Part shown: piece by piece, positions 1 through 28,826 of the stretch
Layout of the letters: each line of letters begins with the position of its first letter
Position numbering within the stretch: the first letter of the stretch is position 1
IMG/VR virus record: IMGVR_UViG_2541047699_000005
Direction: 5' to 3' (one strand)
Length of the DNA stretch: 28,826 nucleotides
DNA from: a virus
Taxonomy: Duplodnaviria > Heunggongvirae > Uroviricota > Caudoviricetes
Made by a program: the position numbers and the translations under genes
Notes under the pieces: generated by a model
What the model was told of the DNA's origin: nothing
The model's database searches: none
Seen by the model: only the letters and a program-made list of their open reading frames with translations

Positions 1-3000
1 CAGCTAATCGTGATGCCTGCAGTGGCTTTCTTCATCACAACAACCAGCAAATCGCTGATACTTGCTGTGGGATACCAGCCATTTACCCACCATGCTGATA
101 CAGAAAACTCCAGCGTCATGTCGCCGCGACCAGCAGGCATATCAATAACACCACTGTAAACCAGCGTATTATCCATCGCGGTACGGTTATAAATTTCAGC
201 ACCGTTTTTCTTCACTATCAGGCGGCATGACGAATAAGTATCGCTGTTCTCCCGCTCATGTCTGGCACCGCTGAAAGCCACCGCCGGAATAACAATCTGC
301 CGGTTAAACGGCTGATCGTCATAAACCCTGACGGTAATGGTTCCTGATGGCCAACGCTTCGGTGCACGGGAGTCACGAGGGAAAGCCTTACCCACTGTTT
401 TAACGAGATCGCCTTCAATCTGGTTTGCAGACAGTTTCCCTCTGATGACACAGTTCTTGTTAATGGTGACATTATTGAGCGTGCCGGTATTCGCCGTGAT
501 GGCTCCACTGATATCCGCATTGCGGGCTGTCAGCCTGCCATCCGGCGTCAGGGAAAACGTCGGAGGATTGCCGGATGACGTGATGCTCACCGCAAACAGT
601 CGCTTCAGGAACACGTCGTTCATGAACAGCTGATTCCCCTGCGCCACAAACAGCGGCGTGGTGTTGCCGTTCTCCGGGGTAATCATCGCGATACGGTCCG
701 CCTGCAGCAGAATGCTACTCAGGGTCTGACCATCAACATCCTCAATCCCCGCACCAATCCCGGCCACATAGGGAATACCGTTTTTTGTTTTCTGCACCTT
801 CAGCATATACATGGCATTCAGCTCATTGCGCGTGTCTGACTGAACCCGCTGGATTTGCTGTATGGTCACGGCCTGGTCACCCAGCTTTTTATCCGTGGTC
901 GAGGTAATTTCACTCCCTTTTTTATCCACGTACTGGCGGACCTGTGCTATCTGTCGGGCGTTTTCTGACTGCCCCTGGCTGACAGTCTGTGAGATTTCAC
1001 TGCTCACCCGGTCCACTTTCTGGCTCACCTGCGCGATGGCCAGTGTCTGATCCTCATTCTTTTTCGCAACCAGCTGCGTGAGGCTGTTTTCCGCCTTCCC
1101 GATTTTCCGGGTCACTTCTGCGATATCCGTGTCCATCCGCTGACGGATATCTTCTTCCAGTTGCGTGACCTCCGTACGCAGCGCTGAAGCATCAATGCGC
1201 TCTTTCAGTGCCTGACCCAGAAGCGTCTCATCTATCAGCCCCCGGAAAATTTCCAGATACCCTTCACCATCATTGCTGGGCTGCCCGCTGGCTTCCACAA
1301 AAGCAGATTTTCCCACCAGGTTGACGCTTCGCACGTAAAACCAGAAATCCGTACCCGGCTTAATCCGGCTCCCCTGGACAGTCCACTGACTGCCGGTCCC
1401 CAGATAACGGGCAGATTTTTCCACCTGTGCTGTGTTCGTGATGCGTTTTTCTGAGAACCAGAATTCAAACTGTACCGTCGGGTCATACACCGCAAGACGC
1501 GGGACCGCCGTTATCTGAAAATACCCCGGCGTCAGCTCAATGGTGGCGGGTTTTGCAGGTGCGTTAATCCGGAACGATACCGACGCCGGATCGCCCTGCT
1601 GTCCCCGGGCATTTACCGCCCGGACCGTCAGCGTGTAACACCCCAGCGCCAGCTGCCTGAAGCGGTAAGTGGTTTCCGCCGTCCGGGCCGTGCTGACCAG
1701 CCGCTCACTGCCGTCATCCGCTGTTACGGTCAGACGGAGCAGGAAGCTCACGCCCTTCACCACCTTCGGCGTGTCCCAGCGCGCCAGCACCTGATATTCC
1801 CCGCTGTCTGCGGTGACTTCGGCGGTCAGGTGCTGCACCGCTGGCGGCGTGACACCATTCACCGTGCCGCTCTGGTCGCCGTCAAAGTGCGCTCCGTTAT
1901 CCACGATGGCCTCTTTTTCCGGTACATGCTGCACGGCGGTGATGGCATACGCACCGTCATCGTTCTCCCGGATACTCACACAGCGGAACAGGCGCTGGCG
2001 CAGCGTCGGCAGCTTCAGCCCCCACACGCTGTATTCGGCAACGCCGTCAGGAATACGGCTCACTTTCACCTTCACGCCGTCGGTGACGGACTGGACCTCC
2101 ACGCTGACCGGATTCCCACTTCCGTCAACCAGGCTTATCAGCGTGGTGCCGGAGGATGACAGCATGATTTCACGGTCGAGCGTCAGCGTCCGGGTCTGGC
2201 TGTTCACCGCCAGCACGCGCCCGCCGGTGCTGATACCGGCATAGTCATCATCACAGATTTCAATGACATCGCCCGGAACATGGCGAAGCCCTTCTGCGCC
2301 GACGCTGAAGTCCACGGTCTGCGTTTCCAGCAGTTCTGTTTTAATCAGCCACAGCCCGGCGCGGTGTGCCTGCCCCCGGCTGGTACAGCCAAAGGCATCC
2401 ATCTTCGTGACGTTACGACCGTAACGGGCAATGGCCTGCGTGTCCTCCACAAGCTCTGTTGCCGTCTCCCAGCCGTTATCCGGGTCAATCCAGTTCACCT
2501 CAACGGCATTATGGCGGTCCTTCAGGGCGCTGAAGCTGTAGCGGAACGGCGCGCCATCATCCGGCATCACCACATTACTGCGGTTATAGGTCCACACCTT
2601 ATCCGACGGTCGGTCCTGCACGAACGTCAGCGTCTGCCCGTTCCATACCGGCATACAGCGCATCGCCGAGCAAAAATCACTGAGCACATCCCACGCCTTG
2701 CGCTGTGTGGTCAGGTACGCATTACAGGTGATGCGCGGCTCCGTGCCGCCAAAGCCGTCCGGCACTGACTGGTCGCAGTACTGGCCGATGACATACAGCG
2801 CCCATTTATCCACATCCGCTGCACCAAGACGTTTCCCCATGCCGTAGCGCGGATGGGTCAGCATATCCCACAGACACCAGGCCATGTTGTTGCTGTATGC
2901 CGGTTTAAACGTTCCGTCCCAGATACCGCTGTATTGCCGCGTCTGCGGGTTATAATTCGACGGCACCTGCAGAATACGCCCGCGCAGATGATAATTACGG

Positions 3001-3698
3001 CTCACCTGCTGGCTGCCGAACTGTTCCGAGTCCACCTGTACGCCGACCAGTGCCGTGTTCGGGTAGCACTGTTTCACATCGATGATTTCGGTGTATGACG
3101 ACCAGAGCGTTTTGTTCTGCAGCTGGTCTGTGGTGCTGTCCGGCGTCATCCTGCGCATCCGGATATTAAACGGGCGCGGCGGCAGGTTATCCACCACCAC
3201 CGAGGCCAGATACTGCGAGGTGGTTTTGCCTTTAATGGTGATGTCTTTTTCCGTCACCCAGCCACCATTACGCTGTACCTGAACCAGCAGGCGGACTTCC
3301 GACGGATTCCGGTCACCCTTTGAGGTGGTTTCCACCAGTGCCTGCACACCGAAGGTAAAGCGCAGACGGTCGATGTTTGCCGACGTGATGGTGCGGGTGA
3401 TCGGCGTGTCATATTTCACTTCTGTACCGAGCACCGTCTCGGAGCCGGAGGATTCAAAACCTTCCGGCGGTGTCTGCTCCTGCTCACCTGCCCGGAACAC
3501 CACCGTGACGCCGGAGATGTTGGTATTCCCCTCACTGTCCAGCACCGGCGTACTGTTCAGCAGCACGCTTTTTAATCCATCCACCGGACCTTCAATCGGC
3601 CCTTCGCTGATGGCATCAATCACACTCAGCAGTTGCGTGGACTTCAGGTTGTCCTTCGCTTCGCGCGGGGTATGCCCCTTACTGCTTCCTTTGCCCAT
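1..3698 (-). CDS. J: Tail tip host-specificity protein J (lambda gpJ-like); stop codon straddles the window start
   Basis: Minus-strand ATG at 3698-3696 gives [12 protein letters not shown]..., which matches the lambda J N-terminus as I recall it. The same frame at the window start reads ...[19 protein letters not shown] followed by TG at positions 2-1. The ORF track lists no stop-delimited sub-ORF in this frame, consistent with one open frame of about 1232 codons. Confidence 0.9.
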
Positions 3699-3758
3699 TC
3701 GTCATGCTCCATAAACGACAAAACCGCCCGGAGGCGGTTTCACATGAAATATTTTGCA

Positions 3759-4406
3759 TCAGCGGCCAATCACCACAACCTGACCACCGTCCCCTTCATC
3801 TGCCGTGCTGATCTCCTGAGAAACCACACGAGACCCCACGCGCATTTCACCGTACAGAACAGGCAGAACATTGCCCTGGGCAACCATGTTATCCAGTGAT
3901 GAGAAATAGGTGTTCTGCTTACCGTTATCCGTGCTGGTCGCTGTGGGCGTCCGGGCTTTCGGTGCCAGCATCTGGGCCACACCACCCAGGATCATACTGG
4001 CCCCTGCCGCATACATGCCCGATACAGCCGCGGCACCCAGCCAGCCCACAGGGTTCCACCATGCCACCGCAATCAGCGCCGCCCCCAGCACCACCTGAAA
4101 CACACCGCCACTTTTAGCTCCCGCCAGACGCGGCACGATGTGGATCACGGCACCATTTGCCAGCGGCTCATTAAGACGGGCAGATAATTCGGTTTCACCT
4201 GCATCACGCCCGGCAATGCGCACCTGATACCAGCCGTCATTCAGTTTCTGACGAAACGCCGGGAGCTGTGTGGACAACGCCCGGATGGCTTCAGCCCCCG
4301 TTTTTACACGAAGGTCGATGCGGCGGCCAAATCGTTGTAAATCCCCGTAAAGGCAGATGCGTGCCATGCCCGGTGACGCCAGAGGGAGTGTGTGCGTCGC
4401 TGCCAT
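3759..4406 (-). CDS. I: Tail assembly protein I (lambda gpI-like)
   Basis: 215-aa ORF (MAATHTLPLASPGMARICLYGD...EISTADEGDGGQVVVIGR) with a ubiquitin-like N-terminal region and hydrophobic middle segment; position between K and J matches lambda. Confidence 0.85.
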   Translation of the reverse strand: MAATHTLPLASPGMARICLYGDLQRFGRRIDLRVKTGAEAIRALSTQLPAFRQKLNDGWYQVRIAGRDAGETELSARLNEPLANGAVIHIVPRLAGAKSGGVFQVVLGAALIAVAWWNPVGWLGAAAVSGMYAAGASMILGGVAQMLAPKARTPTATSTDNGKQNTYFSSLDNMVAQGNVLPVLYGEMRVGSRVVSQEISTADEGDGGQVVVIGR

Positions 4407-5047
4407 TTGTCGGTATACCTCTCTCGTTTGCTCAGTTGTTCAGGAATATGGTGCAACAGCTCACCGTCGCCGCAGTAAATGGCGGCATGATTCGGCACCG
4501 ATGAACCAAAACAGCACAGCAGCACATCGCCCGGCTGCGCCGCTGACAACGGCACCTGATACAGCCCTGTGGCCTCCAGATTATCCAGATAGAGATTCTG
4601 GCCGTTACACCACCAGTCATCCTCACGATGAAAGTCCGGCATCTCAATCCCCGCCAGATGATAAGCATCCCGGAACAGCGTGTAACAGTCCGTCGCCCCG
4701 TGCTCAAAGCGCCGCCCGGTAAGATGCGGCACACAGCGGAATTTATGAATCTCACCCCGGCAGACCAGCCACCAAGGCAAATCGCTCTGCACCTGCAGCC
4801 GCCTGTCAGCCTCACTCAGCCAGGGCAGGCCACCGGGGTGGCTGTGGACCAGCGCCACAATCTCACCCTGCATCTCTGCCCGCAGCCAGTCCTCCGGCGA
4901 CATCCGGAAATACGCCTCCGGCTCACCGGAGATATTCACGCAGGGAAAATATCTTTCCCCTTCCGGCGTTCTCACCACGAAGCCGCACGACTCCGCTGGC
5001 GCACATCGCCGGGCGTGCGCCAGAATCGCTGATTCTGTCTGTGTCAT
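4304..5047 (-). CDS. K: Tail assembly protein K (lambda gpK-like, NlpC/P60 plus JAB/MPN-type domains)
   Basis: ORF-track frame 4304..5089; the HSHPGG motif region and a Cys/His peptidase-like signature are present. Start placed at the internal Met (MTQTESAILAHARR), 3 bp after the L stop; the upstream ATG at 5089 is an alternative. Confidence 0.8.
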   Translation of the reverse strand: MTQTESAILAHARRCAPAESCGFVVRTPEGERYFPCVNISGEPEAYFRMSPEDWLRAEMQGEIVALVHSHPGGLPWLSEADRRLQVQSDLPWWLVCRGEIHKFRCVPHLTGRRFEHGATDCYTLFRDAYHLAGIEMPDFHREDDWWCNGQNLYLDNLEATGLYQVPLSAAQPGDVLLCCFGSSVPNHAAIYCGDGELLHHIPEQLSKRERYTDKWQRRTHSLWRHRAWHASAFTGIYNDLAAASTFV

Positions 5048-5051
5048 GGGA

Positions 5052-5750
5052 TTACTGCGAAAGTTTGTTAATGGAAAGGAAGCCGCCAAAGTTGCCGACG
5101 TTATTGCGAAACTTACAGCCGCTCAGGCATTTGCTGCATTTATCCTTCGTGATATCGGACGTCGGCTGGTCATATTCATCCGCAACCGCCGGACCGTGAT
5201 AACCGCACTCATCACCGCGATAGGTCCAGGTGCAGGTGTTGGCCAGCATGGTACGTCCCGGAAAAACAGCACCATCCGTTTCCGTCGGCGTGGACAGTAC
5301 AAAAGAGGCACTCACCGCGCTCAGTTCGCTGCACTGCTCGATGCGCCAGCGGCTGATCACCTCCTGCTCTGGATCGGCTTCGCTGTTTCCGTTGACGAAG
5401 TTCACCACATCCAGAAAACGGGCGTAAACCTTACGCCTGACCACCGTTCCGCCGACCAGACTCTGCAGGTCTTCCGCCATCCCGGTGACCATGCCGTGCA
5501 GATTAGAGACTTTCAGCGTTGGCCTTGCACTGGCTCCTTTGCCGTTCATCTCAAATCCACTTCCCTGAATGGGATAGGCCTGATACTGCCGCCCCTGCCA
5601 GGTGACTGGTTCACCTTTTTCGTTCTGCTCATTACAGAAGAAATAACGATCTCCGCCGACCTCTGTCAGATCAATTTCCCAGAGCACGACCAGCGCGGAT
5701 TGCTCCGTTTTAGTGCACTCATTGAGTGTTTCCTGCTGTATATCCTGCAT
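5052..5750 (-). CDS. L: Minor tail protein L (lambda gpL-like)
   Basis: 232-aa ORF with a C-terminal cysteine cluster (CSKCLSGCKF) typical of the gpL Fe-S region; sits between M and K. Confidence 0.85.
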   Translation of the reverse strand: MQDIQQETLNECTKTEQSALVVLWEIDLTEVGGDRYFFCNEQNEKGEPVTWQGRQYQAYPIQGSGFEMNGKGASARPTLKVSNLHGMVTGMAEDLQSLVGGTVVRRKVYARFLDVVNFVNGNSEADPEQEVISRWRIEQCSELSAVSASFVLSTPTETDGAVFPGRTMLANTCTWTYRGDECGYHGPAVADEYDQPTSDITKDKCSKCLSGCKFRNNVGNFGGFLSINKLSQ

Positions 5751-6049
5751 CAGTGAGTGACCTCTTCAAAGGTACAGTTAAAATCGGTATACATGGCATT
5801 ATCCGAAATGCTCCACTCCCTGCAGACAACCCGGACAGTCCTGTTGTGTTTTGGCGGACGCCACAAAAAAGCACGAACCCCGGCATGACGGGATAAAAAA
5901 CTGTCCAGCGCGGCACGGGAATATTCATCCGTGACACGAAATACCGGTTTAAACGTTTTCAGATCTGCATTCAGACCACCAGCCCGTCGCTGTTCATATC
6001 CGTCACCGAACTTTACCGTAATAACAGATGGCTTTCGTGTCGTCTCCAT
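5750..6049 (-). CDS. M: Minor tail protein M (lambda gpM-like)
   Basis: The ORF-track frame contains VKFGDGYEQRRAGGLNADLKTF, resembling lambda gpM as recalled. Start set at the internal Met (METTRKPSV) preceded by GAGGGG, 35 bp downstream of the tape-measure stop. Confidence 0.8.
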   Translation of the reverse strand: METTRKPSVITVKFGDGYEQRRAGGLNADLKTFKPVFRVTDEYSRAALDSFLSRHAGVRAFLWRPPKHNRTVRVVCREWSISDNAMYTDFNCTFEEVTH

Positions 6050-6083
6050 CCCCTCGCGGGGGATCCAGTTAAAAACTTCAGAC

Positions 6084-9000
6084 TCAGGCACTGCATAATC
6101 CTCCGTCCCGACGTGATGACTGCATAATTGACACAACCCTGCTGTCGATCAGATCCACCAGTCCCCTGGCTGAGCGCGCATCTATCTCGCCATTGCTCCC
6201 TTGATTCTGAATGCTGATGTGATACACGGGAGAATAAACAAATCCACCGCCACCATTCACATTTCCAATGGCCCTGACCCCAAGAGAGCCGTCCGCTGCC
6301 CGTGTCAGTGGCATGATTGCTTCAGGCCCGGCCTCGCCCATCAGCCCGGCACCTTTCGCAAAAGCAAAATACGTCGGGGTATCCACAATGGTGTTACTGT
6401 AAGCACTCAGATTTGCCGATGTATAAACACCACCTTTTGCGTTTGCCACTGCACCGGAAAGCCAGTCGCCGACTGTACCAAGCCATCCTCCGGCACCGGA
6501 CATGCTTTTGGAAAGTGACTTCAGCCCGTTAACGATGGCAGCGTTCATCAGAATTTTTGAAACTTCCTGGAGAATTGAACTCCCCCAGTTTCTCCAGTCC
6601 ACAACATTTCCGGCCAGTGCATCGGAAATATTTGATACCAGCCCGTCCATAGTGGAAACGACAGCATCTGCCGCCTGCGAAGCATAATCGGTGGCACTGT
6701 CTGCCCAGTTCGTCAGTCCCTCCTGGAGTCCGGCATTCCAGTTACTGCGTAAAGCATCAGCCTTTGCATAATAATCCTGCTGATCGCTGAGACGCTCTTC
6801 CAGATATTTTTCATTCAGAGATTTTTCCTGTTTCCACAGGGCTTCTTCAATTTCTCCGGCCTGATACTGTCTCAGTAGCTCGTTATTTTTCTGCTCAAAC
6901 TCCTGCCGGATGCTCCACATTTCCTGAAGTCGTTCACGCATCCGTGAGCCTTCACCATATCCCAGTAACTGAGCCTCATTTGATGCTCTGACACTGGCAT
7001 TACTGTCCGCCAGACTGCTCTCATACGCAGCAAGCTGCTCACGAATCTTTTTCTGGTCGATGAGTGCTGCATTCTGCAAAAGCGTTTTTTTCTGCGCTTC
7101 TGACAGGGTTGATAATTCGCCCTGGCTGACCTGATATTTCATCTTAGCCAGTTCAGTATTCTGCCCTGCCAGTGCTATTTGCTCTTTTTGCTGTTTAATC
7201 AGTTGCTTATAAGTATCTTCTATTTTTTCCGCTTCGGTCTTTTTATGCGCTTTGGGTTTATTTGCCTGGTTATTTCGCCATGCATCCAGTGAGTTATTTA
7301 TATAATTCAGTCTTGCTGTCTGATACGCCTCTCCCACAAAGCCGAGATCATCCGCAGCATAACCCAGGCGGGCACGCTCACGAGCTTCCCCCTTCAGGCG
7401 GGACAGAGCCAGTTCGCGCTCGCTGTTATTCAGTGCGGTCTGCTGTTTATCATCCAGGGTTGCCTGTGGTAGCCGTAACGGTACATTCACCAGCCCCTGT
7501 CGCTGCTGAAGTAATTCATTACCGAGCCCGAGAAGGCGATTAAACTCGGTATGCTGCCCATTCATGATCAACAGGGACTGATACGCTTTGTTTTGTTCCG
7601 CTGCCTGTTGACGGATCAACGCCACCCGTCGCTCCTCCAGCCCGGCAAGCACATCCTGAATGGATTGCGCTTTGCCCTGCATTTGAGTGAGGCGAGACTG
7701 TTCAACTGCCAGTTGATTTGTTGCTTCTGCAAGCCCTTCTGTGACAGTTTTTACCGACGTCATGTGGTTAATCATAAAACCGTTATCGGTTGTCCAGCCC
7801 GGGTTTGCCAGCACATACTGATAGCCAGCAATTTTTTCCTGTAAGGATTTAATCTTACTTTTCTGCTCGTCAATTAACCTGTTTTGCTCCTTCAGTGCCT
7901 GTCGCGTCTTTTCCTCATTATCTGACGCTTCAGGAAGCGACATTGCCGACGTTTTCTGGCGAATTTCGTCGATTGTTGCGGCATACTGTCGTGCAGATTC
8001 TCTGGCCTGCTCCTGATTCTGATACATCGTGTACCAGGCCGCAGCCCCCAGCATGACGAGTCCCGGCACACCACCAACCAGCCCCAGCGCGCCACTTAAT
8101 AAACGACTCCCCACTGACGTAACATTATTCAGCGTTGTCTGTGCCGCTGTTCTGGCCGCAATATTACGGGTAAGTGACACCTGGGCAGCTGTCAGCTTCG
8201 CTTCTGCTGCGGCCTGCCTTTCGGTACCGCGAGCAGCAACAACCGCCTGTTGCGCACGATAAACCGCCGCACGCGCCCTGGCGGTTGCTATCTGTGTCCC
8301 CCGAAGTTGCACTTCAGCAAGAGCCACTTCGTTTCTGGCTGCAGTAATTAATCCGGCAGTTGCAGATCCAGCAGACGACGCCATATTGCCAAAATATCGG
8401 GCTACCCCGACGGCAACCAGAGCACCAGCAGCGGTTGCCACGGTGTCAATATTGCCTGCAATACCATTCAGCACACCGGAGAGCGTCTTCGTCACTCCGC
8501 TTGCCTCGTTCGCACCACCAACCCAGGCCATAAAGGCGTTTTCAACTTTGGTTGCAGAGGATGAAACCGTATCAGGCATTGCTGCATATTCATCACGCAA
8601 CGCCCCAAGCTGACTAATCAGTGCAGGAACAACCTTATCGGCGGTCAGTTTTCCGTTATCCGCCATGGCCTTCAGATCCTTACGGGCAACCCCCATTCCC
8701 GCAGCCAGCGCACGAATAACACGATCGCCGTTCTCATTCACCGAGTTAAACTCTTCACCGCGCAGCACTCCCTGCGCCAGTGCCTGACTGAACTGCGTGA
8801 TCACCGAACTGGCTTCTGCTGTACTGGCACCGGATAATTTCAGGCCCGTGGAGATCGCCTCGGTGACTTTCAGTACCTCCTCAGAACTGTAACCATACTC
8901 CCGCATGGAAGCTGCAGAACGGGCAAAAAGGCTGGCGTTATCAGAAAACGCCGTCCCCGTTCTCTGGCTGATCGCCATTAATTCACGCTGTGATGACTGA

Positions 9001-9329
9001 AAATCATCACTGGACTGTGAGGCCTGCTTCAGACGGGCATTTACTGAATTCCACTCATCGGCGAGAGAAATAAGATGACCGGTAGCAAAAGCCCCGGCAA
9101 ATGCCCCCGCCATGTTCAGTGCCGAAGATTTAGCTGTATTTATCTGATCCGTCACTTCTGCCAGTGCACGCCGCATTTCACGGGATGCAGCAGCGGACTG
9201 TCGGCCTCCGTTCTGCATGGTACGGTAGTAATCCTGCCCCATACGCGAAGCCCGGGAGATCTCTGACTGGAATGACCGGGAATTTGCCGAGATTTTAATA
9301 ATCAGTTCACGTAATGTCGCCACACTCAT
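6084..9329 (-). CDS. Tail tape measure protein
   Basis: 1081-aa ORF, Ala/Gln-rich with long coiled-coil stretches and a hydrophobic central segment, lying between the G/GT chaperone pair and gpM. Confidence 0.9.
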   Translation of the reverse strand: MSVATLRELIIKISANSRSFQSEISRASRMGQDYYRTMQNGGRQSAAASREMRRALAEVTDQINTAKSSALNMAGAFAGAFATGHLISLADEWNSVNARLKQASQSSDDFQSSQRELMAISQRTGTAFSDNASLFARSAASMREYGYSSEEVLKVTEAISTGLKLSGASTAEASSVITQFSQALAQGVLRGEEFNSVNENGDRVIRALAAGMGVARKDLKAMADNGKLTADKVVPALISQLGALRDEYAAMPDTVSSSATKVENAFMAWVGGANEASGVTKTLSGVLNGIAGNIDTVATAAGALVAVGVARYFGNMASSAGSATAGLITAARNEVALAEVQLRGTQIATARARAAVYRAQQAVVAARGTERQAAAEAKLTAAQVSLTRNIAARTAAQTTLNNVTSVGSRLLSGALGLVGGVPGLVMLGAAAWYTMYQNQEQARESARQYAATIDEIRQKTSAMSLPEASDNEEKTRQALKEQNRLIDEQKSKIKSLQEKIAGYQYVLANPGWTTDNGFMINHMTSVKTVTEGLAEATNQLAVEQSRLTQMQGKAQSIQDVLAGLEERRVALIRQQAAEQNKAYQSLLIMNGQHTEFNRLLGLGNELLQQRQGLVNVPLRLPQATLDDKQQTALNNSERELALSRLKGEARERARLGYAADDLGFVGEAYQTARLNYINNSLDAWRNNQANKPKAHKKTEAEKIEDTYKQLIKQQKEQIALAGQNTELAKMKYQVSQGELSTLSEAQKKTLLQNAALIDQKKIREQLAAYESSLADSNASVRASNEAQLLGYGEGSRMRERLQEMWSIRQEFEQKNNELLRQYQAGEIEEALWKQEKSLNEKYLEERLSDQQDYYAKADALRSNWNAGLQEGLTNWADSATDYASQAADAVVSTMDGLVSNISDALAGNVVDWRNWGSSILQEVSKILMNAAIVNGLKSLSKSMSGAGGWLGTVGDWLSGAVANAKGGVYTSANLSAYSNTIVDTPTYFAFAKGAGLMGEAGPEAIMPLTRAADGSLGVRAIGNVNGGGGFVYSPVYHISIQNQGSNGEIDARSARGLVDLIDSRVVSIMQSSRRDGGLCSA

Positions 9330-9339
9330 TCTCCGGACG

Positions 9340-9361
9340 AAAAAAAACCGCCGAAGCGGTT
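9340..9361 (-). terminator. Intrinsic-terminator-like hairpin between the chaperone genes and the tape-measure gene
   Basis: On the minus-strand RNA: aaccgc-UUCG-gcgguu stem-loop followed by a run of six or more U (plus-strand A-run 9340-9345). It lies in the 41-bp gap between the T stop (9370) and the tape-measure start (9329). Confidence 0.5.
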
Positions 9362-9369
9362 ATGTTGAC

Positions 9370-10058
9370 TCACTGAGACACTATTAAAAGCGCGTTTTCC
9401 AGTCCAGCAAATGGATCTGATACGCCTTCTGTCTGCTCCTTCTCCCACTGAAGAAGCGCATCATTCAGTGGCACTTTGACCCCCTGCGCACCGTAAACAG
9501 CTGAAACAATCTGGGCAGCCCGGATATCAGCCCGTTCGTCCCCCAGCGGGCTGAACCTGTCAAATTCTGCCCACATCATGATTTCTGATGCGGACATTTC
9601 CCGGCGTAACTCTGACAATGTGCGCCCCATCCTGAGCGCCAGCATCATCAGAAAACGCATCCCCGGAAGCGCTACTTTTTTTTAACCTCGCCGGCATCAC
9701 TGATTAGTTCCAGAGACTGCCGAAGAAGCCGCGCATGCACCGGGCCATACACGGCAATCACCTGTTCACGATCATCCTCTGAAAATACAGGTTGCAGTCC
9801 GGTATCACACAGAACATCGATGAACAGTTCAACATCCGCTTCCAGATTTCGGCGGGCGCGCTCCGCAACGGATAACGGTGTCTCATCATCTTTTGCTTTA
9901 ACGATCTCCTGCCAGCGCAACCAGGCTTCTGCAGAAGGTTCCCGTAATACAACCGTTGCCCCTTCCCATTCAGGCACATCAACAGTTTTATGGCGAAACC
10001 CCGACATCGTTGCCAGTGCCAGATTACGGATATTTTTAGTCATCACATCTATCCTCAT
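9370..10058 (-). CDS. Tail assembly chaperone G-T fusion product (needs a programmed -1 frameshift)
   Basis: The G frame ends ...AGEVKKK-TAG at 9672. Shifting -1 at A_AAA_AAG reads KKVALPGMRFLMML... into the 9370..9660 ORF. This is the arrangement conserved in long-tailed phages. Confidence 0.7.
9672..10058 (-). CDS. Tail assembly chaperone G (lambda gpG analogue)
   Basis: 128-aa acidic ORF immediately upstream of the tape-measure gene, ending in the slippery heptamer. Confidence 0.75.
   Translation of the reverse strand: MRIDVMTKNIRNLALATMSGFRHKTVDVPEWEGATVVLREPSAEAWLRWQEIVKAKDDETPLSVAERARRNLEADVELFIDVLCDTGLQPVFSEDDREQVIAVYGPVHARLLRQSLELISDAGEVKKK
9675..9681 (-). promoter_or_regulatory. 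Programmed -1 ribosomal frameshift site (A_AAA_AAG)
   Basis: Zero-frame codons GTT AAA AAA AAG TAG; the -1 frame stays open into the downstream T ORF. Confidence 0.7.
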
Positions 10059-10762
10059 TAACTGACGGTAACAGTGCAGGAAGTAGAGGTCACTTTGTTA
10101 ACCGGGCTTGCTGAATCAGAAATCTCGCAGGTATATGCACCCGCATCACCGGATACTGCCGATGCCTTACTGAACGTTGCCGCCGTCTGTCCGGAAACAG
10201 GAGAACCACCTTTCTTCCAGACATAAGAATAAGGCGGCACACCACCCGCAGCCTCAACCGCCATTTCAAGTTTCGATCCGGAAGCAACCCGCAGCGTGCT
10301 TTTTAAATCGACCTTCACTTTCAGCGGCTCTGTCGTCAGCACAGGTTTACCTTTCAGGCGCAGAGAAAACGTTGCAGCCACAACACCATTGGTTCCTGCA
10401 GACCAGGTATGCTGACGCACCTCTGCCATAAAGGTAAATCCGTTGCCTGACGGAAAAATAACTTTAAAGCCATACGTGGTGTCATTGTCATAGGCACTGC
10501 GCAACGCGTTCTGGGCAGCATTGAGGTAAAAGTTGCCTGACATGGAAATCTCTGAAGCAGCACCAAGGCCGTTAATATTTTCCTGCTCAACAGAACACAG
10601 CGTGGTGACATCAATATCCTGCTTTTGTCCTGCAGTAAACTGCACCTCTTTGATTGTACAGCTCAGGCCAAGATAGCTGGCAGAATCCAGGGTTTCTGCT
10701 GTTACCGGTGCAGACGAAATCATAATTTTCGTCAGTTGCGAACGCTCAAAATTAGAGGACAT
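10058..10762 (-). CDS. Major tail protein with C-terminal Ig-like domain
   Basis: ORF-track frame 10058..10813. Start placed at ATG 10762 (MSSNFERSQ...) preceded by AGGAGA. The C-terminal segment (PPYSYVWKKGG...AYTCEISD) looks like a Big_2-type Ig fold. Confidence 0.85.
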   Translation of the reverse strand: MSSNFERSQLTKIMISSAPVTAETLDSASYLGLSCTIKEVQFTAGQKQDIDVTTLCSVEQENINGLGAASEISMSGNFYLNAAQNALRSAYDNDTTYGFKVIFPSGNGFTFMAEVRQHTWSAGTNGVVAATFSLRLKGKPVLTTEPLKVKVDLKSTLRVASGSKLEMAVEAAGGVPPYSYVWKKGGSPVSGQTAATFSKASAVSGDAGAYTCEISDSASPVNKVTSTSCTVTVS

Positions 10763-10774
10763 ACTCGTCTCCTG

Positions 10775-10800
10775 AAAATAAAAAACCCGCCAGCGGCGGG
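10775..10800 (-). terminator. Intrinsic-terminator-like hairpin just upstream of the major tail gene
   Basis: Minus-strand RNA cccgcc-GCU-ggcggg followed by UUUUUAUUUU, lying between the stop of the upstream ORF (10822) and the SD/ATG of the major tail gene. Confidence 0.45.
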
Positions 10801-10821
10801 TGGGTAAAATCATTAACGACC

Positions 10822-11166
10822 TCAGGCTATTACCTGAAATTCAAGCGTGGCTCTGCTCAGACGGGAGTCAGGATCATACCCCTGCGTTTTAGAAATAACG
10901 GAGGGTGCCAGTTTCCTTACTGCATCAAGCGCCTGCTCACGAATATCATCTGCGTCATCAGGTACTGTCGCCCAGACATCGATCTGCACGGTAATTCTGG
11001 ATTCAGCCTGCCCATCAAGCACATCAGATGCCGTGTCAGACACCACAGAAAACACCAGCCACGGCGGAGATACCGCAGGCTTTCCCTCCGTCAGCGGGAC
11101 CACATAAGGATAAACCTGTCCTCCGGCCAGCTGAGACAACAGGGAATACAGTGTGCCCTCCCTCAT
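10822..11166 (-). CDS. Tail completion / tail terminator-like protein (lambda gpU position)
   Basis: 114-aa ORF in the conserved position directly upstream of the major tail gene; family assigned by synteny only. Confidence 0.55.
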   Translation of the reverse strand: MREGTLYSLLSQLAGGQVYPYVVPLTEGKPAVSPPWLVFSVVSDTASDVLDGQAESRITVQIDVWATVPDDADDIREQALDAVRKLAPSVISKTQGYDPDSRLSRATLEFQVIA

Positions 11167-11612
11167 TTACTTAAGACCTCATCAATAGCCTGATTCATTC
11201 GCTGTATGGCAACCTGCGCCGCCAGCTCCTCTGTCGTATCGAAAGCCGGGCGAATGAATGGATGCGCGGGCATGTTTATCGTTCCCAGCTCCACAAAGCG
11301 CCAGTAAAATGCATTTCGGGGATCGCTGGCTTTCATGCTGTTATCACTGTTTCCGGTTCGCAGGTTCCGTCCGCGAATGTGGACACCCGAGATAATTTCC
11401 CCCCGACGCTTTGAACGCTGAGTGAGAACAACCACATTTTTCTTCAGTTTCCCGGTTCGCTCCGGCGCACGTTCAACAACTGCATCCCGCATAACTTCAG
11501 CACCGGCACGGGTGGCATCGCGCAGAACCTTATTGTTTTCTGCCCTGCTGAGCGTCTCCAGATCCCGTGCAATATCCGCCAGGCCGGAAAAATCAAGACT
11601 GAAATCCATCAC
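11163..11612 (-). CDS. HK97 gp10-like tail-component protein (lambda gpZ position)
   Basis: 149-aa ORF whose stop overlaps the next start by 4 bp; synteny with HK97-type head-tail joining genes. Confidence 0.55.
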   Translation of the reverse strand: MMDFSLDFSGLADIARDLETLSRAENNKVLRDATRAGAEVMRDAVVERAPERTGKLKKNVVVLTQRSKRRGEIISGVHIRGRNLRTGNSDNSMKASDPRNAFYWRFVELGTINMPAHPFIRPAFDTTEELAAQVAIQRMNQAIDEVLSK

Positions 11613-11947
11613 ACATTCCCCTTCAGGCTGCAGAGTATTTCAAGCCGGGTAGCGCGTGCATCCGGTATTGGTGGACCTTCTATACCCAGAATGGCCCCTT
11701 TAAATGCACCGGTCAGCACTTTCAGACGTGAAGTCGCTGTCACATCGCGCCGGAATCTCATCCAGACTCTGACCGTAGCCTGAGCGGTTTCTGCTCCGCC
11801 TGAGATTATCTCCCTCCCGCTGATACCCTTAACTTCTGCCCATACGGTAGCTCCCTCCGTCACCGTCTCCACCGGATGCCCTGACGGAGAGCGGGCGGTG
11901 GTGACATTCAGAATAATTACGCGATCACGTAATCTGCCCGCCTGCAT
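11609..11947 (-). CDS. Head closure / head-tail adaptor protein
   Basis: 112-aa ORF between the connector-like gene and the gp10-like gene; assignment by synteny. Confidence 0.55.
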   Translation of the reverse strand: MQAGRLRDRVIILNVTTARSPSGHPVETVTEGATVWAEVKGISGREIISGGAETAQATVRVWMRFRRDVTATSRLKVLTGAFKGAILGIEGPPIPDARATRLEILCSLKGNV

Positions 11948-11955
11948 GTCTCCTC

Positions 11956-12273
11956 CTACAAAGGAATAAAACGATAAGGCTCCAGCAGAGAAGAAAAACC
12001 AAACGGGACTGGTGCCTTGCTGACATCTGAGGAATTTTCCCGGTTTTCGTACCAGTGCCCGACCAGCAACATGAGCGCCAGCAAAACATCATCAGCTATA
12101 AGCACCCCTTCAGGATCACCTTCCGGCACCGTCTCCTCATAAAGCTTACGGTTGATAAAATTTTCTGCCTTGCGGCAGGCAGCCCGGAAATACAGCATCA
12201 GTAACTCATCATCAGTTGCATCATCTGTATCAATACGGCACTGCGCCCTGAGTTTTTCCACTATTGCTGCCAT
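11956..12273 (-). CDS. Head-tail connector (gp6-like) protein
   Basis: The ORF-track frame is open to 12453 but overlaps the capsid gene. Start placed at the internal ATG 12273 (MAAIVEKLRAQ...) preceded by GCAGGAG and located after the capsid terminator. Confidence 0.6.
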   Translation of the reverse strand: MAAIVEKLRAQCRIDTDDATDDELLMLYFRAACRKAENFINRKLYEETVPEGDPEGVLIADDVLLALMLLVGHWYENRENSSDVSKAPVPFGFSSLLEPYRFIPL

Positions 12274-12306
12274 CAGAAACTCCTGCCCGCAACACTGTGC
12301 GGGCAT

Positions 12307-12328
12307 AAAAAAACCGCGTCGGCGCGGT
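12307..12328 (-). terminator. Intrinsic terminator downstream of the major capsid gene
   Basis: Minus-strand RNA accgcg-CCGA-cgcggu followed by seven U, about 20 nt after the capsid stop (12350). Confidence 0.55.
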
Positions 12329-12349
12329 CTGTAACTGAACAACGAGTGG

Positions 12350-13567
12350 TTATTTGCCAGTGAGCGCCTTGATGGCTGCCACATCTTCCAGCACACAGTC
12401 AAAACGATGGAAAGCCAGAAATGCCACCTGATCAAACTCAGCATAACGCTCAACCAGACGTTTCAGTTCCATATAAGTAACGCGGCGAATGATAAAGCGG
12501 TTGAAATCCCCCAGGAAAATGAATTTTTTTCCGGTACCAATCCCGTCAATAGCCTGATCAATAACATAAGGGATCCCCAGCACAGTAGCCGGCGTACCGC
12601 CTGCAATATCCGGCAGCCATAACGGGCGTTTCTGCCCATCCTCCATCTCTTCAATAGTCTGCAATGTGGCATCATTGAATGCCCAGCGGTATTTCGGCCC
12701 ACCACGATATGCCGGATCAATGGCATGTTTCAGGGCATTCATTTCTTTCCAGGTGAAAGCGGCAGAGGCTGCAGTCTGGATGGTTCCCGTCACCGACGCT
12801 GCCAGCCCTTTTGGCTGTAACGGTGATCCCGTTCCGGTCCCCTGAACCAGATATTTTGCCTCTCCACGACCAATACGCTGGGCAATACGGTTTGCCAGAT
12901 AAGATTCAATATCCACCCCACTGTCCTGGAGCAGCTCATTGGACACACGAATTATTTTTGATGACAGCTTTTTAGCCCCCAGAATAGCGGTCCCGAACGT
13001 CACATCCTGTTCCGTTGCGGCTGTATTTTCCGCCAGCAGTTCGCCCTCTTCAGTCGTGCCATCAGACGTTGACCAGGTGATATCCTGCCCGGTTGATGTG
13101 GTCAGAAGTTGCGCCACACTGGCAATCCCGCCATAAGCCTTCATGGTGTCAATGATTTTGTTACGCATCTGCGTGGGCACCGTATATCCGCCCTGAGAAT
13201 CCGTTGTTACACTCTGAGCCCGCAGTTCACGCATCAGATTACGCTCTTCAGCATTCAGTTCTGCAAATCCGGCACGCAGAAAACGGTTAAATGCCGCAGC
13301 GCGCTTCTCTTCCACCGCCTTTTTCCCGTTCTCCGCCTCATTATTCTGGCGCTCTTCCGGCCCGGACTCATCCACATATGCCTGATCCTGACGGCGCAAC
13401 TCTTCTTCACGGGCGATTTGCTCATCCAGCGCATCCAGCTCAGCTTTCGCCCTGTTCCACTCTGCCCGTTGCTCATCAGTCCATGCGTTATCACCAATTT
13501 TTTCATGCAGTGCACGCATATCCTTTGCAATGGTGTTTCGTTTTTGCTTCATCTCATGAAGTTTCAT
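12350..13567 (-). CDS. Major capsid protein, HK97 type, with N-terminal delta (scaffolding) domain
   Basis: 405-aa ORF. The first ~110 residues are a charged coiled coil (delta-domain-like) followed by a capsid-fold region. No separate scaffold gene is present, and the gene follows a prohead protease. Confidence 0.9.
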   Translation of the reverse strand: MKLHEMKQKRNTIAKDMRALHEKIGDNAWTDEQRAEWNRAKAELDALDEQIAREEELRRQDQAYVDESGPEERQNNEAENGKKAVEEKRAAAFNRFLRAGFAELNAEERNLMRELRAQSVTTDSQGGYTVPTQMRNKIIDTMKAYGGIASVAQLLTTSTGQDITWSTSDGTTEEGELLAENTAATEQDVTFGTAILGAKKLSSKIIRVSNELLQDSGVDIESYLANRIAQRIGRGEAKYLVQGTGTGSPLQPKGLAASVTGTIQTAASAAFTWKEMNALKHAIDPAYRGGPKYRWAFNDATLQTIEEMEDGQKRPLWLPDIAGGTPATVLGIPYVIDQAIDGIGTGKKFIFLGDFNRFIIRRVTYMELKRLVERYAEFDQVAFLAFHRFDCVLEDVAAIKALTGK

Positions 13568-13581
13568 CGTCAGTAGTATCC

Positions 13582-14181
13582 TTATGCATTAAGAAGGGTC
13601 AAAAGACGCTCACGCGCCATTCGTTCGTTAACAGCTTTCTTCAGCGCACCACTCGCCCGCGCTTCCTGCCAGGCTTTCATTGAGCGGACACCAGAGTCTG
13701 CGTCCTGATAGGCCGGATATGTCACCGGGCTGACGTCATACAGACGAGAAATGCGCGTGATTTCCCGGATAACAATCCCCTCGTCGTCTTCATACCAGCT
13801 CTCTCCGTCACGGGCGACACGAAACGCGAACGAGGACTGATTAATGTCACCACGCAACATTGGAGACAGCACCAGGTCACAAATAGTCGGAGTATCCGGT
13901 GCAACAATGTCATAACGTAAACCGCGTTCATCCACCGACAATGACAACGTGCCGGCAGAACTTCGTCCGAGAATGAAATTAGGATCATGATTAAACAAGC
14001 CACGTACATCATCATTCAGTACATCATCAAAAGCCCCCGGCTTGATGATTTCACGAAATCCCCACAGAGGTTCTGAACGACTGTTAAATACCGAGCCATA
14101 CCCCAGAATGTGGGTCGGGGCATTATCATATTGTTCCGCCCGCACCTCCCCGCTGTAACAGCGCGTTTCACGGTCATTCAT
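13582..14181 (-). CDS. Prohead maturation protease (HK97 gp4 family)
   Basis: 199-aa ORF between portal and capsid; the size and position are those of an HK97-type protease, with an 8-bp overlap with the portal gene. Confidence 0.8.
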   Translation of the reverse strand: MNDRETRCYSGEVRAEQYDNAPTHILGYGSVFNSRSEPLWGFREIIKPGAFDDVLNDDVRGLFNHDPNFILGRSSAGTLSLSVDERGLRYDIVAPDTPTICDLVLSPMLRGDINQSSFAFRVARDGESWYEDDEGIVIREITRISRLYDVSPVTYPAYQDADSGVRSMKAWQEARASGALKKAVNERMARERLLTLLNA

Positions 14182-15400
14182 CGTTCTTTTCCTCTTTGCC
14201 TTTCGTATCTTTAAAGTTATTCAACGGATTTGCTGCATTTACGCTGACCAGCATTTCATCCAGACCGTCAACCGGGTTCATATCCTCAAATGCCCTGGCT
14301 TCATTCCGACTCATCCAGCCATCTGTAATGGCAAAGTGATAGAACTGCGCACGCTCCTGTGGGGTCCCACGGAGCAACCCCGTGAGGTTGAAACGAACGT
14401 AATACCCGGCAGCCCGTTCTGTACGGGTAAACAGGCGACGGTTAAGCTCCTGCTCCCAGTTCGCAACCCAGGGCATCATCGTGTAGCGAACAAACTGAAT
14501 CGCCTGCTGCGTAATATTCGAAAATGTGGCTTTTTCCAGGTCATTAATCATGTGCGCCGGGACATTAAAAATCCCGGCAATCATCGACCGGTTCAGCTTG
14601 GTCATATCAATGATCTGAGCATCCACCGGAGAAACTGTCAGAGCGCGGTAATCCAGTTGCGCAGGCAGCAACATGGTTTTATTTTCCTGGCTGCGAAGCG
14701 CTGTCACCGCCCGCTGCCACATATTTTTAAGCCTGCCCCAGCTTTGTTCGTTCAGTTCATTTTTCACAGAAATAATACCGGCAGGACGGGCATTACCGTT
14801 AAAAAAGGCGCTGGTATACTGCTGGCCACTCATTCCCATACCAATGGTTTCAGCATGCTGCATGATCGGGCTCAGTCCCATTTTCTGATTGTTTCCCAGC
14901 GCCCTGATATGGATCATGTCGTCCGGACTTACCGCAAATGCACCCTCTTCGTTATACACCCCGTAAGTATGACGCCCACCGGTGTTAAGTAACGTGGTTT
15001 CCCATGGCATACAGCATTCAAGGCTGGTAACCTCTCCACGACGATTACGTTTTACCCACGTATAACCATTGCCCCACCCCAGCACATGACGCTGCTTCAG
15101 TTCCCGCCACTTATAGCTGGTCTGCCAGGCATTAGGTTCATCATGAACGAGCCAGAACAACGGATGATCGCGTGCCGGCTGAACATGCTCATTCGTTTTT
15201 CGCATCACATGCAGGGGCATCTGAGCCACACTGGATGAAATAACATAAATACAGGCATAGACAGCAGCCAGCTTCATGGATGTTTCCGGACTGACATACA
15301 CATCCCGGGCAAAAATATTATCCGTCTCAGCGGCCTCTCCGGTTACCGGAACCGAGGGATTTTCCAGAGGCTCACTGCGAAACAGAGCATCAAGAAGCAT
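14174..15400 (-). CDS. Portal protein (HK97 family)
   Basis: 408-aa ORF downstream of the large terminase, with GAGGAG SD before the ATG at 15400. Confidence 0.85.
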   Translation of the reverse strand: MLLDALFRSEPLENPSVPVTGEAAETDNIFARDVYVSPETSMKLAAVYACIYVISSSVAQMPLHVMRKTNEHVQPARDHPLFWLVHDEPNAWQTSYKWRELKQRHVLGWGNGYTWVKRNRRGEVTSLECCMPWETTLLNTGGRHTYGVYNEEGAFAVSPDDMIHIRALGNNQKMGLSPIMQHAETIGMGMSGQQYTSAFFNGNARPAGIISVKNELNEQSWGRLKNMWQRAVTALRSQENKTMLLPAQLDYRALTVSPVDAQIIDMTKLNRSMIAGIFNVPAHMINDLEKATFSNITQQAIQFVRYTMMPWVANWEQELNRRLFTRTERAAGYYVRFNLTGLLRGTPQERAQFYHFAITDGWMSRNEARAFEDMNPVDGLDEMLVSVNAANPLNNFKDTKGKEEKNDE

Positions 15401-15513
15401 GTTTTCTCCTCATGGACACCACCAGTGCATAAAGCAGCAACTGAAGTGGTTTACTGAATTTGGCCACCTGAACAGAGGTGATATGCTCACCTCAGAACAA
15501 CACAGGTGCCATA

Positions 15514-16661
<1,148 letters not shown>

Positions 16662-16800
16662 CTCGGTGGCCAGTTTTTGTTGACCACTTCAAACAAACAG
16701 CCCGACAGCATCAGAGACGCTGGCAGACCTGCATACAGATAAACGCCAGCAGTGAGCAAACCGAAACCGATCAGCCCGGTCATATCAGTAATAAGCTGTT

Positions 16801-18558
16801 TCACAGAATTAACAGGTCCTCATCAGGATCAAGCGTGGACAGAAAGTCATTCACGCCCCCTCCATTTACCAGAAAGCGGCTCATGGCTGTAAAAAGCGCA
16901 ACAGGGCCGTCGATTTTGGCTTCCGGCGTGGATTTATTCGGGAAGATGTTGTCGTTTTTGTCCGGTTTTACAGTAACGTTAGACATCATCCAGTTCATGA
17001 CCGGATGATTGCTGTGATGGAAACGCCCGGCATAAACCAGTGATTCCGTTTCCTTCATGGCCTCTGACAGATTGCGGACCGTCTGCGGAACCTCCACCAG
17101 CGGTATCCCTTCTTCAGCCAGTGCCAGGCTGAACTGCATTGCGCTCCACGGGTCAAATCCCAGTTCCCTGAGGTTTTCACCGCCAATCCATTCCAGTAAG
17201 TCACTTTTTATCTGAGCATGATCGATAACATCACCATCCGTCAGGATGAGCTTATCCATCTCCGCCCACTTCCGGTAAAGTTCTGCCTGCTGCCGCGAGC
17301 ATCGTTCCAGCCGTCCTTCCGGAAGCCAGAATTTAAAATCAGCATGAACATGTCCGTTATCGGTTCGCCAGAGTTTTGCCGCCGCACAGATATCAATCTT
17401 ATGAGCAAGGTCGACGCCGACCCACATGGGATATGTTTTCAGCTCATGTTGTGGAGCAATGTATTCGCACTTCTCCCACTTAATCATATCCATCCAGGCA
17501 GATTCGGCAGTGACCCACACATTCATGTGTTTGGTAAAAAAATTCACCCGCGCAGAGACCTGCTCCTTCGCTTTTTTCGCCAGACGACGCAGATCATCCC
17601 AGCGTTTACAGATGCCCAGGCCAGGATTCGCTTTCTGCCAGACCGTTTCATCAAACGGATCATCTCCCTCATCAAGCGTGTAAATGATCGCAAAGTAAGA
17701 GTCGTCTTTTACAGCGCCCTCCACGTCGCTGTTATAGCCTCGCAATACCTTGATGGCGTAATCACGCTGCTCGTAACAAATCCCTTCCTTGTTAAAGCCA
17801 GCCGTGGTGATACCAAATAACAGGGACTGCAGACGGGCACCGGTTGCCGTTTCCAGAACGTCCCACACGTCGCGGGTTTTATGTGCATGCAGCTCATCAA
17901 TAATGGCGCAGTGGATGTTCAGACCGTCCAGGTTGTTTGCATCCGAGGAAAGCGGTTCAAATTTTGATGCGCTCTGCTCCTGGTAAATCGCCAGCTTGTT
18001 GAAATCAAACAACCGCCCGAGTGTCGACCGGGCTTTTCTGACCATATTTTTGGCGTCTTCAAACACGATTCTGGCCTGGTCACGCGTGGTTGCGGCTGAA
18101 TACACCTCAGCTCCGCCTTCACTATCTGCCCCCGTCATATACAGGCCGATACCCGATGACAGTGTTGATTTTGCGTTTTTACGGGCGACTTCGTTGTACG
18201 CCGTCCGGAACCGGCGCACCATCACCGGACGTCCGCTGCCATCGCTGCGCATGACAACTTCCCCGGTTTCTTCATTGACCAGCGGAATGACAAAACCAAA
18301 AATATTAATGAGGATAAATACATGCCAGTCCATCAACTCAATGGGCTGGCCTGCCAGTACCCCTTTTACATGAGGCACAAATTTGTAGAAATTCAGGATG
18401 TGCTGCGCACGGGGTTCACTGAAATAAATCCCCCGCTTTTCGCCGTACTTCAGATCATCAAGAAAACGCTGGCAGGCCAGGCGGACAAATTCGCCAGCAA
18501 CAATTTCTCCTGCAACAACACGTTCGGCGTAGCGGATCCCGTCAGCCACTTTTGCCAT
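16801..18558 (-). CDS. Terminase large subunit
   Basis: 585-aa ORF with an N-terminal ATPase region and C-terminal nuclease-type region; its start overlaps the TerS stop (ATGA). Confidence 0.9.
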   Translation of the reverse strand: MAKVADGIRYAERVVAGEIVAGEFVRLACQRFLDDLKYGEKRGIYFSEPRAQHILNFYKFVPHVKGVLAGQPIELMDWHVFILINIFGFVIPLVNEETGEVVMRSDGSGRPVMVRRFRTAYNEVARKNAKSTLSSGIGLYMTGADSEGGAEVYSAATTRDQARIVFEDAKNMVRKARSTLGRLFDFNKLAIYQEQSASKFEPLSSDANNLDGLNIHCAIIDELHAHKTRDVWDVLETATGARLQSLLFGITTAGFNKEGICYEQRDYAIKVLRGYNSDVEGAVKDDSYFAIIYTLDEGDDPFDETVWQKANPGLGICKRWDDLRRLAKKAKEQVSARVNFFTKHMNVWVTAESAWMDMIKWEKCEYIAPQHELKTYPMWVGVDLAHKIDICAAAKLWRTDNGHVHADFKFWLPEGRLERCSRQQAELYRKWAEMDKLILTDGDVIDHAQIKSDLLEWIGGENLRELGFDPWSAMQFSLALAEEGIPLVEVPQTVRNLSEAMKETESLVYAGRFHHSNHPVMNWMMSNVTVKPDKNDNIFPNKSTPEAKIDGPVALFTAMSRFLVNGGGVNDFLSTLDPDEDLLIL

Positions 18559-19040
18559 CAGTCTCTCGCTTTTAAAAGCTCTGCCAGCGGATCAACATTA
18601 TCCGGTCCGGCGGTATTTACTTTTGCCCGGCTTGCCGGTGACATACCAAATTCTGCAAGCATCGCCCGGATCCGCTTCCAGGCATCCGCTTTCATCGCAG
18701 CAGCCGGGTGTGCCTTAATCAGCACATCACCGTTCTGCGTTTCCGAGCGGTAGGTGTACCCCTCAACATCGAGTGTTTCGCAGTGATGCCGGTATTCGGT
18801 ATAGGCTTCCACCAGTAGCTCAAGCGCACGCGCATCAAGCTGAGAAATGATCCCTTCCGCATTCAGCTCTTCCGCCATTCGCCTGAACCAGTACTTCCCC
18901 TGCGCCCCTAAATGTTGCGGAATTTTAGGGAGACCTTTTTCATCCTTTTTAGCGGTTTTTTTGAGGTCTTTAACTGGCCGCTTTGAGGGGTTGCCTCGTA
19001 TCAAATGCAGGCGTGGCGGGATTTTCGGGGGTCCAGACAT
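18558..19040 (-). CDS. Terminase small subunit (P27 family)
   Basis: 160-aa ORF (MSGPPKIPPRLHLIRGNPSKRP...) typical of P27-family small terminases that pair with an HNH endonuclease. Confidence 0.8.
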   Translation of the reverse strand: MSGPPKIPPRLHLIRGNPSKRPVKDLKKTAKKDEKGLPKIPQHLGAQGKYWFRRMAEELNAEGIISQLDARALELLVEAYTEYRHHCETLDVEGYTYRSETQNGDVLIKAHPAAAMKADAWKRIRAMLAEFGMSPASRAKVNTAGPDNVDPLAELLKARD

Positions 19041-19187
19041 AATCGGTTTTACCTATCAATCATTTGATCACATTCCAAAAAAAAGTTTTCGAACCTGCGG
19101 CGATGCGAGGAAAGGTCAGGCGGCGGTACTGAGCAGCCAGGGTTGCTGAGATTTGACCCGCCCCTCCCCTACAGATGGGAACTGTTA

Positions 19188-19538
19188 TCAATTGATGCGT
19201 TCGCGCGCTGTTTTTGCTTTATGACAGGGCCAGCACAGACTCTGCAGGTTACTGTCTGCATCTGTGCCACCATGAGCTTTCGGAATGATGTGGTCCACAG
19301 TTCTGGCTTCAACGGCTCTCCCATTGCGCAGGCAGTTCTGACACAGATGATTATCACGCTTCAGTATGCGCGCACGTATGGCATCCCATTTCGAGCCATA
19401 GCCACGCTGGTGGCGGCTCAGTCCGCGTTGATGCTGTACCCATCCTTCGCCACGATGTTTATCGCAGTAACCAGAACTGTCTGTGGTTGTACCTGCACAT
19501 CCACGCTTACGGCAGGCGCGTGGGATTAGTGCTGGCAT
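19188..19538 (-). CDS. HNH endonuclease (packaging-associated)
   Basis: 116-aa ORF with Cys-rich zinc-binding pairs and an HNH core (DHIIPKAHGGTDADSNLQSLCWPCH), adjacent to TerS as in HK97-like cos phages. Confidence 0.85.
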   Translation of the reverse strand: MPALIPRACRKRGCAGTTTDSSGYCDKHRGEGWVQHQRGLSRHQRGYGSKWDAIRARILKRDNHLCQNCLRNGRAVEARTVDHIIPKAHGGTDADSNLQSLCWPCHKAKTARERIN

Positions 19539-19676
19539 GTTTCGCCCTTATATAAATCAAAGGTGACCTGCATTGAGTATCTCCATGGAATAGATTTGCT
19601 GCTGATATGAGACAGATCAATAGACTTCATGAGCCAACGGGTGTAGATATTACTTTTTACTTCAGAGGGTTAACTC

Positions 19677-20216
19677 ATGGATATTAAAGATAAAATCAAT
19701 ACCATTTTGTTATGTGACATTGCCATCCACCTAGGTATCGAAACTGATATTGATCCACAGCTTGTTAAATATGCTGTGTCATCTGGTAATGATTGGGTTA
19801 TCAAGGCCGAATATTCACATTTGGATGTTGACGAACCAAGTAAAGAAGATCGTGATTTTGTTACTGCTGTCTTGAATATGTATCGCGGACTTTCCAATGC
19901 TTTCAGGAAACTTAGTGATGACGAGCAAAAAGAATTAGTCCGTGACCATCATCTAAAAATACATGATGGGGCAATTCAGCTCCCAGGTTTCGACGGTAAT
20001 AATGAATGCGATTACTTCAGTATCATTGAGGCATATCAGAAAATTGATCGCTTCCCCGAACAGAAACAGCCCATTGCCAATACTCATTCACGTACAGAAC
20101 ATCTCTATAACGCAATGCTTGATGAGTTTAAGAAAATTGACGCTGTAAATCGAAGCTGGGATTTATCGAAGGAAGAACTGGCATCCATTCTTTCCACAGC
20201 TCCACGCAGTTTCTAA
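19677..20216 (+). CDS. Moron gene on the opposite strand: 179-aa protein, possibly YfbU/UPF0304-like
   Basis: Only well-supported plus-strand gene in the phage backbone. AT-rich; GAGGG SD 7 nt before the ATG; followed by a hairpin terminator. Several blocks (MY..L, GFD, TH, LS..E..I) line up with E. coli YfbU as I recall it. Confidence 0.6.
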   Translation: MDIKDKINTILLCDIAIHLGIETDIDPQLVKYAVSSGNDWVIKAEYSHLDVDEPSKEDRDFVTAVLNMYRGLSNAFRKLSDDEQKELVRDHHLKIHDGAIQLPGFDGNNECDYFSIIEAYQKIDRFPEQKQPIANTHSRTEHLYNAMLDEFKKIDAVNRSWDLSKEELASILSTAPRSF

Positions 20217-20221
20217 GTGCT

Positions 20222-20488
20222 TTAGGCGGGTTTCCAACCCGCCTTATTATGCTCGTATATAGAGAAGGAAGCACCCAAATTAACCAGCGCGGATTTCTTT
20301 TCCTCAATACGGCTGTTAAGTTCAGCAACTGCATGCGGGCGTATGGCCTCAAGAAAAGCACTATATTGATAGGCAGACTGGATTGTCACACCAAGCCCTG
20401 CACCACTTTCCAGTATACCTTTCTGTCGCTGTAGCTCTTTCATCTCGTTATAGATGTAATGTGCGTTACTTAGGTTTTCTACGTTCAC
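20222..20488 (-). CDS. Hypothetical 88-aa protein (uncertain coding)
   Basis: ORF-track ORF with a GTG start and a weak, closely spaced SD; a possible -10 (GATAAT) lies upstream. It is convergent with the 179-aa gene. Confidence 0.3.
   Translation of the reverse strand: MNVENLSNAHYIYNEMKELQRQKGILESGAGLGVTIQSAYQYSAFLEAIRPHAVAELNSRIEEKKSALVNLGASFSIYEHNKAGWKPA
20225..20255. terminator. Palindromic hairpin with T-rich tail between convergent genes
   Basis: ggcgggtt-tcc-aacccgcc (20225-20243) followed by ttattat, starting 9 nt after the TAA of the 179-aa gene and overlapping the last codons of the minus-strand 88-aa ORF. Confidence 0.5.
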
Positions 20489-20643
20489 GCCCTAAGTTCT
20501 TCCTGCAGTTAGCCTGCACTGATTTGTTATGCGCCAATATGTCCCGCTTCGTCTGTTGCATTATCATAAGTAATAGCGTAGGTTGACACCTTGGCTCTCT
20601 TTCGCCACCGGCGAATCTTTAGCGGATTATCCTTGGCCGGTTT

Positions 20644-21126
20644 TTATCTGAGACATTGCTCACGAATGTATAGCTGTGCCCCTTCCAGTTGCTTCTGCAT
20701 CGTCATCAACCGTTCTCTGAGGGTGAAATAATCCCGTTCAGCGGTGTCTGCCAGTCTGGGGCTGGTTGCATTATCCACGCTGGTGGGTCCGGTGGCTTCA
20801 CGCACGGCTGCGGAGCAACTGGCATTGACCCGCAGGCGCTTACGACCAGCGGCAACATCAGCGCGCAGAGTTTCATTTTCAGCTTTCGCATTGGCTAATT
20901 CTCTCGAGTACTTTGCATCGAGCGCAGCAACATCACGCTGACGCTGTTGCATGTCAGCGATGGTGGCAGTCGCCTGCTTCAGCTCACTGACTTTTTTATC
21001 ACGCTGTTCTTTGTAGGCGATGGCGTTATCACGGTAATGATTGACCGCCCACGACAGGCAGACGATGGTGCAGATAACCAGAGTATAAATAATCGCTGCG
21101 ACTCTGCTCACTGATCTATCCCCCAA
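20644..21126 (-). CDS. Rz: Rz i-spanin
   Basis: 160-aa ORF with an N-terminal transmembrane segment followed by coiled coil, directly downstream of the endolysin, with Rz1 embedded. Confidence 0.85.
20706..20891 (-). CDS. Rz1: Rz1 o-spanin lipoprotein embedded in Rz in the +1 frame
   Basis: 61-aa ORF with a signal peptide, lipobox (VVSAC) and a proline-rich mature region, wholly inside Rz in a different frame. Confidence 0.8.
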
Positions 21127-21641
21127 CAGGCTAATGCGCTTTCCTGGTCACGACGAATAACCTGTCCATAGCAGTTATTTGAACGTATGCGGCAATCGCG
21201 CCCACCATCTTTTATCCACCAGCGAATCGCCTCGCATGCGCCCTTACGATCACCGGCATTCAGCCGCTTATAAAACGTCGACGGGAAACACTTACCGGGG
21301 CCAATGTTATAGGGACAGAATGACGCTATACCCGCTTTCTGTGGTTCGGTCAGTGGTACTTTAATATTGCGCTCTACCCATGCCAGCGCCTTATCACGTT
21401 CAATAGCGTTAACCTGGTCGCATTTTTCCTTCGACAGCTTCATTCCCGGTATGACGGGCTTACCATCCACCATTGTGGCACCCCGACAGATGGTCCAGAT
21501 GCCGGCCCCATCGCGGTATGCCGTTGTGTGGTTACCTTCTTTTTCATCCAGAAACTGGTCGAGAATATCAGGCGCGGGCGCACCGACGGCAATCAGTGCC
21601 AGAACGGCAGCCGACAGGCCGTATCTGATTTTTGCGTTCAT
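21108..21641 (-). CDS. R: SAR endolysin (T4-lysozyme-like muramidase with N-terminal signal-anchor-release domain)
   Basis: 177-aa ORF with a weakly hydrophobic Gly/Ala-rich N-terminal segment, then the E-x8-D-x5-T catalytic triad spacing ([16 protein letters not shown]). Confidence 0.85.
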
Positions 21642-21704
21642 GGATATTTATCAGGATTTATCGGTTTCTGCCCACGGACAGGTTTATCTGTTCCGGTCAG
21701 TGAC

Positions 21705-22055
21705 TTAAGGTTGTGATTCCGGAGGAGTCTTCAGAGAACCAGTAATTCTTCCTGGTAGCTTTCCTTTGTAGGTTATCCACACATTCTGCGCCTCTAAAAT
21801 TACGGGGCGCTTTTCCGGCGACTGCTCATCCCCTTCACATAACCCGGCAGCAACATCCAGGAAGACCTGTCTGATGCTCCTTCTGGCTGCTGCCTCATAA
21901 AACCCCAGCGCGGCACCTTCAACACGGTCCAGCGAGATGTCCAGGTCAAAAATTTCACCGTCAAAGCGTTTTTTGTCCCGTAACGCTAAAGTTACCGTAA
22001 CTTTATTCTCAAAATTGCGGATCCCTTTCACAATCAGTTCATAGTTTTGAGTCAT
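21705..22055 (-). CDS. YdfR-like (DUF1327-type) protein of unknown function inside the lysis cassette
   Basis: 116-aa ORF between holin and endolysin on the same strand; the position matches ydfR between essQ and rrrQ in the E. coli Qin prophage as I recall the gene order. Confidence 0.5.
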   Translation of the reverse strand: MTQNYELIVKGIRNFENKVTVTLALRDKKRFDGEIFDLDISLDRVEGAALGFYEAAARRSIRQVFLDVAAGLCEGDEQSPEKRPVILEAQNVWITYKGKLPGRITGSLKTPPESQP

Positions 22056-22059
22056 TGAA

Positions 22060-22275
22060 TTACTCTCCCCGTGCAGCCTTACGACGGTCCTCTCTGATTT
22101 TGAAATACAGGTTAGTCAGATATGTCAGGAAGCCCAGAACCAGACTCCCCAGTACACCAATCGCAGCCCACTGTGACGGACTGACCTGATCAAGCCACTG
22201 TAAAAACCAGTAGCCAGCACTGCCTGCGGAGGTGCCGTAGGCAATGCCCGTTGAAATTTTATCCATGGATTTCAT
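22060..22275 (-). CDS. S: Class II holin (phage 21 S-type pinholin)
   Basis: In-frame Met gives [71 protein letters not shown] (71 aa), with two transmembrane domains and the dual-start Met-Lys-Ser-Met motif; GGAGGTG SD upstream. Confidence 0.85.
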
Positions 22276-22412
22276 AGCCTCACCTCCGCAGCGAACGGAT
22301 GGCGTAGTTATAAGGGGAGCGAAAAAGAAAGAATGCGCGATTGCGCAATATGGTAACGTCAGGGTATTATCCACTGGCTGAATAGATCACTTCACGTTTT
22401 TTGTTCCTTGCC

Positions 22413-22440
22413 GCCCGTATCCATATGCGGGCTTTTTTTT
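22413..22440 (+). terminator. Plus-strand intrinsic terminator (hairpin plus T8)
   Basis: gcccgtat-ccat-atgcgggc stem-loop (one G-U pair) followed by eight T; the orientation is opposite to all neighbouring genes. Confidence 0.5.
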
Positions 22441-22446
22441 GCATGT

Positions 22447-22476
22447 AAAAAGGCCCCAACACATGTGCGTGGGGCC
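22447..22476 (-). terminator. Minus-strand terminator-like hairpin back-to-back with the plus-strand one
   Basis: Minus RNA ggcccca-(11-nt loop)-uggggcc followed by UUUUU, in the leader between the tRNA operon and the holin gene. Confidence 0.4.
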
Positions 22477-22676
22477 TGAGAGTATACATGGTTTCAGTCA
22501 ACTGCATGGTGCCGGGTGCCTCCCGGTGAATTCAGTACCAGCACCTGAATCCGCGATTATCCCATATACCTACTCGCTGATTGCCCCTCCGCACAGGGGG
22601 ATTCACCATGCCAGTTTCTTTTAACAAACTCCCCGCAAAACAGACAACTGTCAACCGTCTGAATTGTGAGACATTT

Positions 22677-22701
22677 AAAAAAAAGGCCCGCAAAAGCGAG
22701 C
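22677..22701 (-). terminator. Intrinsic terminator ending the tRNA operon
   Basis: Minus RNA ggcucgc-UUUU-gcgggcc followed by seven or eight U, starting 15 nt after the CCA end of tRNA-Arg(UCU). Confidence 0.55.
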
Positions 22702-22715
22702 CGGGAAAAATAAGT

Positions 22716-22792
22716 CTGGCGCGTTGTACTGGATTCGAACCAGTGACCGATTGCTTAGAAGGCAATTGCTCTGTCCGGTTGAGCTAACAACG
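22716..22792 (-). tRNA. tRNA-Arg (anticodon UCU), CCA encoded
   Basis: Hand-folded cloverleaf: acceptor GCGTTGT/ACAACGC, D-stem GCTC/GAGC, anticodon stem ATTGC/GCAAT with loop CTTCTAA, T-loop TTCGAAT, discriminator G, CCA. Confidence 0.85.
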
Positions 22793-22805
22793 CAGGGTAC
22801 AGATA

Positions 22806-22882
22806 ATGGACCGCCATCGAGGACTCGAACCCCGCGCAACCAGCTTCGAAGGCTGGTGCTCTATCCTGATGAGCTAATGGCG
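22806..22882 (-). tRNA. tRNA-Arg (anticodon UCG), CCA encoded
   Basis: Hand-folded cloverleaf: acceptor CCGCCAT/ATGGCGG, D-stem GCTC/GAGC, anticodon stem CCAGC/GCTGG with loop CTTCGAA, T-loop TTCGAGT, CCA. Confidence 0.8.
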
Positions 22883-22889
22883 GTATGTG

Positions 22890-22965
22890 ATGGTGGCCCT
22901 TGCTGGATTTGAACCAGCGACCTGGCGATTATGAGTCGCTCGCTCTCACCTCTGAGCTAAAGGGC
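22890..22965 (-). tRNA. tRNA-Ile2 (anticodon CAU, lysidine-type, reads AUA)
   Basis: Cloverleaf with anticodon loop CTCATAA; overall sequence GGCCCTTTAGCTCAGAGGTGAGAGCGAGCGACTCATAATCGCC...CCA is very close to E. coli tRNA-Ile2 (ileX) as recalled, so it is read as Ile rather than Met. Confidence 0.8.
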
Positions 22966-22974
22966 CGGGCGCAG

Positions 22975-23003
22975 GATAATAACGTTACGAAATCAATGTT
23001 GCA
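22975..23003 (-). promoter_or_regulatory. Candidate sigma-70 promoter of the tRNA operon
   Basis: On the minus strand: -35 TTGCAA, 17-bp spacer, -10 TATTAT, GC-rich discriminator (CCTGCGCCC); the predicted start is 2-3 nt before the mature tRNA-Ile 5' end. Confidence 0.45.
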
Positions 23004-23084
23004 AGCATTCAAAAATCACCTGGTTAAAAATCACCCTTAGCTCCTCCACCAGCGCATTCACCATGTCTATCCGAGATAAGTGGC

Positions 23085-23123
23085 ACAAAAAAACCCGCTT
23101 GTGGGCGGGTTTTGTTTGCTTTT
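23085..23123. terminator. Bidirectional intrinsic terminator downstream of the Q-like gene (candidate tR')
   Basis: Hairpin acccgc-ttgtgg-gcgggt flanked by A7 on one side and a T-rich tract on the other, about 70-90 bp downstream of the Q stop. Confidence 0.5.
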
Positions 23124-23164
23124 GCCATCACGTACAAAATCGGCAAAATATCAGATTTGCATGA

Positions 23165-23193
23165 AATATATGCCTTTCAATCTACTTTTGCAA
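23165..23193 (-). promoter_or_regulatory. Candidate late promoter (pR'-like) overlapping the end of the Q-like gene
   Basis: On the minus strand: -35 TTGCAA, 17-bp spacer, -10 TATATT. The predicted transcript would run about 70-75 nt to the terminator at 23085-23110, giving a short 6S-like RNA. Confidence 0.4.
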
Positions 23194-23872
23194 CACTTTG
23201 CTTTGAAAATGCCGCCTTTTGTTTTGAACGTGTTCTCATTACAAACAATAAAGCCTCACTATCCAGTCGTTGAAAAATGTGTTTCATTGCAACCCAGTGA
23301 CGAGTAAATGTTTTGGACCAGTTTTTAGTTGTCACTCCCGCCAGTAATGCCAGCTCCTGGTATTCATAACCTTCCCCACCAAAAAGTTCTGCTTTTACTG
23401 CCTGCGCCGCCAGCCAGATTAATTTTTTCAGGCGTTCCTGCGTTTTCCCTGCAATTTTTCTGGTACCGGATTGAGTATTAAATTCATTCCACGCCCACTG
23501 TGTTATCGCGATCTGATATTCCCAACAAATACTCCCGCCGTAACACCACAACAACCAGGCTTTATGATGCTCTTCAAGAGACAGCAAAGCCCGCCGCCAT
23601 GATGATGTCGAAAACTCAACCGGGCTGACCAGGGCAATTGATGAGCCATTCGCCAGTGATTGTTTTCCCGGGATTGGTGGATTATCCCGCGTTATCATTT
23701 TTCCAGTCACTTCATCGCGGTACCGGATTTTTTTTCGCCTGTAACGCCCTGTATCGAACATGGCATTCTCCTGCCAGGCTTCAAGCTGACCTTTTGTTGC
23801 CCCACTCAAATCAGCGGTGGCGATAATGAGCTGCTCACGCACAAACTGTAAATACTGGTTATTCATGCGCAC
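23177..23872 (-). CDS. Putative late-gene antiterminator Q-like protein
   Basis: 231-aa ORF immediately upstream of the candidate late promoter/terminator and lysis genes, in the position of quuQ in Qin-like prophages. Assignment is by position; I do not recognise the sequence as lambda Q. Confidence 0.55.
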   Translation of the reverse strand: MRMNNQYLQFVREQLIIATADLSGATKGQLEAWQENAMFDTGRYRRKKIRYRDEVTGKMITRDNPPIPGKQSLANGSSIALVSPVEFSTSSWRRALLSLEEHHKAWLLWCYGGSICWEYQIAITQWAWNEFNTQSGTRKIAGKTQERLKKLIWLAAQAVKAELFGGEGYEYQELALLAGVTTKNWSKTFTRHWVAMKHIFQRLDSEALLFVMRTRSKQKAAFSKQSVAKVD

Positions 23873-24228
23873 TCCAGTTCTGTGATTTTTATCCCCAGCC
23901 GCCCACCAGGAACGAGCTGACCGCGCACAATATTGATTTCATCAAACTGCTCGTCGTCTATAAGTAGTCCGGCATGCGTCAGCGCATCCAGTGGTGCCTT
24001 CAGGATATTGTCCAGGTCACGACGGCGCTTATCCGGTGGCTCTGCAATAATCTTTATCGCCAGCCTTCCGGACAGGTTTAATTTCAGCCGCTGCTGGCGA
24101 ACAATTAGCGCCACATCACGGCGATAACGCTTTCCGGCTTCCGAGATGAAATACGTATTGCCATGACGTCGCCAGTAGGTATTCACCGTCGGCGGGTAAG
24201 GCAAAACAAATTCTATGCGTTCAGTCAT
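23863..24228 (-). CDS. rusA: Holliday junction resolvase RusA
   Basis: 121-aa ORF with the RusA signature (LPYPPTVNTYWR...DKRRRDLDNILKAPLDALT...GGRLGIKITE). Confidence 0.9.
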   Translation of the reverse strand: MTERIEFVLPYPPTVNTYWRRHGNTYFISEAGKRYRRDVALIVRQQRLKLNLSGRLAIKIIAEPPDKRRRDLDNILKAPLDALTHAGLLIDDEQFDEINIVRGQLVPGGRLGIKITELECA

Positions 24229-25284
24229 TCATGCTTTCCACTTCAGGACACCCGAATTTCTCGCGTGCATTAAAAAACGAATCAGCAACAACAGCTGGCT
24301 GCCGTGTTTTTCTTCAAAATCTTTTACCCCGGCGTGCAGTTCGTTATGACATTTACGGCACAGCGGAATAACAAACAAATCATCAGCCTTTGTTCCCATC
24401 CCTCCCAGTCCATGACCAATGATGTGATGCGGATCATCTGCCTGATTACCGCACGTCATGCATTTCTGCGTTTTTACCCAACGCGTGTATACAGGCATCT
24501 CTTCCCGTTGTGGTTTCTGGCGCTGGAGATACTGAGCCGGTGACTCCGGATCAACGGCAATGCTGACCACCGTCTTTTCCTGTGGCGGGTTTTGCTGGTG
24601 GGCATGAGGCAACGGCGCAAGATTTTTTGTGCGCTGCTTCAGTATGCTGGTGGCGGTCTGCTCTCCCGGTACGATGTCGCTTTCGCGGTACAAGGAGCGG
24701 ATTTTTTCCGCACGTAACCCCAGAGAACGACGTAATACTGCCTCCGGAAGCGCGTCCGCCACCTGATTGCAGACCGCCCACCAGGATAATTCAGCCAGCG
24801 ACAATTCCCGCTCCTGCGTGCCATTCATTGCATGGCGTATGACGTCAATCATCCATGCTGACAGGTTTTGATGAGCAAGTTGCCCGAGTGATTCGGATGT
24901 CTGGTCACGCAACTGGTTGTCGCAGTGCCAGCACAACACCATCGCGCCGGTACCGTAACGATGTATGACGATTTCACTGTGATGATAGTCACCATGAGGC
25001 CACTGGCAGGATTTGACATGACGCAACAGCCAGTCAGACAGTGCCCCAGCGCCGCCAGCAGCACGAATCACCCGCTCATCGCTGAAAAATGGCAGTAATG
25101 ATTTATCCTCCGCCAGCGGCTGGCGAACGGCAGGGACGACTCCGGACGGCAGACCGCGCATGCTTTTCGGTTCAGGCTCCACCAGCACTCGAGGGTTATG
25201 AAATACTTGCATGGATTCACAGCCCGGCCTAAGGACCACCAGCCCGAGTTCCGGTACCAGAACAGGTCGAAGTAATACCCGCAC
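24229..25284 (-). CDS. DUF968-like protein (YdfU-like) with C-terminal Cys/His HNH-like motif
   Basis: 351-aa ORF with a GTG start, GGAGG SD and a stop-start overlap with the upstream gene. C-terminal CMTCGNQADDPHHIIGHG...CRKCHNELH suggests a zinc-bound nuclease-like fold. Confidence 0.65.
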   Translation of the reverse strand: MRVLLRPVLVPELGLVVLRPGCESMQVFHNPRVLVEPEPKSMRGLPSGVVPAVRQPLAEDKSLLPFFSDERVIRAAGGAGALSDWLLRHVKSCQWPHGDYHHSEIVIHRYGTGAMVLCWHCDNQLRDQTSESLGQLAHQNLSAWMIDVIRHAMNGTQERELSLAELSWWAVCNQVADALPEAVLRRSLGLRAEKIRSLYRESDIVPGEQTATSILKQRTKNLAPLPHAHQQNPPQEKTVVSIAVDPESPAQYLQRQKPQREEMPVYTRWVKTQKCMTCGNQADDPHHIIGHGLGGMGTKADDLFVIPLCRKCHNELHAGVKDFEEKHGSQLLLLIRFLMHARNSGVLKWKA

Positions 25285-25285
25285 G

Positions 25286-25558
25286 TTACCTCCAGATGCG
25301 TTGCTGGAATGTGCGGGACGGACGCGGTGGGCGTTCAGAGTAAGGAAGCCTGACGGAGATTATCCAGTGACGATAATCGAGGCTGAGGGCTTTCTTAATC
25401 TCGTATCCGCGTCTGCGGTAGTTATGAATTAGCCATTCGGCCTGTTCTTCAGTACATGGTGGGTGTTGGTACCAGTCGGTTTTAAATGCGTGTGAACGCC
25501 GCTCATGCCGGATGGCAAGGTCGGTATCAGAATTGTGAAATTTGGTTTTGTGCGCCAT
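25286..25558 (-). CDS. Hypothetical 90-aa protein
   Basis: ORF-track ORF translationally coupled to the DUF968-like gene; basic protein, no recognisable motif. Confidence 0.5.
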   Translation of the reverse strand: MAHKTKFHNSDTDLAIRHERRSHAFKTDWYQHPPCTEEQAEWLIHNYRRRGYEIKKALSLDYRHWIISVRLPYSERPPRPSRTFQQRIWR

Positions 25559-25626
25559 CTGTTTTCTCTGCTGGCGCAGCAGGTGTCAGGTGTTCAGGCT
25601 GACGTGCGAATTGTAAACCAGAATGC

Positions 25627-25657
25627 CAGGAAAAAACAAAACCCGCCGAAGCGGGTT
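25627..25657 (-). terminator. Intrinsic terminator downstream of the hok-family gene
   Basis: Minus RNA aacccgc-UUCG-gcggguu followed by UUGUUUUUU; a second stable hairpin (ggcgaggga-gaaa-ucccucgcc, about 25693-25714) lies between it and the hok stop. Confidence 0.5.
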
Positions 25658-25725
25658 AAGTGCGGGTGCGTTGAGGATGCCTGACACATCAGAGGCGGCG
25701 AGGGATTTCTCCCTCGCCAAGTCTC

Positions 25726-25881
25726 TTACTCCTCAGGTTCGTAGACTGTGAAGACAGCGACCTCCGTCTGGCCGGTTCGGATTCGTACCTCGCAGAGGTC
25801 TTTCCTCGTTACCAGTGCCGTCACTATGACGGTTAAACAGATGACGATCAGGGCGATTAACATCGCCTTTTGCTGCTTCAT
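25726..25881 (-). CDS. hok: Hok/Gef-family type I toxin (51 aa)
   Basis: MKQQKAMLIALIVICLTVIVTALVTRKDLCEVRIRTGQTEVAVFTVYEPEE, with an AAGGAG SD. It is nearly identical to the HokD/RelF sequence as I recall it. The ORF-track frame extends 19 codons upstream in frame to an ATG at 25938. Confidence 0.85.
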   Translation of the reverse strand: MKQQKAMLIALIVICLTVIVTALVTRKDLCEVRIRTGQTEVAVFTVYEPEE

Positions 25882-26134
25882 AGCCTGCTTCTCCTTGCCT
25901 TTCGGCACGTAAGAGGCTAACCTAGATTTGCCGTTCATAGATTGAGCCTCAGATTAATGTTAAGCGTCTTGCAGGACGCGTAATGTTAACTGGGGCTTTT
26001 CTCTATCTGCCTTTGGTGTTCATGCCTGAGGCAGATAGCCTCAAGCACCCGCAGCAATTCTACTTAAGTTAGATAAGCTTTTCTATGGTATTCTCTCAGC
26101 GTCCCGTAAATACAGTCTCGGCTCATCATTTTTA

Positions 26135-26392
26135 TCACAGGTGCGAGGAAAATATATAGCGCCCTCCATCAAGCATAACGAAATACATTTTCCATTCATC
26201 GCCATTCCTCAATTTAATACGAAGACTTTCCCCGCAAGTGTATTTATTAAACAACTGTTCCGATGTGCTAGTAAGAGGTATTTTTACCGTTATTACAACT
26301 ACTGCCCCACCATTTAACTCTCGAAGTTCAGCATCCGCATCCACAAAAGATGAATAAATGTTATGATCTGGGTAATCAACAATTAACTGCAT
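26135..26392 (-). CDS. Hypothetical 85-aa protein in an AT-rich island
   Basis: ATG at 26392 preceded by AAGGAG at 5-nt spacing (the ORF track starts 2 codons earlier at GTG). Strongly AT-rich compared with flanking phage genes; no recognisable motif. Confidence 0.6.
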   Translation of the reverse strand: MQLIVDYPDHNIYSSFVDADAELRELNGGAVVVITVKIPLTSTSEQLFNKYTCGESLRIKLRNGDEWKMYFVMLDGGRYIFSSHL

Positions 26393-26531
26393 ATTCACTC
26401 CTTAAATATAGCAACTAAAACAAACAACGATTTAACAGTAGGAATTGTTTTTATAACATATGAACGGTGCAAGATCTATCCAGATGAAGCCTCCCCTCAC
26501 ACCCCCCGTCTCATTACATGCATTTACTATC

Positions 26532-27047
26532 TCACCGTAAAACATCCTCCACGCTTATCAGTCCGTTTCGCTTCAGGTAGTCCATCGCCTTCTCCGGTAA
26601 TTTGCAGTCCGGCTTGGCTTTTTTCAGTTGGCTGACCAGTCGTTTAACCCACATTGTTAATTCGCTAACCTGATTGCCGGAAGCTGGTGGGTTGTCGGCT
26701 TTACCCAGAATGACAGCACTGCAGGCCTCTTTGAGTACCCAATCAACAGCATCTTTCCATGCTCCTGTTTCGACTGGTGGATTCTCACGCTTTACCTGTT
26801 CATAAAAGCGCACGGCTTTAACCAGTCCTTCTGATGTCAGTGGCACAGGCGGGGCAGTGAATAACGCCTGAATTTCATAGCTCGGCCTGTCGTTGCAATC
26901 CTCTTTTGTCGGTACATATTTCCAGTCACCAACCCACGGCTCCCCCTGTGAGTCCGTAATGCCTTTTTTCACGTAGCGATATCGCCATGCAACTGGTTTT
27001 GCCTGCCCTGCCGTTTCATGTCCTTCCTGATAATTAATCTCGCTCAT
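26532..27047 (-). CDS. Hypothetical 171-aa nin-region protein
   Basis: ORF-track ORF; its ATG overlaps the stop of an upstream 58-aa ORF (ATGA). Confidence 0.6.
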   Translation of the reverse strand: MSEINYQEGHETAGQAKPVAWRYRYVKKGITDSQGEPWVGDWKYVPTKEDCNDRPSYEIQALFTAPPVPLTSEGLVKAVRFYEQVKRENPPVETGAWKDAVDWVLKEACSAVILGKADNPPASGNQVSELTMWVKRLVSQLKKAKPDCKLPEKAMDYLKRNGLISVEDVLR

Positions 27048-27220
27048 TCATCGCCCCACTCATCACAATATGCTTCGACCGGAGTTTTTCCTGCTTCGTA
27101 GTCATAACGCCATGCTTCAGCATCAGCGGCACTTCCACCGCGTAACTCTGCATAATCCATTAACAGTTCATGCCATTCTTCAAAACTGGCGTTATATTTA
27201 GTTGAACCAAAATCAGCCAT
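27044..27220 (-). CDS. Hypothetical 58-aa protein (below the ORF-track size cut-off)
   Basis: Read by hand: ATG at 27220 preceded by AGGAAGAA, giving MADFGSTKYNASFEEWHELLMDYAELRGGSAADAEAWRYDYEAGKTPVEAYCDEWGDE, with TGA overlapping the next ATG. Confidence 0.4.
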   Translation of the reverse strand: MADFGSTKYNASFEEWHELLMDYAELRGGSAADAEAWRYDYEAGKTPVEAYCDEWGDE

Positions 27221-27395
27221 TTTGTTCTTCCTCTTCGTCTTTTATTTCGTGGTATGAGTAATTGCAGTAGTTAAAGAAAATATCTTTAGCTTCATCCTGT
27301 ATTTCATCTGGTGTTGCATCATCATCCACTTCGAATTCATCCTCGAAATCTCCACCGGCTATTCCCGTTTCAATAATTATTTTGAATTTTCGCAT
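27213..27395 (-). CDS. Small highly acidic 60-aa protein
   Basis: MRKFKIIIETGIAGGDFEDEFEVDDDATPDEIQDEAKDIFFNYCNYSYHEIKDEEEEQNG; about one third Asp/Glu; AT-rich coding sequence; a stable hairpin sits between an AGGAGG and the ATG. Confidence 0.5.
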   Translation of the reverse strand: MRKFKIIIETGIAGGDFEDEFEVDDDATPDEIQDEAKDIFFNYCNYSYHEIKDEEEEQNG

Positions 27396-27490
27396 TTCAC
27401 TACCGCCCTTTAGGGCGGCCTCCTGATGTTCTGAGGGTGCAGAAATCCCTCCGGTTAAGGATTAAATTGTATTTACAGCGCTAAATTTAT

Positions 27491-27847
27491 TTATTCAGTT
27501 CTGGATTTTGTCGCCCTGCGTATCCGCGCTTTCGCGTTACGCTCAATCTGAATTAACTTTTCTATATTTTTCCGCCTTTCCTGTTCCTCCTGGCGCAATA
27601 GCCTTACATCATCTGCCAGTCTGGTTTCTCTTTTCGCCACTGAGAGCATCCAGTCAAACGGCTCCACAACTGCACCGCAGATTTTACAGCGGACCTGACG
27701 CTCTTTTTCGTCAACCCGGACAGAAGCGTGATGGCAGTATGGTCTTTCCGATGGCTCATAAAGAAAATTAACCTGATTACGAGGGTCATCCTCTTTTACC
27801 GGAAATAAAACGATATTGCTTAACTCATCCTCTGGTTTTATTTCCAT
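27491..27847 (-). CDS. Hypothetical 118-aa protein with a possible zinc-binding motif
   Basis: Contains C-HH ... CKIC spacing (PYCHHASV...RCKICG) and a basic coiled-coil tail. Confidence 0.5.
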   Translation of the reverse strand: MEIKPEDELSNIVLFPVKEDDPRNQVNFLYEPSERPYCHHASVRVDEKERQVRCKICGAVVEPFDWMLSVAKRETRLADDVRLLRQEEQERRKNIEKLIQIERNAKARIRRATKSRTE

Positions 27848-28286
27848 GCTCCTCTCCTTTGATGCGAATGCCAGCGACGCGTAATGCGTGTTCTAGGTCA
27901 ATCAGGTAAAGCCAACTGCCATTTTCTTTAGGTATCATGACATGTCGCTCATCTGCATTTATCGGGTGTCCATATCGAAGGTCGTAGCGAGTCGGTAATT
28001 GAACTTCCCGCGCTTCCAGTTCAGCAATACGCTTGCTCCCATCAGAGATAACGCCTTCGTAATACTCACGCTGCTCGTTGAGTTGTGATTTTGCTTCTTC
28101 CAGTCCATCCAGCAAATCAGCGATAATATCCGCTTCCCGATGACGGATGTGACGCTTAAACGCAGCAAGAGCCGCATCACAATCCCGTTCAGCATTTGGG
28201 CTGTCCGGGATAGCCTGATACCACGCCAGCGTCGACTGATAGTTTTGTGCTGCCTCACGAAGCGCCTCATAGTTAACCTCTCTCAT
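27825..28286 (-). CDS. Hypothetical 153-aa nin-region protein
   Basis: ORF-track ORF overlapping the next gene by 23 bp; predicted coiled-coil, no motif recognised. Confidence 0.5.
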   Translation of the reverse strand: MREVNYEALREAAQNYQSTLAWYQAIPDSPNAERDCDAALAAFKRHIRHREADIIADLLDGLEEAKSQLNEQREYYEGVISDGSKRIAELEAREVQLPTRYDLRYGHPINADERHVMIPKENGSWLYLIDLEHALRVAGIRIKGEEHGNKTRG

Positions 28287-28579
28287 TGAGCCACCTCCTG
28301 ATAAATCACCGCATGCCCCAGTTTCTCCGCCAGTGCCAGCTCTGCCTTAGCGCCCGCTGACCGCTGCCAGCCATTCAGCATGTAAATCGCATCCACACAA
28401 CGAATCATTGCCATGCAAATATCCATGTAGTGCGGCTGTGTCAGCCCGTCCGGAAGTACTGCCGGGTTTAAGACGGTATGCCCTTCCCGTTTCAGTTCCT
28501 CTTCCACCTTGTGAAATGCCTCACGGTTGAAATTTTCATATCCCGTCATTGGACCGGCAATATAAACTCTCACCCTCAC
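28283..28579 (-). CDS. DUF4406-like protein (nucleoside 2-deoxyribosyltransferase-like fold)
   Basis: 98-aa ORF with a GTG start; N-terminal RVYIAGPMTG motif typical of this family; start overlaps the upstream stop (GTGA). Confidence 0.55.
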   Translation of the reverse strand: MRVRVYIAGPMTGYENFNREAFHKVEEELKREGHTVLNPAVLPDGLTQPHYMDICMAMIRCVDAIYMLNGWQRSAGAKAELALAEKLGHAVIYQEVAQ

Positions 28580-28826
28580 TCCATCACCTCCTGAAAGTTT
28601 CCCCGATAGAACGCCAGCACACGCTGCATAACTTCGCTCCTCCTGCTCTCACGACAAATTATGTTCTGGTGCCTGTCGTAGCGGCGCATTTCGCCGTCTG
28701 GTAACGACCAGATAAGGTCCGGATCAACCACTGCAGGTTTCTTCACCTTTGCCCTTGAGAGTTTTTTGCGAGCATTTTGCCAGTCCTTACGCGCCTGTTC
28801 AGACGGGAATAACCCGTAACCAGAGT
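28576..28826 (-). CDS. Partial CDS (C-terminal part only; N-terminus lies beyond the window end)
   Basis: The minus-strand frame is open from the window edge to TGA at 28578-28576 (...KPAVVDPDLIWSLPDGEMRRYDRHQNIICRESRRSEVMQRVLAFYRGNFQEVME), coupled to the next gene. Confidence 0.4.
   Translation of the reverse strand, partial: SGYGLFPSEQARKDWQNARKKLSRAKVKKPAVVDPDLIWSLPDGEMRRYDRHQNIICRESRRSEVMQRVLAFYRGNFQEVME

Follow-up and report, generated by a model that had tools for sequence, protein, structure and literature searches.

The plus-strand gene at 19677-20216 encodes a 179-aa protein of the YfbU family and is very probably an autonomous cargo gene that stands outside the phage cycle. It occupies a variable site of an HK97/lambda-like E. 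coli prophage, flanked by the lysis cassette on one side and by the HNH/terminase packaging module on the other, and comparison with its relatives makes it a plausible lysogen-expressed accessory or defence gene. The window is the whole stretch of 28,826 nt that was analysed, and all positions refer to it.

A cargo slot between the lysis and packaging genes

The coordinates of the two open reading frames (ORFs) of the locus were verified, the smaller one starting with GTG. The slot and its boundaries are composed as follows.

19188..19538, minus strand: HNH endonuclease of the packaging module, left boundary of the slot (Pfam HNH, E 1.9e-16)
19539..19676, plus strand: intergenic region 5' of the YfbU-like gene, with weak promoter-like elements and a Shine-Dalgarno sequence
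19677..20216, plus strand: cargo gene for the 179-aa YfbU-family protein (clade B, enterobacterial prophage subgroup, PHROG 6084)
20222..20488, minus strand: 88-aa ORF (PHROG 5415), made of a 76-aa core at 20261-20488 and a 12-codon tail at 20225-20260
20224..20244, plus strand: GC-rich hairpin, likely an intrinsic terminator, 8 nt 3' of the YfbU-like stop codon and followed by TTATTATG
20489..20643, minus strand: non-coding spacer from Rz to the small ORF, with a 3'-end relic of an o-spanin gene
20644..21126, minus strand: Rz i-spanin with embedded Rz1 at 20706-20891, right boundary of the slot (Pfam Phage_lysis, E 1.9e-49)

On the left, TerS and TerL adjoin the HNH gene, while lysozyme, YdfR and holin genes lie beyond Rz/Rz1 on the right, Rz being the final gene of the phage's own lysis cassette. 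The Q antiterminator lies upstream on the minus strand, as do all the late genes. In near-identical RefSeq prophages, the YfbU-like gene is the sole plus-strand coding sequence of the structural, lysis and late region, in agreement with the earlier note, which had also rightly pointed out the low GC content of the locus. The latter amounts to 0.38-0.40 over 19600-20200 versus about 0.51-0.54 in the flanks, and to 0.39 for the YfbU-like gene versus 0.52 for the whole window. An Rfam scan of 19000-23500 gave no match inside the locus.

Homology to phages that lack the insert stops exactly at 19538 and restarts at 20645-20674. The slot is polymorphic among related phages, in which it is empty, occupied by bor or occupied by the YfbU-like gene. 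For instance, phage phi467 has 42 bp at this site, and vB_EcoS-640R1 carries bor at exactly this slot and on the opposite strand. Phage lambda carries bor there as well. The proposal that the bor position holds moron-type cargo is thus borne out, as the gene sits in a variable slot, is missing from close relatives and differs in composition from the backbone. The further idea that this position is a hotspot for lysogenic-conversion and defence cargo is right as regards the hotspot, the slot being a variable cargo site, but it is not a proven defence hotspot because its other cargos have no known defence annotation, bor being annotated in the 640R1 record as a virulence determinant.

In every prophage copy examined, from E. 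coli, Klebsiella, Enterobacter and Providencia, the YfbU-like gene has lysis genes on one side and terminase genes on the other and is read from the opposite strand; this arrangement recurs with two distinct types of terminase and with several lysis cassettes. In each genus, the GC content of the cargo is 10-15 points below that of the host phage. The DNA identity of the cargo gene between E. coli and Klebsiella phages reaches 93.7%, against 72% for HNH and 63% for TerS, which indicates a more recent transfer of this gene than of the backbone; its low GC and its recent exchange together mark it as cargo. It was found in 224 of 5426 complete E. coli genomes (about 4%).

The resemblance to lambda bor and other lambdoid morons extends to the position between Rz/Rz1 and the packaging genes, the orientation against the late genes, the possession of an own terminator, the low GC content and the presence/absence polymorphism. 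It does not extend to the products, as Bor shows neither sequence nor fold relation to the 179-aa protein; the latter is cytoplasmic and devoid of transmembrane segment, whereas Bor is an outer-membrane lipoprotein.

The YfbU fold and its conserved motif

The structure of YfbU has been solved since 2004. To our knowledge, only two findings link the family to a function, namely a cell-death phenotype in E. coli and an abortive-infection system in Lactococcus. The distant relationship to YfbU that had been suspected from the translation was confirmed by both profile and predicted fold. Pfam PF03887 (YfbU/UPF0304) matches residues 46-172 with 46.3 bits against a gathering threshold of 25 (E 6.5e-12), and a profile built from 30 homologues matches the YfbU structures 1WPB/4LR3, which comprise 16 chains each, at E 3e-9. 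A search of the PDB with the single 179-aa sequence missed YfbU, which was found by the profile only. The predicted structure displays the two-domain all-helical YfbU fold. In the BFVD collection of viral structures, just one other viral protein with this fold was retrieved.

The family signature GFDxxxE...Y...R[FY]...N[ST]H...Y..ML is present in the 179-aa protein. Among 75 aligned sequences, G104, F105 and D106 are invariant, and E110, Y113, N135 and H137 are each retained in at least 72. The conserved polar cluster GFDGNNE...N-T-H, formed by D106, N108, N109, E110, N135 and H137, is the likely functional site.

The chromosomal YfbU of E. coli (UPF0304; PDB 1WPB, 4LR3) is a remote relative that shares 15% aligned identity with the 179-aa protein, the N-terminal 53 residues of which cannot be aligned with it in sequence. 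In addition, the equivalog cut-off of NCBIfam NF003936 was missed (34.8 bits versus 90). The motif of the chromosomal protein is degenerate (GFDAATE...NAQ), and its gene belongs to a housekeeping context, ackA-yfbV-yfbU-hxpA, unlike the prophage late region that harbors the cargo gene.

An upstream region and a likely terminator of its own

The two hexamers put forward earlier as a promoter, TAGACT at 19621-19626 and GATATT at 19646-19651, are present, but they are weak and their spacing is 19 nt and not 18. A scan for consensus promoters found no plus-strand site, and matches in the region did not exceed the expectation from shuffled sequence. Nevertheless, the block 19610-19660 is almost invariant in five diverged phages, the flanking genes of which are only 63-84% identical, and it may act as a promoter. 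A search by eye for a LexA-type box in 19539-19676 revealed no conserved one. The block is followed by a Shine-Dalgarno sequence, AGAGGG, at 19664-19669.

The gene probably has its own terminator. The hairpin at 20224-20244 folds with -17.6 kcal/mol (z -3.4) and its stem is retained in Klebsiella and IMG/VR homologues through compensatory changes, GGCGGGT/ACCCGCC versus GGCGGGG/CCCCGCC. Termination is predicted; the U-tract is modest and a terminator scan did not call this hairpin. The claim that the convergent ORF shares the hairpin as its terminator had to be abandoned, since the hairpin lies within the final codons of the 88-aa ORF; loss of an ancestral stop codon is the sole reason why this ORF extends through it. 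On the minus strand no T-run follows the hairpin, so that it should not stop late transcription.

Relatives in mobile elements and the comparison with Kamadhenu

The YfbU superfamily comprises about 2,100 clusters at 50% identity. The YfbU-like genes of Enterobacter and Providencia prophages (58% and 50% identity, respectively) directly adjoin spanin genes. Outside enterobacterial prophages, the nearest relatives are clade-B genes from diverse Proteobacteria, with 25-36% identity over their full length and with the same N-terminal LLCD...W domain and motif. They differ in their wiring. In 29 of 80 clade-B loci, a gene about 30 nt upstream and in the same direction encodes a partner of about 166 aa that has a single hydrophobic helix at its N-terminus, and about 20 of the best 150 representatives bear an RHH-like extension of about 55 aa. 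Neither feature occurs in the 179-aa locus or in the other prophage loci, and an HMM search for a homologue of the membrane partner found none in the 28,826 nt or in 23 prophage loci. As many clade-B relatives have such a partner or fusion, the role of a stand-alone effector is not guaranteed. Some relatives lie in defence-type neighborhoods, with Abi_2 on an Acinetobacter plasmid, with FRG/PDC-S15 in six loci, in the accessory region of a P2-like Yersinia phage and on 253 Enterococcus plasmids.

Kamadhenu is a 180-aa YfbU-domain protein of the Lactococcus plasmid pUCCL624 that was experimentally shown to be a single-gene abortive-infection system (PMC11381338, PMC12184496). Phages escape it through mutations in a single-strand annealing protein, the Sak-like SSAP (PMC12184496). 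Phage DNA replication, transcription and translation continue in its presence, and it apparently acts late in infection (PMC13064643). A defence role has therefore been described within the YfbU family, and the earlier note's statement that no function is known holds for the phage-borne copies, on which no paper was found, and not for the family. The literature on UPF0304 and PF03887 yielded nothing beyond the Kamadhenu papers, and no paper mentions the RefSeq proteins WP_000351660 or WP_001100260. In PADLOC-DB v2.0.0, a library of 2023 that predates Kamadhenu, neither protein of the locus matches any model at E up to 1, and the same is true of E. coli YfbU and of the Kamadhenu-like sequence.

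The 179-aa protein resembles Kamadhenu in being soluble, encoded by a single gene, about 180 aa in length and made up nearly throughout of the YfbU (PF03887) domain; it too resides on a mobile element, here a prophage, and it has no conserved partner. The sequence used for the comparison is Kamadhenu-like, having been rebuilt from a frameshifted gene on the sister plasmid pUCCL629C. It shares the GFDGN(N/E)E...NSH motif, and GFDGNNE...NxH is common to the 179-aa protein, this sequence and the plasmid copies. On the other hand, identity is limited to 31% over 70 residues, the N-terminal domain sequence is different, and the Kamadhenu-like sequence falls in the other main clade. The settings also diverge, Kamadhenu being carried by a Gram-positive plasmid and the 179-aa gene by the late-region slot of a Gram-negative prophage.

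Possible roles in the lysogen

Taken together, the YfbU-like cargo is a reasonable candidate for a defence gene of the lysogen. The complete proposal, that an autonomous moron provides the lysogen with an anti-phage factor acting solo, is put forward tentatively and has close to an even chance of being correct. The moron holds one dedicated gene, the soluble 179-aa product of which has the full two-domain YfbU fold. Transcription would start in the gene's own upstream region, weak though conserved, run against phage late transcription and end at its own hairpin. The protein would be made in the lysogen and, by analogy with Kamadhenu, may serve alone as an abortive-infection or superinfection-exclusion factor. 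On induction, Q-antiterminated late transcription could arrive at HNH and terminase only by running through the gene in antisense, which would tend to silence it. The 88-aa ORF is very probably no partner of the protein.

A broader view may be considered, although as a whole it is doubtful. This branch of the superfamily could consist of immune sensors or effectors built around GFDGNNE...NxH and existing in three wirings, namely stand-alone prophage cargo, membrane-partnered and RHH-fused. The stand-alone form might detect the SSAP of superinfecting phages and abort infection late, while antisense silencing by the late transcript of the resident phage would spare that phage, and the prophage protein would then be the first tractable representative in E. 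coli and Klebsiella.

Another reading of the moron is that it modifies host physiology, altering how the lysogen responds to stress such as DNA damage, for instance through a cell-death or survival pathway; host benefit or tuned prophage induction, and not the blocking of other phages, would then explain the gene. Chromosomal E. coli YfbU was reported to be necessary for mazEF-linked death after DNA damage (PMC2646832). The gene bor, which uses the same slot, is annotated in its phage record as a virulence determinant and not as a phage-defence gene, and the RHH-like, DNA-binding extension of some relatives suggests regulatory roles. Such a function in stress is nonetheless unlikely.

Still less probable is an accessory or counter-defence role in the lytic growth of the phage itself, in packaging, lysis timing or inhibition of host defences. 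The location between the lysis and packaging modules beside HNH, also seen in L179, and the apparently late action of Kamadhenu would fit such a role. However, all late genes are encoded on the other strand, so that late transcription would be antisense to the YfbU-like gene, and this gene is missing from closely related viable phages. Its association with two unrelated terminase types speaks against a packaging component, and its low GC and recent exchange are those of cargo.

It is very unlikely that the gene is cargo without current benefit, that is a hitch-hiking or selfish gene kept by recombination in a permissive slot. The slot does tolerate many unrelated ORFs of unknown function, but the YfbU-like gene is under strong purifying selection (dN/dS 0.12 versus Klebsiella), is widespread in two genera, and keeps its invariant motif, its upstream region and terminator and its length, which stays at 179-180 aa down to 50% identity.

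The prophage copy is common in E. coli and in Klebsiella prophages and lies in a well-understood lambda-like slot, which would make the function of the family testable in the best genetic system available, from its trigger and the part played by the conserved acidic/histidine motif to the way in which the prophage avoids its own defence. If it is not defensive, the YfbU-like gene is simply another moron of unknown function.

The convergent open reading frame and the edge of the slot

Residues 1-76 of the 88-aa ORF match phrog_5415 (E 2e-38). Its homologues are 76 aa long, and their TAA stop codon is replaced by ATA here. The ORF is a conserved 76-aa late-strand phage gene that has lost its stop and that marks the edge of the slot. 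In other phages, the small ORF comes directly after the spanin genes or overlaps them. The AF2 model of the 88-aa protein is a two-helix hairpin (pLDDT 77), and no meaningful fold match was obtained with Foldseek against the PDB (best E-value 1.3).

Homologues of the small ORF were surveyed in 80 IMG/VR contigs, of which 23 are near-identical copies of this locus and 57 are diverged. The YfbU-like gene is absent from 47 of the 57 diverged loci, where the small ORF borders unrelated cargo or none; overall, at least seven unrelated cargos on the opposite strand were found next to its homologues. Conversely, no small-ORF homologue was found beside the YfbU-like genes of Enterobacter and Providencia prophages, and in L179 the two genes are 1.5 kb apart, with the YfbU-like gene next to HNH. 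Their divergence histories differ as well, with 93.7% DNA identity for the YfbU-like gene versus 82.9% for the small ORF. This distribution led us to reject an obligate pair, contrary to the two-gene arrangement suggested by the earlier note. A module of the YfbU-like and 88-aa proteins, as toxin and antidote or as defence and late self-immunity factor, is largely refuted and has scarcely any likelihood left, even if E. coli and Klebsiella prophages have the two genes side by side in convergent orientation and a small gene on the late strand would suit self-immunity during induction.

The other cargos just downstream of the conserved 76-aa late gene, at least seven of them unannotated and on the opposite strand, form a compact list of candidates. 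The possibility that they are divergent YfbU proteins was rejected (hhalign probability <1%). Eight of the alternative cargo proteins gave nothing significant with Pfam and PADLOC, and one matched only a PHROG of unknown function.

Finally, blastn homology to Klebsiella prophages is unbroken over 18515-20555, that is 67 bp past the small ORF and into their o-spanin ORF, and 20505-20555 also matches an Enterobacter Rz1-like ORF. The spacer 20489-20643 thus includes a 3'-end relic of a different o-spanin gene, of Klebsiella/Enterobacter type, and this relic marks a recombination scar.

The cargo gene encodes a YfbU-family protein

The 179-aa gene lies on the strand opposite to its neighbours, between the packaging genes and the lysis cassette.

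Features of the locus
16801-18558, minus strand: large terminase
18558-19040, minus strand: P27-type small terminase (TerS)
19188-19538, minus strand: HNH endonuclease
19664-19669, plus strand: Shine-Dalgarno AGAGGG of the 179-aa ORF (sequence)
19677-20216, plus strand: 179-aa ORF (ORF listing and sequence)
20222-20488, minus strand: 88-aa ORF with GTG start, convergent with the 179-aa ORF (ORF listing and sequence)
20644-21126, minus strand: Rz with embedded Rz1
Rz side of the locus, minus strand: lysozyme, YdfR/DUF1327 protein and holin

The earlier note had described this locus accurately, including the ORF positions, the Shine-Dalgarno sequence, the low GC and the lone plus-strand gene. 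In the GC profile the gene stands at 0.38-0.40 versus 0.51-0.54 in its surroundings (0.39 versus 0.52 for the whole window). In RefSeq annotation of near-identical prophages of E. coli CE10 and strain 4/4, it is the sole plus-strand CDS from the tail genes to past the Q antiterminator. In the strain 4/4 prophage (L188), a hokD type I toxin gene is annotated upstream of Q (16392-16547).

The proposed YfbU relationship was borne out by the profile-HMM check, Pfam PF03887 (YfbU) scoring 46.3 bits, well over its gathering threshold (25). PHROG 6084, of unknown function, matches the protein end to end, and a profile of 30 homologues found the E. coli YfbU structures 1WPB and 4LR3 (E 3e-9), the match being confined to residues 54-173. 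The protein scored below the cut-off of the NCBIfam equivalog for chromosomal YfbU (34.8 vs 90), no PADLOC model matched and no hydrophobic segment was present. The gene is thus already recognised as YfbU-family by Pfam, PHROGs and RefSeq. Residues C13, W40, G104-F105-D106, N109, E110, H137 and Y144 are invariant in its close family.

Close homologues are few (44 clusters at 50-98% identity). All those whose context was read are found in prophages, where they run against the late genes and occupy the interval between lysis cassette and terminase. They include prophage copies from Klebsiella (94% identity, with an HNH/P27-type terminase), Enterobacter (58%, with a lambda-type Nu1/GpA terminase) and Providencia (50%), and in each genus the GC of the cargo gene is 10-15 points under that of the surrounding phage. 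An exhaustive profile search of clusters built at 50% identity retrieved 2,112 at E <=1e-3, 850 of them at E <=1e-10; the enterobacterial prophage group accounts for only three full-length clusters.

Two clades of YfbU-like proteins

The wider family falls into two clades. Clade A comprises chromosomal E. coli YfbU, in the context ackA-yfbV-yfbU-hxpA, together with copies on 253 Enterococcus plasmids (PLSDB) and on small Acinetobacter plasmids, one of these copies adjoining an Abi_2 protein. In these 253 PLSDB records the Enterococcus gene (L186 3001-3519) is flanked by IS1216 copies. A gene of Lactococcus plasmid pUCCL629C also belongs here and resembles Kamadhenu, a 180-aa single-gene abortive-infection system; its sequence was rebuilt to 180 aa across a frameshift. 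As annotated (L184 4257-4798), the one-base frameshift yields two 'YfbU family protein' CDSs, the gene being a pseudogene or the sequence in error.

Besides the window protein and the remaining prophage copies, clade B contains a large number of sequences from diverse Proteobacteria. Among the 150 best clade-B representatives, about 20 carry an N-terminal extension of ~55 aa (225-239 aa in total; P0190, P0194, P0223, P0224, P0232, P0299, and the loci L060 1642-2361 and L092 3999-4703), which looks like a ribbon-helix-helix DNA-binding domain, the best PDB match being the NikR RHH at a weak E of 0.12. An FRG/PDC-S15 neighbour was present in six clade-B loci. A 32%-identical copy was also found in the P2-like Yersinia phage vB_YenM_324 (L189 3956-4534), after the tail-fibre genes gpH and gpG. 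Genes for a hypothetical protein of 551 aa and an 'adenine glycosylase' precede it, and PADLOC matched none of these.

Putative role in the lysogen

The best-supported reading is a single-gene moron expressed from the lysogen, whose YfbU-fold protein protects that lysogen against other phages. That the gene is autonomous cargo without a part in the phage cycle is highly probable; its anti-phage function is at best an even call. Constitutively expressed Kamadhenu made cells fully resistant to every Skunavirus and Ceduovirus phage tested. In all escape mutants, a Sak-like single-strand annealing protein was altered at G22 (PMC12184496). Phage DNA replication, transcription and translation were unaffected, suggesting a later step (PMC13064643). 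By analogy, the cargo protein might sense phage recombination proteins and then impose a late block. The earlier claim that no function is described stands for phage-borne enterobacterial copies, of which no mention was found in the literature, but one distant relative in the family has a demonstrated defence role. The window gene is therefore a new member, from a different clade and a different type of mobile element than the known defence member, rather than a novel type of system. It would let the mechanism of the family be studied in E. coli.

Alternatively, the protein may modulate host stress or cell death; in E. coli, yfbU was reported to be required when DNA damage leads to mazEF-linked death (PMC2646832).

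In the alignment, mobile copies of both clades (phage, plasmid and Kamadhenu-like) keep the motif GFDGNNE...N[ST]H, unlike housekeeping E. coli YfbU (L185 2501-2995), in which it is degenerate (GFDAATE...NAQ). This conserved acidic/histidine motif is the obvious candidate for the functional site.

Transcription of the cargo gene

A second alternative is a phage-cycle or counter-defence gene, and the direction of late transcription bears on it. Upstream, the minus strand carries the Q antiterminator gene, three tRNA genes and all late genes, so late transcription must cross the cargo gene antisense to reach HNH and terminase, which may silence it. Diverged phages preserve the stem of the hairpin at 20224-20244 (-17.6 kcal/mol, z -3.4) through compensatory substitutions. 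On the plus strand TTATTATG comes after the hairpin, and on the minus strand no T-run does; judged from its sequence, it should thus terminate transcription of the cargo gene and spare late transcription. The promoter scan found no plus-strand consensus site. The TAGACT/GATATT promoter suggested in the earlier note is weak, with a spacer of 19 nt by count instead of 18; the segment 19610-19660 is almost invariant among five phages. A full-length STnc100 sRNA match (Rfam, 140 bits) and the tRNA genes (Arg-tct, Arg-tcg, Met-cat) occupy the late-operon leader between Q and holin (22441-22640 and 22717-22966, minus strand).

The 88-aa ORF and other potential partners

A two-gene module would be a third explanation. 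In 29 of 80 clade-B loci, a conserved co-directional gene of ~166 aa with one N-terminal hydrophobic helix lies ~30 nt upstream, and the pair looks like an uncharacterised two-gene module. This partner, of no known family, occurs in genera including Pseudomonas, Psychrobacter and Pseudoalteromonas (within L032-L101, for example L039 4468-4968 before 4971-5537). The window protein has neither the partner gene nor the N-terminal extension.

The convergent 88-aa ORF had been proposed to form one system with the cargo gene. PHROG 5415 matches its residues 1-76, and nearly all of its 276 homologous clusters, from Citrobacter, Salmonella, Klebsiella and E. coli, are 76 aa long; the E. coli form is longer because an ancestral TAA became ATA, adding 12 codons read through the hairpin. 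Across other prophages, with several types of lysis cassette, the 76-aa gene comes immediately after the spanin genes or overlaps them. Its product is predicted to fold as a two-helix hairpin with a conserved GAGLGVTIQS loop, for which no structural match was found. Among 80 IMG/VR contigs with the small ORF, 23 are near-identical to the window locus; of the 57 others, 10 carry the YfbU-like gene and 47 do not. In the comparison locus L179, the YfbU-like gene adjoins HNH, 1.5 kb from the small ORF. The proposed pairing is thus contradicted, and we conclude that the 88-aa ORF is a conserved small late gene bordering the cargo slot.

Exchange at a variable cargo slot

Neutral cargo, the last alternative, sits poorly with a dN/dS of 0.12 between the E. 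coli and Klebsiella phage copies, which indicates purifying selection. At the DNA level the cargo gene shares 93.7% identity with that of Klebsiella prophage L012 (5273-5812), far above HNH (71.6%), TerS (63%) and the small ORF (82.9%), and has therefore moved between phages after their backbones diverged; sequence comparison implies a recent exchange of the cargo alone. The spacer 20489-20643, which separates Rz from the small ORF, contains a recombination scar at 20489-20555, homologous to the o-spanin 3' end found in Klebsiella/Enterobacter-type lysis cassettes. This relic shows that small ORF, YfbU-like gene and HNH arrived jointly beside a different lysis cassette.

A variable slot at the bor position, as first proposed, was confirmed by empty, bor and YfbU alternatives among related phages. 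Only two phage-collection records contain the entire region, the rest matching just the HNH side, as far as 19538, and the Rz side, starting again at 20645-20674. In phi467, 42 bp separate HNH from Rz, and vB_EcoS-640R1 carries bor in exactly this slot, likewise on the opposite strand. The full locus is present in 224 of 5426 complete E. coli genomes, mostly at 99-100% identity, annotated as 'YfbU family protein' and 'hypothetical protein'.

The slot analysis also yields further unannotated cargos. The opposite-strand ORF after the 76-aa gene encodes 146 aa in Salmonella, 192 aa in Citrobacter and a YfbU-like protein in Klebsiella, and the 47 contigs without YfbU hold ORFs of 126, 131, 157, 161, 196/226 or 204 aa, or none. 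None of the ORFs in these 47 contigs is related to YfbU or fits a Pfam or PADLOC family. In prophages of Salmonella, Citrobacter and others, the slot immediately after the 76-aa gene is filled by at least seven unrelated ORFs of 126-204 aa on the opposite strand, all lacking a significant match in Pfam or PADLOC.

Alternative slot ORFs (locus coordinates)
L130 3277-3750, minus strand
L134 3323-3703, minus strand
L145 3264-3854, minus strand
L153 3287-3682, minus strand
L156 3274-3759, minus strand
L181 3306-3920, minus strand
L017 4277-4717, minus strand
L019 4264-4842, minus strand

The 204-aa ORF of L181 gave a faint match to a CARF/HEPN model (E 0.004).

Follow-up and report, generated by a model that had tools for sequence, protein, structure and literature searches.

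The closest described counterpart of the gene considered here is ydfR of Escherichia coli K-12, which encodes YdfR (P76160) and lies in prophage Qin in the order essQ-ydfR-rrrQ-rzpQ, its start codon 4 nt past the stop codon of the holin gene essQ (labelled essD in the K-12 record). Further alleles are carried by O157:H7 prophages, by Stx1a and Stx2c phages and by phages 86, YYZ-2008 and mEp460. Both the gene and the S-ydfR-R arrangement, in which it sits between holin gene S and endolysin gene R, are already known. As such, the finding is ordinary: a catalogued gene without assigned function, correctly spotted by the first-pass annotation of this DNA. The literature that we searched on the DUF1327 gene and its lysis neighbours holds no functional study apart from work on RNase E interactors (PMC13232886, 2026); a genomics paper on O55:H7 mentions the gene in passing only.

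That work recovered clones carrying ydfR codons 1–72 from a two-hybrid screen with RNase G as bait, which gave 43 candidates in all, and these clones bound RNase E constructs more strongly than the RNase G bait. Full-length K-12 YdfR gave a two-hybrid signal with Rne 1–597, and FLAG-tagged Rne 1–598 co-eluted with Strep-YdfR. The Strep-YdfR eluate contained much DNase-resistant nucleic acid, and the authors consider a contaminant, as an RNA binder, possible. Of three Rne/Rng baits, a single one gave a signal with a short-linker fusion of full-length YdfR. Overproduction of K-12 YdfR changed few transcripts, left growth unaffected and was not toxic (PMC13232886).

The window, by which we mean the whole 28,826-nt stretch of caudoviricete DNA analysed here (IMG/VR record IMGVR_UViG_2541047699_000005), carries a gene of the same Pfam family in the same slot, 4 nt after an S21-family holin gene and in front of the same type of lysozyme. 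Across residues 1–74 its product shares 80% identity (59 of 74 residues) and 95% similarity with K-12 YdfR. The two proteins part company past residue ~74: K-12 YdfR has 103 aa and an unrelated C-terminus, with a stop codon that overlaps the rrrQ start, whereas the window protein has 116 aa, an EKRP...KTPP module and a 63-nt spacer downstream of its gene. The Stx1a, Stx2c and lambdoid coliphage alleles (86, YYZ-2008, mEp460, O157 prophages) share the slot and the two-module architecture. Their N-terminal domains, however, are only ~62% identical to that of the window protein, and many have a long C-terminal extension (176–287 aa in total protein length) and/or a convergent partner gene, both of which are absent in the window.

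An accessory late gene within a lysis cassette

The features discussed below are listed in the direction in which the minus strand is read.

23177–23872, minus strand: Q antiterminator gene, which sets late transcription (PF06323, E 8.5e-91)
22441–22640, minus strand: prophage sRNA of the STnc100 family, upstream of S (Rfam RF02076, 140 bits; gathering score 47)
22060–22275, minus strand: S21-family class II holin (pinholin type), MKSM dual start, 71 aa (PF04971 'Bacteriophage P21 holin S', E 8.6e-36)
22056–22070, minus strand: S-ydfR junction, with GGAGAG at 22063–22068, the holin TAA at 22060–22062, a 4-nt spacer and the ATG
21705–22055, minus strand: ydfR-family (DUF1327) gene, from the ORF list; ATG start, 116 aa and a stop codon
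21840–22055, minus strand: N-terminal domain, codons 1–72, the DUF1327 core (from an AlphaFold model and identity to K-12)
21708–21839, minus strand: variable C-terminal module, codons 73–116, consisting of the linker CEGDEQSPEKRP, then VILEAQNVWITYKGKLPGRITGSLKTPP, then ESQP
21642–21704, minus strand: spacer and lysozyme leader, 63 nt, A/U-rich (GATAAATCCTGATAAATATCC), without a canonical Shine-Dalgarno sequence
21108–21641, minus strand: lysozyme of the Qin/933W R type, 177 aa (PF00959)
20644–21126, minus strand: Rz spanin (PF03245, E 1.9e-49)
20706–20891, minus strand: Rz1, embedded in Rz in another frame (PF06085, E 1.4e-18)

The window ORF is genuine: it is an accessory late gene of a lambdoid E. 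coli prophage and belongs to the YdfR/DUF1327 family. Working from the letters alone, the first-pass annotation had placed a 116-aa ORF at 21705–22055 and named DUF1327 as the family to look for; the ORF list gives exactly these coordinates, on the minus strand with an ATG start, and the Pfam DUF1327 profile matches the protein over positions 1–92 of 93 (E 9.2e-42; score 141.6 bits, cut-off 25), above the HMM threshold for membership of DUF1327, the 'YdfR family protein' of NCBI. A 100% identical copy in E. coli MS8345 bears that same RefSeq name. The protein also matches PHROGs 406 and 2091, both families without an assigned function, and gave no match in an NCBIfam scan.

The gene is under purifying selection. 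Comparison of the first 72 codons gives a dN/dS of 0.27 with the K-12 allele and of 0.29 with the O157 allele, which in this domain has diverged from the window allele until synonymous sites are nearly saturated. These low ratios, together with thousands of conserved copies, mark ydfR as a real coding gene. Other frames that overlap it, namely two plus-strand ORFs (21367–21708 and 21937–22044) and an internal 54-aa frame (21800–21964), were set aside as by-products of conserved coding sequences, the plus-strand pair as their shadows.

The window holin is 100% identical to S of phage phi458, in which S adjoins a 165-aa lysozyme; the window lysozyme is only 33% identical to that enzyme, and its relatives in the PDB are 3hde and 4zpu (RrrD). 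The hydrophobic, Ala/Gly-rich N-terminus and an E-x8-D-x5-T motif identify it as a putative SAR endolysin. The first-pass description of a phage-21-type cassette is thus right for the holin, and Rz/Rz1 are present as it said, but the lysozyme is of the Qin/933W type.

The full order is Q, three tRNA genes, STnc100, S, ydfR, R, Rz. A hairpin and U-run at 22445–22476, read from the sequence, form the 3′ end of STnc100, and late transcription must pass them. From the holin start to the Rz end, a crude consensus scan of the minus strand found no promoter-like or terminator-like site. Since Q, the tRNA genes and STnc100 lie upstream and the scan found no such site inside the cassette, S-ydfR-R-Rz probably form one Q-dependent late transcript, so that the earlier suggestion of co-transcription with the lysis genes appears sound.

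Two modules in the YdfR product

The product is predicted to be a 13-kDa soluble cytoplasmic protein that joins a beta-beta-beta-alpha domain (residues 1–72) to a short recombining C-terminal module. As the first-pass annotation had noted, it has no transmembrane or signal segment: the highest 19-residue Kyte–Doolittle mean in the ydfR protein is 0.69, compared with 1.72 in the holin and 1.87 in the lysozyme N-terminus, where the maximum falls at residue 9.

An AlphaFold model of residues 1–72, built from a diverse alignment, reaches a pLDDT of 89 and predicts three antiparallel beta strands (5–14, 18–27 and 34–43) followed by one long helix (50–71). Stand-alone DUF1327 homologues of 72–76 aa exist. 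In an alignment with distant members of the family, M1, Y5, Y53, E54 and A57 are invariant and G47 and L50 nearly so, and the window protein has the beta3-alpha core with the (E/D)G..L..YE.EA motif that defines the family. Structure searches gave little further guidance: Foldseek with the full-length model (pLDDT 65) returned nothing from the PDB at E ≤ 0.001, its matches among viral predicted structures were all uncharacterised proteins above E 0.003, and a profile search of PDB sequences gave 0 matches.

The C-terminal module (residues 73–116) is poorly predicted, with low-confidence beta strands in the full-length model. Between the window and O157 alleles, dS is 1.58 in the N-terminal domain and 0.17 in the C-terminal part, and in P0154 the same module stands behind another N-terminal part; judged by these comparisons, it behaves as an independently recombining unit. 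Other ydfR alleles run on past KTPP into extensions that bring the total length to 176–287 aa, and in DNA alignments all ydfR variants diverge directly after the KTPP codons.

Junctions with the holin and lysozyme genes

The Shine-Dalgarno sequence of ydfR, GGAGAG, sits within the last holin codons, and S and ydfR lie 4 nt apart in the window as in each of the 92 loci compared. Phage 933W lacks ydfR, and there the endolysin ATG lies 4 nt past the S stop codon, at the position of ydfR and behind the same GGGGAGAGTAA. We therefore conclude that ydfR, with or without further cargo, fills the S/R boundary and borrows the usual ribosome-binding site of the endolysin gene.

In ydfR-bearing cassettes, the endolysin gene has no canonical Shine-Dalgarno sequence. 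Every variant with ydfR has kept the last ~25–50 nt before the lysozyme ATG conserved, irrespective of the cargo that precedes them. The 63-nt spacer of the window folds no more stably than shuffled sequence (z −0.5), and Rfam finds nothing inside ydfR or this spacer.

Distribution and slots in the late operon

The gene is common in E. coli. Among complete E. coli genomes, 4104 of 5426 carry ydfR, in 8027 places in all, which puts it in the lysis cassettes of prophages in about three quarters of them, K-12 and Shiga-toxin phages included. The family as a whole is narrow. When 1.84 billion representative proteins were searched exhaustively with a profile, only 89 DUF1327 clusters emerged, and a scan of one genome per species with two peptide patterns found the gene in no genus but Escherichia and Shigella, apart from two MAG contigs that are evidently mis-binned. 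Distant members, 72–76 aa long, come from Pantoea, Cronobacter and metagenomic prophages.

In all 92 Escherichia loci and in the window, ydfR directly follows an S21-family holin gene and precedes a lysozyme gene of the Qin/933W type. Distant members occupy other positions. In Pantoea, DUF1327 is flanked by Q and by a type-3 holin that is accompanied by a GH19 endolysin; the copies from Cronobacter and from metagenomic contigs directly follow Rz; and others stand behind the tape-measure gene or among the tail genes, either between M and L or between I and J. A 70-aa ORF after a tape-measure gene is a borderline match only (E 7e-4, probability 27%).

A possible link to host RNase E

The most informative lead is the binding of RNase E and RNA reported for the K-12 homologue. 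The reading that we favour, tentatively and at somewhat below even chances, is that the window protein works in the late phase as a soluble effector, by binding to the catalytic half of RNase E and perhaps also to RNA. It is the best supported reading because the window and K-12 proteins are 80% identical over the very segment carried by the interacting clones. Under such a scheme, Q-modified RNA polymerase would transcribe ydfR together with S, R and Rz/Rz1, and translation would begin from the Shine-Dalgarno sequence in the last holin codons, the signal that would serve R wherever ydfR is absent. The N-terminal domain would then probably bind the catalytic N-terminal half of RNase E, like K-12 YdfR, and possibly RNA as well, and this binding would tune the processing and decay of host RNA in late lytic growth.

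Phage proteins that act on RNase E have precedents in T4 Srd, T7 gp0.7 and phiKZ Dip (gp37), which are likewise small and bind or modify the enzyme. Srd comes closest, in that its target is the catalytic N-terminal half, the part that K-12 YdfR is reported to bind; it differs in being a reported stimulator of RNase E on host mRNA, whereas ydfR belongs to the late genes of temperate phages. Between these three proteins and YdfR there is no sequence relationship and no significant structural one, so the parallel is one of kind and not of homology. Our own structure comparison is best taken as neutral towards a role at RNase E, neither supporting nor contradicting it.

Several observations speak against a role at RNase E. 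Those from the K-12 experiments are the 43 candidates of the screen, the single bait bound by the short-linker fusion, the few transcripts changed and the normal growth on overproduction, and the contaminant as a possible source of the RNA. The binding data also come from the K-12 allele only, whose C-terminus differs from that of the window protein. In Escherichia, ydfR is strictly tied to an S21-type holin, and the Keio deletion of ydfR scored in a screen for envelope integrity. If the protein does act on RNase E or RNA, it would give temperate phages an addition to the few phage proteins known to act on the host RNA degradosome, and it could influence late-gene output, in Shiga toxin phages among others.

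Convergent partner genes

The one part of our results that looks unreported in the literature searched is a pattern of convergent neighbours. All 7 distant DUF1327 contexts that we looked up have a convergent ORF of 70–128 aa within about 30 nt, in one case overlapping the DUF1327 gene by 4 nt, and three E. coli S-R variants also have a convergent ORF after DUF1327. Phage Evi shows the arrangement inside a lysis cassette, in the order S, DUF1327, a convergent 98-aa gene, R. Five of the partner types match PHROG families. One of them, phrog_25324, was used as the starting point of a search in IMG/VR that yielded 21 loci; DUF1327 is convergent and adjacent to it in 17, and it accompanies DUF1327 at four different insertion positions. 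In the other 4 loci the partner faces an ORF of 93–108 aa, whose 93-aa representative we rejected as a DUF1327 member (hhalign probability 0.2%). A G+C-rich hairpin often lies between DUF1327 and its partner and can terminate the partner transcript.

The pattern suggests that DUF1327 is a member of a mobile, moron-like cassette. A bolder form of the idea would make DUF1327 the invariable component, on the late strand, of a mobile pair of convergent genes with a hairpin terminator between them, a pair that has entered at least six intergenic slots of late operons in enterobacterial prophages. The two products, or the collision of their transcripts, would switch between a function active in the lysogen and its silencing in lytic growth, possibly through RNase E or RNA, and the window copy would derive from such a pair without its partner; we regard this as rather doubtful. 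Applied to the window, the corresponding proposal is that its gene is the orphaned half of a two-gene cassette in which the DUF1327 protein, or its transcription, counters or regulates a partner expressed from the prophage. With its partner lost, the window gene may survive as a leftover that does little by itself.

We consider this somewhat unlikely, for all that the pairing recurs in every distant context looked up, in the three E. coli variants, in 17 of 21 phrog_25324 loci and in Evi, with partners that fall into PHROG families and a hairpin placed to end their transcripts. The break that all variants show directly after KTPP also suits a lost partner: in the window, only 63 nt separate ydfR from the lysozyme gene at this point, and the convergent partner is absent. 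However, two partner types that we searched for in E. coli occupy ~1232 and 335 places against 8027 for ydfR, so partner-less copies such as those of the window and K-12 are the majority, and purifying selection persists on them. The partners, moreover, are mostly unrelated to each other in sequence, with only the phrog_25324 type recurring in BLAST comparisons, and a simple scan found no promoter for the convergent genes. Neither the DUF1327 gene nor its convergent partners match known defence systems in a PADLOC scan. Finally, it was a partner-less allele, that of K-12, that gave the RNase E data.

A role in lysis timing

From the position of the gene, the first-pass annotation had suggested a role in lysis timing or lysis inhibition, to be given up if, among other things, the sequence matched a well-characterised non-lysis protein. 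No such match emerged, because YdfR is itself poorly characterised. The suggestion finds no support in the comparisons: the gene is optional, its relatives occur outside lysis cassettes, and 933W does without it. A dedicated role in the lysis machinery is most likely not what the window protein has.

Two forms of regulation can be envisaged. YdfR could be a cytoplasmic, antiholin-like protein that binds the charged cytoplasmic tail at the C-terminus of the S21 pinholin, or ydfR could serve as a spacer whose presence reduces or postpones endolysin translation; in both cases it would determine when lysis occurs. The strict tie to an S21-type holin in Escherichia leaves room for a lysis function, since every Escherichia locus examined has ydfR in the S-R interval, coupled to the holin gene at a constant 4 nt, and R, left with an A/U-rich leader, has no strong Shine-Dalgarno sequence in ydfR-bearing cassettes. 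T4 RIII offers a precedent as well: this antiholin is small, soluble and cytoplasmic, and it also binds S1, a host protein connected with RNA. RIII, however, belongs to a lytic phage, where it acts alongside the T holin and RI, and it has no detectable homology to YdfR by Pfam or PHROGs. The K-12 Keio deletion of ydfR is among the hits of the CPRG screen for envelope integrity, but we suspect that the resistance cassette may have acted there through polarity on the adjacent lysozyme gene, rrrQ.

Weighed against these points, most of the comparative evidence makes a lysis regulator unlikely. Unlike RI- or LydB-type antiholins, the ydfR protein has no membrane or periplasmic part, and it resembles no annotated antiholin or lysis family, searches of Pfam, PHROGs and NCBIfam returning only DUF1327 families of unknown function. 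Linkage to a holin does not extend throughout the family, whose distant members adjoin unrelated holins or sit far from lysis genes altogether. Nor does the S21 holin depend on it: DUF1327 occurs in 101 phage records and an S21-family holin in 438, and three quarters of the phage records with an S21 holin are without DUF1327. Near-identical ydfR alleles (97–99%) are paired with holin alleles that are 79% or 86% identical to that of the window, and overproduction of K-12 YdfR caused no growth or lysis defect. Should the gene turn out to tune a pinholin and SAR endolysin after all, it would represent a novel type of lysis regulator, one that works in the cytoplasm.

It is very improbable that ydfR is a neutral filler, a selfish or decaying ORF without function that is kept as ribosome-binding context between S and R, for although it is optional in related phages, highly mosaic, present in databases in many truncated, fused and duplicated variants and without phenotype when overexpressed from K-12, its N-terminal domain has a confidently predicted fold, is conserved as far as Pantoea and Cronobacter prophages and retains a dN/dS of ~0.27–0.29 over alleles saturated at synonymous sites.

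Resemblance to morons

Returning to the preferred reading, ydfR looks more like optional cargo that possibly acts on host RNase E than like a part of the lysis clock, as far as sequence comparison can tell. Morons of lambdoid phages are additional genes that separate two neighbours which stand side by side in related phages, and ydfR resembles them in several respects. It is present or absent exactly at a gene boundary, for which 933W provides the empty site; its G+C content is slightly lower than that of its neighbours (47.6% versus 51–53%); and its relatives occupy several intergenic slots of the late operon. It may differ from morons in that a crude scan of the window revealed no promoter or terminator of its own, and in that it appears to take its ribosome-binding site from the 3′ end of the holin gene.

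Recombination within ydfR and size variation of DUF1327

The ydfR-family (DUF1327) gene is itself mosaic, with a breakpoint that separates window 21840-22055, encoding the N-terminal domain, from window 21705-21839, encoding the C-terminal part. Compared with the O157 allele, dS is 1.58 for the former and 0.17 for the latter. Every ydfR allele diverges directly after the KTPP codons, and in sequence comparison this site looks like a recombination hot spot. Elsewhere, DUF1327 also exists in long variants (176-287 aa) whose C-terminal extensions are unrelated, with no match to Pfam families in those scanned, and two proteins of 170-176 aa contain two tandem copies of the domain.

Long or tandem-domain DUF1327 variants (comparison proteins, then comparison DNA loci in their own coordinates)
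P0020, P0025, P0128, P0185, P0191
L011 270-890
L090 3001-3807
L129 1801-2592

The family may be wider than HMM searches reveal; a 70-aa ORF immediately 3' of a tape-measure gene (comparison locus L120, 3529-3741, minus strand) bears a weak likeness to DUF1327 (hhalign E 7e-4, probability 27%).

A convergent partner outside the window

DUF1327 genes outside the window are nearly always followed 3' by a small convergent ORF, which is encoded on the opposite strand and is 70-128 aa long; a hairpin often separates the two genes. The pair occupies at least six different intergenic slots in late operons, and one partner family, phrog_25324, adjoins DUF1327 in 17 of 21 IMG/VR loci. Both the window copy of ydfR and the K-12 copy lack the convergent partner.

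Comparison loci with the DUF1327/partner pair (own coordinates)
L003 2252-2840
L088 3001-3766
L090 3001-4131
L093 4001-4545
L095 1226-1765
L098 4001-4506
L101 3501-4040
L102 705-1232
L105 511-966
L106 3501-4134
L130 1801-2340

Features flanking ydfR

In ydfR-bearing cassettes the lysozyme gene (R) has no canonical Shine-Dalgarno sequence and is preceded instead by a conserved leader that is A/U-rich and contains a GATAAAT repeat. The strong GGAGAG with which the holin gene closes serves R in phage 933W and ydfR in the window.

Window 21642-21704, minus strand: lysozyme leader (corresponding region compared in L003, L004, L005 and L088)
Window 22441-22640, minus strand: STnc100-family prophage sRNA (RF02076, 140 bits)
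Window 22717-22966, minus strand: three tRNA genes (Arg-TCT, Arg-TCG and a CAT-anticodon tRNA)

The tRNA genes lie between the antiterminator gene Q and the lysis cassette, where Stx phages have their ileZ-argN-argO-type tRNAs, but no toxin genes follow the three-tRNA group in the window. ARAGORN calls the CAT-anticodon tRNA Met, whereas the RefSeq annotation of an identical locus gives Ile. Between these tRNAs and the holin gene, the strong STnc100 match ends in a terminal hairpin and U-run (window 22445-22476). A 2026 preprint connects STnc100 with the PasD sRNAs found in Stx-type prophages.

Other likely cargo and probably mislabelled records

Two further genes, located between Rz and the HNH/terminase genes, are likely to be another cargo insertion in the late region.

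Window 19677-20216, plus strand (opposite to the lysis cassette): YfbU-domain gene
Window 20222-20488, minus strand: 88-aa ORF that matches no family

The lysis cassette of this E. coli prophage also turns up under other names: in contigs placed in a Veillonella parvula MAG (L009) and a Bacillota MAG (L011), and with P0071, a protein that bears the label Enterococcus faecalis. The most likely explanation is that the public data contain an error of binning or contamination.

Follow-up and report, generated by a model that had tools for sequence, protein, structure and literature searches.

A probable small RNA gene of the EcOnc08/21/42 group, convergent with STnc100, upstream of the holin gene of a lambdoid prophage

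Convergent small RNAs in the late region of lambdoid prophages

The closest described counterparts of the locus analyzed here are small RNAs (sRNAs) encoded by lambdoid prophages, for which Tree et al. (2014) reported a "convergent sRNA pair" 3' of PR' in Sp3, 4, 5, 9, 10, 11, 15, and 17. In the same study, the primary 5' ends of AsxR, AgvB, and EcOnc03 were mapped by RLM-RACE, AsxR and AgvB were described as acting in trans by sponging the host sRNAs FnrS and GcvB, and an Hfq-CRAC peak termed EcOnc08 was found at 1179938..1180010 on the minus strand in 5/5 datasets. The region just upstream of EcOnc08 is EcOnc21, and the homologue within Sp15 is EcOnc42. The latter is said to "bookend" stx1AB on the 3' side (Sy et al., 2020), and its targets were given as unknown in a 2021 review.

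A homologue of EcOnc08/21/42 was identified by RIL-seq in enteropathogenic Escherichia coli (EPEC) E2348/69 as E2348C_1409.E2348C_1408.IGR (1444797..1444978, minus strand) (Pearl Mizrahi et al., 2021). It forms chimeras with the 5' untranslated regions (UTRs) of cfa (767) and dppA (197) and with emrA, tir, espC, and others, and its targets have in common a short 7-mer motif, GGCAAGG/GGCAGGG. RNAs of this kind are longer than 70 nt in published work, at approximately 271 nt by northern blot in enterohemorrhagic E. coli (EHEC) and an estimated 182 nt in EPEC.

The other member of such a pair is STnc100, which is related by structure to the EPEC sRNAs PasD1 and PasD2 (Zhu, Shabalina, and Storz, bioRxiv 2026). 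STnc100, PasD1-PasD2, EcOnc27, EcOnc05, and EcOnc13 correspond to the minus-strand partner at the present locus, with a length of approximately 200 nt and on the strand opposite to the RNA that concerns us. PasA and PasC of EPEC are likewise Hfq-dependent prophage sRNAs, often located next to the holin/lysozyme operon. They are set apart from the present RNA by their description, as their discoverers equate PasA with EcOnc51/EcOnc52 and list the EcOnc08-type RNA separately. Two further named sRNAs were considered and rejected: Esr41, reported near PasD, gives only a partial 11.6-bit match that falls on the STnc100 terminator, and EcOnc15 is located between Q and stx1A and is StxS.

The locus and its plus-strand RNA gene

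The DNA analyzed, termed the window throughout, is a stretch of 28,826 nucleotides from IMG/VR record IMGVR_UViG_2541047699_000005. It contains the late region of a lambdoid prophage, in which the order along the minus strand is Q (PF06323), three tRNAs, STnc100, the candidate sRNA, holin (PF04971), endolysin, and Rz, as assigned from the list of open reading frames (ORFs), Pfam, Rfam, and ARAGORN (Table 1). RusA and a DUF968 protein are encoded upstream of Q, and a DUF1327/YdfR-like gene, the lysozyme, and Rz/Rz1 lie downstream of the holin. Homologous tRNA clusters in the EHEC O157 strain Sakai are annotated as ileZ/argN/argO. The candidate site falls within the 424 bp that separate the last tRNA from the holin start, with Q/PR' and the moron cargo upstream of it on the late transcript and the next late gene downstream. 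Here, two sRNA genes on opposite strands end tail-to-tail: the Rfam match to STnc100, which reaches 22441 on the minus strand, abuts the plus-strand terminator ending at 22440, and the two RNAs are 6 nt apart. AsxR (88 bits in Rfam) occupies the same position within Sakai Sp5, also tail-to-tail with STnc100. The site represents a genuine yet commonplace feature of lambda-like E. coli prophages, and its architecture is published.

Table 1. Positions within the window of the features of the late region and of the convergent sRNA pair
Feature	Position	Strand	Basis
Antiterminator Q, sets the direction of late transcription	23177..23872	-	Pfam PF06323, 304 bits
Three tRNA genes, anticodons CAT, TCG, TCT; ileZ-argN-argO-type moron cluster	22717..22966	-	ARAGORN and Rfam
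Terminator-like hairpin and T8 just past the tRNA cluster	22685..22702	-	Terminator scan
STnc100/PasD-like sRNA, convergent partner	22441..22640	-	Rfam RF02076, 140.2 bits against a gathering threshold of 47, model 1-206 (full length)
STnc100 terminator, hairpin and U-tract	22447..22476	-	3' hairpin in the Rfam alignment
Intrinsic terminator, 8-bp stem, 4-nt loop, T8	22413..22440	+	Sequence read, terminator scan
Probable seed CCUUGCC, directly 5' of the terminator stem	22406..22412	+	Conserved in types A, B, C, D, and G
Predicted sRNA of ~63-65 nt, EcOnc08/21/42-type variant (type B)	22376..22440	+	Covariance model, blastn, fold
-10 hexamer TATTAT, 18 bp downstream of the -35	22365..22370	+	Invariant in the variant alignment
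-35 hexamer TTGCGC	22341..22346	+	In every collected variant except type C (TTGCAA)
Palindrome TGCGC-GATT-GCGCA, overlapping the -35 hexamer	22334..22347	.	Sequence read
Phage-21-type class II holin S, first downstream lysis gene on the late transcript	22060..22276	-	Pfam PF04971, 122 bits; ORF list

An earlier note on this DNA had proposed a plus-strand RNA of roughly 60 nt, transcribed from a promoter TTGCGC/18 bp/TATTAT and ended by an intrinsic terminator, with a near-palindrome over the -35 and a second, minus-strand hairpin with a U-tract immediately beyond. All of these elements can be read directly from the sequence at the positions proposed. The plus-strand hairpin occupies 22413-22432, with eight pairs including one G.U, and is followed by T8 at 22433-22440; the palindrome reads TGCGCGATTGCGCA. 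The minus-strand hairpin (GGCCCCA...TGGGGCC at 22452-22476, with U5 at 22447-22451) is likewise present, but its reading changes: Rfam identifies it as the 3' end of the known sRNA STnc100 and not as a second terminator of the leader.

By consensus, neither the promoter nor the terminators stand out. The promoter matches at 8/12 positions, which is expected approximately once per 285 nt per strand and so at chance level, and it falls below the threshold of a stricter promoter scan and is absent from the resulting list; likewise, the region has 7 terminator-like sites where 5.8 are expected, which is no enrichment. The only other plus-strand promoter candidate upstream is a weak TTGAAA-18-TAGCCT at 22251. 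The case for an RNA gene therefore rests on comparative evidence.

For the promoter, this evidence comes from alignment of the window with Sakai Sp4, Sp5, Sp9, Sp10, and Sp15. The window and the five Sakai prophages share an upstream scaffold, AAAAAG..GCGCnnTTGCGCA, and the 18-bp spacer, and they separate into two groups after the -35. AsxR, AgvB, and EcOnc03 have the -10 TAAAAT and a body ..GUAUCUCAUGC..UUGCCCGAACCCAnUCGGGC, whereas the second group, which includes the window, has the -10 TATTAT and a body GCUGAA..CUUCACGUUUU..UUCCUUGCCGCCCG-loop-CGGGC-U7. The -35 of the candidate, set within GCGC-N4-GCGC as in AsxR/AgvB, is homologous to the hexamer upstream of AsxR in Sp5, where the -10 stands at the same spacing and the RNA starts 6 nt downstream of it. 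The proposed promoter is supported by the homology of its -35 scaffold with the promoter upstream of the 5'-RACE-mapped AsxR start.

AsxR, AgvB, and EcOnc03 accordingly resemble the window in their slot, in convergence with STnc100, in the homologous upstream region and -35 (AAAAAGGCCGCGCAGTTGCGCA) with its spacer, and in being short RNAs with an intrinsic terminator (51-60 nt against approximately 65 nt). Beyond the -10, however, the transcribed sequences are unrelated except for the GCCCG...CGGGC-type terminator. Membership of the window RNA in the AsxR/AgvB families, which are characterized by an approximately 42-nt 3' region, was rejected: AgvB (RF02702) scores 11.9 bits against a gathering threshold of 56 (E = 7.5), and AsxR (RF02703) gives no match even at E values up to 10, with AsxR of Sakai Sp5 recovered at 88 bits as the positive control.

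The palindrome over the -35 was considered as a conserved operator. The GCGC-N4-GCGC arrangement is kept in types A and B (see below) and upstream of AsxR, AgvB, and EcOnc03, but the idea is weakened by types D and F, which lack this arrangement and retain TTGCGC without the upstream GCGC half. On the minus strand, the palindrome is recorded by the terminator scan as a weak 5-bp terminator-like hairpin.

For the body of the RNA, relatives of window positions 22335-22457 were found by distant blastn in approximately 1000 of 5426 complete E. coli genomes at 72-76% identity over approximately 123 nt, while the exact window variant is present in 97 of the 5426. The unit of promoter, body, and terminator is conserved in those approximately 1000 genomes and in many IMG/VR prophage contigs, and EHEC and uropathogenic E. 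coli (UPEC) copies are 72-76% identical to the window sRNA. In the genomes found by blastn, one side of the element is occupied by stx1B, stx2B, or a tRNA cluster and the other by a nanS-p esterase gene, and the element is always convergent with a copy of STnc100. A covariance model built from 11 relatives with the window copy left out recovers 22376-22439(+) at 59.9 bits (E = 2.6e-13, model positions 1-70); the same model matches AsxR on the terminator only, at 10 bits.

Pattern scans of IMG/VR yielded 32 distinct promoter-to-terminator sequences, sorted here into types A to G. Because UUCCUUGCCGCC and the 3' stem were set in advance in the first scan, the conservation of both within the first-scan subset is partly by construction; the second, anchored on STnc100, left both free and recovered the divergent types D to G. 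Invariant, or nearly so, are the -35 (TTGCGC, or TTGCAA in type C), the spacing, TATTAT, UUCA, and a C/U-rich CUU(G/A)CC before the stem. The 5' portion varies among types A to G, and the 3' part is more conserved. The terminator was supported both by the terminator scan and by covariation of its stems between variants, which are GCCCGCGU/GCGCGGGC in type A, GCCCGUAU/AUGCGGGC in the window, and AACCGCUCUU/AGGAGCGGUU in types D and F, each followed by U5-U9. These stems were tabulated from a separate fold of each variant, and pair counting on the MAFFT alignment was dropped because the stems of types D and F were shifted by one column. The window belongs to type B, whose 7 counted copies (the window, PhiR49_2, and IMG/VR contigs) show no differences over 230 nt and each abut a holin start. 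Carriers of this variant include ECOR13, the host of PhiR49_2, and strains such as MS8345 and UPEC129.

The link to experimentally detected RNAs is made through type A, to which the EHEC and EPEC homologues belong. The Sakai Sp4 homologue is predicted at 1179937 to approximately 1180005 on the minus strand and coincides with the EcOnc08 peak; this mapping assumes an offset of approximately 0 between Sakai record versions, under which EcOnc05 is placed within STnc100 and on the correct strand, whereas at Sp5 the offset is +139, calibrated on AsxR. The 3' end of the EPEC RIL-seq sRNA is exactly the last T of the homologous terminator. EcOnc08/21/42 and the EPEC sRNA have in common with the window the slot convergent with STnc100, the -35, the 18-bp spacer, TATTAT, CUUCACGUUUU, UUCCUUGCC, and a terminator at the same place, all of which are kept in the alignments between the window and its relatives. 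The alignment and the covariance model match assign the window copy to the EcOnc08 type, and the homology to RNAs bound by Hfq in EHEC and recovered by RIL-seq in EPEC lends strong support to the plus-strand sRNA gene of 60 to 65 nt that had been proposed.

The window copy nevertheless differs from type A, and it is a new sequence variant of a family that is detected but uncharacterised, unnamed, and absent from Rfam. Its 5' stem region is AUAGAUCAC where type A has AAUAUUAC, approximately 5 nt of a U-rich spacer are missing, the inner stem and loop of the terminator are different (GUAU-CCAU-AUGC), and the copy abuts a phage-21-type holin where type A has a nanS-p esterase gene. In type A, the promoter region is itself covered by another Hfq peak, EcOnc21. 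Together with the longer RNAs reported for type A, this peak indicates that part of type A transcription starts further upstream, in the nanS-p leader. Homology of the window with type A begins only approximately 15-20 nt upstream of the -35, and so the window is without this leader and has the holin start in its place.

The fold of the RNA agrees with a gene on the plus strand. The plus-strand RNA folds with a free energy of -18.5 kcal/mol and a z score of -4.34, against a z score of -0.21 for its complement, and this asymmetry between strands would fit selection acting on the plus-strand RNA. The predicted shape consists of a weak hairpin at the 5' end, CCUUGCC in a largely open state, and the terminator.

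In a permissive scan (E up to 10), the plus strand of 22280-22480 belongs to no Rfam 15 family; there were only subthreshold chance matches, to anti-hemB (17.3 bits), OmrA-B (14.5), and AgvB (11.9), and the type A copy gave the same result. Among species-representative genomes, searches at the level of exact patterns found no relatives outside E. coli and its phages, with two matches to the conserved core, in a Pirellulaceae metagenome-assembled genome and in Planococcus, taken as chance.

Probable function and the readings weighed against it

When these results are placed in the context of the published homologues, we consider it likely that 22341-22440(+) is a lambdoid-prophage sRNA gene of the EcOnc08/21/42 group, convergent with STnc100, whose product acts in trans on host mRNAs. 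The sRNA would form the plus-strand half of a convergent pair, located between moron cargo (in this case three tRNA genes) and the first late gene. A sigma-70 promoter (TTGCGC, 18 bp, TATTAT) could start transcription near G22376, a 5' end placed by analogy with AsxR, and the intrinsic terminator would end the RNA at approximately 63-65 nt. To judge from its homologues, the RNA may be expressed during lysogeny and contacted by Hfq at its U-rich body and 3' U-tail. Its most likely role is that of an Hfq-dependent sRNA that the prophage supplies in the lysogen and that acts in trans.

The conserved CCUUGCC suggests how such a role might be performed. It complements the GGCAAGG-type motif of the partners of the EPEC homologue, and, being single stranded in this model, it would pair in trans with GGCAAGG-type sites in host 5' UTRs, e.g., those of cfa and dppA. 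Within the window itself, the target motif GGCARGG is not enriched (9 found against 9.7 expected). The present analysis establishes the sequence features, the family membership, the conservation, and the covariation of the stems, and published work on homologues supplies Hfq binding, expression, and the list of partners. For the window copy, we infer the start site, the expression, and the targets, the last of these being proposed from a 74%-identical homologue in another strain.

The earlier note had also suggested that an antisense RNA over the holin leader could gate expression of the lysis genes. In its developed form, this reading holds that the RNA acts in cis on the Q-dependent late transcript by pairing with the holin leader at 22376-22440, so that RNase III or transcriptional interference sets the level or timing of lysis-gene expression. 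The geometry is correct. Q, the tRNAs, STnc100, holin, endolysin, and Rz are all on the minus strand, and an antiterminated late transcript would therefore contain, at 100-164 nt upstream of the holin AUG (22276), a 65-nt stretch perfectly complementary to the RNA; moreover, the sRNA module of the window variant directly adjoins the holin gene. The overlap, however, excludes the Shine-Dalgarno sequence and start codon of the holin, and this distance from the ribosome-binding site leaves gating unsupported, as do two further observations. There is no above-background complementarity to the starts of the lysis genes: duplex energies for the holin, ydfR-like, endolysin, Rz, and Rz1 starts rank from middling to weak within the window-wide distribution, with the holin start region at the median of all windows, in a comparison that is crude as it ignores accessibility. 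In addition, most relatives carry the module upstream of nanS-p or other genes, at least 2 kb from the holin, so that adjacency to the holin is not a conserved property but is specific to the window variant. It also counts against this reading that AsxR and AgvB, encoded in the same slot, act in trans on host sRNAs and that the closest homologue has host mRNA partners. Cis-antisense control of lysis is accordingly held to be unlikely, and regulation of host mRNAs is the more likely of the two.

It is also conceivable, although at a similarly low probability, that both activities are combined where the module is fused to a phage-21-type holin, with the RNA acting as a trans-acting, Hfq-dependent sRNA in the lysogen and as a cis-antisense RNA of the late transcript after induction. 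In that case, a 65-bp duplex, or head-on collision between the promoter and late transcription, could tune how the holin leader is processed and when lysis occurs, and late read-through could in turn switch the sRNA off.

Another reading takes the DNA arrangement rather than the RNAs as the functional unit. In the lysogen, opposed terminators and convergent transcription would block read-through of non-antiterminated transcripts from the cargo into the lysis genes; they would also block antisense transcription into the Q-proximal region, with the RNAs as by-products. The pair is always located between cargo with its own promoter (tRNAs here, stx in other phages) and the first late gene, the terminators are unidirectional, neither having a T-run on the opposite strand, and a further minus-strand terminator follows the tRNAs at 22702..22685. 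Insulation nevertheless leaves the conserved promoter and the conserved sequence outside the terminators (CUUCACGUUUU and UUCCUUGCC) unexplained, as well as the binding of Hfq and the specific RIL-seq partners of the homologues. Many copies of STnc100, moreover, were found without any convergent partner, in two mixed pattern-selected samples that are biased as an estimate of frequency. We regard insulation as the sole purpose of the pair as improbable.

Given the genomic slot and promoter scaffold common to AsxR, AgvB, and EcOnc03, it could be speculated that the RNA is itself an anti-sRNA, whose 5' part mimics an mRNA target and titrates a core-genome sRNA, in place of direct action on mRNAs. 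The variable 5' and conserved 3' parts across types A to G follow the anti-sRNA pattern of Tree et al. (2014), and one partner of the EPEC homologue, dppA, serves as the read-out target in the AgvB-GcvB circuit. The window RNA nonetheless falls outside the AsxR and AgvB sequence families, both by the Rfam models and by its own, and the EPEC partners are 5' UTRs and coding regions of mRNAs, with no sRNAs among the partners listed. A sponge function is for these reasons quite unlikely. The last alternative, in which there is no RNA gene and the region either encodes the 46-amino-acid "hypothetical protein" annotated over it (22507..22367, minus strand) in RefSeq and phage records or bears its features by chance, as the promoter consensus score might allow, is highly improbable, given that the ORF runs across both terminators and into two RNA genes, has no Pfam match, and is broken in frame by gaps of 2 to 5 nt between types A and B, with conservation tracking RNA structure and the promoter and not codons; the annotated ORF is probably spurious.

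Significance for the prophage sRNA family

The assignment of this locus to the EcOnc08/21/42 type draws attention to a conserved family of prophage sRNAs that has been detected by experiment but has as yet neither a name nor an Rfam entry. Public genomes leave the locus unannotated or place a probably spurious "hypothetical protein" over it. The family reaches beyond Stx phages, and prophages of other E. coli carry it too, among them those of the uropathogen UTI89 and of many human isolates. None of these findings overturns current views. A single promoter scaffold drives unrelated RNA bodies, of the AsxR/AgvB type or the EcOnc08 type, within one slot, and CCUUGCC can be proposed as a conserved seed that is testable on cfa and dppA. 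As a natural case of an sRNA module placed within a holin leader, the window is also the best place to test a cis role of convergent pairs in the control of lysis.

An annotated reading frame over the convergent RNA pair

RefSeq genomes and phage records carry a 46-amino-acid "hypothetical protein" that covers the terminators of both the EcOnc08-type RNA and the convergent small RNA STnc100. As this open reading frame has no match in Pfam and its frame is disrupted by indels among the variants of the EcOnc08-type RNA, it is probably an annotation artefact lying over two RNA genes.

Features of the late region and the sok locus
Feature	Coordinates	Strand	Remarks
46-amino-acid reading frame	22367-22507	-	probable artefact
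First tRNA of the cluster	22891-22966	-	ARAGORN: Met, anticodon CAT
Symmetric hairpin AAAACCCGC..GCGGGTTTT	23087-23113	both	between Q and the tRNAs
Promoter-like site TTGCAA-17-TATATT	23165-23193	-	near the hairpin
Promoter-like site TTGCAA-17-TATTAT	22976-23004	-	near the hairpin
sok antitoxin RNA	25876-26050	-	RF01794, 111.7 bits

Variants, further copies, and a seed match

Within the type D variant of the EcOnc08-type RNA (IMG/VR contigs L053 and L150), the putative seed is tandemly duplicated (UUCCUUGC-UUCCUUGCC), and the terminator stem is wholly different and compensated (AACCGCUCUU/AGGAGCGGUU). One prophage late region of UTI89 (L003) holds two STnc100 copies in tandem orientation (2619-2828 and 3106-3296), and only the holin-proximal copy has a convergent EcOnc08-type partner. 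A weak full-length match of the EcOnc08-type covariance model elsewhere in the window, at 12305-12362 on the minus strand (16 bits, E 0.029 by a rough calibration), is probably due to chance.

Read on the late-transcript (minus) strand, the palindrome that overlaps the -35 element (22334-22347) is a GC hairpin of 5 bp with UUCUUUCUUU after it, which a scan classes as terminator-like. Its GCGC-N4-GCGC layout is also kept upstream of the prophage anti-sRNAs AsxR and AgvB and is missing in types D and F. An operator, an RNA hairpin, or no role at all are each conceivable.

Upstream of the DUF968 gene, the sok RNA indicates a module of the hok/sok type. A GGCARGG site at 25893-25899 (minus strand), complementary to the proposed CCUUGCC seed, sits within GAAAGGCAAGGAGAAGCAGGCUAUGAAG, a stretch resembling a ribosome-binding site with a start codon. 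As the window contains nine such sites against 9.7 expected, this one may be there by chance.

The late leader and holin start

The first tRNA, called Met, has a homologue in Sakai prophages that carries the annotation ileZ, a tRNA-Ile with anticodon cat; it is therefore probably an Ile tRNA with a lysidine modification, belonging to the ileZ-argN-argO cluster. The symmetric hairpin between Q and the tRNAs could be tR'; with the two promoter-like sites nearby, this is the likely, predicted PR'/tR' region. The holin (N-terminus at 22267-22276, minus strand) begins MKSM.., so that its first and fourth codons both encode Met; this may resemble the dual start known from the S holin/antiholin of phage 21.

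Follow-up and report, generated by a model that had tools for sequence, protein, structure and literature searches.

What is the run of three tRNA genes that this prophage carries between its antiterminator gene and its lysis genes, and what would it do at the place where Shiga toxin phages hold their toxin genes? The window, i.e. the whole stretch of 28,826 nucleotides that was analysed, is a lambdoid prophage, 99.96% identical to the one beside tRNA-Ser/mtfA in Escherichia coli M1/5, from which it is set apart by a 1252-bp insertion sequence (IS) and nine substitutions. The feature is very probably the ileZ-argN-argO tRNA cassette of E. coli lambdoid prophages, a discrete segment of ~330 bp (a 331-bp unit) that consists of the promoter pT, tRNA-Ile2(CAU), tRNA-Arg(UCG), tRNA-Arg(UCU) and an intrinsic terminator. 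The cassette is already known: the GenBank record of phage 933W gives the same interpretation, and identical loci in RefSeq are annotated as tRNA-Ile, tRNA-Arg and tRNA-Arg, so that the discovery value of naming it again is small. Our additions are limited to its neighbour, the small RNA STnc100, the definition of the empty stx site at the level of the base, prevalence figures, a footprint of the promoter, and codon statistics.

In the 28.8 kb of the window, ARAGORN detects three tRNA genes and no more; all lie on the minus strand, as Ile(CAU), Arg(UCG) and Arg(UCU) in that order, separated by spacers of 7 and 13 nt. The Rfam tRNA model matches the three with E-values of 1e-13 to 1e-9, and a chance origin of the matches is therefore excluded. 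The initial annotation had read Ile-CAU, Arg-UCG and Arg-UCU from the letters and had proposed a tRNA prediction tool for verifying folds and anticodons; ARAGORN indeed calls all three with the anticodons claimed. Each gene encodes its CCA end, and each is folded as a cloverleaf by both ARAGORN and Infernal. Single-sequence minimum-free-energy folding returns a cloverleaf for argN and none for the other two, as is usual for folding of this kind, and this was not counted against the tRNAs. Two mechanical open reading frames on the plus strand (22581–22787 and 22724–22912) overlap the tRNA genes and were rejected as genes.

The first tRNA (22891–22966, minus strand; Rfam 70.6 bits) has the anticodon CAU, from which alone ARAGORN labels it as a methionine tRNA. 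We place it with tRNA-Ile2 (the ileX/ileZ type) and not with the metT type, because it is a single nucleotide, in the D-loop, away from the ileZ of 933W, because its C4-G69 and C5-G68 pairs and its anticodon arm are those of K-12 ileX, whereas K-12 metT differs throughout the alignment, and because PGAP calls it tRNA-Ile at RefSeq loci that are 100% identical to the window. The ileX/ileZ alignment and the PGAP calls thus speak against Met identity. A tRNA-Ile2 with the anticodon CAU decodes AUA only after C34 has been modified to lysidine, and the pairs 4-69 and 5-68 are determinants for the modifying enzyme TilS. The window ileZ has the minority allele A16, found at 3 of 135 loci; the rest have T.

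The second tRNA (22807–22883, minus strand; Rfam 56.2 bits) is of the argN type, with the anticodon UCG for reading CGA and CGG. It has a C1-G72 pair, A20, C35 and U73, and differs from the argN of 933W at four aligned positions; to our knowledge, the K-12 tRNA set holds no counterpart of it. The third (22717–22793, minus strand; Rfam 70.1 bits) is of the argO type, with the anticodon UCU for AGA and, by wobble, AGG. It aligns with the argO of 933W and with K-12 argU and is thus a homologue of the host tRNA; the anticodon loop, CUUCUAA, is identical in argO and host argU, and the stems differ. In E. coli tRNA-Arg, identity for ArgRS rests on A20 in the D-loop, C35 in the anticodon and a purine at position 73. 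Both Arg tRNAs of the cassette have A20 and C35, and position 73 is G in argO and U in argN. With the lowest score in the cassette, an unusual U73 discriminator, and degeneration or loss in many relatives, argN may contribute little. A further peculiarity of the window argO is the minority allele A15 opposite C48, seen at 3 of 99 loci; the remaining loci have G15, which pairs with C48, and A15 may weaken the tertiary folding.

Where the cassette begins and ends is evident from alignment of the window with Stx2a_WGPS6, Nil3 and PPompW. Similarity extends from ~45 nt upstream of the first tRNA to just past the T-run of the terminator, and the flanks are unrelated; the cassette is therefore a discrete unit of ~330 bp. 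It is a mobile unit set into the late operon, with Q and the candidate pR' and tR' on one side and the lysis genes on the other. Its intrinsic terminator (22677–22702, minus strand), found by scanning, has its stem at 22702–22685 followed by U8. A G+C-rich stem of 7 bp (GGCUCGC/GCGGGCC) encloses a 4-nt loop, and the fold has an energy of -14.0 kcal/mol (z = -3.66). This terminator is kept in Stx2a_WGPS6, Nil3 and PPompW and is annotated as a terminator upstream of stx in 933W.

At the other end, a consensus scan gives the candidate sigma-70-type promoter pT (22976–23004, minus strand), TTGCAA-17-TATTAT, which matches the consensus at 9 of 12 positions. The same element is annotated as "pT; putative tRNA promoter" in the 933W record, and a passage of an O157 genome comparison (PMC2858043) names a tRNA promoter upstream of stx2. 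Between the -10 hexamer and the mature 5' end of the first tRNA lie 9 nt, a G+C-rich discriminator (CCTGCGCCC, 22975–22967) that runs up to tRNA position +1. Since the -10 element ends 9 nt before the first tRNA, a transcription start 1–3 nt upstream of its mature 5' end is plausible from the sequence, close to the 2–3 nt that the initial annotation had suggested. Just upstream of the -35 hexamer (23006–23035, minus strand) lies a tandem direct repeat of ~15 bp, GGTGATTTTTAACCA / GGTGATTTTTGAATG, which is present as a single copy in PPompW; slippage may have duplicated it, or it may act as an A/T-rich UP-like element.

Conservation upstream of the tRNAs lends weight to pT. The comparison drew on 131 loci of IMG/VR, GTDB and reference phages with the ileZ pattern and 70 nt or more of sequence upstream. 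Their upstream 70-mers fall into 44 distinct variants, of which 41 are in the same register. Mean information was 1.94 bits per position in the -10 hexamer, 1.47 in the -35 hexamer, 1.31 in the spacer, 1.23 in the discriminator and 0.6 upstream of the -35, values to be read with the fact that the loci were selected by an exact 43-nt ileZ match and are close relatives, so that some of the conservation is inherited. The -10 is TATTAT in 38 of the 41 variants and TATCAT in three, and the TTG of the -35 is near-invariant (TTGCAG, TTGCAA, TTGCGG and others). The discriminator, although nearer to the anchoring tRNA, is more variable than the -10, and the pattern is therefore not a plain decay with distance from the anchor. 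We take it to be the phylogenetic footprint of a promoter, the case for pT activity being made by consensus and conservation. With a promoter and a terminator that are each supported by scan and conservation, the terminator by its fold as well, and both by the annotation of 933W, the description of the cassette as self-contained appears sound.

The position of the cassette, given earlier as between a Q-like gene and the lysis genes, is borne out by the genes on either side. Upstream lies the gene for the antitermination protein Q (23177–23866, minus strand; Pfam PF06323, E = 8e-91), which RefSeq names 'bacteriophage antitermination protein Q'. Downstream lies a class II holin gene of the phage 21 type (22060–22275, minus strand; PF04971, E = 9e-36), followed by DUF1327/YdfR, lysozyme and Rz genes, which match PF07041, PF00959 and PF03245, respectively.

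Between Q and pT the scans returned two candidate signals of late transcription. A putative late promoter pR' (23165–23193, minus strand), TTGCAA-17-TATATT, overlaps the stop codon of Q and lies where the 933W record places pR'; a -10-like TGATATTTT can be read in the sequence at the beginning of the predicted transcript. Further on is a tR'-like hairpin with U7 (23085–23113, minus strand; reported by the scan on the plus strand owing to its symmetry), with a minus-strand fold of -26 kcal/mol (z = -3.6), and tR' terminators are annotated at the equivalent place in Nil3 and 933W. Our search of phage records returned no annotated pR' or tR' beside a Q of this type, and both elements are therefore put forward as predictions. 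Together they would yield a leader RNA of ~73 nt unless the RNA polymerase had been modified by Q. The leader region (23088–23161) gives full-length but sub-threshold Rfam matches to two sRNAs of Salmonella prophages, isrK (22.7 bits, E = 0.017) and isrJ (24.5 bits). By analogy with the early-terminated late-promoter transcripts of other lambdoid phages, the leader might be a regulatory sRNA.

What lies on the lysis side of the cassette bears on its relation to Stx phages. The initial annotation had noted that only about 440 bp separate the tRNAs from the holin. The spacing is right, with 441 nt from the last tRNA to the ATG of the holin gene; the gap had been read without the gene that occupies 200 of these, the prophage sRNA STnc100 (22441–22640, minus strand). 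It matches Rfam RF02076 over model positions 1–206 of 206 with 140.2 bits, where the gathering threshold is 47 bits, and begins 45 nt downstream of the stem of the cassette terminator. The same family directly follows stx2B in 933W and Stx2a_WGPS6. RefSeq places a partial pseudo-CDS on the strand opposite STnc100 (about 22463–22621 in the window), which is probably an artefact. On the plus strand, a terminator, GCCCGTATCCATATGCGGGC followed by T8 (22413–22440), converges on the terminator of STnc100. At the equivalent place 933W has the antisense sRNA AsxR; beside STnc100 in the window, Rfam returned no match to an AsxR- or AgvB-like antisense sRNA at E-values up to 5. A different antisense RNA may end at the plus-strand terminator.

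When the junctions are aligned, homology between the window and 933W ends at the T-run of the tRNA terminator and is found again from (C)TGTNTCACAATTCAG onwards, ahead of STnc100. STnc100 starts 45 nt from the terminator stem in the window and in six other toxin-free loci, and 1375–1376 nt from it in five Stx2 loci, statistics that cover the 18 of 69 loci matching a strict regular expression for the terminator. On the sequence, stx2AB is therefore an insert of 1.33 kb (1330 bp) placed precisely where the tRNA terminator gives way to STnc100; a TCTG(C/T)G-like motif lies at each of its edges, and the window represents the unoccupied site. The site just past the cassette terminator is thus an insertion point for morons, empty here and filled by stx2AB in Stx2 phages, and STnc100 is the right-hand edge of the empty stx site. 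The earlier claim that the cassette has the arrangement and position found upstream of stx accordingly holds to the base against 933W, with the same terminator and the same STnc100. The accompanying claim, that toxin genes are absent, agrees both with the empty junction and with a tBLASTn search of the whole window with Stx2A and Stx2B, in which the best E-value was 0.34 (Stx1 being covered indirectly, as a relative of Stx2).

The empty site is the normal state. Our sample contained 69 loci, 68 of them distinct, with at least 3 kb of downstream sequence; STnc100 lies within 4 kb in 53 loci. Among the 68 distinct loci, stx2A is present in six and the other 62 are toxin-free, so that the toxin-free form is the majority and not an oddity. 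The significance of this part of the work is that the stx genes are seen, at base resolution, as an insertion between a conserved tRNA terminator and STnc100, and that the empty stx site is the usual condition in E. coli prophages.

The cassette is widespread in E. coli. At least 80% of the 331-bp unit is found in 2289 of 5426 complete genomes (~42%), at up to 12 places per genome, and 556 genomes have the full Q-to-holin arrangement of the window. In a set with one genome per species, a search for the 43-nt ileZ pattern without mismatch returned Escherichia, Shigella and two MAG contigs and nothing else. The tRNA locus of the window recurs with 100% identity in several human isolates, and many independent genomes carry its sequence unchanged or with an identity of 99% or more. 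The set of tRNAs that follows ileZ is highly variable among relatives: across IMG/VR and GTDB loci it may be Arg(UCG) plus Arg(UCU), Arg(UCU) alone, none, Lys(UUU) plus Arg, or Lys-Thr-Gly. In PPompW, the argN position is occupied by a mutated, Lys(UUU)-like tRNA. Prophage tRNAs are thus a common, experimentally under-tested addition to the decoding repertoire of E. coli.

Whether the codons read by these tRNAs are those that the prophage uses was addressed by comparing the annotated genes of the M1/5 prophage, the 99.96% identical relative of the window, with 31 core genes of the same chromosome. Per 1000 codons, ATA occurs 7.9 times in the prophage versus 4.0 in the core, AGA 5.7 versus 1.1, AGG 5.3 versus 0.2, CGA 6.0 versus 3.1 and CGG 13.0 versus 3.6. 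The five cognate rare codons are therefore 1.9 to 25 times enriched in the prophage (Fisher p 2e-3 to 7e-14). The initial annotation had directed attention to the late genes; the enrichment is real but larger in early genes, where the five codons together amount to ~46 per 1000, than in the late genes that follow the cassette (~34 per 1000), and the genes for the major capsid and tail proteins contain very few of them. These facts weaken an account that is limited to late genes. The data fit a general supply of the codons favoured by acquired DNA, without singling out the late genes. Acquired DNA is in general rich in rare codons, and this richness is no proof of a need for the cassette tRNAs.

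Some other properties of the prophage are recorded here. The 1252-bp insertion (15441–16692) lies at the junction of the terminase and portal genes and is 100% identical to an IS3-family, ISEc52-like element elsewhere in M1/5. Given this location, the window copy of the prophage may be defective. A type I toxin-antitoxin locus, hok/sok, is present at 25726–26050 on the minus strand, with an Rfam match to sok (111.7 bits) at 25876–26050 and hokD annotated downstream by RefSeq. The last 244 bases of the window (28583–28826) do not align with the M1/5 prophage and mark a mosaic breakpoint in the early region.

For the cassette, we infer transcription from pT in the lysogen, processing and modification of the transcript, read-through by Q-modified polymerase, and an effect on fitness, as follows. 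In the lysogen, host sigma-70 RNA polymerase would start at pT, 1–3 nt before ileZ, and stop at the cassette terminator, giving a tricistronic precursor of ~290 nt. RNase P and 3' exonucleases would free the three tRNAs with their encoded CCA ends, and TilS would convert C34 of ileZ to lysidine, making it a reader of AUA. The two Arg tRNAs would add capacity for AGA and AGG and a Watson-Crick reader of CGA (also reading CGG) that is missing from the K-12 set. Upon induction, Q-modified polymerase from pR' would pass tR', the cassette terminator and the terminator of STnc100 into the lysis genes, and tRNA output would rise with phage copy number while the late proteins are made. The benefit would be better decoding of AUA, AGA, AGG, CGA and CGG, which are over-represented in this prophage and, more widely, in horizontally acquired genes. 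That the tRNAs are expressed from the lysogen and affect host translation, as proposed initially, is plausible, given the conservation of the promoter and the codon statistics.

Other explanations of the cassette deserve consideration. It might be mainly a platform for recombination and insertion, with tRNAs of marginal function: a conserved 330-bp block common to lambdoid phages without other kinship, whose homology serves the mosaic exchange of Q and lysis modules and which offers morons such as stx2AB a landing site just past its terminator. Much of what is described above would suit this role: the Q genes and upstream sequences next to the cassette are unrelated from one phage to another, homology is lost shortly before the -35 and shortly after the T-run, the junction of terminator and STnc100 takes up stx2AB as a clean insert of 1330 bp with the motif at both edges, and the tRNA content after ileZ varies widely. 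Against it, conservation of the tRNAs, the promoter hexamers and the terminator greatly exceeds that of the sequence around them, as would be expected of a selected function and not of passive homology, and the folds are intact at Rfam scores of 56–71 bits. We therefore consider it unlikely that the platform role is the main one, noting that both roles can coexist. That the cassette is instead a decaying remnant, without current function in this prophage, would be in line with the frameshift that makes the integrase gene a pseudogene in the near-identical prophage of M1/5, with the 1252-bp IS at 15441–16692, and with the minority alleles A15 in argO and A16 in ileZ. Yet three full cloverleaves with high scores, an intact promoter and terminator, and the recurrence of the sequence, at an identity of 99% to 100%, across many independent genomes make decay scarcely credible.

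A different question is whom the tRNAs serve. They could be spares that replace or out-titrate host tRNAs lost to cleavage or depletion by anticodon nucleases, by colicins directed at tRNA-Arg, or under stress, with codon supply a secondary role. Lytic phages are known to encode tRNAs resistant to anticodon nucleases. Here, two of the three tRNAs are Arg isoacceptors with stems unlike those of host argU, and the tRNA sets at the locus turn over quickly, as an arms race might produce. Against this, the anticodon loop of argO is that of host argU, with no obvious escape change, and the anticodons match prophage-enriched codons, which the simpler supply of decoding capacity already explains; such a counter-defence role is accordingly very improbable. 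Taken more broadly, the proposition that the cassette is chiefly a host-benefiting or counter-defence module of the lysogen, not a codon helper of the phage, also strikes us as improbable, if somewhat less so. Were it true, a non-native tRNA-Arg(UCG) together with extra Ile2 and Arg(UCU) would reprogramme the translation of acquired virulence and fitness genes rich in rare codons in hosts of the ExPEC type, or buffer attack on tRNA-Arg; the G+C-rich discriminator would point to control by growth rate, and the turnover of tRNA sets to selection on the decoding needs of the host. We thus retain the reading in which the cassette tRNAs would supply decoding capacity for the rare codons of prophage and other acquired genes.

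The nearest characterized system is 933W (NC_000924, 21082–21408), whose record lists Q, pR', qut and two terminators and, after them, pT, ileZ, argN, argO and a terminator, ordered as in the window. Window and 933W also share the promoter TTGCAA-17-TATTAT and the hairpin of the terminator, and the window cassette is 91–93% identical to those of Stx2 phages; the comparison with stx-phage tRNA clusters that the initial annotation had proposed thus identifies a cassette of the 933W type. The differences lie on either side. In 933W the terminator is followed by stx2AB, then by STnc100, AsxR and nanS-p, and then by the holin, whereas in the window it is followed, after 45 nt, by STnc100 and directly by the holin. 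The Q proteins belong to different families, that of the window (PF06323) having 229 aa and that of 933W 157 aa. The toxin-free relatives PhiR49_2, vB_EcoS-611R1 and Nil3, and the prophages of E. coli M1/5, UPEC129 and NCTC11151, are 95–100% identical to the window from Q to holin, including the tRNAs and STnc100, and show essentially no difference from it at the tRNA locus. Compared with the host genes ileX/ileY and argU of K-12, the prophage ileZ and argO have the same anticodons and overall sequence, but are clustered under one promoter and have diverged stems. In phages 21, Sf6, ST64T and SfI, tRNA genes are also found downstream of Q in the same slot, but these are for Asn and Thr. A passage in PMC3636060, citing Schmidt et al. 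1997, describes tRNAs downstream of Q as suppliers for rare codons, which is the role that we favour for the cassette of the window.

Follow-up and report, generated by a model that had tools for sequence, protein, structure and literature searches.

The segment between positions 23193 and 23087 on the minus strand of the sequence analysed here (28,826 nt, virus record IMGVR_UViG_2541047699_000005; this whole stretch is called the window) is, judged by sequence comparison, very probably the late regulatory module of a phage-82-type lambdoid E. coli prophage, consisting of the late promoter pR′, the Q-utilisation site, and the terminator tR′. The element in the window is an instance of the already known and well-studied phage 82 late promoter. 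A promoter of the σ70 type with a 17-bp spacer and an AAA start overlaps the 3′ end of a gene of the PF06323 family, an intrinsic terminator follows shortly downstream, and late genes lie beyond it on the same strand. The sequence anatomy of the module, its homology to phage 82, and its conservation across the family are direct observations.

The genes in this part of the window lie on the minus strand. Gene Q (23177..23866) extends from an ATG at 23866 to a TGA stop codon at 23179-23177 and its 229-aa product is a late-gene antiterminator, covered from end to end by Pfam PF06323 (E = 8e-91). An ungapped alignment over 229 aa gives 76% identity with phage 82 Q (X92588); identity with the Q of phage 434 (OL657226), annotated as ‘Q82-like’, is 73%. 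PF06323 is the Q82 family, and two further Q families, PF06530 (Q21) and PF03589 (Q-lambda), are unrelated to it and to each other (PMC9388147). Upstream of Q we find rusA and a DUF968/HNH gene. Downstream and on the same strand follow a class II holin gene, a YdfR/DUF1327 gene, a lysozyme gene, and the virion genes (Pfam, together with the PGAP annotation of an identical sequence), and this gene order around Q is the standard lambdoid order. The holin (phage 21 S-type; 22060..22275, minus strand; Pfam PF04971 and the same PGAP annotation) is the first lysis gene of the late operon. At least 80% of the Q-to-tRNA segment of the window is carried by 589 of 20,395 records.

The −35 hexamer TTGCAA (23188..23193, minus strand) is encoded by the Q codons (V)AK. 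It is followed by the 17-bp spacer AAGTAGATTGAAAGGCA (23171..23187), within which the Q stop codon falls, and by the −10 hexamer TATATT (23165..23170). Both hexamers were also recovered by the consensus scan, and the pair that the sequence-only reading had described as straddling the Q stop on the gene strand is read directly at 23193-23165. Beyond TATATT the gene strand continues with TCATGC, AAATCTGATATTTTGCCGATTTTGTACGTGATGGCAAAAGCAAAC, and then AAAACCCGCCCACAAGCGGGTTTTTTTGTG. We predict that transcription starts at A23158, the head of an AAA run (23156..23158) located 7 nt past the −10 hexamer. This placement of +1 is drawn from (i) the 7-nt distance, (ii) the ‘WT initial AAA sequence’ of phage 82 pR′ (PMC5001585), and (iii) the 5′ end of the Rfam isrJ model discussed below, which lies 3 nt upstream of the equivalent AAA, an offset that is itself a point against the reading. 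The Q-binding element (QBE) sits between −35 and −10 (PMC4914094), and by analogy the 17-bp spacer is the presumed QBE position in the window. At 4 of its 17 positions this spacer differs from that of prophages carrying a Q gene identical to phage 82 Q, and its recognition by the Q protein of the window is assumed from co-inheritance.

Taken by itself, the hexamer pair is no better than chance. Promoter-like sites are frequent in this AT-rich region: the consensus scan returned 7 sites in 3 kb, compared to 3.2 ± 2.1 expected, and TTGCAA-N17-TATATT with at most two mismatches has 4 matches, compared to 2.5 expected. These counts would suit a reading in which the hexamers are a chance match, the hairpin merely ends the early-right (nin-Q) operon, and the real late promoter lies elsewhere. 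We consider such a coincidence extremely improbable. The full composite TTGCAA-N17-TATATT-N6-AAATCTGATATTTTGCC, derived from a phage-82-identical prophage, has a single match in the window with 0 mismatches, where 0 are expected; across genera, the Q protein varies more than the non-coding sequence from −10 to +14; and in prophage Gifsy-1 the module persists although it is detached from Q, and it still yields IsrJ RNA. On the plus strand, TTGCAACACTTTGC at 23188-23201 reads TTGC-N6-TTGC, the CII-binding consensus, and overlaps the pR′ −35 hexamer; the phage 434 record annotates the equivalent site as a CII site and paQ −35. A paQ-like, CII-dependent antisense promoter was considered for the window and rejected: the upstream, second TTGC is not kept outside E. 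coli-type loci, and no convincing −10 hexamer follows.

The GenBank entry X92588 ends at the Q stop codon, although TTGCAA is already present in the last codons of phage 82 Q. We therefore infer the sequence of phage 82 pR′ from proxies, namely two E. coli prophages in which the nucleotide sequence of Q is 100% identical to that of phage 82 Q. A full-text literature search with sequence strings for the literal phage 82 pR′ returned nothing relevant. In both prophages, Q is followed by TTGCAA-AACTGGATTAAAAAGCA-TATATT-TCATAT-AAATCTGATATTTTGCCAATGTTGTACGCACTGGCAG and then by a terminator. From −35 to +17, the window is identical to this proxy except in the spacer and in the 6 nt before the start. 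Common to both are the −35 hexamer in the last Q codons, the Q stop in the 17-bp spacer, the Q family, the AAA start, the element TGaTATTTT, GCC at +15-17, U at +25, and a terminator that gives a leader of ~70-80 nt. Apart from the spacer, the window and the proxy differ in the sequence of the terminator stem and at several positions from +18 to +40, where hairpin 1 of the leader is kept. They differ further in what follows: in the window, tRNA genes and an STnc100 element separate tR′ from the lysis genes; in the 82-type prophages, the holin gene comes almost straight after the terminator.

The published description of the phage 82 pR′ pause element allows a comparison position by position. 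This element is −10-like, is closer to TATAAT than its lambda counterpart, and includes an extended −10; insertions at +9 shift all pause determinants; a ‘discriminator’ GCC occupies +15-17 and is followed by an AT-rich stretch from +18 to +25; and the polymerase pauses at +25/+26, where +25 is naturally a U and where G is missing both from the position after the pause and from pause position −10 (PMC5001585). With +1 at A23158, the transcribed sequence of the window begins AAATCTGATATTTTGCCGATTTTGT, and every published position fits this sequence and the proxy prophage sequence too. The window contains an extended −10-like element at about +6 to +14, composed of TG at +6/+7 (23153-23152) and TATTTT at +9 to +14 (23150-23145), followed by GCC at +15-17 (23144-23142), with C at +16, and by AT-rich GATTTTGT at +18-25. 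The pyrimidine at +25 is a T (23134), and +26 is an A. Based on this match, a σ70-dependent pause element is predicted at 23134..23153 on the minus strand, with the pause at U+25. The comparison with the phage 82 late promoter region that the sequence-only reading had proposed thus comes out, for the proxy prophages, in favour of its pR′/tR′ assignment: the composite matches with 0 mismatches and the published positions fit, a Q82-family gene lies upstream, and the terminator and the lysis and virion genes lie downstream.

The intrinsic terminator tR′ (23087..23113, minus strand) was identified by scanning, folding, and family comparison. Read directly on the gene strand, its hairpin is AAAACCCGC-CCACAA-GCGGGTTTT at 23113-23090; the scan listed it on the plus strand. 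The stem, CCCGC/GCGGG extended by A4/U4, encloses a loop of 6 nt and has a dG of −11.5 kcal/mol. The flanking A- and T-tracts reported earlier correspond to a tract of four A on the 5′ side and a run of seven T (U7) at 23093-23087. With +1 at A23158, the terminated RNA is predicted to be ~72 nt long, in line with the earlier estimate of about 75 nt between promoter and terminator. The terminator had also been called bidirectional. A plus-strand tail (GTTTGCTTTT) does exist, but the A-tract is specific to the window copy; other family members are without an upstream A-tract, and no plus-strand gene converges there, so that a role in both directions finds no backing.

The 75-nt leader on the gene strand folds into two hairpins (−24.3 kcal/mol, z = −4.1), and none of 200 shuffled sequences folds as well. 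In the minimum-free-energy structure, hairpin 1 spans +11 to +39 (UUUUGCC...GGCAAAA; 23120..23148, minus strand). Pairing was measured by folding each sequence singly and, for class 1, by an alignment free of gaps. Among 10 loci of the same class as the window, 80.6% of the cells are paired, compared to 31-57% in slid controls; four pairs change on both sides, with a covariation score reached by 3 of 500 shuffles. Loci of a second sequence class (GUCG..CGAC) carry a hairpin at the place of hairpin 1 in a slightly shifted register, and hairpin 1 is absent from phage 434 and from loci L008 and L102. RNAalifold on a MAFFT alignment of 15 leaders yielded no structure; hairpin arms and differing terminators are misaligned in it. 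The 5′ arm of hairpin 1 overlaps the pause element, which accounts, at the level of DNA, for some of the conservation of the hairpin. A literature search on the function of hairpin 1 found nothing published. Inside the leader, the plus strand holds an antisense promoter-like sequence, TTGCCA-16-CAAAAT (23122-23149), which probably arises because the hairpin 1 sequence is palindromic.

To compare the module across the Q82 family, we gathered 13 loci from reference genomes (Q identity 60-92%) and 80 near-identical viral contigs, and added phage records from Klebsiella, Enterobacter, Salmonella, and E. coli as well as Gifsy-1. The compared set comprises 20 non-redundant loci with 60-100% Q identity from Escherichia, Citrobacter, Klebsiella, Raoultella, Enterobacter, Buttiauxella, and Salmonella. 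The layout is kept in all 20. The −35 hexamer is TTGCAA in 19 loci, and the Q stop codon, read from the spacers, occupies spacer positions 9-11 in every locus. TATATT is the −10 hexamer in 14/20; the remainder keep A2 and T6, with the exception of L005 (TATATC). TG at +6/+7 is found in 19 of the 20 loci, and A+10 and T+14, which correspond to the −11A and −7T that are critical in a −10 element, are invariant throughout. The non-coding sequence from −10 to +14 is nearly invariant across genera, and the sequence further downstream diverges freely. By strict criteria, 17 loci have a terminator (hairpin and U-tract) in the corresponding position, with a stem sequence that varies among loci. The predicted terminated RNAs are 52-81 nt long in the 20 loci, with one of ~117 nt. 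The regulatory module always travels with Q, and the cargo downstream of it varies: tRNAs in the window, isrI elsewhere, and the holin gene directly in 82-type prophages.

The sequence-only reading had regarded both the shortness of the RNA and the position of the promoter inside the end of Q as unusual. Because the 20 loci share the layout and the short RNA, these are family traits: the −35 hexamer lies in the last Q codons of each locus examined, and the short leader is common to all of them, including the 82-identical prophages and phage 434. Eroded copies of the module were also encountered (L003, L004, L005, and L015, from E. coli ECMA0423 and Shigella flexneri SFBU1023). The pause hexamer is TACTTT in all four, the −10 hexamer is TATATC in L005 and L015, and L003 and L004 have a 1-nt deletion before the start together with a terminator-stem mismatch. 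This pattern suggests decay in cryptic prophages.

Two further late promoter regions place the module in context. In phage 434 (OL657226), the −35 hexamer likewise lies in the end of Q, a pause-like element TGgTATGTT is present, and a terminator is annotated; this copy differs from the window in that it is without hairpin 1 and without GCC at +15-17, and its leader is only ~54 nt long. The pR′-qut-tR′ region of lambda with its 6S RNA shares the logic of the window module, in which a constitutive promoter stands immediately behind Q, a σ70-dependent promoter-proximal pause gives Q its loading point, and an intrinsic terminator then makes a short RNA; lambda Q belongs to an unrelated family (PF03589), and the two regions are without sequence similarity. 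The terminated RNA from lambda pR′ is 194 nt long. The lambda pause lies at +16/+17, with the −10-like element at about +1 to +6 (PMC5001585).

A second promoter-like site, TTGCAA-17-TATTAT (22976..23004, minus strand), was found by consensus match further downstream. Its hexamers are of equal quality (9/12) and it lies nearer to the late genes, so one could take it for the Q-responsive late promoter and the 23193-23165 site for a secondary one. This is very unlikely. The 23004-22976 site is without a downstream −10-like pause element, and its predicted start lies ~3 nt before the first tRNA (22966). It is part of a tRNA segment ~93% identical to that of Stx2 phages with other Q types, a module that stands also behind unrelated Q types in Stx phages, and it is missing from 82-type prophages without tRNAs; on both counts, the site is not specific to Q82. 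The three tRNA genes (22717..22966, minus strand; ARAGORN, Rfam, and PGAP annotation of an identical sequence) have a CAT anticodon (tRNA-Ile according to PGAP), Arg-TCG, and Arg-TCT. They are downstream cargo of the late transcript, and given the 23004-22976 site in the shared module, pR′ may not be their sole entry point. Of the earlier proposal that pR′ is the entry point for tRNAs, lysis genes, and virion genes, the part concerning the lysis and virion genes stands, as these lie downstream on the same strand; for the tRNAs it is weakened by their own promoter-like site.

Further terminators follow on the minus strand. An intrinsic terminator-like site after the tRNAs, a 7-pair stem followed by TTTTTTTT, was detected by the scan at 22677..22702. 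Between the tRNAs and the holin gene lies an STnc100 sRNA element with its own terminator (22441..22640; full-length match to Rfam RF02076, 140 bits compared to a gathering score of 47). In total, at least three terminators are located between pR′ and the lysis genes. Between tR′ and the tRNAs, the minus strand carries a 15-bp direct duplication, GGTGATTTTTAACCA|GGTGATTTTTGAA (23008-23035), which is present as a single copy in many otherwise near-identical viral contigs. On the plus strand, a terminator-like hairpin GCCCGTATCCATATGCGGGC followed by T8 (22413-22432) adjoins the STnc100 terminator in back-to-back orientation, and the sequence upstream of the hairpin shows no apparent gene on that strand.

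The common tRNA module suggested a homology between the window leader and StxS, which we rejected. StxS is, as in the window, a short tR′-terminated transcript from an antiterminated late promoter, and it lies upstream of the same ileZ-argN-argO type of tRNA module. Its primary transcript of 258 nt is processed by RNase E to 74 nt (PMC7547250). StxS is associated with a Q933-type Q and a different pR′, the window with a Q of the Q82 family and a predicted RNA of ~72 nt, and Rfam and BLAST searches found no sequence similarity between StxS and the window leader.

From phage 82 biochemistry (PMC5001585, PMC4914094), we infer how pausing, Q loading, and antitermination would proceed on the window copy. 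RNA polymerase carrying σ70 would start constitutively at about A23158 from TTGCAA-17-TATATT. σ70 would be retained on the polymerase and re-bind the extended −10-like sequence TGaTATTTT at +6 to +14, and the complex would scrunch and pause at U+25/+26. Without Q, transcription would resume and terminate at the 23113-23087 hairpin and U7, releasing the ~72-nt RNA. Once early transcription has made Q, the protein would bind DNA between −35 and −10 and join the paused complex with the help of NusA, and the Q-modified polymerase would become resistant to termination. On its way to the holin, endolysin, and virion genes, it would then read through tR′, the post-tRNA terminator (22702-22685), and the STnc100 terminator.

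Comparison with Rfam connects the leader to a known Salmonella RNA. In the window, isrJ (RF01393) and isrK give sub-threshold matches at 23161-23088; the isrJ match (23161-23089) scores 24.5 bits and thereby stays below the gathering score of 37. Above the gathering score, at 38-70 bits, isrJ is found in three of the compared loci (L009, L010, and L011, from Citrobacter, Raoultella, and Klebsiella), where the matches begin 19 nt after the stop of a Q82-family gene; the window leader has this position and the promoter that goes with it. The isrJ gene of Gifsy-1 scores 100 bits and is preceded by TTGCAAAACTGGATTAAAACGGCTATATT, which includes a fossil of the last five Q82-type codons (IAKLD-stop) directly after the anrP stop. 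It shares with the window the −35 and −10 hexamers and +1 to +11, and its spacer is of the 82 type. Diverged members of the 82-type leader RNA thus turn out to be Rfam isrJ, and IsrJ to be the leader RNA of an 82-type late promoter. Northern blots and primer extension have shown IsrJ to be a 74-nt Salmonella RNA, and a plasmid copy driven by the isrJ promoter itself also yielded it (PMC2330248). Its detection supports, in vivo, the predicted initiation and termination at an 82-type promoter of this sequence class.

The Gifsy-1 locus differs from the window in its arrangement. Up to residue 218, Gifsy-1 antQ and the window Q share 66% identity. Behind antQ comes a different promoter, which makes IsrK (a c4 a1b1-type target RNA), then C4 RNA and the antirepressor gene, so that a c4/isrK-anrP module separates the late promoter from antQ, whereas the promoter of the window overlaps Q. 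In the Gifsy-1 record (NC_010392, 1360-2310), a P1-like c4/a1b1 (IsrK)-orf45-antirepressor module is seen between antQ and an intact 82-type late promoter, which is the isrJ gene. The isrJ promoter may be the natural loading site of Gifsy-1 AntQ. IsrJ and the window leader have in common the architecture of 5′ tail, hairpin, and terminator and a similar length (~74 vs ~72 nt); in IsrJ, hairpin 1 is of the other sequence class and the terminator stem has a different sequence.

This kinship raises the question of whether the ~72-nt transcript acts also, or mainly, as an Hfq-binding sRNA that regulates host genes of the lysogen in trans, in the manner of Gifsy-1 IsrJ or StxS. The free 5′ end AAAUCUGAUAU would then be the pairing region, and such an activity would add to the role of pR′ without replacing it. 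The diverged homologues are members of Rfam isrJ, a family titled Hfq-binding RNA; IsrJ affects Salmonella invasion (PMC2330248), and StxS demonstrates that by-products of pR′ can be regulators (PMC7547250). The leader also combines a conserved single-stranded 5′ stretch, a conserved hairpin, and a U-tract terminator. Set against this are the low isrJ score of the window copy and the fact that the conserved 5′ stretch is already explained by its role in the pause element at the DNA level. On balance, we regard a trans-acting function as rather unlikely, at perhaps the weight of a minority possibility. Equally tentative is the view that the leader is a diverged IsrJ-type regulatory RNA, constitutive in lysogens, in which hairpin 1 has a function of its own; that function would be, e.g., RNA stability, binding of Hfq or a target, or tuning of termination or of Q82 loading. 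A literature search retrieved no paper in which the phage-82-type late-promoter leader is recognised as the Rfam isrJ family, and this link may not have been stated before.

For the Q82 family, the comparison supplies material on a protein whose mechanism was listed in 2022 as still to be determined (PMC9388147). A search of the PDB (2026 copy) with the window Q returned no solved structure with detectable sequence similarity, which leaves Q82 as the sole family of the three without a relative among solved structures (PMC9388147). The assignment of pR′ fixes the start of the late operon for a prophage type present in hundreds of E. coli genomes, a result of mainly annotation value, and the natural spacer variants catalogued here could help to define the DNA-binding specificity of Q82.

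Follow-up and report, generated by a model that had tools for sequence, protein, structure and literature searches.

We are highly confident that the minus strand of the window (the whole analysed stretch of 28,826 nucleotides, IMG/VR record IMGVR_UViG_2541047699_000005) carries at 25631-26085 an entire type I toxin–antitoxin cassette, hok/mok/sok of the hokD/hokW type, which lies in the nin/Q region of a lambdoid prophage of E. coli. The similarity of this module to the known family is far above chance. Over 414 nt, reaching from the -10 box of hok to the fold-back inhibition element (fbi), its DNA is 93% identical to that of the annotated hokW/mokW/sokW system of phage 933W and Sakai prophage Sp5 (AF125520; PMC8621323), and the module is 100% identical to E. 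coli chromosomal copies annotated as hokD. A genome search matched the 581-bp region in 4740 of 5426 complete E. coli genomes, and identity of the module across thousands of genomes was 93-100%. The cassette is therefore an ordinary copy of a module type that is already known, with nothing new in it; its significance is slight beyond the right annotation of the locus, which should be read as a complete hokW-type hok/mok/sok module and not as the leaderless hokD of K-12.

A scan with Rfam revealed that model RF01794 matches 25876-26050 of the minus strand with 111.7 bits (gathering score 59) and is covered in full. Since this model, named 'sok', ends in the Shine-Dalgarno (SD) sequence and AUG of hok, it represents the hok leader on the sense strand, and the strand of such a match should not be taken as the antitoxin strand. 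A plus-strand match to 'sok' (17.8 bits, E=0.23) was dismissed as noise. Three further families, isrK (28 bits, with 50 required for gathering), rsmX and ceN48, matched the 3' UTR of hok or its leader below gathering, and were discarded. The first-pass annotation had placed the locus at 25627-26000; the locus is real, but this extent is too short, as the module runs right to the hok promoter at 26085-26057. Its impression of an undamaged toxin gene was borne out, and IS elements, frameshifts and stop codons are all absent.

The hok gene itself (25726-25881, minus strand) encodes a 51-aa toxin with a match to Pfam PF01848 HOK_GEF (E=2.6e-22; 78.6 bits against a cut-off of 22), and is preceded by the SD sequence AAGGAG (25896-25891). 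Alignment with hokD and other hok loci revealed 98% identity to K-12 HokD, from which the protein differs solely by A46V, and retention of all 18 columns (18/18) that are invariant among HokD, HokW, HokC and the R1 Hok. The hallmarks of the family, a small single-helix Hok/Gef toxin with conserved Cys, Thr, TRK-LCE and EVA-F-YE residues, were all recognized. The intact toxin, SD sequence, 3' hairpin and terminator reported previously for this locus are all present, and the features of a long-lived mRNA are supported. Matches to the NCBIfam Hok-family and HokA models were below the curated cut-offs (45 bits versus 73), and the equivalog assignment was therefore withheld.

The reading frame of hok is open for 19 codons upstream, to an ATG at 25938 preceded by a GAGG SD sequence (25950-25947) with an 8-nt spacer, which confirms the same-frame extension described in the first-pass annotation. 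The resulting ORF of 70 aa (25726-25938, minus strand), taken from the ORF list, shares its stop codon with hok, has the geometry of mokW and mokC, and matched PHROG 251 'MokW-like host killing' (E=7.9e-32). This extension is Mok and no anomaly; such a leader frame is the norm in this branch of the family. The mokW/hokW genes of phage 933W end at a single common stop codon, as do mokC/hokC of K-12. The earlier statement that canonical mok lies in a frame other than that of hok holds for some plasmid loci, but not for mokW and mokC. On one E. coli IncC/IncF/IncR/IncU plasmid, Mok and Hok are annotated in different frames (DUF5431 at 485-637 versus Hok at 582-701), and in an R1-like IncFII plasmid copy the upstream ATG is in frame with hok. 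The mok gene of R1 itself is presumably out of frame; given the in-frame IncFII copy, the out-of-frame statement rests on the DUF5431/Hok pair and on 26 of 72 diverse loci, and not on R1.

Across these 72 loci the start of mok is located 56, 57 or 58 nt upstream of hok in 61 cases (57 nt here), and its register is in frame with hok in 32, out of frame in 26 (mostly in the R1-like Hok clade) and reduced to a short ORF in 3. Among 81 prophage copies, whose Hok proteins are 98-100% identical, the in-frame Mok is the majority form (65/81), in 12 copies mok is 19 codons long and ends on the ATG of hok, and others have an out-of-frame mok. Mok is hypervariable at residues 2-5, and for residues 8-14 there are two versions that are shifted in frame relative to each other. 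It is the start position and nucleotide sequence of mok that are conserved, and not the Mok peptide. The freedom of the register to drift among three states while the start stays fixed supports the established view that translation of mok matters, and not its peptide. The overlapping frame with its own SD sequence is consistent with translational coupling of mok and hok.

A Sok-like antisense gene had been expected on the plus strand at roughly 25880-26000, and its putative position could now be narrowed by homology. The coordinates of the sokW misc_RNA of AF125520, when transferred to the window, give a predicted Sok RNA of about 71 nt at 25930-26000 (plus strand). Its candidate promoter (25895-25923, plus strand), read from the sequence and identical in 933W, is composed of a -35 box TTGCCT (25895-25900), a 17-nt spacer and a -10 box TAACCT (25918-25923), and both promoter and RNA are placed as in sokW and sokC. 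The first-pass annotation was unable to define an antisense promoter/terminator pair; this can probably be set aside, since homology assigns TTGCCT-17-TAACCT as the promoter and the hairpin at 25944-25998 as the terminator. The generic consensus promoter scan missed this Sok promoter, as the -10 box TAACCT, weak by consensus, was under the scan threshold; the assignment therefore relies on homology and on a published mutant, and not on the scan. In that work, mutation of the TAACCT -10 box of sokW (primers YO-421/422) abolished the protection by sokW and unleashed the toxicity of HokW (Takada et al. 2021, PMC8621323).

The RNA would begin with a single-stranded tail of 14 nt at its 5' end (25930-25943), which is complementary to the start codon and SD spacer of mok. 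The overlap of the RNA with the start of mok is 9 nt, equal to that of sokC/mokC. Folding of the terminator hairpin (25944-25998, followed by UUUUCUC) gave -33.3 kcal/mol, with z=-5.3. The short plus-strand hairpin GCGTC-TTGCAG-GACGC noted earlier at 25964-25980 is indeed present, as the tip of this far longer stem. Compared with the Rfam consensus and with hokC/sokC, this tip hairpin is an insertion of 18 nt, seen as an insert in the Rfam alignment and as a gap in the hokC rows of two other alignments.

On the opposite strand, a consensus scan revealed a hok promoter at 26057-26085 (minus strand), with a -35 box TAGAAA (26085-26080), a 17-nt spacer and a -10 box TAGAAT (26062-26057); the scan gave one match versus 0.9 expected by chance. 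The -10 box lies 6-7 nt upstream of the mRNA's conserved 5' end, and a TAGAAT/TATAAT box is found at an equal distance in most members of the family. The full-length hok mRNA, of about 418 nt, extends over 25631-26050 (minus strand) from the 5' end GGGUGCUUGAGG, placed by the start of the Rfam model at 26050, to the T-run of the intrinsic terminator. This terminator, AACCCGCTTCGGCGGGTT (25631-25657, minus strand), was identified by a terminator scan and folding, and its stem (25657-25640) precedes the T-run. All regulatory elements of the transcript could be localized on the minus strand: (i) tac, the translational activator element at the 5' end (26039-26050), from folds and its conservation across the family, (ii) ucb, the anti-SD box AAGCCCC (25992-25998), from folds, (iii) the Sok-target hairpin of the trimmed mRNA (25913-25950), which contains the mok ATG and a variable loop and in which the mok SD GAGG (25950-25947) pairs with dcb (25918-25913), from folds of the trimmed RNA, (iv) a 3' UTR hairpin (25696-25719) within a compound stem-loop (25737-25681), from a fold, and (v) fbi, CCUCAACGCACCC (25664-25676), from its MFE pairing with tac.

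The folding models reproduce the canonical hok mRNA switch. In the predicted MFE structure of the full-length RNA, tac (26050-26039) pairs with fbi (25676-25664) over 12 bp with one bulge, and ucb pairs with the mok SD region (closed state). In the fold of the 3'-trimmed RNA, tac (26050-26043) pairs with ucb (25998-25992) and the hairpin at 25950-25913 forms (open state). Among 80 homologues, 93.4% of cells retained the MFE structure, compared with 34-43% in slid controls, and the tac-fbi helix was 98.9% paired, fractions that are inflated by the close kinship of the sequences and by derivation of the structure from one aligned sequence. In this set 22 pairs had changes on both sides, and in the 3' UTR region compensatory changes were found in helices 13 and 17. 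Throughout the family the best partner of tac is found at +195 to +220 nt relative to the ATG of hok, and the tac/fbi partners co-vary between clades (GGGUGC/GCACCC, GGCGC/GCGCC and GGGCGC/GCGCCC). The tac-ucb helix, 99.8% paired in 80 sequences, is invariant, as are the GAGGC/GCCUC pairs of SD-dcb in 79 sequences; covariation is therefore uninformative for these two helices.

The mechanism that would follow from this anatomy has been shown experimentally, step by step, for hok/sok of R1, and some of it also for hokW-sokW, and we infer it here from the conserved elements (model after PMC9841398 and PMC1635323). A weak promoter would produce the stable hok mRNA, in which pairing of the 5' tac with the 3' fbi and sequestration of the mok SD by ucb would leave the full-length RNA neither translated nor bound by Sok. 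Slow exonucleolytic trimming from the 3' end would take off the terminator and fbi, and tac would then pair with ucb, freeing the mok ribosome-binding region as a hairpin that is both translatable and a target of Sok. By analogy with R1, the compound stem-loop at 25737-25681 should act as a road-block to this trimming (PMC1635323). Ribosomes initiating at mok, whose in-frame start here precedes that of hok by 57 nt, would open the hok start, so that Hok would be made only by translational coupling. The stronger plus-strand promoter within the mok/hok leader would meanwhile supply the short, unstable Sok RNA, whose 5' tail would pair with the mok start region, block mok translation and mark the duplex for RNase III. 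Once Sok synthesis stops (upon prophage loss, a transcription block or prophage induction), the stored trimmed mRNA would be translated, and the 51-aa Hok would insert into the inner membrane and depolarise or kill the cell. Slow 3' trimming, cleavage of the Sok-hok duplex by RNase III and the instability of Sok were described for R1 (PMC1635323). RNase III dependence is known for hokW-sokW, in which HokW is toxic and goes to the inner membrane and sokW is protective, with a contribution of RNase III and Hfq (PMC8621323). By analogy with this relative, toxicity of Hok and its neutralisation by Sok would be expected here.

Comparison with characterized systems places the cassette in the hokW-sokW subgroup, as the alignments revealed a near-identical leader, the 18-nt tip hairpin and a GGGUGC-type tac. 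The hokW system and the window are alike in the 51-aa Hok, the geometry of the 70-aa in-frame Mok, the Sok promoter boxes, the tac and fbi sequences and the 71-nt Sok with its tip hairpin. They differ at Mok codons 2-5, corresponding to the first nucleotides of Sok (MNGKS in the window versus MLNTC in 933W), and at the Hok C-terminus (FTVYEPEE versus FVDYESEK in the hokW system). The terminator and the region upstream of the -10 box are unrelated in 933W and the window, and the cassette is located in the nin/Q region here versus near the right genome end in 933W.

In the Qin prophage of K-12, hokD (relF) occupies the third position in the relBEF operon. It agrees with the window without any difference in 3' UTR, fbi and terminator, and a DUF968 gene lies downstream in both, but homology begins only at the hok SD. 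K-12 has relE and relB in place of the hok promoter, tac, ucb, mok start and sok, whereas the leader in the window is complete and without relBE; the arrangement of K-12 hokD/relF, a leaderless hok directly downstream of relB-relE, is thus not that of the window. In RefSeq, identical copies of the window module bear the label hokD, with both mok and sok unannotated. The hokC (gef)/mokC/sokC system of K-12 resembles the window in its in-frame Mok with a common Hok stop, in a Sok that begins 9 nt inside mok, and in its tac and SD/dcb boxes. Protein identity between the two is about 68% along the Mok-Hok frame of 70 aa, and sokC is 59 nt long because it is without the 18-nt tip hairpin. The 3' region of K-12 hokC is disrupted beside IS186, and its best tac partner is poor (L110 in our set of loci). 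The plasmid-borne R1 hok/mok/sok (parB) element shares with the prophage-borne element of the window the overall architecture, the predicted two-state mRNA switch, a mok start about 57-58 nt upstream of hok and a Sok composed of a 5' tail and one hairpin. However, the R1 Hok is only 41% identical to the Hok of the window, and the R1 tac is GGCGC with a matching fbi, versus GGGUGC in the window.

Within this otherwise conserved module, an entropy peak revealed a hypervariable patch at 25924-25945, which comprises mok codons 2-5 and the SD-ATG spacer. It corresponds to Sok nucleotides +1 to +16 together with 6 nt upstream of the Sok start, and to the apical loop of the Sok-target hairpin. About a dozen allele classes (23 distinct strings) were found among the 81 prophage copies with near-invariant Hok; the allele of the window, GCCGUUCAU..., is common to 15 of the 81. 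Different alleles were carried by co-resident copies in all six comparable genomes with at least two leader-bearing copies (6/6, a count without a null model). In IMG/VR contig pairs sharing a genome identifier, alleles differed in one of two, the counter-example being L061/L084. A rule that co-resident copies always carry different Sok tails is therefore suggestive only, and is not claimed. Tentatively, and with more doubt than conviction, we propose that the patch might be an allele series under diversifying selection, providing each prophage copy with a private antisense 'address' by which co-resident cassettes with near-identical toxins avoid cross-neutralisation.

Three other readings of the cassette were considered. 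It could look intact and yet be a functionally silent relic, like most K-12 chromosomal hok loci, with weak or no transcription and without effect on prophage stability, lysis or phage defence. The weak promoter matches and the missing leader of K-12 hokD itself would fit this, as would the lack of post-segregational killing by earlier-tested chromosomal hok loci, as cited in bioRxiv 10.1101/2025.08.07.668861. We nevertheless regard a relic as unlikely: none of the regulatory elements is missing and all are conserved (hok promoter -10, tac, ucb, mok SD/ATG, dcb, Sok promoter and terminator, fbi, terminator), the reading frames are undamaged, the high identity of the module is kept in thousands of genomes, and the near-identical hokW-sokW is active in its native prophage (PMC8621323). 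Less probable still, and in our view quite improbable, is that the 70-aa product, an in-frame Mok with the whole of Hok, is a biologically relevant membrane protein isoform and not a mere by-product of a ribosome-delivering leader frame. Since mok reads through hok to the common stop, initiation at 25938 can only yield a Hok with an N-terminal extension, and the in-frame form predominates among prophage copies and occurs in 32 of the 72 diverse loci. This frame, however, is not conserved, as indicated by the 12 prophage copies in which mok ends on the hok ATG and by the others out of frame; the start of mok shifts among -56, -57 and -58 in the family, and the N-terminal part of Mok varies at residues 2-5 and 8-14 as described above.

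A reading to which we give considerable weight, while rating it somewhat below an even chance, is that the cassette serves chiefly in the phage life cycle (faster host lysis and progeny release on induction, or superinfection exclusion) and not in classical post-segregational maintenance. When hokW-sokW was deleted from Sp5, growth arrest came about 40 min later and half as much phage was released, and sokW disappears after mitomycin C treatment (PMC8621323); moreover, hok genes are four-fold enriched in prophages (bioRxiv 10.1101/2025.08.07.668861). In the window, hok has the orientation of the early-right operon and immediately precedes the DUF968/RusA/Q genes, so that antiterminated read-through on induction could override the leader and, as we infer, interfere with the convergent Sok promoter. 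On the other hand, the position of the cassette is unlike that of hokW in 933W/Sp5, and the Sp5 result may therefore not transfer. This proposal concerns the biological role alone, and is compatible with the antisense-controlled switch that we prefer as the molecular mechanism.

The absence of relBE genes upstream, by which the first-pass annotation had distinguished this locus from Qin, was confirmed by a Pfam search of the upstream ORFs, in which RelB and RelE domains are absent; the neighbouring ORFs at 26135-26398 and 26532-27047 gave no Pfam match. A downstream ORF of 90 aa (25286-25558) was tried as a Rem homologue on the basis of Qin synteny, and similarity was absent; its sole match was PHROG 1212, of unknown function. 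Within hok, a TACG motif at 25740-25743 (minus strand), formed by the TAC codon of Tyr47 and the G of Glu48, was read from the sequence. It is a candidate site for A-to-I editing by TadA, which would turn Tyr47 into Cys; both the motif and the fact that it is conserved in Hok have been described (bioRxiv 10.1101/2025.08.07.668861).

The Hok-family toxin described in the first-pass annotation is real, was read correctly and is already known: the cassette at 25631-26085 is an intact hok/mok/sok module of the hokW type, present in thousands of near-identical copies across E. coli prophages, with a close relative that has been characterised experimentally. The hok gene (25726-25881, minus strand) encodes 51 aa, MKQQKAMLIALIVICLTVIVTALVTRKDLCEVRIRTGQTEVAVFTVYEPEE, and its ATG is preceded by the SD sequence AAGGAG. 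The same frame is open for 19 further codons upstream, to an ATG at 25938 with GAGG 8 nt ahead of it, giving a product of 70 aa. Searches with either product hit Pfam HOK_GEF (E about 1e-22) and PHROG 251 ('MokW-like host killing'), which, together with the ORF list, bears out the toxin gene and its SD-preceded extension.

The records of phages 933W and VT2-Sakai (Sp5) are 93% identical to this region over 414 nt, and they annotate mokW (213 nt), hokW (156 nt, with the same stop codon) and a 71-nt antisense RNA, sokW. The hokW-sokW locus was studied by Takada et al. 2021 (PMC8621323), who reported that HokW is toxic and located in the inner membrane, that sokW protects when transcribed from its own promoter, that this protection is lost when the sokW −10 box is mutated, and that RNase III and Hfq contribute (PMC8621323).

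Judged by its sequence, the in-frame extension is Mok. Its presence had been noted correctly, but it is not the oddity that it was taken for, since mokW/hokW of 933W and mokC/hokC of K-12 have the same geometry, each pair being in frame and sharing a common stop codon just as in the window. Of 81 IMG/VR prophage copies with Hok 98-100% identical to that of the window, 65 have mok in frame (70 aa), 12 have a mok of 19 codons ending in a TGA that overlaps the hok ATG, and one has an out-of-frame mok of 67 aa. A one-genome-per-species scan (72 unique loci from Escherichia, Shigella, Photorhabdus, Kluyvera, Enterobacter, Klebsiella, Buttiauxella and others) revealed an SD-preceded mok start 57 nt upstream of hok and in frame at 32 loci, 58 nt upstream and out of frame at 26, and 56 nt upstream with a short ORF at 3. 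An annotated plasmid pair (DUF5431/Mok 485-637, Hok 582-701) lies in different frames, and the upstream ATG of an R1-like IncFII copy is in frame with hok. Mok is hypervariable at residues 2-5, and its residues 8-14 exist as two frame-shifted versions; these data and the survey counts indicate that the position of the mok start is constant, whereas its frame and peptide are not. This pattern agrees with the established function of mok in delivering ribosomes (PMC9841398) and does away with the apparent anomaly.

The antisense partner, for which only an approximate plus-strand location had been proposed, was placed at 25930-26000 (plus strand) by aligning the annotated sokW of 933W to the window. 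The predicted Sok RNA begins 9 nt inside mok, as in K-12 sokC/mokC, and a putative promoter can be read ahead of it (TTGCCT 25895-25900, 17-nt spacer, TAACCT 25918-25923); primers YO-421/422, used to construct the promoter-less sokW mutant, swap out precisely this TAACCTA (PMC8621323). In the plus-strand fold, a single-stranded 5′ tail of 14 nt (GCCGUUCAUAGAUU), complementary to the mok start codon and SD spacer, is followed by a long hairpin (25944-25998; −33.3 kcal/mol, z=−5.3) and then UUUUCUC. The short hairpin observed earlier at 25964-25980 folds as the tip of this stem and represents an 18-nt insertion relative to both hokC/sokC and the Rfam consensus.

The Rfam family called 'sok antitoxin' (RF01794) matches the minus strand (25876-26050, 111.7 bits). 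Its consensus runs on the hok-sense strand from GGGUGCUUGAGG to the hok SD and AUG, and it therefore models the hok leader rather than the antisense RNA; pipelines trusting its strand would put the antitoxin on the wrong one. Several pairs in the Sok stem are G·U, so that the complementary hok strand would have A·C mismatches, which accounts for the mismatch marks in the Rfam alignment.

The predicted hok promoter (TAGAAA-17-TAGAAT, 26085-26057, minus strand) lies ahead of a conserved 5′ end at 26050, and the same −10 box recurs across the family at the same distance from that end. This moves the right edge of the module from 26000, as first drawn, to about 26085; the rest of that observation stands. 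Terminator scanning and folding confirmed the stable hairpin (25719-25696) and the intrinsic terminator (stem 25657-25640 plus T-run) downstream of hok, both on the minus strand. Against the Salmonella prophage sRNA IsrK (RF01394), the segment 25636-25717 (minus) scored 28 bits (E=8e-4), below the gathering score of 50; this is probably a generic two-hairpin likeness only.

In the fold of the full-length RNA (26050-25633), the first 12 nt (the tac element) pair with the fold-back inhibition element fbi (25676-25664; 12 bp, one bulge), and GCCCC (the anti-SD box ucb) pairs with the mok SD region. When the RNA was trimmed to 3′ ends at 25677, 25685 or 25695, 26050-26043 paired instead with 25998-25992 (tac-ucb), and a hairpin formed at 25950-25913 with the mok SD paired with dcb and the mok ATG near the loop. 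The two folds correspond to the closed and open states of the hok mRNA of plasmid R1 (PMC9841398; PMC1635323). An alignment of 80 related homologues, one of which supplied the structure, retains the full-length structure in 93.4% of cells (34-43% with partners slid); both sides have changed at 22 pairs (9-15 in slid controls), the tac-fbi helix is 98.9% paired, and the tac-ucb helix shows no variation. The two elements co-vary across clades (GGGUGC/GCACCC, GGCGC/GCGCC, GGGCGC/GCGCCC), and throughout the family survey the partner of tac is found 195-220 nt past the hok ATG.

The canonical hok/mok/sok mechanism is the best explanation for this copy, its steps being those that we infer from conserved anatomy: the mRNA would be stored in an end-paired form and activated by 3′ trimming, hok translation would be coupled to that of mok, and the Sok tail would pair with the target loop, after which RNase III would cleave. 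Candidate roles are prophage addiction, phage exclusion and faster lysis on induction, the last by analogy with Sp5, where after mitomycin C the hokW-sokW locus speeds lysis and doubles phage release (PMC8621323). Since hok has the same orientation as the early-right operon and sits a short way upstream of Q, one may speculate that antiterminated transcription reading through on induction could circumvent the leader and run into the Sok promoter.

Two entropy peaks, 25945-25941 and 25935-25924, stand out within the otherwise conserved module. On the Sok side this hypervariable patch (25924-25945, both strands) corresponds to +1 to +16 and the 6 nt that precede them; on the hok mRNA side it makes up the target-hairpin loop and mok codons 2-5. 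The prophage copies with 98-100% identical Hok fall into about a dozen allele classes (23 distinct strings, several being single-base variants). Co-resident copies carry different alleles in all six genomes with at least two comparable leader-bearing copies, and in one of two IMG/VR contig pairs with a common genome identifier. Diversifying selection for private antisense specificity is a possible reading of these counts, taken without a null model. Where mok starts and Sok has its 5′ tail, hokW-type loci (933W, L001; L094) and hokC of K-12 (L004, L110, L121) agree over a core of 17 nt, ATGCTGAACACATGTAG, although elsewhere their leaders have diverged; SokC and SokW might therefore recognize each other's targets in strains with both loci.

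Several E. coli strains carry the 581-bp region on their chromosomes with 100% identity, and 4740 of 5426 complete E. coli genomes contain some match to it (median 2 copies, maximum 11). In E. coli M1/5 it sits in a lambdoid prophage, in the order replication and nin-type genes, cassette, hypothetical gene, DUF968, RusA, Q, three tRNAs and holin/lysozyme; RefSeq names the gene hokD and leaves mok and sok without annotation. Alignment to hokD and other hok loci, a comparison suggested in the first-pass annotation, revealed that homology with hokD of the K-12 Qin prophage starts only at the hok SD, and the window therefore has the locus in full, hokD being a truncated version. The two loci share the 3′ UTR, fbi and terminator, whereas relE and relB lie upstream in K-12; a Pfam search of the upstream ORFs of the window found no RelB/RelE domain, in agreement with the original reading. 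The sole difference between the toxins is A46V, at a family-variable position, and comparison with HokD and the family disclosed no disabling mutation in the Hok of the window.

Three tRNA genes (22717-22966, minus) separate the Q antiterminator (23177-23866) from the holin (22060-22275). ARAGORN calls them Arg-TCT, Arg-TCG and a CAT-anticodon "Met", the last being Ile in RefSeq. Stx phages carry ileZ-argN-argO followed by stx at this position; no stx genes are annotated in the gap of ~440 bp from the tRNAs to the holin. A TACG motif (25740-25743, minus), formed by the Tyr47 codon TAC and the following G, lies inside CUACGAA, which we take to be the anticodon-loop sequence of tRNA-Arg2. TACG is the TadA motif for A-to-I editing; editing here, if it occurs, would turn Tyr47 to Cys and permit a Cys30-Cys47 disulfide, effects reported in other Hok transcripts (bioRxiv 10.1101/2025.08.07.668861). 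A 59-aa 'hypothetical protein' called by RefSeq in identical genomes (WP_001112736.1; 25505-25684, plus) is antisense to the hok fbi, the terminator and the start of the downstream gene, and is probably an annotation error. Near-identical E. coli-type hok loci were also found in assemblies labelled as a Veillonella parvula MAG, Xanthomonas pisi, Acinetobacter idrijaensis, Vagococcus sp. and a Dysgonomonas MAG (L092, L098, L128, L147, L148), some on very short contigs, for which contamination or mis-binning is the likeliest cause.

Follow-up and report, generated by a model that had tools for sequence, protein, structure and literature searches.

An AT-rich exchangeable cassette upstream of hok in a lambdoid prophage carries a single gene of a previously unclassified prophage protein family

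The morons and the nin/ea accessory genes of lambdoid phages are small, non-essential genes inserted between the conserved genes of related prophages, and are characterized by low GC content, presence/absence polymorphism, sharp boundaries and alternative cassettes in one slot. The classical (Hendrix-type) morons are autonomous transcription units, with a promoter and a terminator of their own, and are expressed in the lysogen. In the Qin prophage of E. coli K-12, relB-relE, a two-gene type II toxin-antitoxin, fills the slot that directly precedes hokD and is bounded by the small early genes and the rem/DUF968/Q block, and the hok/sok system itself, as known for R1, is a type I RNA-antitoxin module for which no protein partner is required. 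The closest described protein structure is that of YebV (DUF1480, PF07351; PDB 8VVA, Klebsiella pneumoniae KPN_02352), a monomer of unknown function whose six strands form a split barrel, with a small helix placed between strands 3 and 4 (PMC11809132). The locus described here shares the above properties of the lambdoid morons and nin/ea genes, the slot of relBE and, by prediction, the fold of YebV; of the transcription signals that mark the classical morons, crude scans detected neither promoter nor terminator for its gene.

The stretch of DNA analysed (28,826 nucleotides, IMG/VR record IMGVR_UViG_2541047699_000005; hereafter the window) is a lambdoid, HK97-like prophage, nearly complete, whose phage genes are read from the minus strand; its identity to a prophage in E. 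coli M1/5 is 99.96%. Compared with the latter, it carries a 1250-bp insertion at 15442-16691 with two plus-strand ORFs, of 112 aa and 272 aa, for an IS3-family transposase, located between the terminase and portal genes within a 53-aa ORF of the M1/5 annotation, and this copy of the prophage may thus be defective. A second AT-rich island (19500-20250, minimum GC 0.377) holds, on the plus strand and against the direction of the phage genes, a 179-aa gene flanked by the lysis genes and an HNH endonuclease/terminase; the M1/5 annotation describes its product as a YfbU family protein. About 4 kb past the right end of the window, the M1/5 genome carries a RelE/ParE-RelB pair (L023:1-366) beside the immunity (HTH repressor) region, and therefore a relBE-type module exists in this type of prophage, at a position unlike that in Qin. 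The features of the hok-proximal region are as follows.

26532..27047, minus strand: early gene of 171 aa (phrog_660, function unknown), which makes up the unchanging left flank of the slot.
26068..26531, no strand assigned: AT-rich exchangeable cassette (the island), 464 bp, 38.1% GC, with its edges set by comparison with other genomes.
26393..26531, minus strand: AT-rich spacer of 139 nt between the 171-aa gene and the ORF.
26398..26403, minus strand: Shine-Dalgarno sequence AAGGAG, 5 nt before the ATG, as read from the sequence.
26135..26392, minus strand: gene for the 85-aa protein WP_001176099.1 (85 aa plus stop; 9.7 kDa, pI 5.2).
26057..26085, minus strand: predicted hok promoter TAGAAA, 17 nt, TAGAAT, with the -35 hexamer (26085-26080) within the island and the -10 hexamer (26062-26057) within the shared hok block.
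25876..26050, minus strand: hok mRNA leader and sok target region, a full-length match to Rfam RF01794 (111.7 bits against a gathering score of 59; E 3e-26).
25726..25938, minus strand: mok (70 aa), which contains hok (51 aa, 25726-25881) in frame; HOK_GEF 6.4e-22, phrog_251 MokW-like.
25640..25657, minus strand: intrinsic terminator that closes the hok transcription unit, from a terminator scan.

The GC content of the island is 0.381 (0.384 for the ORF and 0.374 for the upstream intergenic region) as against 0.517 for the whole window and 0.49-0.58 for the flanking 300-bp windows, and throughout the window just 0.5% of the 464-bp segments are as low in GC or lower, in good agreement with the AT-rich island described in the initial annotation. 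On the hok side, similarity to other hok loci extends as far as 26067 or 26074, and on the other side homology of the upstream 171-aa gene resumes at 26532 in genomes carrying a different insert; the edges by genome comparison, 26068/26075 to 26531, are thus slightly wider than the 26100-26530 given before.

Only one substantial ORF is held by the island. A GTG-extended form of 87 aa (26135..26398) appears in the ORF list, but the start region on the minus strand reads AAGGAG (26403-26398), TGAAT (26397-26393) and ATG (26392-26390), so that the near-perfect Shine-Dalgarno sequence with 5-nt spacing noticed earlier is confirmed from the letters. The lack of a recognisable motif was equally upheld, since nothing above threshold was found in Pfam, PHROGs, NCBIfam or PADLOC for this ORF or for any of the 23 family members described below; weak matches to DUF5348, Phage_depo_C and PilZ-like domains, all below threshold, were rejected. 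The RefSeq label of the product is 'hypothetical protein', a literature search for WP_001176099 gave no result, and the homologue in the 'phage Rac' fragment MN652886 is annotated merely as hypothetical protein HP5. The protein is of the soluble type, and is probably cytoplasmic because it is mildly acidic and has no hydrophobic segment.

For expression signals, a consensus scan of the coding strand of the 139-nt spacer found no convincing sigma-70 promoter and no terminator, and folding gave no stable RNA structure (z-score -0.05); the promoter scan is a crude consensus match, which a weak or non-sigma-70 promoter in the AT-rich spacer could escape. Neither a promoter nor a terminator belonging to the 85-aa gene was detected by such scans and folding in the window and three homologous loci. 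On the downstream side, 50 nt separate the ORF stop from the predicted -35 hexamer of hok, 196 nt separate it from the start codon of mok (25938) and 253 nt from that of hok (25881). Neither a terminator nor a significant hairpin was found between the ORF stop and the hok promoter, and the sole terminator-like site from the ORF to the downstream genes is the one that closes the hok unit. The segment from the 3' end of the ORF to the 5' end of hok gave a fold z-score of -2.4 through an 8-bp pairing, with no covariation in three sequences.

As proposed in the initial annotation, the locus was compared across related prophages, and the same flanks were found with swapped contents: the island, a 365-bp cassette or relBE. 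The island is carried by 42 of the 5426 complete E. coli genomes, in every case in a chromosomal prophage, and is the rare allele of a variable slot. Between the same flanks, the 171-aa phrog_660 gene and the hok block, which are identical or near-identical, four loci (L007-L010) carry an unrelated 365-bp insert (L007:1936-2300, equivalent to window 26068-26531) of 36-39% GC, present in 1570 of the 5426 genomes and thus the common alternative allele. RefSeq has no annotation there, and we observed in this cassette a conserved 59-aa hydrophobic ORF, MKNALQFLFVAFWLF..., on the hok strand (GRAVY 1.2), which has no Pfam or PHROGs match and whose product probably forms two membrane helices. In K-12 Qin, relB-relE occupy the equivalent slot next to hokD, in line with the initial annotation; there the hok homology stops at window position 25895, 14 nt before hok, and therefore mok and sok have been lost, whereas the regulatory region of hok is intact in the window. 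Among related prophages, alternative cassettes were found but never an empty slot. Both marks of a moron, insertion between genes adjacent in related phages and deviant base composition, are present. These alignments identify a recombination slot immediately before the hok promoter of Qin/Rac-type prophages, where AT-rich single-gene cassettes are swapped. In all the loci examined, the 85-aa gene follows the replication and small early genes and precedes the DUF968/DUF1367-RusA/YbcO-Q block. A toxin-antitoxin of the RelBE type was rejected for the island, because it holds a single gene without RelE, ParE or RelB match in Pfam or NCBIfam and the predicted split barrel is not the alpha/beta fold of RelE.

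Close relatives of the window protein were found in E. coli only, but a search of all 1.84 billion representative proteins detected a distant 85-aa relative, and the searches started from it led to three clades. Exhaustive HMMER and word-index searches returned only relatives of this 85-aa type, from E. coli, E. albertii, E. marmotae, Klebsiella and Raoultella. Clade A is the type of the window and includes variants whose amino-acid identity is 93% and about 72-74%; clade B, from E. coli, E. albertii and E. marmotae, is about 35-38% identical to clade A; and clade C is that of Klebsiella and Raoultella. Identity between clades is 33-42% with the length kept, all intact members being 84-87 aa. 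Comparison of the window with L006, a variant of 85% DNA identity, gave a dN/dS of 0.27 at a dS of 0.53; dS is saturated between clades, and between the 100% and 94% variants dN/dS is about 1, on 9 substitutions only. A strong Shine-Dalgarno sequence (AAGGAG, TAGGAG or AAGGGG) stands upstream of members in all the clades, and every member examined combined such a sequence with a GC content of 37-39%, regardless of host GC. Together with the kept length, the substitution pattern marks the ORF as a genuine gene subject to purifying selection. The exact window protein is encoded on at least 999 contigs, and frameshifted copies were also found (P0010, P0011, P0014, P0015, P0017, P0043 and P0048). 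Unannotated, truncated remnants resembling clade B (the 3' half, about 88% DNA identity over 180 bp) occur in prophage variable regions of about 409 E. coli genomes, for example at L015:10876-10980, L014:12189-12293 and L036:3501-3683. Because of the frameshifted copies and these remnants, the gene is considered to be often dispensable.

In a total of 50,697 deposited phage genomes the family is absent except for the 8-kb 'phage Rac' fragment from E. coli 442/2, and IMG/VR prophage predictions do contain members; the species-representative genomes scanned gave no relative, which fits sporadic carriage. By these surveys the family is undescribed and restricted to prophages, and what is new here is a previously unclassified prophage protein family, absent from Pfam, PHROGs, NCBIfam and PADLOC. 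The proposal of a recent horizontal acquisition in the initial annotation stands in part: the island is a compositionally distinct cassette exchanged horizontally, as indicated by its carriage and that of its alternative, but 'recent' does not follow from low GC, since the family stays at 37-39% GC in all clades even where synonymous sites are saturated, including the Klebsiella hosts of about 57% GC. Low GC is accordingly a stable trait of the 85-aa family and not as a mark of recent arrival.

Structure prediction, another check put forward at the outset, was performed with AlphaFold2 using the 23-sequence family alignment, and gave a confident model (pLDDT 92.3, pTM 0.81) of a six-stranded split beta-barrel with one short helix (strands 2-6, 14-26 and 29-39; helix 42-48; strands 56-61, 66-75 and 78-82); a model from a shallow 6-sequence alignment (pLDDT 54) was discarded. 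This predicted fold agrees well with that of YebV, six antiparallel strands forming a split barrel that is capped by the helix between strands 3 and 4, and both families consist of single domains of about 80 aa, are confined to Enterobacterales and have no known function. Visual alignment with YebV also brings together an 'IP' where strand 3 ends and the pattern 'NG[DE]-x4-Y-x4-D-x5-aromatic' over strands 4-6, a likeness noted only post hoc. In contrast, YebV is a highly conserved chromosomal gene product (rsmF-yebV-yebW in K-12), whereas the 85-aa family is sporadic, prophage-borne, AT-rich and divergent (to 33% identity), and lacks the Cys32/Cys39 pair of YebV. None of the 23 members matched PF07351 at E<=1, with E. 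coli YebV as control at 1.3e-42 (144 bits); hhalign gave a probability of 0.2% for the two families; and the HMM score ranked 393/5001 against shuffles, which is not significant. Sequence homology to YebV was therefore rejected as a claim: as regards DUF1480, the predicted fold is there, and a Pfam match and the conserved chromosomal locus are missing, so that the model supports a shared fold only. A profile search of PDB sequences found nothing (best E 0.08, eL22), and Foldseek gave no match at E<=0.001 in PDB and BFVD.

A PilZ domain was also rejected. The N-terminal RxxxR and the [DN]xSxxG motifs are both missing, the sole resemblance being R58-x3-R62 within strand 4, and the conserved columns of the family include neither motif; the PilZ domains of c-di-GMP receptors are longer (about 110 aa), and no family-invariant residue matches the c-di-GMP site. 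As a separate observation, in prophages of the Klebsiella type the 85-aa gene is followed directly by a homologue of the theta subunit of DNA polymerase III (HolE-like; L011:538-795, L020:7336-7500, L022:7348-7500 and L035:14577-18135), and on the K-12 chromosome yebV is located about 3 kb from holE and adjoins the lambda-phosphatase-like pphA. This parallel may be a coincidence or a hint of the prophage descent of the yebV region.

Next to the island, the hok block (25640-26067, 428 bp) is present in 4750 of the 5426 complete E. coli genomes, and its Hok in the window is annotated as hokD (WP_000813256.1). With Hok, Mok and a full-length sok/hok-leader match, the module is by sequence complete and self-contained. 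The 5' end of hok mRNA is placed at about 26050 by the RF01794 match, with which the position of the predicted promoter agrees. Homology among hok loci ends between the -10 and -35 hexamers, and therefore the -35 hexamer comes from the island; both hexamers are kept in the 94% and 85% island variants. An isrK-like Rfam match at 25636-25717 (minus strand; 28 bits against a gathering score of 50, sub-threshold) overlaps the hok 3' end and the terminator, and is probably mere terminator similarity. In one IMG/VR prophage (L043:3512-4073), two tandem Hok-coding sequences lie downstream of an identical island.

The initial annotation had raised the possibility that the 85-aa protein is a partner or regulator of the Hok toxin, and the distribution of the two genes speaks against it. 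Within clade A, hok is located at a fixed distance downstream in every locus examined (10/10 contexts and 11/11 IMG/VR loci, plus L001 and L006), and this arrangement is still kept in variants of 85% nucleotide identity (dS about 0.5), a persistence longer than simple chance linkage might suggest. In clades B and C, the genes occupy an equivalent position, at the end of the replication/small-gene block and before variable cargo and the Q region, and no Hok-coding sequence was found within 3-7 kb of them. Since islands of 100% identity are found beside Hok alleles that are 96, 98 and 100% identical, recombination separates the island from hok. No neighbouring gene was found to be shared across the clades. 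Nor does the ORF, which ends at 26135, upstream of the promoter (26085-26057), belong to the hok transcription unit, and co-occurrence is far from obligate (4750 genomes with the hok block, 42 with the island). By this distribution the family is independent of hok, and the 85-aa protein appears to work independently of the neighbouring toxin.

In its firmest part, the analysis identifies a cassette that is independent and exchangeable and whose single gene encodes a small folded protein. For its role, the reading that we favour, as somewhat better than an even chance, is a stand-alone accessory cassette whose soluble split-barrel product is expressed from the early transcript and whose juxtaposition with hok involves no shared function. 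The cassette lies within the early rightward region of lambdoid prophages of the Qin/Rac type (replication genes to Q), with moron-like composition and presence/absence pattern. Most likely, the 85-aa gene would be transcribed upon prophage induction by read-through of a pR-type, antiterminated early transcript, because it lies on the same strand as the early genes with no promoter or terminator detected for itself; at the Klebsiella locus L018, where a strong terminator precedes the gene, read-through would need antitermination or a local promoter. Translation from the strong Shine-Dalgarno sequence would be efficient, and the protein, being a small domain without catalytic or nucleotide-/ligand-binding motif, most likely exerts its effect by binding to a macromolecule of the host or the phage, as a putative non-essential modulator of the kind common in nin/ea regions. 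The adjacency to hok would then reflect short-range linkage in a recombination hotspot. A distinctly improbable extension is that the protein is a phage-borne branch of the YebV-type fold, acting as a small inhibitor or decoy of a host factor such as a defence, stress-response or replication component, and that in clade A read-through might also couple early transcription to Hok production.

The main rival, unlikely in our judgement, is a true moron whose product would serve the lysogen in defence or superinfection exclusion, or would act early as an anti-defence factor. It would account for the AT-richness, the strong Shine-Dalgarno sequence and the sporadic distribution, and it gains from the neighbourhood: the clade B gene borders variable defence-like cargo (LprI, GmrSD_N, HNH, GIY-YIG and DUF2971), and the slot holds the relBE toxin-antitoxin in K-12 and adjoins hok. 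Yet PADLOC-DB 2.0 gave no match at E<=1, no promoter or terminator for the gene was detected, and the protein is without enzymatic, membrane or nucleotide-binding motif; frequent pseudogenisation argues against strong selection, and we know of no defence effector that resembles a single 85-aa barrel. Coupling to hok is still less probable; here the protein would modulate Hok, Mok or Sok, or read-through from the ORF would give 5'-extended hok mRNAs that escape fold-back and Sok control, tying Hok to early transcription. The clade A linkage and the shared promoter region keep this idea weakly alive, in that the clade A genes always lie 50 nt upstream of the hok -35 hexamer without an intervening terminator, that the island provides this hexamer within a region kept in the 85% variant, and that K-12 has hokD as the third gene of its relBEF operon. 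All this is outweighed by the hok-less clades B and C, by the abundance of hok cassettes relative to islands, by the linkage of different hok alleles to identical islands, and by an RNA antitoxin that does without a protein partner. That the ORF is a decaying or non-functional remnant, in an island of junk AT-rich DNA hitch-hiking with hok, is hardly credible: the many frameshifted or truncated copies, and the dN/dS of about 1 among the closest variants on just 9 substitutions, would fit such decay, but 85 aa are kept in three clades at 33-42% identity, dN/dS falls to 0.27 at larger divergence, the strong Shine-Dalgarno sequence is retained, the high-confidence fold is driven by the family alignment, and the exact protein recurs on at least 999 contigs.

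For hok/sok biology, the outcome is negative: the module is canonical and in need of no protein partner, and the analogy with relBE is positional only. The gene of the island is an ordinary but uncharacterised prophage accessory gene, and the newly defined family to which it belongs is accompanied by a confident predicted model of a YebV-like split barrel. Identification of the target of the protein could hint at the role of YebV-like barrels, and the reading as inhibitor or decoy, if true, would provide the first functional handle on YebV, a highly conserved protein of enterobacteria.

Follow-up and report, generated by a model that had tools for sequence, protein, structure and literature searches.

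The open reading frame at positions 27213..27395 of the window (the whole stretch of 28,826 nucleotides of viral DNA that was analysed), read on the minus strand, is a genuine gene, far beyond what would be expected by chance, and codes for a 60-amino-acid protein of the DUF7167 family. It belongs to the delayed-early accessory genes of a Qin/Rac-like lambdoid prophage, and its product is a stand-alone mini-protein, for which the likeliest mechanism would be that of a stoichiometric polyanionic decoy (probability roughly 0.4). The gene is already catalogued in RefSeq (WP_001224665.1, named "DUF7167 family protein"), Pfam and PHROG, and is therefore not a discovery; the family is without an assigned function. 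No member with an assigned function was found, nor, in the papers searched, any mention of DUF7167, PF23768 or the accession.

The predicted translation of the ORF is MRKFKIIIETGIAGGDFEDEFEVDDDATPDEIQDEAKDIFFNYCNYSYHEIKDEEEEQNG. It includes 20 aspartate and glutamate residues (33 %) and 5 lysine and arginine residues, which gives it a net charge of -15 and an isoelectric point (pI) of 4.05. The preliminary description of this DNA had reported a protein of 60 amino acids, about one third of them Asp or Glu, with two acidic runs; the 20 acidic residues in 60 agree with this, and both runs are present, DFEDEFEVDDD at residues 16-26 and DEEEEQ at residues 53-58. Residues 2-53 match the Pfam DUF7167 (PF23768) HMM with 54.5 bits (E 1.2e-14, gathering cut-off 24.4), and PHROG 1997 is matched over the full length (E 2.7e-30). 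At least 1000 contigs encode exactly this 60-amino-acid protein, and comparisons with relatives gave dN/dS values of 0.018 (dS 0.37), 0.058 and 0.088. The core of the family, [FI]-E-V-[ED]-D-D-A-T-x-E-E-I, which was confirmed by an alignment of 109 members, is present in the protein of the window as FEVDDDATPDEI. Forms of 84-93 amino acids, extended at the N-terminus, are found in some databases; such an extension is excluded for this window, since an in-frame TAA is located upstream and there is no start codon before the ATG.

The 1-kb region around the gene is also present, with 100 % identity, in the chromosome of E. coli M1/5, where it is part of a prophage. DNA matching this region was found in 2714 of 5426 complete E. 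coli genomes (about half), and most of the region in 1203; the E. coli copies number about 4600. The genes of the M1/5 prophage are arranged in the order P, DUF1627, a hypothetical gene, DUF4406, Ead/Ea22-like, a 118-amino-acid zinc ribbon and DUF7167, followed by the genes for the 58- and 171-amino-acid proteins, further small genes, hokD, DUF968, RusA and Q, with tRNAs, lysis genes and terminase downstream of Q. The M1/5-type element is a Qin/Rac-like lambdoid prophage, in which DUF7167 is located in the equivalent of the nin region, between P and Q, and this gene order bears out the earlier placement among early genes of the nin region. The Stx2 phage ArgO145 carries the same three-gene cassette in its leftward early operon, with the recombination genes on one side and int on the other, so that the cassette is a mobile module of early genes and not one tied to the nin region. 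Truncated or frameshifted alleles of DUF7167 are common in prophages, and the gene is thus dispensable in lysogens.

The cassette consists of DUF7167 and the two ORFs that follow it on the minus strand. The first of these (27044..27220; PHROG 519, RefSeq WP_016245378.1) codes for an acidic protein of 58 amino acids with a net charge of -11, and its start overlaps the DUF7167 stop by 8 nt (ATGGCTGA). A GAGGA sequence at 27233..27229, within the Glu codons of the DUF7167 tail, is located 8 nt upstream of its AUG. This overlapping ORF had been described as overlooked; it is indeed present at the 3' end of DUF7167, and it is no overlooked gene, since it is annotated in RefSeq and its dN/dS of 0.05-0.17 indicates purifying selection. 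For the exact protein 120 contigs are recorded, and for a cluster-mate at least 1000. Third in the trio is the gene at 26532..27047 (minus strand; PHROG 660), which codes for 171 amino acids and has an ATGA overlap with the 58-amino-acid ORF. The three genes appear to form a translationally coupled trio, in which translation of the second and third would depend on that of DUF7167. Upstream, the minus-strand ORF at 27491..27847 (PHROG 1621) codes for the basic 118-amino-acid zinc-ribbon protein (pI 8.5), which is given here as context.

The intergenic leader of DUF7167 is 95 nt long (27396..27490, minus strand), and its 3' 68 nt (27396..27463) travel with the gene over mosaic junctions. It contains a Shine-Dalgarno (SD) sequence, AGGAGG (27419..27424, minus strand), which in the linear sequence is 23 nt (27418..27396) before the AUG. 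The order on the minus strand is AGGAGG (27424..27419), CCGCCC (27418..27413), UAAA (27412..27409), GGGCGG (27408..27403), UAGUGAA and the AUG at 27395, so that a hairpin, G-CCGCCC/UAAA/GGGCGG-U (27402..27419, minus strand), with six G-C pairs and a closing G27419.U27402 pair, can be drawn between the SD and the start codon. Both elements had been pointed out in the preliminary description, and the stem-loop was also predicted by RNAfold, in the MFE as well as the centroid structure, at about -14 to -15.6 kcal/mol. With the hairpin folded, 16-18 of the 23 nt are taken out and about 5-7 nt are left between SD and AUG. Of the SD, no more than the last G can enter the stem, as a G.U pair, and the AUG is unpaired, 7 nt beyond the stem. 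Of the two effects that had been proposed for folding, bringing the SD into range fits this geometry and the precedent of genes 38 and 25 of phage T4, whereas sequestration of the start is unsupported because of the 7 nt between the stem and the AUG.

Perfect 6-bp GC-rich hairpins are commoner in the window than in Markov shuffles of it (18 seeds vs 6.7 ± 3.1). The other intergenic gene-strand hairpins have T-runs and are terminator-like; the leader hairpin of DUF7167 is the only one of the hairpins in the window that separates an SD from an AUG, and it lacks a T-run. It is followed by UAGUGAAAUG on the minus strand and CCTCCTGATG on the plus strand, and is not a terminator, since there is no T-run; no intrinsic terminator was found in 26400-28826. 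The same interval gave no Rfam 15 match at E ≤ 1. A boxB element was rejected on reading the sequence, as the loop is a tetraloop and not the boxB pentaloop.

In T4 gene 38 a stem-loop shortens the SD-AUG spacing from 22 to 5 nt, and in T4 gene 25 an intervening stem-loop shortens it from 27 to 11 nt (PMC3014915). Mutations that destabilise the stem reduce translation there (PMC3014915). The leader of DUF7167 is similar in that a strong SD is too far from the start in the linear sequence and a stem-loop would restore the distance, here from 23 to about 5-7 nt: as at the T4 sites, the SD lies more than about 15 nt away, the folded stem cuts the spacing to within about 5-11 nt, and the SD core and the AUG are free. 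Unlike the T4 cases, to which it has no sequence relationship, it is found in one E. coli prophage clade with an imperfectly kept stem, and is a candidate only.

Seventeen leader variants were compared. AGGAGG was kept in 15 of them, with AGGAAG and AGGAGA in one each, no indels were present, and 95 % of the cells were paired. The loop is GAAA (GNRA) in most relatives, compared with UAAA in the window, and several C-to-U changes in the stem retain G.U pairs. At one locus (L206), all seven pairs are preserved despite five stem substitutions, among them a change from C:G to A:U (simulation p ~0.015), and another (L215) resembles a one-sided intermediate of this exchange. One compensatory pair was found among the 17 variants. 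Low divergence of the leader (2/68 vs 10/61 third codon positions) was rejected as a sign of selection, since the tract continues over the first 88 nt of the coding sequence and mosaic recombination explains it equally well. Taken as a whole, the comparative support for a maintained leader hairpin appears mixed and weak.

The hairpin could also be a neutral, mRNA-stabilising or processing stem-loop, the gene being translated poorly or by other means. This is consistent with the covariation over the whole alignment of 17 variants, which was not significant with shuffle controls, with the one or two uncompensated mismatches that persist in the stems of several lineages (L091-L094, L160), with the low-divergence tract, which has the look of a recombination tract, and with the more distant relatives outside the E. 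coli clade, which have no hairpin and use ordinary ribosome-binding sites, with an SD at 7-8 nt and often TGATG or TAATG coupling. Such a hairpin would however leave a strong AGGAGG without purpose at 23 nt, too far to act directly, and it does not explain why the SD-AUG spacing is constant in all 17 variants and canonical once folded, or why the stem at L206 has kept its pairs; nor is it a terminator. It is thus possible, with rather less than an even chance. The reading as a split SD, specific to this E. coli clade, is the better of the two explanations, with slightly better than even odds. In the E. coli lineage translation would then start from a split ribosome-binding site with the GC hairpin folded out, as in T4 gene 38.

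A DUF7167 profile search of 1.84 billion representative proteins gave 238 clusters at E ≤ 1e-3, nearly all of them stand-alone proteins of 50-60 amino acids. A tblastn search with one family member (P0196) gave no matches. Members are found in lambdoid prophages of E. coli, Shigella and Klebsiella, in virulent Klebsiella Guernseyvirinae and Enterococcus Herelleviridae phages, in E. coli phage phAPEC8 and Lactococcus phage 949, and also in one Pseudomonas genome and one Bacilli metagenome-assembled genome, so that the range covers temperate and virulent phages of Proteobacteria and Firmicutes. Rare variants of the architecture include tandem duplications (P0088, P0103), a fusion to YopX (P0114) and fusions to a Cys-rich ribbon at the N-terminus (P0161) or C-terminus (P0180); P0161 has in addition a polyacidic tail of about 100 amino acids and a net charge of -75.

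Every one of the 109 full-length aligned members is acidic, with a net charge from -18 to -3 (median -11) and 27 % Asp and Glu at the median. The acidity is tied to particular positions: the acidic fraction is 93 % in the column of E22, 74 % at D24, 94 % at D25, 80 % at D26 and 86 % at D38, and is 69-87 % at positions 29-31 (E31 87 %) and 72-74 % at positions 33-34; over positions 22, 24-26, 30-31, 34 and 38 it is 74-94 %. Positions 4, 6, 8, 21, 23, 32, 36, 40, 44, 46 and 48 are hydrophobic in 94-100 % of the members, and the N-terminus is basic (R2, K3, K5). The family has a high net negative charge on a conserved surface, the exposure of which is deduced from the pattern of strands and helix.

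Structure prediction, which had been suggested earlier as a check, was carried out with AlphaFold2 and the 109-sequence alignment and gave a model with a mean pLDDT of 90.2. The model is a confident prediction of a small beta-beta-alpha fold that ends in an acidic tail: two strands (residues 2-8 and 17-23) are followed by a helix at 29-43, the chain is ordered to about residue 51, and the acidic tail from about residue 52 is of low confidence. The predicted fold matched none of the solved structures and none of the known DNA mimics. In the model of the tandem member P0103 (mean pLDDT 88.3, pTM 0.70) each half is composed of strand, strand, helix and strand, and strand 3 of the first copy continues into strand 1 of the second as a beta3-beta1' hairpin. 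The tandem model hints that single-domain members may dimerise via their edge strands.

With phage DNA mimics such as T7 Ocr and ArdA the DUF7167 protein has in common that it is small, early, very acidic and stand-alone and moves between phages, and that its carboxylates lie on a conserved patch that is probably surface exposed; its D+E content is 33 %, compared with 29 % in Ocr. Further phage inhibitors that mimic DNA are T7 gp5.9, lambda Gam, T4 Arn, Ugi and phi29 p56. Unlike T7 Ocr and ArdA, to which it has no sequence or profile similarity, DUF7167 is predicted to have a different, small beta-alpha fold, and at 60 amino acids it is too small to imitate a long segment of DNA unless oligomeric. 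The elongated all-helical dimer of the Ocr type, with carboxylates tracing bent B-DNA, is not seen in DUF7167. A Pfam scan of the protein at E ≤ 0.1 returned only DUF7167 and a sub-threshold AnkX_ins, a PDB sequence search with the family profile did not return Ocr, and the Pfam HMMs of ArdA, ArdB and KlcA did not match the protein. The earlier suggestion of a DNA-mimic anti-defence protein is drawn from composition, without similarity in sequence or fold to known mimics or anti-defence proteins, and is still plausible because the acidity is a conserved trait of the family and is concentrated on one patch.

The closest functional model for this proposal is TifA (Orf65) of an enterococcal phage, like DUF7167 a small, electronegative phage protein, which inhibits type IV restriction enzymes (PMC11322646). 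It binds and inactivates DNA-cleaving defence enzymes and is no explicit mimic of B-DNA; its predicted fold is SH3-like and 21 % of its residues are acidic (PMC11322646). On this description DUF7167 is probably not TifA, which differs in topology and is less acidic, and the two are at most functional analogues. Identity with lambda orf60a or other exo-xis proteins was also rejected, as a tblastn search of 50,697 phage records gave no lambda match and nothing similar appeared in a paper on exo-xis modelling. T7 Gp2 and Xp10 P7 are small proteins that bind RNA polymerase; alignment of DUF7167 with an approximate Gp2 sequence by hhalign gave a probability of 0.2 % over 9 columns. The PADLOC-DB HMMs did not match the DUF7167, 58-amino-acid, 171-amino-acid, 118-amino-acid or Ea22-like proteins, and a role of DUF7167 in prophage-encoded defence was rejected on this ground.

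As a decoy, DUF7167 would present a patch that runs from the end of strand 2 through the following loop to the middle of the helix (E22, D24-D26, 29-31, 33-34 and D38), and the acidic tail would add to these conserved carboxylates. Patch and tail together would occupy, and so block, a basic surface by which a host or defence protein binds nucleic acid. This would be nucleic-acid mimicry in a broad sense and would place the protein in the same functional class as Ocr and TifA. The target should be widely conserved, since the family occurs in phages of both Proteobacteria and Firmicutes, and the acting unit may be a dimer, as the natural tandem-domain members suggest. Within the decoy model an anti-defence role is preferred, though unproven. 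Acidity is frequent among small phage proteins, and the DDAT-x-EE motif may in part be structural, as a turn and helix N-cap, and not an interface; both are points against a decoy, as is the dispensability of the gene in lysogens. A more far-reaching version, in which DUF7167 would be a new fold family of nucleic-acid-mimicking inhibitors, acting as a beta-sheet dimer that blocks a DNA machine of Proteobacteria and Firmicutes, with its dosage set by the split ribosome-binding site in E. coli prophages, appears doubtful. Candidate targets would then include type I restriction-modification or BREX-type complexes, RecBCD/AddAB and SMC-type complexes.

The neighbourhoods of DUF7167 at about 20 diverse loci were compared. 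They consist of early genes and of genes for replication, recombination and DNA modification, including SNF2 helicase, VapE, ERF, NinB, SSB, DUF2800-type and other exonucleases and SbcC-like proteins, and, among those of the modification type, Mom, Nmad5, N6/N4 and C5 methylases and PAPS reductase; late sigma-like regulators also occur. No partner gene recurred among these loci, which fits an autonomous accessory function in early, replication and modification settings, and no conserved linkage to defence or anti-defence genes was found across the loci compared.

The replication and recombination genes in these neighbourhoods raise the possibility that DUF7167 is an accessory subunit or modulator of phage replication or recombination and not an inhibitor of the host or its defences; it might act as regulator or chaperone of an exonuclease, SSB or annealase encoded next to it, or mimic an acidic tail of the SSB type. 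In the Klebsiella Guernseyvirinae the gene overlaps the start of a gene for a 454-amino-acid exonuclease, with a Gp2.5-like SSB and a DNA polymerase downstream, in the Enterococcus Herelleviridae the overlap is with the end of an exonuclease gene, and in the window it is downstream of the replication gene P; elsewhere ERF, NinB, SNF2 helicase, VapE, DUF2800 and SbcC-like genes are close by. Replication modules are, however, where small early genes pile up anyway, no replication or recombination neighbour is constant, and the cassette of ArgO145 is about 5 kb from recT and the exonuclease genes, so that this role is considered unlikely.

A function as counter-ion or chaperone that keeps a basic phage protein, for example a zinc-ribbon DNA binder, soluble or inactive would suit the basic zinc-ribbon protein (pI 8.5) encoded upstream in the window, the Cys-rich ribbon fusions of P0161 and P0180 and the Zn-ribbon ORFs flanking DUF7167 at L004, L097 and L182, but is very improbable, as a functional link to zinc-ribbon neighbours was rejected for want of enrichment (adjacency 3/46 vs 11/382 for other ORFs, Fisher p = 0.18), the 95-nt leader separates the gene from that for the 118-amino-acid protein, and other genes take the place of the latter at mosaic junctions.

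Overall, DUF7167 is an ordinary accessory gene, so far uncharacterised, and a fair choice for screens of anti-defence or host-takeover functions. Should neither the decoy nor the split ribosome-binding site be real, it adds another to the small accessory genes of lambdoid prophages. The leader is a second natural candidate, outside the T-even phages, for accommodation by the ribosome of a hairpin between SD and AUG. The family is also found, without an assigned function, in virulent phages of Klebsiella, Enterococcus and Lactococcus, and if its members inhibit a conserved DNA-binding machine of defence or repair, they would provide a very small and easily synthesised tool and a new anti-defence fold, of relevance to the design of phage therapy against these hosts.

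The C-terminal acidic tail of the DUF7167 protein is encoded in part by the Glu codons GAA GAG GAA GAA, which on the minus strand also form a GAGGA Shine-Dalgarno sequence (window 27229-27233), placed 8 nt upstream of the AUG at which the 58-aa gene, overlapping this one, begins. Because these tail codons thus also supply the Shine-Dalgarno sequence of the next gene, the acidic-tail sequence is, as read from the DNA, under a double constraint, serving both the protein and a putative ribosome binding site.

At the other end of the gene, some lineages (leader homologues L091, L189, L217, L221 and L224; family proteins P0003-P0007) have an upstream ATG in frame with the leader, and gene callers therefore give DUF7167 proteins of 84-93 aa whose reading frame runs across the hairpin. 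P0004 has lost the canonical ATG (M1 to R), so that the long form is the only one that could be made. In the window, an N-terminal extension of this kind is ruled out by an in-frame TAA. The leaders of two IMG/VR loci, L042 and L075, represent one junction variant lacking both the AGGAGG and the outer stem, with GCCC-GAAA-GGGC alone remaining, and P0076 is a 146-aa in-frame read-through of DUF7446 into DUF7167. Mosaic breakpoints lie directly 5' of the Shine-Dalgarno sequence or within the 5' arm of the stem.

Five other sites on the minus strand of the window, each a GC hairpin with a T-run after it, look like intrinsic terminators: 12285-12328, where the hairpins form a tandem pair, 10785-10801, 3723-3738, 23093-23110 and 25641-25656, the last with a C(UUCG)G tetraloop. 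A Shine-Dalgarno sequence and ATG directly follow the hairpins at 12285 and 10785. The 11-mer GAGGGATTTCT is common to two further hairpins on opposite strands, GAGGG-ATTTCT-CCCTC (25698-25717, plus strand) and GAGGG-AUUUCUGCA-CCCUC in the DUF7167 leader (27435-27455, minus strand). This sharing could be due to chance, since any 11-mer from the leader would be expected to find about one match of this kind.

In two groups of virulent phages the DUF7167 gene and an exonuclease gene overlap by about 10 nt (loci L086 3501-3671 and L088 3501-3671), the DUF7167 gene being upstream in Klebsiella Guernseyvirinae and downstream in Enterococcus Herelleviridae phages. In one record, ON107243, the 55-aa DUF7167 protein itself is named 'PD-(D/E)XK phosphodiesterase', probably an annotation slip from the adjoining gene.

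Two occurrences recorded outside E. coli, in the Collinsella sp. MAG JAIHTM010000290 (L002) and in Actinobacillus phage vB_Apl-pPE4 (PP818812; matches H11 and H45), are 95-97 % identical in DNA or protein to the E. coli prophage cassette, which suggests mis-binning, contamination or a doubtful host assignment.

The integrase of the same prophage in E. coli M1/5 (L001 22827-23877) is annotated as frameshifted, and this copy may consequently be unable to excise. The M1/5 prophage also holds relBE, hokD, dicB and three tRNA genes. Among homologues of window 27213-27395, a truncated DUF7167 allele with a premature stop at codon 37, ending in DDDATPEEIHDGA*, is very common, being found in Shigella flexneri CP182557 (L003) and about 25 IMG/VR loci (e.g. 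L188, L190, L192-L202 and L209-L228). Frameshifted forms also occur, one of which, P0059, is present on 107 contigs. The abundance of the truncated allele, together with these frameshifts, indicates that the DUF7167 gene is often inactivated in resident prophages.
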